From an uncultured archaeon (lineage in GTDB: Archaea; Asgardarchaeota; Lokiarchaeia; Sigyniarchaeales; SOKP01), in NCBI GenBank assembly GCA_964493715.1, contig CAZBPC010000053.1, positions 1-22,446 of the forward strand: a DNA stretch of 22,446 nucleotides, written 5' to 3'. Within the stretch, counting starts at the first letter, position 1. Each line of letters opens with the position of its first letter. The notes under the pieces are model-generated. The model was not told the DNA's origin, did no database searches, and saw only the letters and a program-made list of their open reading frames with translations. A program made the position numbers and the translations under genes. Shown one piece after another: positions 1-22,446 of the stretch.

Positions 1-622
1 GATGATTTTGGAGTTTTCTTAAAGCTTGAATCTGACAAGGAGTACCAACAACAGCAATATCTACAAAATTTTTGTTGATAGCATCTCCTACAAGTGAAAT
101 TGTTGGATTCTGTTGTGGTTTATATCCAGTACCCTTAAAAAGCTCCTCTTGAGTTTTAGCTAATGTGGGATGGGGTTGAAAGTATTCATCCTTTTCTGAA
201 ACGATTGCAGCATCAATTAAACCATTACCCATCGCTGCCCATAGTAAACCTGTCAATGGACCCACATTTGAAGGGAGTTTTTCTCTCGCTTCTTCACTTA
301 ACTTTACCGACACAATTTCGATATAATGTCCTAATATTCTTTCCGATTGTTGACCAAAAACCCATTTATCTAATAAGGAAATTGGGAAGCTGTCAGTTTC
401 TGTCTTAGGGCATAAATTATAACATAAACCAAAACCGTCACGACAGGTATTAGAATCCTCACAAGAACCATCTTCTATGGGGATTTCCTTTTCCAAATCA
501 AACTTTATATTCGAGCAAAATGCACCACAAGCTCCACAAAATACACACTTTCCTGTCTGAATTATCTCATCATGTAGCTCCTTCCAACCTTTTTCTACTT
601 TCTGAATGAACACCTTAATCAT
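1..622 (-). CDS. Coenzyme F420 hydrogenase/dehydrogenase beta-subunit family (FrhB/FpoF-like) protein with N-terminal ferredoxin domain; partial, runs off the left edge and is absent from the ORF track
   Basis: Manual translation from ATG 622 is open to base 1: MIKVFIQKVEKGWKELHDEIIQTGKCVFCGACGAFC...TCRDGFGLCYNLCPK...GPLTGLLWAAMGNGLIDAAIV...DIAVVGTPCQIQALRKLQ. It has a CxxCxxCxxxC motif and the FrhB-family VGTPCQ motif. GTG 613 is an alternative start. Confidence 0.85.
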   Translation of the reverse strand, partial: MIKVFIQKVEKGWKELHDEIIQTGKCVFCGACGAFCSNIKFDLEKEIPIEDGSCEDSNTCRDGFGLCYNLCPKTETDSFPISLLDKWVFGQQSERILGHYIEIVSVKLSEEAREKLPSNVGPLTGLLWAAMGNGLIDAAIVSEKDEYFQPHPTLAKTQEELFKGTGYKPQQNPTISLVGDAINKNFVDIAVVGTPCQIQALRKLQNH

Positions 623-1211
623 TCCCCTCCTGAAGATTTTTTAAGAACTCTAATCCTTCTTGCTTTCCAAGTTCAAATGCTTCTAGATTTATGTCCAATG
701 TCGAAGCTGGGACAAAAGATTTTATAGTTTCGATTGCCGATTCTTCCGAAAAGATTCCAGATAAAACTGTGAAGATCCCAAATAATATGGTATTACCAAA
801 TACAATATTGTTGAACTTTTCAACAGCTAACTTCTGAATGGGTACACCTAAAGTCTTTTTTATTTTTTTAGCAGCTCTAATTTTGCTAATTGTTGATGTA
901 TCCCAAATTAAAAAACCGGTTTTACCCTCTTTCACGAAATCTGGTTTTACATCGCTCGCAGCTTCTTCCGATAAAACTATTAAAAAATCATAAGGAGATA
1001 ATGCTTTGGGATAATCTATAACATCAATTTGTCTATCTAATTCAACAACTACTTCTGCCCAACATTTACCTCCCCTTGCGGCTGCCGAATAAGCTTCAGT
1101 TTGGGTTCCTGCTAGATTTTCATATAAGGAACTAGCAGTGATGATCATTTTGCTTAAAGTGATGACTCCTTGACCCCCATACCCACTTATTCTAATTTCA
1201 TATCTTACCAT
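615..1211 (-). CDS. korC: 2-oxoacid:ferredoxin oxidoreductase gamma subunit
   Basis: IRISGYGGQGVIT, QTEAYSAAARGG, IDYP, FGNTILFG and INLEAFELG motifs; operon context. Confidence 0.88.
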   Translation of the reverse strand: MVRYEIRISGYGGQGVITLSKMIITASSLYENLAGTQTEAYSAAARGGKCWAEVVVELDRQIDVIDYPKALSPYDFLIVLSEEAASDVKPDFVKEGKTGFLIWDTSTISKIRAAKKIKKTLGVPIQKLAVEKFNNIVFGNTILFGIFTVLSGIFSEESAIETIKSFVPASTLDINLEAFELGKQEGLEFLKNLQEGND

Positions 1212-1214
1212 GTC

Positions 1215-2162
1215 TTATTTATCACCCATAGCTATTTTCTGAATTTTAGCATACTCTTCAGAGTATTCAGGTTTATTTGGTTCATAACGGAATTCCCCAA
1301 TGATGTATTTATTGAATAATTCTTCTTCACTCATGAATTTTGCTTGATTTATTCTTACCGTATTTCTCTTAATCCAATCAATCATCTTGAATCCTTGATC
1401 CATTTTCTCTCCTTTAACTCCTGTATACTCTGCTCCTAAACTATTTAAGTTCTTTCTTCCGAAATAAGTGATGCAAGGGGTTATGATTTCAATTACAGAG
1501 GTACCTTTATGTTCTAACGCTCTTTTGAAATACTTCATGTAGGTTCTAGGATGAGCTACTGTAGTTCTCGCCACATATGTAGCTCCTGCTGCTAGAGCTA
1601 AATTAACCCCATCACTTCTATTTTCAAACATGCTATAAGGAGTAGTAGTGCTTTGAGCCCCATATAGCGTAGTAGGAGCACCTTGACCTCCAGTCATGGC
1701 ATAAATGCTATTGTTAAAGATTAACATCACACAATCCAAATTTCGCCTACAAAGATGGATAAAATGATTGCCTCCTATTCCTAAAGAATCACCATCTCCC
1801 GAAAAGATAATAGGCTTCATCCTAGGATTTGCCATCTTAATTCCTGTAGCTACAGCAGGAGCTCTCCCATGAAGTGCTAAAACTTTCTGAGATTTAAAAT
1901 GAACCAATAGAAGCATTTGACTGTAACATCCAATTCCAATTACAGTAGGAAAAAGCTTTGGATCTAAATGTTCATCTTCAAAAATTCTTGTGAAAAGTTG
2001 AGCAATGATTCCATATCCACAACCAGAGCAGATACACGTAAATGAAGGATATCTTCATTTACATCGTGTTGCGAAGTTGTTAAACATGCTCCCAGCATAT
2101 GAAAAGGGGACATATGGATGTTCAGGTTGCTCATTTTTAAGCATTCGTCCTATATCAGTCAT
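1215..2162 (-). CDS. korB: 2-oxoacid:ferredoxin oxidoreductase beta (TPP-binding) subunit, interrupted by an in-frame TGA at 2055-2057 (candidate 30-nt intron 2033-2062, or selenocysteine)
   Basis: The track ORF 1215-1916 has LHGRA, GDGD...GGNHFIH..RRN and NN.IYAMTGGQ but lacks the N-terminal cluster ligands. The same frame continues upstream through GIGC and CSGCGYG, then one TGA, to ATG 2162. That ATG overlaps the alpha-subunit stop (TAATG) and follows the RBS GAGGTG. Confidence 0.88.
2033..2062 (-). other. Candidate bulge-helix-bulge (EndA-type) mRNA intron in korB
   Basis: The mRNA strand reads GCA-A-CACG-ATG-TAAATGAAG-ATATC-CTTCATTTA-CGTG-TAT-C-TGC. Cutting after the 2nd nt of each 3-nt bulge removes 30 nt including the TGA and yields ...ATR-F-CSGCG in frame. 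Confidence 0.55.
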
Positions 2163-3337
2163 TATTTTGCCACCTCTCTTATAACTTTAAGAATATCATC
2201 TGGATGATGAAATTCACATACTTTAGGAATCTTTATTACGGGGGTATCGATTTTTGTCACTCTTTCTACTTGTTCTGCTATAACTCCAGTATAATTTAAT
2301 TCGGGTACAATTATCGCTTTAGCATCTTTAACTACTTCTTTCACTTGTTCATCTGGAAATGGCCAAACTGTTATTAACCTAAAAATGCCAACTTTAATAC
2401 CCTCACTTCTTGCGATATCTATTGCCCTATAGCTTGCCCTAACAGGTAATCCATAGGCAATAATAACGAATTCAGCATCATCCAATTTATATTTATCCGT
2501 AAGACAGATTTTATCTTTATTTTTATTTACTTTATCCATTATTGCTTCAATAAACTGCATTGGTTTTGGAGTTGGTAAGCCTTCATAGTTATGTGGTTGA
2601 TGTAAAAATAAACCGGGGCAATAATCCGTTCCCATTTGAGGAGGTTTGGGTATAACAATTTCTCCACTAATATCATCAACATACGTAAATTTCTTCACAT
2701 AATCTTCAGGGGCAGGTAATTCTCTATTAATAACTCTCTCTAATATTTCTTCCTTTGGAGGAATTTTAACAATCTCATGAAGATGTCCAAGATATGCATC
2801 AGAAAGAATGAAAATAGGGCATCTATAAGTCTCAGCAAAATTGAAAGCTGTAATTGTTAAGTCGAATAATTCTTGGCATGTCATTGGTGCCAAAGCTATT
2901 ACTTGAAATTCCCCATTTCCTGAAAATCTCACTAATCCTAAATCATTATGATGTGGTTCTGTAACAAATCCTGTTCCAGGACCGTTTCTTTGAACATCAC
3001 AAAACACAAACGGTATTTCTAAATTAGCTGCCATGGAAATTGTTTCTACCATTAATGATAAACCTGGTCCTGATGTTGCCGTCATAGCTTTTGCTCCTAC
3101 TAATGAAGCACCTATTACAGAATTTATAGAAGCTAATTCATCTTCCATTTGCATGCAAACACCTCCAACTTCAGGAAGTCTTTTGGCTAAATGTTCGATT
3201 ACTTCTGTACTTGGTGTTATAGGATATCCTCCAAAATAAGTTAGTCCCGCTGATAGTGCCCCTTCTGACATTGCTTCATTACCCATCATTAAATATCTTC
3301 CAGGTTCTAAAAATCGTTTATTTTTGTCACTTACCAT
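2162..3337 (-). CDS. korA: 2-oxoacid:ferredoxin oxidoreductase alpha subunit
   Basis: GNEA...GYPITPSTE, QMEDELAS, TATSGPGLSLM, QR.GP.TG and VWPFP motifs; RBS GGTGA 5 nt before ATG. Confidence 0.92.
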   Translation of the reverse strand: MVSDKNKRFLEPGRYLMMGNEAMSEGALSAGLTYFGGYPITPSTEVIEHLAKRLPEVGGVCMQMEDELASINSVIGASLVGAKAMTATSGPGLSLMVETISMAANLEIPFVFCDVQRNGPGTGFVTEPHHNDLGLVRFSGNGEFQVIALAPMTCQELFDLTITAFNFAETYRCPIFILSDAYLGHLHEIVKIPPKEEILERVINRELPAPEDYVKKFTYVDDISGEIVIPKPPQMGTDYCPGLFLHQPHNYEGLPTPKPMQFIEAIMDKVNKNKDKICLTDKYKLDDAEFVIIAYGLPVRASYRAIDIARSEGIKVGIFRLITVWPFPDEQVKEVVKDAKAIIVPELNYTGVIAEQVERVTKIDTPVIKIPKVCEFHHPDDILKVIREVAK

Positions 3338-3350
3338 TTATATCACCATT

Positions 3351-3641
3351 TCACGTTTTTGCTTTTTCATTTGTTGATTTTTCCTCTTCATCTAATATAT
3401 AAATACACCATTCTGGACAAGCATATTCACAACGACGACAACCGGTACAATAAGACCCCTTTCTTGCTTTAACTCGAGGTAAATATGCCACCCTCATGTT
3501 AAGTTCATCTCCAGGTTCTAAAATTCCAGTTGGGCATACAGCGATACAATTATAACACTGATCCCCACCACATCTATTTTTGTTAAGAAATAATGAAAAT
3601 TTCTTTTCTTTATTATCGACTAATTTTGGAATTTTTATCAA
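3351..3641 (-). CDS. korD: 2[4Fe-4S] ferredoxin, OFOR delta subunit
   Basis: CGGDQCYNCIAVCP and CTGCRRCEYACP motifs; first gene of the operon; start uncertain (TTG 3641 or ATT 3632). Confidence 0.85.
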   Translation of the reverse strand: MIKIPKLVDNKEKKFSLFLNKNRCGGDQCYNCIAVCPTGILEPGDELNMRVAYLPRVKARKGSYCTGCRRCEYACPEWCIYILDEEEKSTNEKAKT

Positions 3642-3836
3642 CTCTAATGATGATTAAAATTAATGAATTAAATATTCTAATAATTATAAAGTTCAATCTA
3701 TTCATTATTAAGTATTTTTAAAATAAATTTTAAAGATTATAATTTAAAATTAAAGCATATCGAAAATGTAATATAATGGTAATTAATTTAAGTTCCAAAA
3801 ATCTGTTATAAATATTTATTAGGATGGTATATTATA
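3642..3836. promoter_or_regulatory. Divergent archaeal promoter region between the kor operon and the lutAB-like genes
   Basis: Very AT-rich; TATA-like TTTATAAT on the minus strand at about 3683-3690 and TTATAAAT on the plus strand at about 3807-3814. Confidence 0.45.
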
Positions 3837-4577
3837 TTGACAAAGTTGATTTTTTTAGGCTGCTTATCAAAAACAAGATATCAAGAGACGTGTAATAATG
3901 CGATAAAAATTATTAAATTCTTGGATCCAACTTATAAAATTCTTGAAAATGCACCATGTTGCGGTGCTTTAGCTTATCATATTGCTAATGATAAAGAATT
4001 AAAAACTCACGTGGAATTTGTAAATAACTGGTTCAAATCAAATGATGTTTCCGAAATCGTAACGATTTGTGCGGGATGCTATAATTATTTAACCAAGTAT
4101 TACCCTCAATATTTAGGGAATGAGTTTAATGTTGATGTGAAGCATCTTCTCCAATTGGTAGCTAAACCAGAAAACCTCTCAAAATTGAATCTTAAAAACT
4201 CAGGTAAAGCATTGAAGGTCAGTTATCACGACGCTTGTCATTTGAGAAATGCAGTAGTTCCTGTTATAAATGAACCAAGAAAAATTCTCGAATCAATTCA
4301 AAATGTAGAACTTAAGGAATTGGATAATATTAAAACTAATAGTATTTGTTGTGGAGCAGGGGGAGGAGTTTATTCAACTTTTAAGGAAAATAGTGATCAT
4401 AACTCTATTTTGATTTTTGATCAATTGAAGCGTGGTAAGGCTTTATTAACCGCATGTCCATTTTGTTATACAGCATTAAATCGCGTAAGAGATGAAAATC
4501 AAATTAAAAAGCCAGTAATTAAATTTGAAGATTTTATTGTAAAAATTATAGAAGGAGTTGATCCTTTAGGTGACTGA
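3837..4577 (+). CDS. CCG-domain (Fe-S)-binding protein, LutA/GlpC/HdrB-like
   Basis: Two cysteine-rich CCG repeats: FLGC...CCG...CAGC and YHDAC...CCGAGGG...ACPFC. Confidence 0.85.
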   Translation: MTKLIFLGCLSKTRYQETCNNAIKIIKFLDPTYKILENAPCCGALAYHIANDKELKTHVEFVNNWFKSNDVSEIVTICAGCYNYLTKYYPQYLGNEFNVDVKHLLQLVAKPENLSKLNLKNSGKALKVSYHDACHLRNAVVPVINEPRKILESIQNVELKELDNIKTNSICCGAGGGVYSTFKENSDHNSILIFDQLKRGKALLTACPFCYTALNRVRDENQIKKPVIKFEDFIVKIIEGVDPLGD

Positions 4578-5868
4578 GGGAAAAGATCTTTTTGAAGAAG
4601 TTAAGAATAAAATAAAAACTCTCCAGACAGACGGGACATTAGAAAAACAATTTGGAGATTTTTGGAAACTTGCATGTACGATTAAAACAAGGCAACACGA
4701 TTTACAATATTTATATGACGATTCAAGTCGCGAATTTGTAGATAGATATCGTGACAACCTTATTGAAATGAGAGAAGATTTTGTAGATCACATGGATGAG
4801 TATGTAGAAAAATGTATAAATATAATGCGCAAAAAAAATTTCACTGTATTTTATGCAAAGACAAACGAAGAAGCTCAAAGAATTTTTATGGAGGAGTTAG
4901 GGGATAGCAAGATAATTTATAAATCAAAGTCTAATGAAGCGAAAGATATTGGAATCATGGATGCTTTAAAAAAAAATGATATCAAAATTAAAGAAACCGA
5001 TTTAGGTGATGTACTTGTTCAATTGTTTGAATATGAATTACCAAGCTTCCAAGTTGGACCAGGTATTCATTTTACAGAAGAAGAAATCGCAAGCAAGATC
5101 AAGGAAGTATATAATGTTGAACTTGAACCTAAAGCAAGTGCAATAGTAGAATTCTTTAGAAATACCTACAGGAAAGAATTACTTAATGATGTGAAAATCT
5201 CTTTGACATCTGCGAACGCCATATCTGCTGAAGATGGTACGATAGTTTTAGGCGAAAATGAAGGTAATATCAGCCTTATTACAAGAGCAACTGATAAACA
5301 CATAGTTGTATGTGGTATTACTAAAATTGTTCCTACAATATTGGATGCAGTCTTGGTGACAAAATTACAGTCTAGAATTAATAATGTCTCATATAATTAT
5401 ATTAGTCTCATTTCAGGACCATCAAACACTTCTGACATTCAAGGTACTAGCATCCAAGGTATGTATGGCGCAAAAGAGGTAGTTGTTATCCTGGTTGATG
5501 ATTGGAGGTCAAAAGCAGTGAAAGAGAATTTAATCTATAAAGAATTCTTAAAATGTATTGGATGTAAATCTTGTATTTTCCCTTGTACAGCATCACGGGC
5601 TTTTGGAAATATTTATGCCTCAAAATATGGTTTAGGTGCAACTGCAATCATTAGAGACTATATACACAATGGAATTGAAGCTGCTGTGAAAGATGGTCTA
5701 TTCTTTTGTACTGGATGCGAAAATTGTTACCATTGGTGTCCAGTTTCAATAAATTGTGGTGAAATTCTAAGAGAAATGAAAAGAGAAGCTACTGAAAAAG
5801 GTTTAGCCCCTCCATCTTTAGAGAAATATAAAGATAAAATATTCAGGGAAAAAAATCCATTTATCTGA
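4570..5868 (+). CDS. LUD-domain Fe-S protein, LutB/LldF-like (lactate utilization protein B family)
   Basis: KSKS, ETDLGD, ENEGNI, GITKIVP, ISGPSNTSDI and GAKEVVVILVD motifs plus two C-terminal CxxCxxCxxxC motifs; overlaps the upstream CCG gene. Confidence 0.85.
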   Translation: MTEGKDLFEEVKNKIKTLQTDGTLEKQFGDFWKLACTIKTRQHDLQYLYDDSSREFVDRYRDNLIEMREDFVDHMDEYVEKCINIMRKKNFTVFYAKTNEEAQRIFMEELGDSKIIYKSKSNEAKDIGIMDALKKNDIKIKETDLGDVLVQLFEYELPSFQVGPGIHFTEEEIASKIKEVYNVELEPKASAIVEFFRNTYRKELLNDVKISLTSANAISAEDGTIVLGENEGNISLITRATDKHIVVCGITKIVPTILDAVLVTKLQSRINNVSYNYISLISGPSNTSDIQGTSIQGMYGAKEVVVILVDDWRSKAVKENLIYKEFLKCIGCKSCIFPCTASRAFGNIYASKYGLGATAIIRDYIHNGIEAAVKDGLFFCTGCENCYHWCPVSINCGEILREMKREATEKGLAPPSLEKYKDKIFREKNPFI

Positions 5869-5880
5869 ATAAAATTTCAA

Positions 5881-7068
5881 TTATTTACAATGCATGTACT
5901 GGAATGGAGCTGCTGTGTTTCTCCATATTGCTAAATCATCAAATCCTAATTTCTCAGCTTGAGTTTGTTGCCCATTTAAAGTTTTTCTCATTTTTAACCA
6001 TAGAATTTCTGCAAGTTCTTCTATGGTTTTTTCACCTTTAATAATTCGACTTGCATCTACATCAATGTTTTCAGCCATCCAATTACAGGTTTTTGGATTA
6101 CCACACAATTTTATTACTGGAGCAATAGGATTTCCACAAGGACTCCCTCTCCCCGTTGTCATGAGAATCACTTGTGCGCCAGCTGCTGCTAATCCTGTCA
6201 TGGATTCAATATCAAGCCCAGGTTCTAACATTAACCAAAGTCCTTTTGTCTTTGGTGGTTCGGAATAATCAAGAATTCCTTGGATTGGAGATTTTCCAGA
6301 TTTTGCAATGTTTCCTAATGACTTTTCTTCTATAGTTGAGAGACCACCTTCAATGTTTCCTGGAGTTGGTTGTACTCCTAAAAAATCAATACCAAGACCT
6401 TTTAGATTTTCTATAAATCCCGTGATTGTGTTATGAATTTTTTGCGCCACATTTTCATTTATAGCTCTTTCAATAAGTAGATGTTCTGTTCCTATCCATT
6501 CTGTAAATTCCGGTAAAATAGAAGTCCCTCCTAATTTAACAACTCTATCAGATATTATCCCAACAGCAGGATTCGCTGAAATTCCCGATATTGAATCAGA
6601 ACCACCACATTCTAAACCTAAAACTAAATTAGAAAAATCAAACGGTTCTTTTTTTAATTCATTCGCTTCTTCTCTCATCTGATTACCAATCTTTAAACCG
6701 TACTCAATTGCAGCAGTGGAACCCCCTTTTATATCTTGTACATTAAAAAATTCAACTGGCTTTTTTGTTCGCTTAACATTTTTTGCTAATACCCCACTTT
6801 TTAAATTTTCACATCCTAAACCTATTACGACAACACCATATATATTTGGATTACTTCCTAATCCAACTAATGTACGAAATGTATTACTATAATCTGGTCC
6901 AAATTGTCCGCAACCCAAGGGGTGTTTAATTGCTACAGCATCATCCAATTTATTAGCAATTTGTTCAGCAATGTGATTTACGCATACAACGGAAGGAATG
7001 ATGGCTATTTTATTTCTTATTCCGACCTTGCTATTTGGTCTTTCATATCCCATGAATTCTTCATTCAT
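5881..7068 (-). CDS. UxaA-family dehydratase/lyase large subunit (altronate/galactarate dehydratase or SuyB-like)
   Basis: GYERP...VGIRN, H..GC, GLGCE, LECGGSD, GNIEGGLSTIEEKSLG and TTGRG motifs. Confidence 0.9.
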   Translation of the reverse strand: MNEEFMGYERPNSKVGIRNKIAIIPSVVCVNHIAEQIANKLDDAVAIKHPLGCGQFGPDYSNTFRTLVGLGSNPNIYGVVVIGLGCENLKSGVLAKNVKRTKKPVEFFNVQDIKGGSTAAIEYGLKIGNQMREEANELKKEPFDFSNLVLGLECGGSDSISGISANPAVGIISDRVVKLGGTSILPEFTEWIGTEHLLIERAINENVAQKIHNTITGFIENLKGLGIDFLGVQPTPGNIEGGLSTIEEKSLGNIAKSGKSPIQGILDYSEPPKTKGLWLMLEPGLDIESMTGLAAAGAQVILMTTGRGSPCGNPIAPVIKLCGNPKTCNWMAENIDVDASRIIKGEKTIEELAEILWLKMRKTLNGQQTQAEKLGFDDLAIWRNTAAPFQYMHCK

Positions 7069-7346
7069 TTATTCTGCAACTCCTTTAAATAGTAACTTAT
7101 AATATTGTGTGTGTGAATCCAATCTCCTAATTTTATATCTTCAGTCGCAATCCCAATCTTTTGATCATATTTTTTAATAAAATTTTCTTGTTTAATATCA
7201 TTTAAAGCGAATTTATGTCCAAGTGGGATTGGTTGGTTGATTTTGAATTTTTTTCCATTATAATCGACTTCTTCTCCTTTATCGATATCCTCTAAAGCAG
7301 TGGCGCAATTATCTTTAGTATCCATCACAATAAACTTTGCTTTCAT
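7065..7346 (-). CDS. UxaA-family small SAF-domain subunit (SuyA-like)
   Basis: DNCATAL, IPLGHKFAL, KY..KIG.AT.DI..GDWIHTHN motifs; ATG 7346 lies 5 nt after RBS AGTGA (the track GTG is inside the RBS). Confidence 0.9.
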   Translation of the reverse strand: MKAKFIVMDTKDNCATALEDIDKGEEVDYNGKKFKINQPIPLGHKFALNDIKQENFIKKYDQKIGIATEDIKLGDWIHTHNIISYYLKELQNK

Positions 7347-7404
7347 AAAAATCACTTGTTAAGATAATTAAATAAAAAAGAAATGATCATTTGAAAATTA
7401 CGAT

Positions 7405-9225
7405 TTAGTATAGATCCTTTATCACGAACTCAAGGTTTAGATTTCGTAATGTTTCTTCTAAAGGATAAGCATTTTCAGGATTCCAACCAATCTTTTCGCA
7501 ATACCCTTTATAATCTTCTAAATAATCTGCTGTTACTGTTCTTTCGGGTAATCTATTTTTAATAATATCTATACCCTCTCTTAGTGTGAATACTTGTCTC
7601 AATGTTTGGATTCTTTGACCTGTTCTAATCGCTTCGGAGATATCCAAATCCCATCCTGTAACCGCTTTGACTAATTCTAATAAGGGATATTTCTGAAACA
7701 CGTACATAAATTCACATAATCCAAGACTATGAGTAAACTGCATTATCGCTGTAAACAACTTTTCAGCTTCACTTCTATCTTCACCCGGACGTTTAAATTT
7801 TTTTGGTAATGTAATTCCTTCAAATAATCCATTTGGTTTAATTATCGGACCCATTACAAAGAAATCCAAACTTGCTGTAGTATGTCTACCGGGTGTAGGA
7901 TCAAAAGCAAAAGTTGTACCCATGTTTTTATAATATTTTGGGGAATGCATGCCCAACTCTTGACCCATTGAGTGCATAGCATATTCCGATCCTTTCCCTA
8001 ATTTTTGTGCTGCTATTTTAGAACCATCTGCCAGTAAATCACCAATCCCTTCCCTTTTTATTATTTTATTTAATAACTCAATTATTACCTCTGAATTTCC
8101 CCAAGTCAATTCAAGTCCATCAGTATCATCCTTGGATAATAAATTATTTTCGTAACATTCGATTGCAAATGCAATTGTTGCACCAGCAGAAATTGTATCA
8201 ATTCCCGCGCGATTACATAAATCATTCGCTTTAAATATTGACATAAGATCGTCGTTAAGTAATAGATGCCCAAAACTGGCACAAGTTTCATACTCTGGTC
8301 TATGAGTTTCTTCTAAATTGACTTCCGGTACTTTCATAATTGCACCACAACGAACGGGACATGAGAAACATCCATATGATTTTTGCTTATATTTGTCTAT
8401 TTCAATACCTGATATTTTTGATAATCTCTCCGATGGAAATTCTTCTTTTGTTCCTCCCCAATTCTTGCAAGGAGTATCTCCTATTTGAAATAAAATCTCA
8501 TTTCCCATTGTAGTTCCTAATGTTCTATATCCCTCAATTCCACCTGCGGTAGCATTGTTAATGCCCTCATTATAATCTTTTGTATGCTGTATGAGAGCAT
8601 CCTTATCTGCAACCTCAATTTTTTTTGTTCCTTTGAGAACAATAGCTTTAAGTTTTTTAGATCCCATAACAGCTCCAAATCCAGATCTTCCGGCAATTCT
8701 AGCTTTATCATTAACAATTCCAGAAATTAAACTTAAATTTTCCCCTGCCTGACCAATACTAGCAATTTGGACACTTCCATGTTTATCTTTCAGCATATTT
8801 TCTGTTTGAACAACGTCCAAACCCCATAGATCTGAAGCGTCTACTATTTGCCTCTCATCTTCAATAATTGTCACGTATTTTGGGTTATTTGCCATTCCCT
8901 TAATCAGTATTGCATCAAATCCACACTTCTTAATTTCGGGACCAAAATATCCTCCGCAGTTTGAGTCTCCCCATGTTTTTGTAAGTGGAGATTTACCCGC
9001 TACCATAAAACGACCTGATAAAGGTGCGACTGTGCCAGTTAATAATCCTGGAAAAAAACCAAATATCGCATTTGGACTCATTGGATCTGTATTAGCAGGC
9101 ATATTTTCATAAATTAACTTAGTGGCGAGACCATATCCCCCTAAATATTGTCTATAAATTTCTTCAGATAACTCTTCCTCCTCAAATTTCTCAGTAGAAA
9201 GATCTATCCATAAAATTTTTCCCAT
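7405..9225 (-). CDS. aor: Tungsten-dependent aldehyde:ferredoxin oxidoreductase family protein
   Basis: KSPLT, AGRSGFGAVMGSKKLKAI, CFSCPVRCG, PEYET, GIDTIS and SLGLC motifs; the true start may lie 5-6 codons upstream (in-frame IIPNGY precedes MGKIL). Confidence 0.92.
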   Translation of the reverse strand: MGKILWIDLSTEKFEEEELSEEIYRQYLGGYGLATKLIYENMPANTDPMSPNAIFGFFPGLLTGTVAPLSGRFMVAGKSPLTKTWGDSNCGGYFGPEIKKCGFDAILIKGMANNPKYVTIIEDERQIVDASDLWGLDVVQTENMLKDKHGSVQIASIGQAGENLSLISGIVNDKARIAGRSGFGAVMGSKKLKAIVLKGTKKIEVADKDALIQHTKDYNEGINNATAGGIEGYRTLGTTMGNEILFQIGDTPCKNWGGTKEEFPSERLSKISGIEIDKYKQKSYGCFSCPVRCGAIMKVPEVNLEETHRPEYETCASFGHLLLNDDLMSIFKANDLCNRAGIDTISAGATIAFAIECYENNLLSKDDTDGLELTWGNSEVIIELLNKIIKREGIGDLLADGSKIAAQKLGKGSEYAMHSMGQELGMHSPKYYKNMGTTFAFDPTPGRHTTASLDFFVMGPIIKPNGLFEGITLPKKFKRPGEDRSEAEKLFTAIMQFTHSLGLCEFMYVFQKYPLLELVKAVTGWDLDISEAIRTGQRIQTLRQVFTLREGIDIIKNRLPERTVTADYLEDYKGYCEKIGWNPENAYPLEETLRNLNLEFVIKDLY

Positions 9226-9460
9226 ATATCCATTTGGTATAATTTTTGTTCCCCTTTTTGTTAATTTTTTTTTTATTAGTAATTAATATTTAGATATTAA
9301 TTTAAGTACTTCTTCGAATACTTTAAAAAAGTTTTAAGCTTTATGTAAAATAAATATTCTATTGCACATTTTGTATTTCTTTATACTAAAAAAAAGAGAA
9401 TTTATATCGATTTTATTGTTTAAATTATGATATAAAATAAAATACTAATTTTTTCAAAAG

Positions 9461-10126
9461 TTAAAATTGTTTTCGATTGAAAACGATTATTGATATTCCA
9501 ATAAATAACACTGTCATACTGACTCCTATAATTAATGCAAACATAGATGGATTAATAAAATCGATGAATATAGTTGCTAATATTGAAACTGCAGATACTT
9601 GATTGCCAATATATACCGATAATATAACTGCAACTGGAACAGATGATACTAAGATACCAAAAAATATTCCGATTGAGCAAGAAATTGACATGGCAGCTAA
9701 ACTAATGGAAAGAGAATCTAAAGTATTTTGTAATATATTATAATCTGGTACACTACCTGAGGTATATGTATCAATAATTAATCCTGTTATAAGTGAAATT
9801 CCAGTAGCAATAATTAAACATAAGTACACTGCAAAATATTTTGCGAGCAGAATGGAATATCTTGGTACTGGTTTTACTAAGAATAAATCATAAACATGAT
9901 GTGATTTTTCATTTGCTATTGACGTGCTAAGAAGGGCAGCTGAAAGGGTCCCACCTATGCTAGAAATTAAGAGTGCTACTAAAAATGATACGGGTAGTTC
10001 TTCTAAATCCGGATTTAAGAAATGCAATAATAGTGTTAAGAAAGGCATTCCAAACCATAAAATCAACATTACTTTCGATTTATAAAAACCCTTTAGCTCA
10101 TCAACAAATAAGATTCTTAAATTCAT
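9461..10126 (-). CDS. ABC-2 type exporter permease
   Basis: About six hydrophobic segments; SIANEK...LFLVKPV.R..ILLAKY motif; ATGA overlap with the ATPase gene. Confidence 0.85.
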   Translation of the reverse strand: MNLRILFVDELKGFYKSKVMLILWFGMPFLTLLLHFLNPDLEELPVSFLVALLISSIGGTLSAALLSTSIANEKSHHVYDLFLVKPVPRYSILLAKYFAVYLCLIIATGISLITGLIIDTYTSGSVPDYNILQNTLDSLSISLAAMSISCSIGIFFGILVSSVPVAVILSVYIGNQVSAVSILATIFIDFINPSMFALIIGVSMTVLFIGISIIVFNRKQF

Positions 10127-11082
10127 TGATTATCACCTCTTATGTATTTTAAATATACATCTTCCAAGCTTGGTTTGATAGTTTTGAAATTTCGAATTTT
10201 AGATTTGTTTTGGATTAAAAAACTTAAAATTTGATTAATTGCATTATCTAAATTGAACTCTGGTTTTAAGTGTAAAACCTGTTTATTTGAAGCTAATTTA
10301 TCCAAAGTATGAATACATGACAGTGAATCCACGTTTAGAAATATTTTATTATCATTAGCATATTCAATTTCAATTTCATTTCCAATATTGAATTCATTTT
10401 GCAGTTCCTCAGGTGTTCCTATTCGTAATATTTTGCCTTGATTTAAAATTCCAACTTTATTTGCTACATCTTGAACATCTGAGAGAATATGTGAAGAGAA
10501 TAAGATGGTTTTTCCTTGCTTGCTTAATAACTTGATTAGATTCTTAATCTGATACCTACTTGACGGATCTAAACCGGATAAAGGCTCATCAAGTACTAAA
10601 ATCTCAGGTTCATTGATAAGGGCTTGAGCTAACCTTAATTTTTGGAGCATGCCTCCTGATAAATATTTAACTTTTTTATCCCTCTCATCTAATAGATTAA
10701 CAAAATCTAAAGTCTTTTGAATCCTTTCCTCCAAGACATTAGCTCTTAGACCGGATAATAATCCAAAAGTATACATAACATGGTTTACAGTCCTCCATTC
10801 TTGAAATCCCGCATCTTGCGGATGATATCCTACAAATTTATGGATTATATGATGATCTTTGGCAATATCTTTCCCATTAAAATAAACCGTACCACTATAA
10901 TCTCTAATTAATCCTACAATGATCTTTATTGTAGTAGTTTTACCAGCTCCATTTGGACCTATATATCCAAAAACATCTCCCTTGTTTATTATGAAAGAAA
11001 TTTCATCAAGCGCTAATAAATTCTTATAGTCCTTGGATACATTTTGAAACTTGATTAATTCGCTTGTTTTGTCAGAATACAT
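10123..11082 (-). CDS. ABC exporter ATP-binding protein
   Basis: Walker A GPNGAGKTT, signature LSGGM, Walker B ILVLDEP, SSH switch; ATG 11082 lies 5 nt after AGTGA. Confidence 0.93.
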   Translation of the reverse strand: MYSDKTSELIKFQNVSKDYKNLLALDEISFIINKGDVFGYIGPNGAGKTTTIKIIVGLIRDYSGTVYFNGKDIAKDHHIIHKFVGYHPQDAGFQEWRTVNHVMYTFGLLSGLRANVLEERIQKTLDFVNLLDERDKKVKYLSGGMLQKLRLAQALINEPEILVLDEPLSGLDPSSRYQIKNLIKLLSKQGKTILFSSHILSDVQDVANKVGILNQGKILRIGTPEELQNEFNIGNEIEIEYANDNKIFLNVDSLSCIHTLDKLASNKQVLHLKPEFNLDNAINQILSFLIQNKSKIRNFKTIKPSLEDVYLKYIRGDNQ

Positions 11083-11083
11083 C

Positions 11084-11326
11084 TTAATCACTTTTTGTAA
11101 ATATATTTTTTGTCTCCTTTTTTTCCCATCCTAAGAAACAGTAAACCACTGGACTAATTAATGAAATACAGACTATAATCACAGACCAAACGATTTTATT
11201 ACCCCTAGATTTTCCTTTGTTATTTACTAAATTTATAAGACTTAATAGAATTAAAAAAAGTTGTAAAATAAATAATGGAATTACAAGCATCATTACTTCA
11301 ATTGGTAAAGAAATAATTTTTCTCAC
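11084..11326 (-). CDS. Small two-helix membrane protein, PLDc_N/YxlE-like
   Basis: LFILQLFLILLSLINL...GNKIVWSVIIVCISLISPVVY pattern; first gene of the ABC operon, as in yxlEFG-type loci. Confidence 0.7.
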   Translation of the reverse strand: MRKIISLPIEVMMLVIPLFILQLFLILLSLINLVNNKGKSRGNKIVWSVIIVCISLISPVVYCFLGWEKKETKNIFTKSD

Positions 11327-11368
11327 CTTTCAATTTAGTTATTATTTGAATAGATACTTCGACCATAA

Positions 11369-11434
11369 TAGTGTAATATCATTAACACTTTATAAAAGTT
11401 ACTACTGCAATAGAAACATTTATTACAATAGAAA
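11369..11434. promoter_or_regulatory. Candidate operator repeats for the BlaI-like repressor in the divergent promoter
   Basis: TACTGCAATAGAAA (11403-11416) and TATTACAATAGAAA (11421-11434); inverted copy TATTACACTA on the minus strand (11369-11378). Confidence 0.4.
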
Positions 11435-11485
11435 AACAAAAAGAAATAGTAAAGACGCATTTTTTGATTAAATGAGGATTAAAAT

Positions 11486-11899
11486 ATGGCAGTAAAATCT
11501 GAATTAGGGCCTTTAGAACTTGCAATTATGCAAATAATGTGGTCAAATAAGTCATCAACAGTAAGAGATATACATGAAATTCTAAATAAAGAGAGAAAAA
11601 ATGCTCTAACTACTATTAGCACAACGATGAATCGATTATTCGATAAGGGTTTTTTAACTCGGGAAGTTAATAAGGGTAAGGGTGGTTTATTTTATATTTA
11701 TAAGGTAAAAGAGATAAAAAGTCGTTTTGAAAAGAAAGTTTCAGAAAACTTAGCGAGTCAAATTGTAAAATCTTATGGGAATAAAGCTTCAATGAAAATA
11801 ATTCAAGAAATTTCGAAAAACTACAACGAAGAAGAATTAAATAATTTGCTAGAAGAATTAGAACGAATTAAGCAATCTAAGAATGGTGAAACTGATTAA
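11486..11899 (+). CDS. BlaI/MecI/CopY family transcriptional repressor
   Basis: LGPLELAIMQIMW...TVRDIHE...ALTTISTTMNRLFDKGFLTR winged-helix signature. Confidence 0.92.
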   Translation: MAVKSELGPLELAIMQIMWSNKSSTVRDIHEILNKERKNALTTISTTMNRLFDKGFLTREVNKGKGGLFYIYKVKEIKSRFEKKVSENLASQIVKSYGNKASMKIIQEISKNYNEEELNNLLEELERIKQSKNGETD

Positions 11900-12665
11900 G
11901 AGTAGACCTTTTTTATTGTACTTAATTTTTATAACTTATATTCTGATTACAATCATATTTCCAATTATTTTTTCTGCAATTGAAGCTGCATTTTTTATTA
12001 TTGTCTATCATGTGACTCTCTTCCTGCTTGGTATTCTCTGGTATGCAATTGGTGGAAAATCAATAGTTAGAAAAAATGGGATTTCCATTCTTTCTTATGA
12101 TTCATGTCCCGAGCTTTATGACTATATTTTAGAATGGAATAAAAAGCTGAAGATAAAAAAAAGAGTAGAAATTGGAATGCTTGATGATGGGTTACCTAAT
12201 GCGTTTACTTTATTCAATCATCCAAAGAAATATACTATTGTCTTGTCAGTAGGACTATTTGAGAATTTAGAAAAGAAAGAGCTTGTTGCTGTTCTTTTTC
12301 ATGAACTTTTTCATATATATAATAAAGATGTTTGGATTAAAGCCTCATGTATAATAAGCCGATACCTATGGATTCCTTTTGGTGTATTGTTAGATTCATA
12401 TTTTTCTCGTACGAGAGAAATTCAAGCCGATCTAAAAAGTGTTCAGTATACAAAAGATCCTCTCTCTTTAGCATCGGCTTTAGTAAAGATGGTTAAATGT
12501 TTTATGTTGCATTCTGAATCGAAGTTTAATGCTATTGATGTTTCTAAAAGTTTCTGGATTTTAAATAATTCGATAAAAAAGCAAAATAAATTTAGATATA
12601 CGTTCTTCTCTCGTCATCCTTCTTTAGAGAGAAGGTTACAGAACCTGTTACAAATGAAGATCTAA
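11883..12665 (+). CDS. Membrane zinc metalloprotease, M48/M56 (HtpX/BlaR1-like), without a penicillin-binding sensor domain
   Basis: N-terminal hydrophobic helices; PNAF, HELFH (HExxH), REIQAD, LASALVK and HPSLERRL motifs; overlaps the blaI-like gene. Confidence 0.88.
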   Translation: MVKLIKSRPFLLYLIFITYILITIIFPIIFSAIEAAFFIIVYHVTLFLLGILWYAIGGKSIVRKNGISILSYDSCPELYDYILEWNKKLKIKKRVEIGMLDDGLPNAFTLFNHPKKYTIVLSVGLFENLEKKELVAVLFHELFHIYNKDVWIKASCIISRYLWIPFGVLLDSYFSRTREIQADLKSVQYTKDPLSLASALVKMVKCFMLHSESKFNAIDVSKSFWILNNSIKKQNKFRYTFFSRHPSLERRLQNLLQMKI

Positions 12666-12870
12666 TCATATATAATATAATTGAGATAATATCCAAGCTA
12701 AATCTCAAGATTTTCTAAAATTATATGTTTCAGGATAAAATAAAATTATATCCGTAACTTATCATTTTCCTCATTTGAATGTTTTATGAAAGAAAATGTT
12801 GTATTCTAAATTAGAAGCTTCTCTGAAGTAGATTTAATACAAACTAATTTTTTTCTTTAAATACAATATT

Positions 12871-12882
12871 AAAATAAAAAAA
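12871..12882 (-). terminator. Possible archaeal oligo-U terminator after the ridA-like gene
   Basis: Minus strand reads TAA-CTCCC-TTTTTTT-ATTTT immediately after the stop. Confidence 0.35.
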
Positions 12883-12887
12883 GGGAG

Positions 12888-13265
12888 TTATATAGAAGCT
12901 ATGGCATCTAATTCTAATAGCATTGAAGCTACGGGTAAACCAGATACTTCAAGTGTTGATCTTGATGGAAATTTATCAGTAATGCCATTATCTTCGAAAA
13001 ATTTCTTATAAGTTCTATTCATTTTTCCAAAATCATTCATATCTCTCAAATAAACTTTTATATGAACGATATTTGCCACTGTTCCCCCTGCAGCTTCAAC
13101 GATAGCTTTTATGTTTTCCAATACACTGTATGTTTGTTCTTTAATATCTGTAGCACCTTGTTTAGGACCTTGTCCTGAAATAAATAGTAAATTTCCAACT
13201 TTTACTCCTGGTGTGTATGGACCTGCAACGGGAGTGCCCGGATTTATATGTTCAATATCGACCAT
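12888..13265 (-). CDS. ridA: RidA/YjgF family enamine/imine deaminase
   Basis: GPY, LFISGQ, VYLRDMNDF..MN..Y, PSRS (catalytic Arg) and LLELDAIA motifs. Confidence 0.88.
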   Translation of the reverse strand: MVDIEHINPGTPVAGPYTPGVKVGNLLFISGQGPKQGATDIKEQTYSVLENIKAIVEAAGGTVANIVHIKVYLRDMNDFGKMNRTYKKFFEDNGITDKFPSRSTLEVSGLPVASMLLELDAIASI

Positions 13266-13283
13266 AATTTTATTTACTCTTTT

Positions 13284-14363
13284 TTAGTAATTTTTACCTC
13301 GAGCGAGAATTTGCCATTTAGCAATATATTCATTATTTTTTATTACATGGATATAATCATACAAATTAATGGTAGGACATATATGTGCGGGAATGAATTC
13401 AAGTTTCTGACCGATCTCTAAGTCTGCACCGATACTTTTTATTTGCGTGTGTTCTTCATTCATAACTCGAATTTTAATTTTGGGTAAATCCCTGATTATT
13501 GGTTTTCCATCACCTATTGCAATTGCCTTTGTACCAGCATCTAAAGTGAACTCGTTTTTTCCAGTTTGGTTTTGAACCGTGCTCAATACAGTCACTGCGA
13601 TATCAAAGATGGGATTGACCCGAAATAGATGTTCATCTGAAAATACGTAGGTTCCAGGTTGAATTTCTGTAATACCTTCACACATTGCCGCATGCATGTA
13701 AGTAGCAGAGCCAGAAGTTGAAATATAGTCAATATTAAAGCCATTCTCATTAAGTAAGACTTTAGTCTCATTTAAAAAGCTCATGCATTCCCTTGTCATC
13801 ATTTCTCTTTGTTCGACATTCATCATTGGAGTTAAGTGACCTTCATAACCCTGTAATCCAACTAATTTAACTCCCGGAGTATCGCGAATAAATTTGGCTA
13901 ATTCTAAAGCATGTTCACCTGGTTCCACTCCCGCTCTCCCCAATCCTAGATTTATTTCAAGCAATACCTCAAGCTCAACATCTGCTTGAGTTGCATATTT
14001 ACTCAGATCTAATATGTTCTTTTTTGAGTCAACAACACATCTTACTAAGATATATTTATTTAGCATGACTAATCGCTTGATATGCTCGACATCAATAACT
14101 TGATTTGCTATTAAAATATCATCTATGCCCGATTCTGCAAAAATTTCAGCTTCTCCGACTTTCGCTACTGCAATTCCCTTTGCTCCCCCTTCCTTTAAAA
14201 TCATATGTGCAATTATTGGCATTTTAGCAGTTTTAAGATGAGGTCTCAAGTTTATACTTGTGTTTTTTACAAATTTTGCCATTGTTTTTATATTTTTTAA
14301 CATCGCATCATAATTTAAAACGAGTGCCGGCGTTGATATGTCTGATTTCCAACTATCATCCAT
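13284..14363 (-). CDS. Fold-type III PLP enzyme, D-threonine aldolase/D-serine dehydratase (DSD1) family
   Basis: TPAL, LRPHLKTAK (PLP Lys), GRAGV, GYEGH, EIQPGTYVFSD, DAGTK, NEEH and PAHICPTINL motifs. Confidence 0.9.
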   Translation of the reverse strand: MDDSWKSDISTPALVLNYDAMLKNIKTMAKFVKNTSINLRPHLKTAKMPIIAHMILKEGGAKGIAVAKVGEAEIFAESGIDDILIANQVIDVEHIKRLVMLNKYILVRCVVDSKKNILDLSKYATQADVELEVLLEINLGLGRAGVEPGEHALELAKFIRDTPGVKLVGLQGYEGHLTPMMNVEQREMMTRECMSFLNETKVLLNENGFNIDYISTSGSATYMHAAMCEGITEIQPGTYVFSDEHLFRVNPIFDIAVTVLSTVQNQTGKNEFTLDAGTKAIAIGDGKPIIRDLPKIKIRVMNEEHTQIKSIGADLEIGQKLEFIPAHICPTINLYDYIHVIKNNEYIAKWQILARGKNY

Positions 14364-14497
14364 TATTACTCACTCTGTGTAAAAATCTAATTCAATCATA
14401 GATAAAAATATAAAATCGAATTTAAATTATTGAGAATCGTAAAAATTATTTGAAACCCCTTTTTTATATTCTTATTCATATTTATGAGATTCTAATA

Positions 14498-15847
14498 ATG
14501 TCTAAGAAATTTTCTACAGAACCTTTACGAGGAATGGAAGATTATTATCCAGATGATTTAAGAGAGCTTAACTGGATTATTGAAAATATTAAAGACGTGG
14601 CTGAACGATATACATTTGAAGAATTCGAGAGTCCTCAATTGGAACCCATTGAAATTTTTGCCGCGAAATCATCTGAAGAACTGGTGAATGAGCAGTCATT
14701 TATTGTGGAGAAAAAAGAAGGCGAAAGACTCATATTAATTCCTGAATTGACTCCTAGCTTAGCACGCATCATTGCGAAAAAAAGTCAAGAACTTAAAAAA
14801 CCAATAAGATGGTTTTCCAATCCAACGTGTTTTCGGTATGAAAGACCGCAACGTGGCCGTAAAAGACAGTTTAAGCAAATAAATTTCGATATTTTAGGAG
14901 AAGAGAGCTTATTTGCTGACTTAGAGATCTTCAGTATAATTGTTGACATTTTCAAGCAATTTGGAGCAGATCAGGACCAATTTCAAATTTGTTATAATAA
15001 CAGAAGATTTATCGATGCTCTGTGTGAGATCGTTTTAAAAGTGCCTAAAGAAAAATTATCATTGATATATAAAATTCTAGATAAATCAGATAAGATGGAG
15101 TTAGATGAATATGAAAAATTTGTCATCGATTCATTCCAAGATGAATCAATCGTGCAAGACATCAATAAAATAAAAGATGCTGAAAGCTTGAATGGTTTAT
15201 TGTCAAACTTTGATACAATTCCAAAAGAATTCTTTGAAACCGAGGGATATAAAGAACTAAATGGATTTATCCAACTGTTGGATGATGCCAACATCTCAGA
15301 ATATTGCACTTTTTCACCTAAAGTAGTTCGGGGACTAGATTATTATACTGGAATTGTTTATGAAGTATTTGATACTGGAACAGAAAATAGAAGAAGTATT
15401 TTTGGAGGTGGGAGATATGATGATTTGGTTTCCCTATTCTCAGATGATAAAATTACCGGAACGGGATTCGGTATGGGAACGTTGATGCTCTCCTTATTCT
15501 TGAAATCATATGATCTAATACCCGAAGAAATCCGAAAGAAAGATTATACCGATACGATTTATATCGCTTCAATTAATAATAACGTTTCAAAATATGCACT
15601 TAAATTAGCAAAACTCGTTCGTGATGAAGATTTCCCTTGCATAATAGATTATAGATTCAAAAATCTTGGAAATCAATTAAGTAAGGCGAATGAACTGGGA
15701 GTTTTGATTTCACTAATCATTGGTTCTAAAGAGATGGAACAAAATGAAGTCACGATAAAGAATATGAAAAATGAAAAGCAAAAAACGATAAAAATTGATT
15801 CTTTAATTGAAGAAATTTATAGCATCATTGAAAAATTCGCCGCTTAG
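14498..15847 (+). CDS. hisS: Histidine--tRNA ligase
   Basis: RGMEDYYP, PELT, FRYERPQRGRKRQFKQ, VRGLDYYTG and GGGRYD motifs with a C-terminal anticodon domain; ATG 14498 follows a TATA-like TTTATATT at about 14463-14470. Confidence 0.96.
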   Translation: MSKKFSTEPLRGMEDYYPDDLRELNWIIENIKDVAERYTFEEFESPQLEPIEIFAAKSSEELVNEQSFIVEKKEGERLILIPELTPSLARIIAKKSQELKKPIRWFSNPTCFRYERPQRGRKRQFKQINFDILGEESLFADLEIFSIIVDIFKQFGADQDQFQICYNNRRFIDALCEIVLKVPKEKLSLIYKILDKSDKMELDEYEKFVIDSFQDESIVQDINKIKDAESLNGLLSNFDTIPKEFFETEGYKELNGFIQLLDDANISEYCTFSPKVVRGLDYYTGIVYEVFDTGTENRRSIFGGGRYDDLVSLFSDDKITGTGFGMGTLMLSLFLKSYDLIPEEIRKKDYTDTIYIASINNNVSKYALKLAKLVRDEDFPCIIDYRFKNLGNQLSKANELGVLISLIIGSKEMEQNEVTIKNMKNEKQKTIKIDSLIEEIYSIIEKFAA

Positions 15848-15927
15848 AGAAATATAAATAAATTCTCTTTTTAATTTGAAATACTTGATCGGATATTTAA
15901 AATCTATAAAGAACATAATAATAATTA

Positions 15928-17565
15928 ATGATACCAAACGATTTTGATCCTGAAGTTCAATTTTTTTTTGATAAATTATTTTCCGATATTCCACCTACAA
16001 ATTGGAAAAAATGGTTGGACATCTCGTCAAAAGAAGAATATCTTGAGTTTGTTTTGAAAAATTCCGCTTTATCAATAGTACCTGATATTTTTGATAGGAT
16101 AAGAAAAGAAAAAACAAACCCTACAAAAATATCGATTGATATATATAATTATCTCGCTAATTATCATGGTTCCGAACCTCTAATTGTTTGTCATAGTTCG
16201 GGTACTACAAATAATGATTTAGCTTCACTTAAATGGCTTCATATGTCAAAGGAGGTTATAAAATTATACTGGGCACCAGGAATGCAAGCAATTTTTGAAT
16301 CAAGTGGACTTGATTCCAATTCATCTGCAGTAATTTTTATTCCCTCAAGGCTTAATACCGATGGATTAAATAAATTGGAAAACAAAAATTATATATCACT
16401 TTATTCCTCCGAGTTTTCCCAGAGATTAATGTTATCAATTATGAAACCATCGAATTATTCTATATTCGAATACAAATTCTCAAAAAATATTAATATCATA
16501 TCAAAAATATTATCATTGAAAAATATCACAGTAATTTCCGCTCCGGCATTAACTATCCTTGGTTGGGCTGATATAGAAAAATTTCAGTTAGGATTACAAA
16601 AATCTATTAAAGGTGTATTTCCTGAACAAGATCCGATTCTAGAAAACCTTATAATAAAGATTCAGGAAAAAGGGATTGAAACAGCATCAAAAGAAATACA
16701 GAAAATGCTTTCTGATAAACTTTCACAATCCGTAATTGTGTTTAGTATAAGCTCTTTATCTTCAAGAGATTGGGATTTAATCCGTCGATTTATGAAATGG
16801 GAAAAAGGATATGAAAAGTATACTAATTTATATGTTGCATCAGAAATGGGACCATTTGCAGCAAGTATAAATAAGAATATTGAAAATAATAAACAAACAG
16901 ATGAATTGATTGTATTTCCTTTAACCTTGCCAGTTTTAGAAAATAAAGGTAAAAAACAATTAATTTCTGAAAGCAATAGCAAACTTGGAAAACTTTTAAT
17001 ATCTCGAATAAATGACTCTAAGGTATTCATCAATTTAGATATTGGAGATATTATCCAATTAACCAATCAGCAAGCTCTTCCTCACATTAATGGCAAAATT
17101 TTACGTTCTGAATTTCAATTAAAATATCCAATTACCTTATCTAAAAATATACATTTAGAGAAAGATTATGCCGTTTATGCAGGTGATTACTTCGACTTTA
17201 GCACATTTGAAATTTTAGATCCCCGCTCATTATTGAAATGCTTAGAAATTGAATGTAAATTAGATATAGATTCTCTTTTATTAATCGAATCAGAAAAGAA
17301 TGCATCTAAAAGCTGGAAAATTTTTCTAAATTCAAATTATGCAATAAAATATGCCAACCAAGAGAATTATAAAGAAAAATTATTGAAATGCGTCAGGAAT
17401 GATGATTTTAGAAAGATAATTTTAGATAATAGGATAAAAATTCAATTAATCGATGAAAATCCAGTAGATTTCTTGAAAACACGATCAGAAATACTAGAAA
17501 AAGTTAGAAATGGGAATAATCCGAAAGGAATTTTAAAAAAATGGTCCCTATACGTTATAAAATAG
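15928..17565 (+). CDS. Divergent adenylate-forming (GH3/PaaK/LuxE-like ANL superfamily) protein
   Basis: HSSGTT...K P-loop, YVASEMG and LDIGDII occur in the order and spacing of GH3/PaaK nucleotide-binding motifs. Confidence 0.55.
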   Translation: MIPNDFDPEVQFFFDKLFSDIPPTNWKKWLDISSKEEYLEFVLKNSALSIVPDIFDRIRKEKTNPTKISIDIYNYLANYHGSEPLIVCHSSGTTNNDLASLKWLHMSKEVIKLYWAPGMQAIFESSGLDSNSSAVIFIPSRLNTDGLNKLENKNYISLYSSEFSQRLMLSIMKPSNYSIFEYKFSKNINIISKILSLKNITVISAPALTILGWADIEKFQLGLQKSIKGVFPEQDPILENLIIKIQEKGIETASKEIQKMLSDKLSQSVIVFSISSLSSRDWDLIRRFMKWEKGYEKYTNLYVASEMGPFAASINKNIENNKQTDELIVFPLTLPVLENKGKKQLISESNSKLGKLLISRINDSKVFINLDIGDIIQLTNQQALPHINGKILRSEFQLKYPITLSKNIHLEKDYAVYAGDYFDFSTFEILDPRSLLKCLEIECKLDIDSLLLIESEKNASKSWKIFLNSNYAIKYANQENYKEKLLKCVRNDDFRKIILDNRIKIQLIDENPVDFLKTRSEILEKVRNGNNPKGILKKWSLYVIK

Positions 17566-17603
17566 GTATATATAAGAAATAATATGATCAATTACTTTAT
17601 CTA

Positions 17604-17996
17604 TTATCTTAATAAGTGACCTATTGATTTTCTGACTTCAGGAGTAATATGGTGCTCAATACCACAACTTAATGTATCTATTAGTTCTTTATCATCTAAT
17701 TTAAGGATAGTAATGAAAAAGTCTTTTAATTCTTTATAGTTCTTAATTACTTGCGTAGCAGAATTCTTTCCATTTTCTGTTAATCTTATAGAAGTTCTTG
17801 GTTTCCATAAAATTAATCCTTTTCCTTTCAGTTTATGAAGCATACCTGAAACAGAAGCAGGAGTAATGCCTAAATAATCGGAAATCTCAGAATTAGAAAC
17901 CCATCCTCCCTTTTTATGTCGTGAAATTAAATAAATCGCTTTTAGGTAATGGTCTTGACTTTCATTCAATAACGTAGAGCTAACCCCAATTATCAT
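17604..17996 (-). CDS. DtxR/MntR family metal-dependent transcriptional regulator
   Basis: YLKAIY, ISDYLGITPASVSGMLHKL, LTENG and CGIEHHI motifs; no C-terminal FeoA domain. Confidence 0.9.
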   Translation of the reverse strand: MIIGVSSTLLNESQDHYLKAIYLISRHKKGGWVSNSEISDYLGITPASVSGMLHKLKGKGLILWKPRTSIRLTENGKNSATQVIKNYKELKDFFITILKLDDKELIDTLSCGIEHHITPEVRKSIGHLLR

Positions 17997-18022
17997 TTTT
18001 TTGTTTAATTTAAGTTTTAGTA

Positions 18023-18223
18023 CTATTTTTTCATGCTTTTAAAACATTCTTCACAAAAAAATATTCTACGCATTTTAGTAACATCCCAAACCATATGACC
18101 AGATTTATGTTTAGTCTCACAACCCCAACACATTTTAAATAAATTCGCGTCCACAAAATACTCATCAGATTCGTTAAAAGTATCTCCTTTTATTAATTCT
18201 TGATAACTCTTCAAATTTTTCAC
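18023..18223 (-). CDS. Small hypothetical protein with two CxxC motifs (putative zinc finger)
   Basis: CWGC...CEEC; same strand as, and 26 nt upstream of, the DtxR-like gene; TTG 18214 is the likely start. Confidence 0.6.
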   Translation of the reverse strand: MKNLKSYQELIKGDTFNESDEYFVDANLFKMCWGCETKHKSGHMVWDVTKMRRIFFCEECFKSMKK

Positions 18224-18387
18224 TTTTTTATTTTTTGATTTAATGAATAATAATTTGAATAATTATTCATAATATAATATTGAAAAATCATATTTAAATC
18301 TTTTAATTTTGAATTAGGTTGAAATAACGAATTCTTTTACAAAATATATACTAAACTTTTATAATTTTAGATTGAAGATTATATATT

Positions 18388-18708
18388 ATGGTAAATGTGA
18401 ATGAAATTGATGAAAAATATAAGGAAAAAGAAGCGGAAATTCAAAAAAACATTTCACTAGAATTCGATACAGTACTCAATAAAATCCATTCTAAATATGA
18501 GCAAGACTATCGCGATATGGGGACTATTAAGAAGGAGAAAAGCGATTTAAAAGGAAGAATCTCTGAATTAAAATCTATTCTGAAAATATTTAATAAAGAG
18601 ATTTCTATTCTAACTAGGAATAAAAAGAAATTGTTAAAGCAGAAATTAACTGATCTAAAAAAAGAAAAAGCAGAAGAAATCAAAAAAGCGAAAGCTCAGA
18701 TAATATAA
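18388..18708 (+). CDS. Hypothetical Lys/Glu-rich coiled-coil protein
   Basis: 106-aa ORF with ATG about 24 nt after TTTTATAA; heptad-like charged sequence. Confidence 0.65.
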   Translation: MVNVNEIDEKYKEKEAEIQKNISLEFDTVLNKIHSKYEQDYRDMGTIKKEKSDLKGRISELKSILKIFNKEISILTRNKKKLLKQKLTDLKKEKAEEIKKAKAQII

Positions 18709-18942
18709 CCATACTCTCTTATGAGCTTTCAACATGTAAATAAATGCTTACTTTAGAAAATACAGAAAAAGCTTATCTGTTGAATATATATATTAACGTA
18801 CATTTCCTAATTATTTTGAAGAGGAATATCTGAGATTGTACTTATTAATTAATTCCATTTATTATAATGATTTCATTTGTTTATAGTATAACACTATGAT
18901 ATTCAAATAAAATGTAATTTTTATGAAAAGGCTGATTCTTAA

Positions 18943-19602
18943 GTGTCTTATGTTTATATGAAAGCATTGGAAAAGAAAGCAGAAAAGTACGACAAAGGAA
19001 TAAATAATTTGACATTAGGGCGCTTACCTAATATTAATACACATATTTTAAATAATTTTATACATGATGATGAAACAGTTTTAGATATAGGTATGGGTAC
19101 GGGAACTTTCGCCATTCTCTGCGCTAAAAAAGGAGCAAAGGTAACTGGTATTGATTATTCAGAGAAAATGCTTGAAGTTGCAAAGAATAAAATGCAATTG
19201 GAAGGATTAACTGATAACCCTCAAATTATTAAAATGCCGGTAATTGAATTAGATGAAAAATTTTCTGATAAATCATTTGATAAAATAACTGCTATTTTAT
19301 CGTTTAGTGAATTATACCGGGATGAGCAAGACTTTTGCTTAAAACAAATCAATAGAATATTAAAAGATGATGGAGAATTCATTTTGGTTGATGAGGTGAA
19401 ACCTAAAAAACTTGGGAAAAAAATTGTTTATTTTTTCATAAGAATTCCCTTAGTAATTATTACATATTTTAAATCACAATTAACCACTAAATCTTTGAGA
19501 AATATAGAAGCACGACTTGAAAGTAACAAATTTTCCTTGATAGAAGAAAAATATTATTTATTAGATACCTTAAAGTTATTTAGATTGAAAAAAAAGCGTT
19601 AA
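18943..19602 (+). CDS. Class I SAM-dependent methyltransferase, resembling the corrinoid-protein-associated methyltransferase family (CpaM-like)
   Basis: VLDIGMGTG motif I, VTGIDYSEKML, FDKI and FSEL motifs; N-terminal SYVYMKALE...YDKGI; directly upstream of an HgcAB-like gene. Confidence 0.85.
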   Translation: MSYVYMKALEKKAEKYDKGINNLTLGRLPNINTHILNNFIHDDETVLDIGMGTGTFAILCAKKGAKVTGIDYSEKMLEVAKNKMQLEGLTDNPQIIKMPVIELDEKFSDKSFDKITAILSFSELYRDEQDFCLKQINRILKDDGEFILVDEVKPKKLGKKIVYFFIRIPLVIITYFKSQLTTKSLRNIEARLESNKFSLIEEKYYLLDTLKLFRLKKKR

Positions 19603-19626
19603 AAAGTATACCAATCCCTATAGAGT

Positions 19627-20727
19627 ATGAGAAAAATGAGTATAAAAGCATCAATAAAATTATTCCTCGGGTATTTTCTAAGATGGACCGGTTTTCCTGT
19701 AGAACCCACACTTATTAAAATTGGAAATCCTACGAGTGAAAGTCCTGTATTATTGACATGTAATTTTAATTTGACTGTCAAACGAGTTTTAAGGGCGATA
19801 AGAAATCTCGATTGTTATCTATTAGTTGCTCCATCTAGAGGAATTAATGTGTGGTGTGGGGCGTGTGGAGATGATTTTAATACGGATTCTGTCTTATCAA
19901 TTATTAAAACCAGCGGAATTGATAATCTTGTTTCTCATAGGCGTTTAATTTTACCTCAATTAAGCGCTCCAGGAATAGATCCCATCGTCATTAAAAAAAA
20001 GACGGGCTGGGAAGTTAAGTTCGGACCCGTATACGCTAAAGATATACCTTCTTTTATAAAGCAAAAATTTAGTAAATCAGAGGAACAAAGAATAGTAAGG
20101 TTCCCAATCTCTCGTAGAGCGGAAATGGCTACATTGTATTTCTTTATCTTAATTCTTTTATTTTCAGCTATTTATTGGATCTCAGCTATTTTTTTACCAA
20201 TTTTAAATCTATTGCTTTATTTTGATACATTTTTGATATTTGTCATAATAATTTATGGGGCATTGATATTATTGCCTAGCATTCCCACAACATCAGGAAA
20301 AATAAAAGTATGGATATATGAAGGAATCCTACTCATATTTATTACCCTTTTAAATTTATTCTTCATTTTTGATCTTTTCTATCTAATATGGAATATTATC
20401 TTCTCTCTCTTAATCACATTGATCTTGACTGAAGATTTTCACGGTTTAACACCTATTTATAAAAGTGAATTAGGCGAAAAGACTTGGAAGAAGGGCGATG
20501 AAAAGATGAAATTTCTGTTTGGGGAATATAAATTACAACCTTATGGACAGATTAGCATTGAGAGAATAAGGTGTATTGGTTGTAAAGTGTGTATAGAAGT
20601 ATGCCCAAGGAATTTATATCATTTTAACGATATGGATAATAAGGTTGATTTAAAAAATCCAGAAAAATGTATTAATTGCAATGCATGCGTTAAAAGATGT
20701 TTAGCTAATTGTCTAAATATTATATAA
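19627..20727 (+). CDS. Fused HgcAB-like protein (CdhD-type corrinoid-binding domain, membrane helices, 2[4Fe-4S] ferredoxin)
   Basis: IGNP...SPVLLTCNF.LT, GINVWCGACG cap helix, HRRLILPQLSAPG and FGPVYAKDIP motifs; about 4 hydrophobic helices; CIGCKVCIEVCP and CINCNACVKRC. Confidence 0.88.
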   Translation: MRKMSIKASIKLFLGYFLRWTGFPVEPTLIKIGNPTSESPVLLTCNFNLTVKRVLRAIRNLDCYLLVAPSRGINVWCGACGDDFNTDSVLSIIKTSGIDNLVSHRRLILPQLSAPGIDPIVIKKKTGWEVKFGPVYAKDIPSFIKQKFSKSEEQRIVRFPISRRAEMATLYFFILILLFSAIYWISAIFLPILNLLLYFDTFLIFVIIIYGALILLPSIPTTSGKIKVWIYEGILLIFITLLNLFFIFDLFYLIWNIIFSLLITLILTEDFHGLTPIYKSELGEKTWKKGDEKMKFLFGEYKLQPYGQISIERIRCIGCKVCIEVCPRNLYHFNDMDNKVDLKNPEKCINCNACVKRCLANCLNII

Positions 20728-20758
20728 AAACTATTCTTTTCTTTCCAATGAAAAAGTA

Positions 20759-21055
20759 TTAAGATTCATTTAATATTTTGAATAATTCTCTACTCAATTT
20801 TTTTATTATAGGTATATGCCCTTCAGAAAATACCTTGCCATTTATGATAACTGCAGGCCTTTCAAGGTTTTGATATTTTTCAATATTCTCTTTCGAGTTG
20901 CTGTCAATATATATAATTTCAACTTTGTCATTAAATTCTGTTATTTCTTCCATCATTCTATCAATTACTTGGGTCGTTTTGCAACATTTTGCACAAATAT
21001 TTTCTGGATCGTCTTTAATTAAGATTTGAACTAGTACTTCTTTGATATAACTCAC
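20759..21055 (-). CDS. Small thioredoxin-fold redox protein (MTH895/ArsE-like)
   Basis: CAKC motif, cis-Pro region PAVIING, EGHIP. Confidence 0.78.
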   Translation of the reverse strand: MSYIKEVLVQILIKDDPENICAKCCKTTQVIDRMMEEITEFNDKVEIIYIDSNSKENIEKYQNLERPAVIINGKVFSEGHIPIIKKLSRELFKILNES

Positions 21056-21202
21056 TATTTTTTTTAGTTTATATTAAACTCTATTATCAATAAACAAAAA
21101 AAAGTATTTTAACATATAATCTTGTCTTTCTGAATGGAAAATAGTTTTATTTTGTAATAAATAATTATTTAAACTATAAAATCAATTATTCAATCGATAA
21201 CT

Positions 21203-22111
21203 ATGTCAGTAAATTATAATAGATCTTTTGTAGGAGGCAACTCATTACGTGGAATTGGGTATTTTTTCTTTATTATCGGAATAATTGTTTTAAGTGGGAT
21301 TCTTATAACAAATATTATGTTTGCTATTGCTTTAAACGTTATGTTACTAATAGGAATGGTTCTATTAACAATAATAGGTTTTCTTCTAATAGGAATCTAC
21401 ATTATGCCTGAATGGATACGGGTTCCAACTTTAAAATTAGGAAAATATAAAAAGATGAGAGGTCCCGGGATTATATGGCTCTTTCCTTTTATATATAAAA
21501 TACCCTTCTCCTTAGATATTAGAATTATAACGACAACTTTTTCTGCGGAACAAACATTAACGAAAGATAACGTGCCGGTTAATGTAGATGCTGTATTATT
21601 TTGGCAAGTCAATGATGCGTTTAAAGCATCCATCCATGTACAAGATTACAAGACAGCGATTTCATGGGCAGCTCAAACTTCATTGCGGGACATAATTGGA
21701 AAGACAGAATTAAGTCAAATGCTTGTAGGGCGCGAAGAATTATCCCATGAACTTGAGAGAATAATTGATGAGCGTACCGAAACATGGGGAGTAAAATCGA
21801 TTGCTGTTGAGCTTAGAGATGTTATTATTCCTACATCATTACAAGATGCGATGAGCAGACAAGCACAAGCGGAAAGGGAACGTCAAGCACGAATAATTTT
21901 AGCAAGTTCTGAAGAGCAAATTGCCAATAAATTTATAAACGCGGCAAAAATTTACGAAAGTGACGAAGTTGCATTGAATTTGCGTGCAATGAATATATTA
22001 TATGAATCGATGAAAGAAAAAGGTGCTTGGGTTATTGTTCCCTCGGATATGGTAAATATTTTGGGTGGACGATTCAAACATTTAACTGATTTTGGGGAAA
22101 AAGGTAAATAA
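21203..22111 (+). CDS. SPFH/band 7 (stomatin/slipin) family membrane protein
   Basis: N-terminal hydrophobic helices; GPG, LTKDNVPVNVDAV, AQTSLRDIIG and AMSRQAQAERERQARII motifs. Confidence 0.93.
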   Translation: MSVNYNRSFVGGNSLRGIGYFFFIIGIIVLSGILITNIMFAIALNVMLLIGMVLLTIIGFLLIGIYIMPEWIRVPTLKLGKYKKMRGPGIIWLFPFIYKIPFSLDIRIITTTFSAEQTLTKDNVPVNVDAVLFWQVNDAFKASIHVQDYKTAISWAAQTSLRDIIGKTELSQMLVGREELSHELERIIDERTETWGVKSIAVELRDVIIPTSLQDAMSRQAQAERERQARIILASSEEQIANKFINAAKIYESDEVALNLRAMNILYESMKEKGAWVIVPSDMVNILGGRFKHLTDFGEKGK

Positions 22112-22446
22112 CTAACTAGTCAATAAATAATTATTTGAAAAATAATTAACTTGAAATGAAGTTAATTTTCCATCTTTGATTATTATCTCTCGATATGCTC
22201 CTAATTTCCCAATTCTTTTAAAGGATTTCAATCCCAAGGCAGGAGTTTGAACTATAAAGGGACTATATCTTTGAATACTTGCATTATTTATGCAAATCTC
22301 AGAATAATCATCATAAAATACTGCAATTGATGCATCTTTCTTTTTTTTATCGTTAGAGCTATTTTGTAAAGATTTTTTTAATCTATATTCGTTTAACATG
22401 TGTGTATGACCTGATATAGTAAGAATACAATAATCATAACAAAAGT
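22112..22446 (-). CDS. C-terminal part of a probable calcineurin-like metallophosphoesterase; partial, enters from the right edge
   Basis: The frame stays open upstream of the track ATG to the window edge, reading FCYDYCILTISGHTHMLNEY; the GHTH motif is typical of metallophosphoesterases. Confidence 0.65.
   Translation of the reverse strand, partial: FCYDYCILTISGHTHMLNEYRLKKSLQNSSNDKKKKDASIAVFYDDYSEICINNASIQRYSPFIVQTPALGLKSFKRIGKLGAYREIIIKDGKLTSFQVNYFSNNYLLTS

What the first reader, a model, noticed from the sequence alone, without database searches (positions are those of the whole stretch)
2019..2080. Candidate bulge-helix-bulge intron interrupting a central-metabolism mRNA (OFOR beta subunit)
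Seen: korB begins at ATG 2162 (TAATG-coupled to korA, with RBS) but has TGA at codon 36 (2055-2057). No in-frame ATG/GTG/TTG lies between that TGA and the essential CSGCG motif. The TGA sits in one arm of a perfect 10-bp inverted repeat (GTAAATGAAG-ATATC-CTTCATTTAC, 2038-2062). On the mRNA strand only, the flanks fold as exon helix / 4-bp helix / 3-nt bulge / intron stem / 4-bp helix / 3-nt bulge / exon helix, with outer pairs GCA:UGC and ACAAC:GUUGU. Established: this is the topology cut by archaeal tRNA-splicing endonuclease (EndA) after the 2nd nt of each bulge; such introns in protein-coding genes are rare (crenarchaeal cbf5 is the classic case). Inference: in the register with helix CACG:CGUG and bulges AUG and UAU (one A-C mismatch next to the bulge), 30 nt (2033-2062) are removed. 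The stop disappears, the frame is kept (305 aa), and the junction codon T|TC gives A-T-R-F-C-S-G-C-G, matching the family consensus (W/F)-C-x-G-C-G. The HP-to-CxGCG spacer shrinks from 28 to 18 residues, closer to archaeal KorB. Caveat: the stricter register (helix ACAC:GUGU, bulges GAU and AUC) would excise 32 nt and need ATG 2134 in another frame. If real, this is splicing-dependent expression of a core metabolic enzyme in a probable Asgard archaeon.
Basis: partly seen in the sequence, partly recalled or inferred. Interest (0 to 1): 0.92.

Follow-up and report, generated by a model that had tools for sequence, protein, structure and literature searches.

The report
Mini-intron splits an Asgard metabolic gene
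A 30-base hairpin with a stop codon interrupts a core metabolic gene of a Loki-type Asgard archaeon, has the shape cut by the tRNA-splicing enzyme, and belongs to a family of such mini-introns in at least seven of this genome's protein genes.

Summary
korB (OFOR beta subunit, minus strand 2162-1215) has one in-frame TGA inside a perfect hairpin. Contigs from 4 of 4 public runs carry the insertion, so it is not an assembly artefact.

The insertion folds as a relaxed bulge-helix-bulge (BHB). Cutting after the second nucleotide of each bulge removes exactly those 30 nt.

It is not alone. The same genome has at least seven more such inserts of 29-31 nt. They lie in RtcB, LeuRS, an EF-2 paralog (two inserts), two thiolase-like genes and a CoxE-like gene. 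Most share one build: 1 + 9-bp stem + 5-nt loop + 9 + 4 nt complementary to the exon + 2. Each has intron-less orthologs. Seven of the eight recur at the same site in other species, in genes that stay otherwise intact.

The genome encodes two EndA paralogs and RtcB. No RNA data were available, so splicing itself is inferred.

Best reading: a genuine EndA/RtcB-spliced mRNA intron (confidence about 0.8). My literature searches found none reported in Asgard archaea.

The parts
3351..3641 (-). OFOR delta subunit (2x[4Fe-4S] ferredoxin), first gene of the operon
   Evidence: ORF; Fer4 family hits
2162..3337 (-). OFOR alpha subunit (korA); its stop TAA overlaps the korB ATG as TAATG
   Evidence: POR_N 1.8e-54 and PFOR_II 6.2e-20; sequence
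2063..2162 (-). korB exon 1: 33 codons plus the first base (T) of the Phe junction codon
   Evidence: alignment to orthologs
2033..2062 (-). 30-nt BHB mini-intron (mRNA sense GTAAATGAAGATATCCTTCATTTACGTGTA) with in-frame TGA at 2057-2055
   Evidence: absent from 18 of 18 aligned orthologs; unique in the own genome at up to 3 mismatches; present in contigs of 4 of 4 runs
1215..2032 (-). korB exon 2: TC of the Phe codon, CSGCG cluster motif, TPP-binding domain, stop
   Evidence: TPP_enzyme_C 6.7e-30
2065..2068 (-). Central BHB helix, 5' strand (exon, CACG)
   Evidence: pairs with CGUG at 2038-2035; read; scan row
2062..2064 (-). 5' bulge AUG; predicted cut between 2063 and 2062
   Evidence: rule 'between second and third bulge residue' (passage in PMC2738675); boundary matches
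2039..2061 (-). Intron hairpin: 9-bp stem UAAAUGAAG/CUUCAUUUA with 5-nt loop AUAUC
2035..2038 (-). Central BHB helix, 3' strand (intron, CGUG)
2032..2034 (-). 3' bulge UAU; predicted cut between 2033 and 2032
   Evidence: boundary matches
2028..2031 (-). Outer helix, 3' strand CUGC, pairing with GCAA at 2072-2069 (A.C mismatch next to the bulge, then 3 bp)
615..1211 (-). OFOR gamma subunit
   Evidence: POR family 1.8e-23

Best explanation
The 30 nt at window 2033-2062 (minus strand) are an archaeal bulge-helix-bulge intron inside the korB coding sequence.

In the operon transcript, exon bases CACG pair with intron bases CGUG to form a 4-bp central helix. This helix is flanked by two 3-nt bulges (AUG and UAU), a 9-bp intron hairpin and a weak exon-exon helix. 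The host's two-subunit splicing endonuclease EndA is expected to cut after the second nucleotide of each bulge. RtcB would then join the exons. This removes the TGA and creates the Phe codon T|TC, so that a 305-aa KorB reading ...ATRFCSGCG... is made.

The intron is one member of a family of 29-31-nt mini-introns that have entered many protein genes in this Promethearchaeota (Loki-type Asgard) lineage.

Shown here: the insertion, its exact boundaries, the fold, the splicing enzymes' genes, the sister introns and their conservation.

Inferred: cleavage, ligation and translation of the spliced mRNA.
For: 1. Boundaries. All 18 orthologs aligned at DNA level lack exactly these 30 nt. All 23 orthologs translated have no stop, and where the region is covered they read xFC/LCxGCG. 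Of the 32 places listed, only G000 has a stop inside.

2. BHB rule. Central helix CACG:CGUG (4 Watson-Crick pairs), 3-nt bulges, a 9-bp inner stem, and an outer helix with 3 of 4 pairs. Cutting between the 2nd and 3rd bulge residues (rule quoted from passages of PMC2738675) gives exactly the ortholog junction.

3. Machinery. The genome has two EndA paralogs over the Pfam cut-off. One has Tyr/His/Lys at the expected places and the other lacks the His (residue roles recalled from memory). It also has RtcB. Asgard archaea are reported to have an (alpha-beta)2 EndA with the L1 loop that confers broad specificity (passages of PMC5829648).

4. Sister introns in the same genome, each checked against intron-less orthologs:
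- RtcB, 29 nt, frameshifting. Shared with G001, so present in 2 of 40 genus genomes with a match.
- LeuRS, 30 nt. Stops inside the match in 8 genus genomes. Sequence checked in 6 of these plus G131 of another genus.
- EF-2 paralog, 30 nt. Present in G000, G015 and G023; G046 by stop and match length only.
- EF-2 paralog, a second insert of 31 nt.
- Thiolase-like A. Present in G000 and G022.
- CoxE-like. G000 checked in sequence; G054 and G018 by match length and stops only.
- Thiolase-like B. Present in G000, G049 and G042.
RtcB and LeuRS each gave a single locus in G000.

5. Selection.
- korB dN/dS against G022, G001 and G006 is about 0.06. On the G000 branch there are 43 synonymous and 9 non-synonymous changes.
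- RtcB exon 2, G000 against G001: pS 0.31 and dN/dS 0.12, while the intron differs at 1 of 29 positions.
- Thiolase-B intron: 45 of 45 cells paired, and 2 pairs changed on both sides, one of them in the exon-intron helix.
- LeuRS intron: 96.6% of cells paired, against 41-56% in slid registers.

6. Geometry control. Among ORF-restoring hairpins with a stem of 9 bp or more, there are 10 with the true BHB geometry and 3 with the mirror geometry. For the 9-bp stem / 5-nt loop / 30-nt class the counts are 6 and 0.

7. The tRNA introns of this genome are of similar size (11-39 nt). At least one read by eye has the same layout: exon CAGC, bulge, hairpin, GCUG, bulge.

8. The insertion is present in 4 of 4 runs laid, from different samples and years.
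Against: - No transcript evidence. No RNA run holding this sequence was listed, so neither the spliced junction nor a circular intron has been seen.
- The korB insertion occurs in G000 only. None of the other same-genus genomes with a match shows a stop in the orthologous gene, so it has no conservation evidence of its own and could be recent.
- The motif is relaxed. There is an A.C mismatch beside the 3' bulge.
- A stricter alternative register (ACAC:GUGU, 10-bp stem) would remove 32 nt and break the frame. The minimum-free-energy fold shows neither register but a 12-bp hairpin with a 5x5 internal loop.
- The 3' bulge is UAU, whereas the other seven begin with A.
- Covariation is statistically weak. 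The LeuRS alignment has no pair changed on both sides and does not exceed its shuffles. The thiolase-B alignment has only 3 sequences, and 109 of 500 shuffles reach its values.
- With loose criteria, ORF-restoring BHB hits are no more frequent than with mirror geometry (601 against 589). The signal is confined to the long-stem class.
- The genome has four other OFOR beta paralogs at 26-36% identity, so loss of this korB might be tolerated.
Confidence: 0.8

Rival explanations
1. korB is a recently inactivated pseudogene. A 30-bp palindromic insertion, such as a replication or template-switch product or a failed intron gain, introduced a stop and is not removed. The cell relies on its other OFOR paralogs.
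For: The insertion is seen in G000 only. Four other OFOR beta paralogs exist. The BHB is relaxed and competes with a 32-nt register. There is no RNA evidence.
Against: The insertion's boundaries coincide exactly with BHB cut sites. It has the same 1+9+5+9+4+2 build as introns conserved across species in single-locus genes such as LeuRS and RtcB. There is no second lesion in korB or in the three other operon genes. Changes on the G000 branch are 43 synonymous to 9 non-synonymous. The same allele, without indels, was found in 4 of 4 runs, including a 2023 study.
Confidence: 0.13
2. The TGA is read as selenocysteine, or otherwise read through. KorB then carries a 10-residue insertion, with U, just before the cluster-binding CxxC.
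For: The genome encodes a tRNA-SeC with anticodon TCA. The UGA sits in a hairpin.
Against: None of the orthologs translated has the 10 codons. No Rfam family, including SECIS families, reached its gathering score in the window. Sister inserts carry TAA or TAG, or shift the frame, so a Sec reading cannot explain the family. The insertion would displace the conserved F/W-C-x-G-C-G motif.
Confidence: 0.02
3. The insert stays in the mRNA and the ribosome hops over it. This would be programmed translational bypassing, as in phage T4 gene 60 or the yeast-mitochondrial 'byp' elements.
For: The features are similar: a short insert of about 30 nt, a hairpin, and a stop codon soon after the take-off point. 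Bypassing would also tolerate the 29-nt and 31-nt inserts.
Against: Read by eye, there is no matching take-off and landing codon in korB (the insert splits a codon), LeuRS (GAC against AAA) or EF-2 (GAT against AAA). Every verified insert instead fits the BHB register, including a 4-nt intron segment complementary to the upstream exon, which bypassing does not need. The features of bypass elements are recalled from memory, not taken from a paper read here.
Confidence: 0.03
4. The hairpin is an assembly or amplification artefact of the metagenome-assembled genome.
For: The genome is a 160-contig MAG. Inverted-repeat chimeras do occur in some library types (recalled).
Against: Independently assembled contigs of 4 of 4 runs span the site with no gap. 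Analogous inserts recur at identical sites in MAGs of other species.
Confidence: 0.01

Closest known systems
cbf5 pre-mRNA intron of Crenarchaeota (Aeropyrum, Sulfolobus, Desulfurococcales)
   Same: It is a short BHB-like intron inside a protein-coding gene. It is cut by a hetero-oligomeric EndA between the 2nd and 3rd bulge residues. The motif is often relaxed, and the intron is gained and lost among relatives (abstract and passages of PMC2738675).
   Different: That case is one gene (cbf5) in a TACK lineage and is verified by cDNA. Here the host is a different phylum (Asgard), at least seven genes are affected, and most inserts share a uniform 30-nt build. The hosts include a central-metabolism enzyme and the RtcB ligase itself. 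There is no cDNA evidence yet.
BHB introns of Asgard tRNA genes
   Same: The organism group is the same, the size range in this genome is the same (11-39 nt), and the exon/intron central-helix layout is the same. The same EndA/RtcB machinery is expected. Heavy and repeated gains are reported for Asgard tRNAs (abstract and passages of bioRxiv 10.64898/2026.10.13.758758; passages of PMC11291895).
   Different: Those introns lie in tRNA genes, where the cloverleaf supplies the context. The passages I read in those papers do not mention introns in protein-coding genes.
HAC1/XBP1 unconventional mRNA splicing in eukaryotes (recalled, not read here)
   Same: A very short intron (26 nt in XBP1) is removed from a mature mRNA by a non-spliceosomal endonuclease cutting in stem-loops. 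In animals the exons are joined by RtcB. Removal changes or restores the reading frame.
   Different: The endonuclease is IRE1, not EndA/TSEN. The motif is a pair of stem-loops rather than a BHB. The splicing is regulatory, in the stress response. No homology of the introns is implied.
Haloferax volcanii mRNA substrate of EndA
   Same: An mRNA, in addition to tRNA and rRNA, is cut by the archaeal splicing endonuclease (passages of PMC7714728).
   Different: It is a single case in a euryarchaeon with a homodimeric-type enzyme. I did not read where the motif lies in that mRNA.

Membership tests
Archaeal BHB intron (EndA/RtcB-spliced) | 4-bp central helix flanked by two 3-nt bulges on opposite strands, with flanking helices h and h' (strict hBHBh' or a relaxed form) | tested here: met
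   CACG:CGUG central helix, bulges AUG and UAU, 9-bp h', and h with 3 of 4 pairs (an A.C mismatch next to the bulge). It is the relaxed form. A strict 32-nt register also exists but breaks the frame.
Archaeal BHB intron (EndA/RtcB-spliced) | Cuts between the 2nd and 3rd bulge residues yield exons that join into the functional sequence | tested here: met
   The predicted 30-nt excision equals the gap in 18 of 18 aligned orthologs, and the junction codon TTC gives ATRFCSGCG. The rule is from PMC2738675.
Archaeal BHB intron (EndA/RtcB-spliced) | Host encodes a splicing endonuclease able to accept relaxed motifs, and an RNA ligase | tested here: met
   Two tRNA_int_endo paralogs (102 and 68 bits; cut-off 27). 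RtcB at 484 bits. The (alpha-beta)2 type with the L1 loop in Asgard is taken from PMC5829648. The L1 loop was not checked in these two proteins.
Archaeal BHB intron (EndA/RtcB-spliced) | Intron removed at RNA level (spliced transcript, circular or linear intron RNA) | not testable with these tools
   No RNA holder was listed for this stretch. Read laying was used on DNA contigs only.
Archaeal BHB intron (EndA/RtcB-spliced) | Host gene remains under purifying selection despite the interruption | tested here: met
   korB dN/dS is about 0.06 and the G000 branch has 43 synonymous to 9 non-synonymous changes. When the insertion arose on that branch is unknown.
Archaeal BHB intron (EndA/RtcB-spliced) | Structure kept by compensatory changes among homologous introns | tested here: inconclusive
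   Not testable for korB, which has a single copy. For sister introns: LeuRS has 96.6% of cells paired but 0 double-sided changes. Thiolase B has 100% paired and 2 double-sided changes, but only 3 sequences.
Selenoprotein UGA recoding | UGA codon conserved (or Cys) in orthologs, plus a SECIS element | tested here: not met
   Orthologs lack the codon and its 9 neighbours. No Rfam family reached its gathering score in the window.
Programmed translational bypass element | Matching take-off and landing codons flanking the untranslated gap | tested here: not met
   No matching codons in korB, LeuRS or EF-2 inserts, read. The family definition is recalled.
2-oxoacid:ferredoxin oxidoreductase beta subunit (host gene) | TPP-binding C-terminal domain and N-terminal CxxC cluster motif, in an operon with alpha, gamma and delta subunits | tested here: met
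   TPP_enzyme_C 6.7e-30; neighbours hit POR_N/PFOR_II, POR and Fer4. The substrate (2-oxoglutarate, pyruvate or another 2-oxoacid) was not determined.

The most novel reading that the evidence does not exclude
A lineage of Loki-type Asgard archaea (family f1 of this scan, named Promethearchaeota in public records) carries a family of near-uniform mini-introns of about 30 nt. These are bulge-helix-bulge introns that have repeatedly entered protein-coding genes: LeuRS, an EF-2 paralog (twice), thiolase-like genes, an OFOR subunit, and RtcB, the ligase needed to splice them. Their distribution among species is patchy, which points to ongoing gain and loss. Expression of core translation and metabolic genes would then depend on the tRNA-splicing machinery. 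That would be routine mRNA splicing in the closest prokaryotic relatives of eukaryotes, and an RtcB-dependent precedent for HAC1/XBP1-type unconventional splicing.
Probability: 0.7. Interest if true: 0.92.

Novelty: new variant of a known kind. Interest (0 to 1): 0.86.

Why it matters
For two decades the cbf5 gene of Crenarchaeota has been essentially the only textbook case of an archaeal protein gene split by an endonuclease-type intron. [quoted passage not shown]

Here one Asgard genome shows at least eight such introns in seven genes, and several are conserved across species and genera. This matters in four ways:

1. It makes mRNA splicing by the tRNA machinery a regular part of gene expression in a relative of the eukaryotic ancestor.
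2. It gives a natural system for studying how introns are gained. The distribution is patchy, the build is uniform at 30 nt, and a 4-nt segment is always complementary to the upstream exon.
3. It creates a self-referential loop, because the RtcB mRNA would need RtcB.
4. It warns annotators that such genes will be mis-called as pseudogenes or split ORFs in Asgard MAGs, which distorts metabolic reconstructions.

All of this can be tested directly with RT-PCR or metatranscriptomes.

Tried and rejected
- RNA evidence. The look-up of sequencing runs listed 22 runs, none on record as RNA ('no RNA holder listed'). Expression and splicing could therefore not be examined. Read laying was used on DNA contigs only.

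- Intron-less allele in the population. No indel or joint was reported in the 4 runs. One short contig of a relative (X1 record 8; 9 other letters in 105) ends at 2058 and tells nothing.

- Copies of the insert elsewhere. The 30-mer is unique in G000 at up to 3 mismatches. A 23-nt hairpin pattern at up to 2 mismatches found only chance-level matches in 41 genus genomes, with counts similar to the reversed control. The introns are therefore not copies of one sequence.

- Rfam on the window: no match at gathering score.

- Genome-wide BHB scans with loose criteria gave thousands of chance hits in this 31% G+C genome. Most were at gene junctions. Several of these outputs were too long and were cut.
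  - The paralog-based junction filter brought out LeuRS but little else.
  - The split-ORF scan (2234 pairs) was too noisy to use.
  - With loose thresholds the true geometry was not enriched over the mirror geometry (601 against 589).
  - My count of eight introns is therefore a lower bound, drawn from the long-stem class plus chance finds. It is not a census.

- Unresolved candidates. C41:6286-6314 (29 nt), C38:28074-28097 and C113:3396-3426 were not checked against orthologs and are not counted.

- Covariation statistics are weak.

- Rows dropped.
  - In one search I aligned 18 of the 23 loci translated. I left out L008, L024, L025, L027 and L028, whose matches do not start at codon 1. In one search they also read through without the insert.
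  - In one search my pattern caught only G000 and G045 for the CoxE-like gene, so G054 and G018 rest on match length and stops.
  - Also, the thiolase-B pattern caught 4 of the 5 loci given; L212 (G023) was missed, and its intron-less status rests.

- Literature. Searches found no report of BHB introns in protein-coding genes of Asgard archaea. Those searches used combinations of bulge-helix-bulge/BHB, Asgard/Lokiarchae, protein-coding, mRNA introns, splicing endonuclease, pre-mRNA splicing and cbf5. Subscription journals and supplements are not covered, and supplementary files were not consulted.

- Not used: structure prediction, complex prediction, and the large protein-database searches.
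Full report
**What is in the window**

The minus strand of window 615-3641 carries a four-gene 2-oxoacid:ferredoxin oxidoreductase operon:
- delta/ferredoxin, 3641-3351
- alpha, 3337-2162 (POR_N, PFOR_II)
- beta, 2162-1215 (TPP_enzyme_C)
- gamma, 1211-615 (POR)

korB starts at ATG 2162 within TAATG. It is open for 316 codons except for one TGA at 2057-2055. No start codon lies in frame between that TGA and the CSGCG motif. The TGA sits in the 5' arm of the perfect inverted repeat GTAAATGAAG/ATATC/CTTCATTTAC (2062-2038).

As RNA the sense strand (2095-2010) folds at -27.6 kcal/mol, z = -4.06, and 0 of 200 shuffles fold as well. The antisense strand folds less well at -20.1 kcal/mol.

**The decisive comparison**

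A six-frame search of 41 genomes, G000 included, found korB in 29 at E <= 1e-40. Of the 32 places listed, only G000's has a stop inside.

I translated 23 of the loci. All read through, and in the closest species they read NNFATRFCSGCGYG.

At DNA level, 18 of 18 aligned orthologs show a clean 30-nt gap. The five whose match does not start at codon 1 were left out of this alignment. The window has GTAAATGAAGATATCCTTCATTTACGTGTA (2062-2033) between the T and the TC of the Phe codon. The boundaries are unambiguous.

Relatives are named Promethearchaeota/Promethearchaeia in public records, so the host is a Loki-type Asgard archaeon.

**Not an artefact**

Contigs assembled independently from 4 of 4 runs laid span 2033-2062 without a gap. 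X1 may be the source sample. X2 and X3 are other salt-marsh samples. X6 is a 2023 sediment study. Three of these contigs have 0 other letters and the X6 contig has 4. No indel or joint was reported.

**Fit to the BHB rule**

Written 5' to 3', the structure is:

GCAA | CACG | AUG | UAAAUGAAG-AUAUC-CUUCAUUUA | CGUG | UAU | CUGC

That is: outer helix (an A.C mismatch plus 3 bp), a 4-bp central helix formed between exon and intron, a 3-nt bulge, a 9-bp intron hairpin, the 3' strand of the central helix, a 3-nt bulge, and the outer helix again.

Archaeal EndA cuts between the second and third residue of each bulge (passage in PMC2738675). Applying that rule removes exactly 2062-2033.

A second, stricter register (ACAC:GUGU, bulges GAU and AUC, 10-bp stem) would remove 32 nt and break the frame. 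The orthologs and the sister introns described below both argue for the 30-nt register.

The minimum-free-energy fold prefers a 12-bp hairpin with a 5x5 internal loop. The BHB is therefore an alternative conformer, not the predicted ground state.

**Machinery**

G000 encodes two tRNA_int_endo paralogs of about 206 aa.
- The C5 copy has Tyr, His and Lys where a catalytic subunit would (the residue roles are recalled from memory).
- The C58 copy lacks the His, as a structural beta subunit would.

This fits the (alpha-beta)2 enzyme reported for Asgard archaea, whose L1 loop is linked to broad substrate range (passages of PMC5829648). I did not check for the L1 loop in these two proteins.

ARAGORN finds 29 tRNA genes, 12 of them with introns of 11-39 nt, several at non-canonical positions.

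**The unexpected part: RtcB**

The Pfam search for RtcB returned the gene in two pieces: model positions 1-47 and 48-426, in different frames. Between ...GGVGY and DINCGVRL lie 29 nt with a stop. They form a clean BHB: central helix UUGG:CCAA, bulges AUA and AGA, and a 9-bp stem.

Among 40 genus genomes with RtcB, only G000 and G001 are split, and at the same place. Their introns differ at 1 of 29 positions, and that position is in a bulge. In contrast, synonymous sites of exon 2 differ at pS = 0.31, with dN/dS = 0.12.

A frameshifting insert kept almost unchanged in two species, in a single-locus gene under purifying selection, must be removed or bypassed during expression.

**Further sister introns**

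A scan for BHB hairpins whose removal restores a long reading frame, followed by ortholog checks, gave six more.

1. LeuRS, C44:26027-26056, 30 nt with TAA, between PMGYD and SFGLPAEN.
- Stops occur inside the match in 8 genus genomes. I checked the sequence in 6 of them.
- It also occurs in other genera of the same family: G131 was checked, and G075, G116 and G058 show stops and extra match length.
- It is in none of the 16 genomes with a match in the three other families of the order.
- Host ORFs remain open for 941-1005 aa where they are complete.

2. EF-2 paralog, C76:5211-5240, 30 nt with TAA, between MTDSD and EEEQARGITI.
- The same site is occupied in G015 and G023, and in G046 by stop and match length.
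- It is absent from the nearest species G001, G006 and G022.
- The loops differ (AAUUA, ACUUA, GUCUC) while the stems are nearly the same.

3. The same EF-2 paralog has a second, 31-nt frameshifting insert between AHID and HGKTT. Its BHB is relaxed, with an A.G mismatch in the central helix.

4. Thiolase-like A, C28:23007-23036. Shared with G022, so present in 2 of 25 genomes with a match. The two copies differ only in the loop.

5. CoxE-like VWA protein, C28:34412-34441. G000 was checked against the intron-less G045. G054 and G018 are counted by match length and stops only.

6. Thiolase-like B, C145:299-328. Shared with G049 and G042, so present in 3 of 25.

In every case the BHB-rule cut sites equal the ortholog-defined boundaries.

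Six of the eight introns, korB included, have the identical build: 1 + 9-bp stem + 5-nt loop + 9 + 4 + 2 = 30 nt. In all eight the 5' exon ends in A-T or A-C, preceded by the four bases that pair with the intron.

**Controls and their limits**

- With loose thresholds, ORF-restoring hits are as common with a mirror-image geometry as with the true one (589 against 601). Most such hits are chance.
- With stems of 9 bp or more, the true geometry gives 10 and the mirror gives 3. The 9-bp / 5-nt / 30-nt class gives 6 against 0.
- LeuRS intron: 96.6% of 119 cells pair, against 41-56% in slid registers. However, no pair changes on both sides and the shuffles are not exceeded.
- Thiolase-B intron: 45 of 45 cells pair and two pairs change on both sides, one of them in the exon-intron helix. 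With three sequences this is not significant.
- korB itself shows no decay. dN/dS is about 0.06 against G022, G001 and G006. On the G000 branch there are 43 synonymous and 9 non-synonymous changes.

**Rivals**

- A fresh pseudogene cannot be excluded for korB alone. The insert is species-specific and four other OFOR beta paralogs exist. Its exact BHB register, its family build and the intact operon make this the less likely reading.
- Selenocysteine read-through is contradicted in three ways, even though the genome has a tRNA-SeC. The orthologs lack the codons, no SECIS-type Rfam hit was found, and the sister inserts use TAA or TAG or shift the frame.
- Translational bypassing lacks matching take-off and landing codons.
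- An assembly artefact is excluded and by the recurrence of analogous inserts in other MAGs.

**Comparison with what is known**

BHB introns in protein genes are known from crenarchaeal cbf5 (PMC2738675, abstract and passages). One further mRNA substrate is reported in Haloferax (PMC7714728, passages).

Abundant tRNA introns in Asgard archaea are described in PMC11291895 (passages) and in bioRxiv 10.64898/2026.10.13.758758 (abstract and passages).

Seven full-text searches found no report of such introns in Asgard protein-coding genes. Subscription journals and supplements were not covered.

I therefore rate this as a new variant of a known kind. The mechanism is the same. The phylum is new, many genes are affected, the mini-intron build is uniform, and the ligase gene itself is a host.

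**Verdict**

The finding widens from one gene to a family. What is still missing is any RNA-level evidence. Confidence that the korB insert is a spliced BHB intron is about 0.8.

Noticed in passing
G000:C2:12136-12164 (minus), locus L143: The RtcB RNA ligase gene is itself split by a 29-nt frameshifting BHB insert between GGVGY and DINCGVRL. G001 has the same insert with one substitution. The ligase mRNA would need the ligase to be made.
   Followed up: yes
G000:C44:26027-26056 (plus), locus L142/L144: LeuRS carries a 30-nt BHB insert with TAA between PMGYD and SFGLPAEN. The insert is conserved at this site in several species and in at least two other genera of the family. The gene runs off the contig end.
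   Followed up: yes
G000:C76, about 5211-5403 (minus), locus L174/L178: One EF-2 paralog holds two mini-introns about 130 nt apart. One is 31 nt, between AHID and HGKTT, with a relaxed BHB. The other is 30 nt, between MTDSD and EEEQARGITI.
   Followed up: yes
G009:C316:6337-6918 (locus L148): The LeuRS N-terminal match in G009 has three stops (1 TGA, 2 TAG) and is about 30 nt longer than in other intron-bearing species. This suggests a second insert in that species.
   Followed up: no
G000 contigs C41:6286-6314, C38:28074-28097, C113:3396-3426: Further BHB hairpins whose removal would fuse reading frames. They were not checked against orthologs.
   Followed up: no
G000 genome, contig not recorded: A tRNA-SeC (anticodon TCA) is present, so the organism probably makes selenoproteins. 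ARAGORN finds only 29 tRNA genes, which suggests that many intron-rich tRNA genes are missed.
   Followed up: partly
All eight verified introns: The 5' exon always ends in A-T or A-C after the four bases that pair with the intron. Seven of the eight 3' bulges start with A; korB's is UAU. This may be an insertion-site or enzyme preference and is unexplained.
   Followed up: partly
window 3837-7068: Neighbouring genes look like Cys-rich and Fe-S proteins. They comprise an ORF at 3837-4577, a 432-aa ORF at 4570-5868 with Fe-S motifs, and a 395-aa ORF on the minus strand at 5881-7068. They were not analysed.
   Followed up: no
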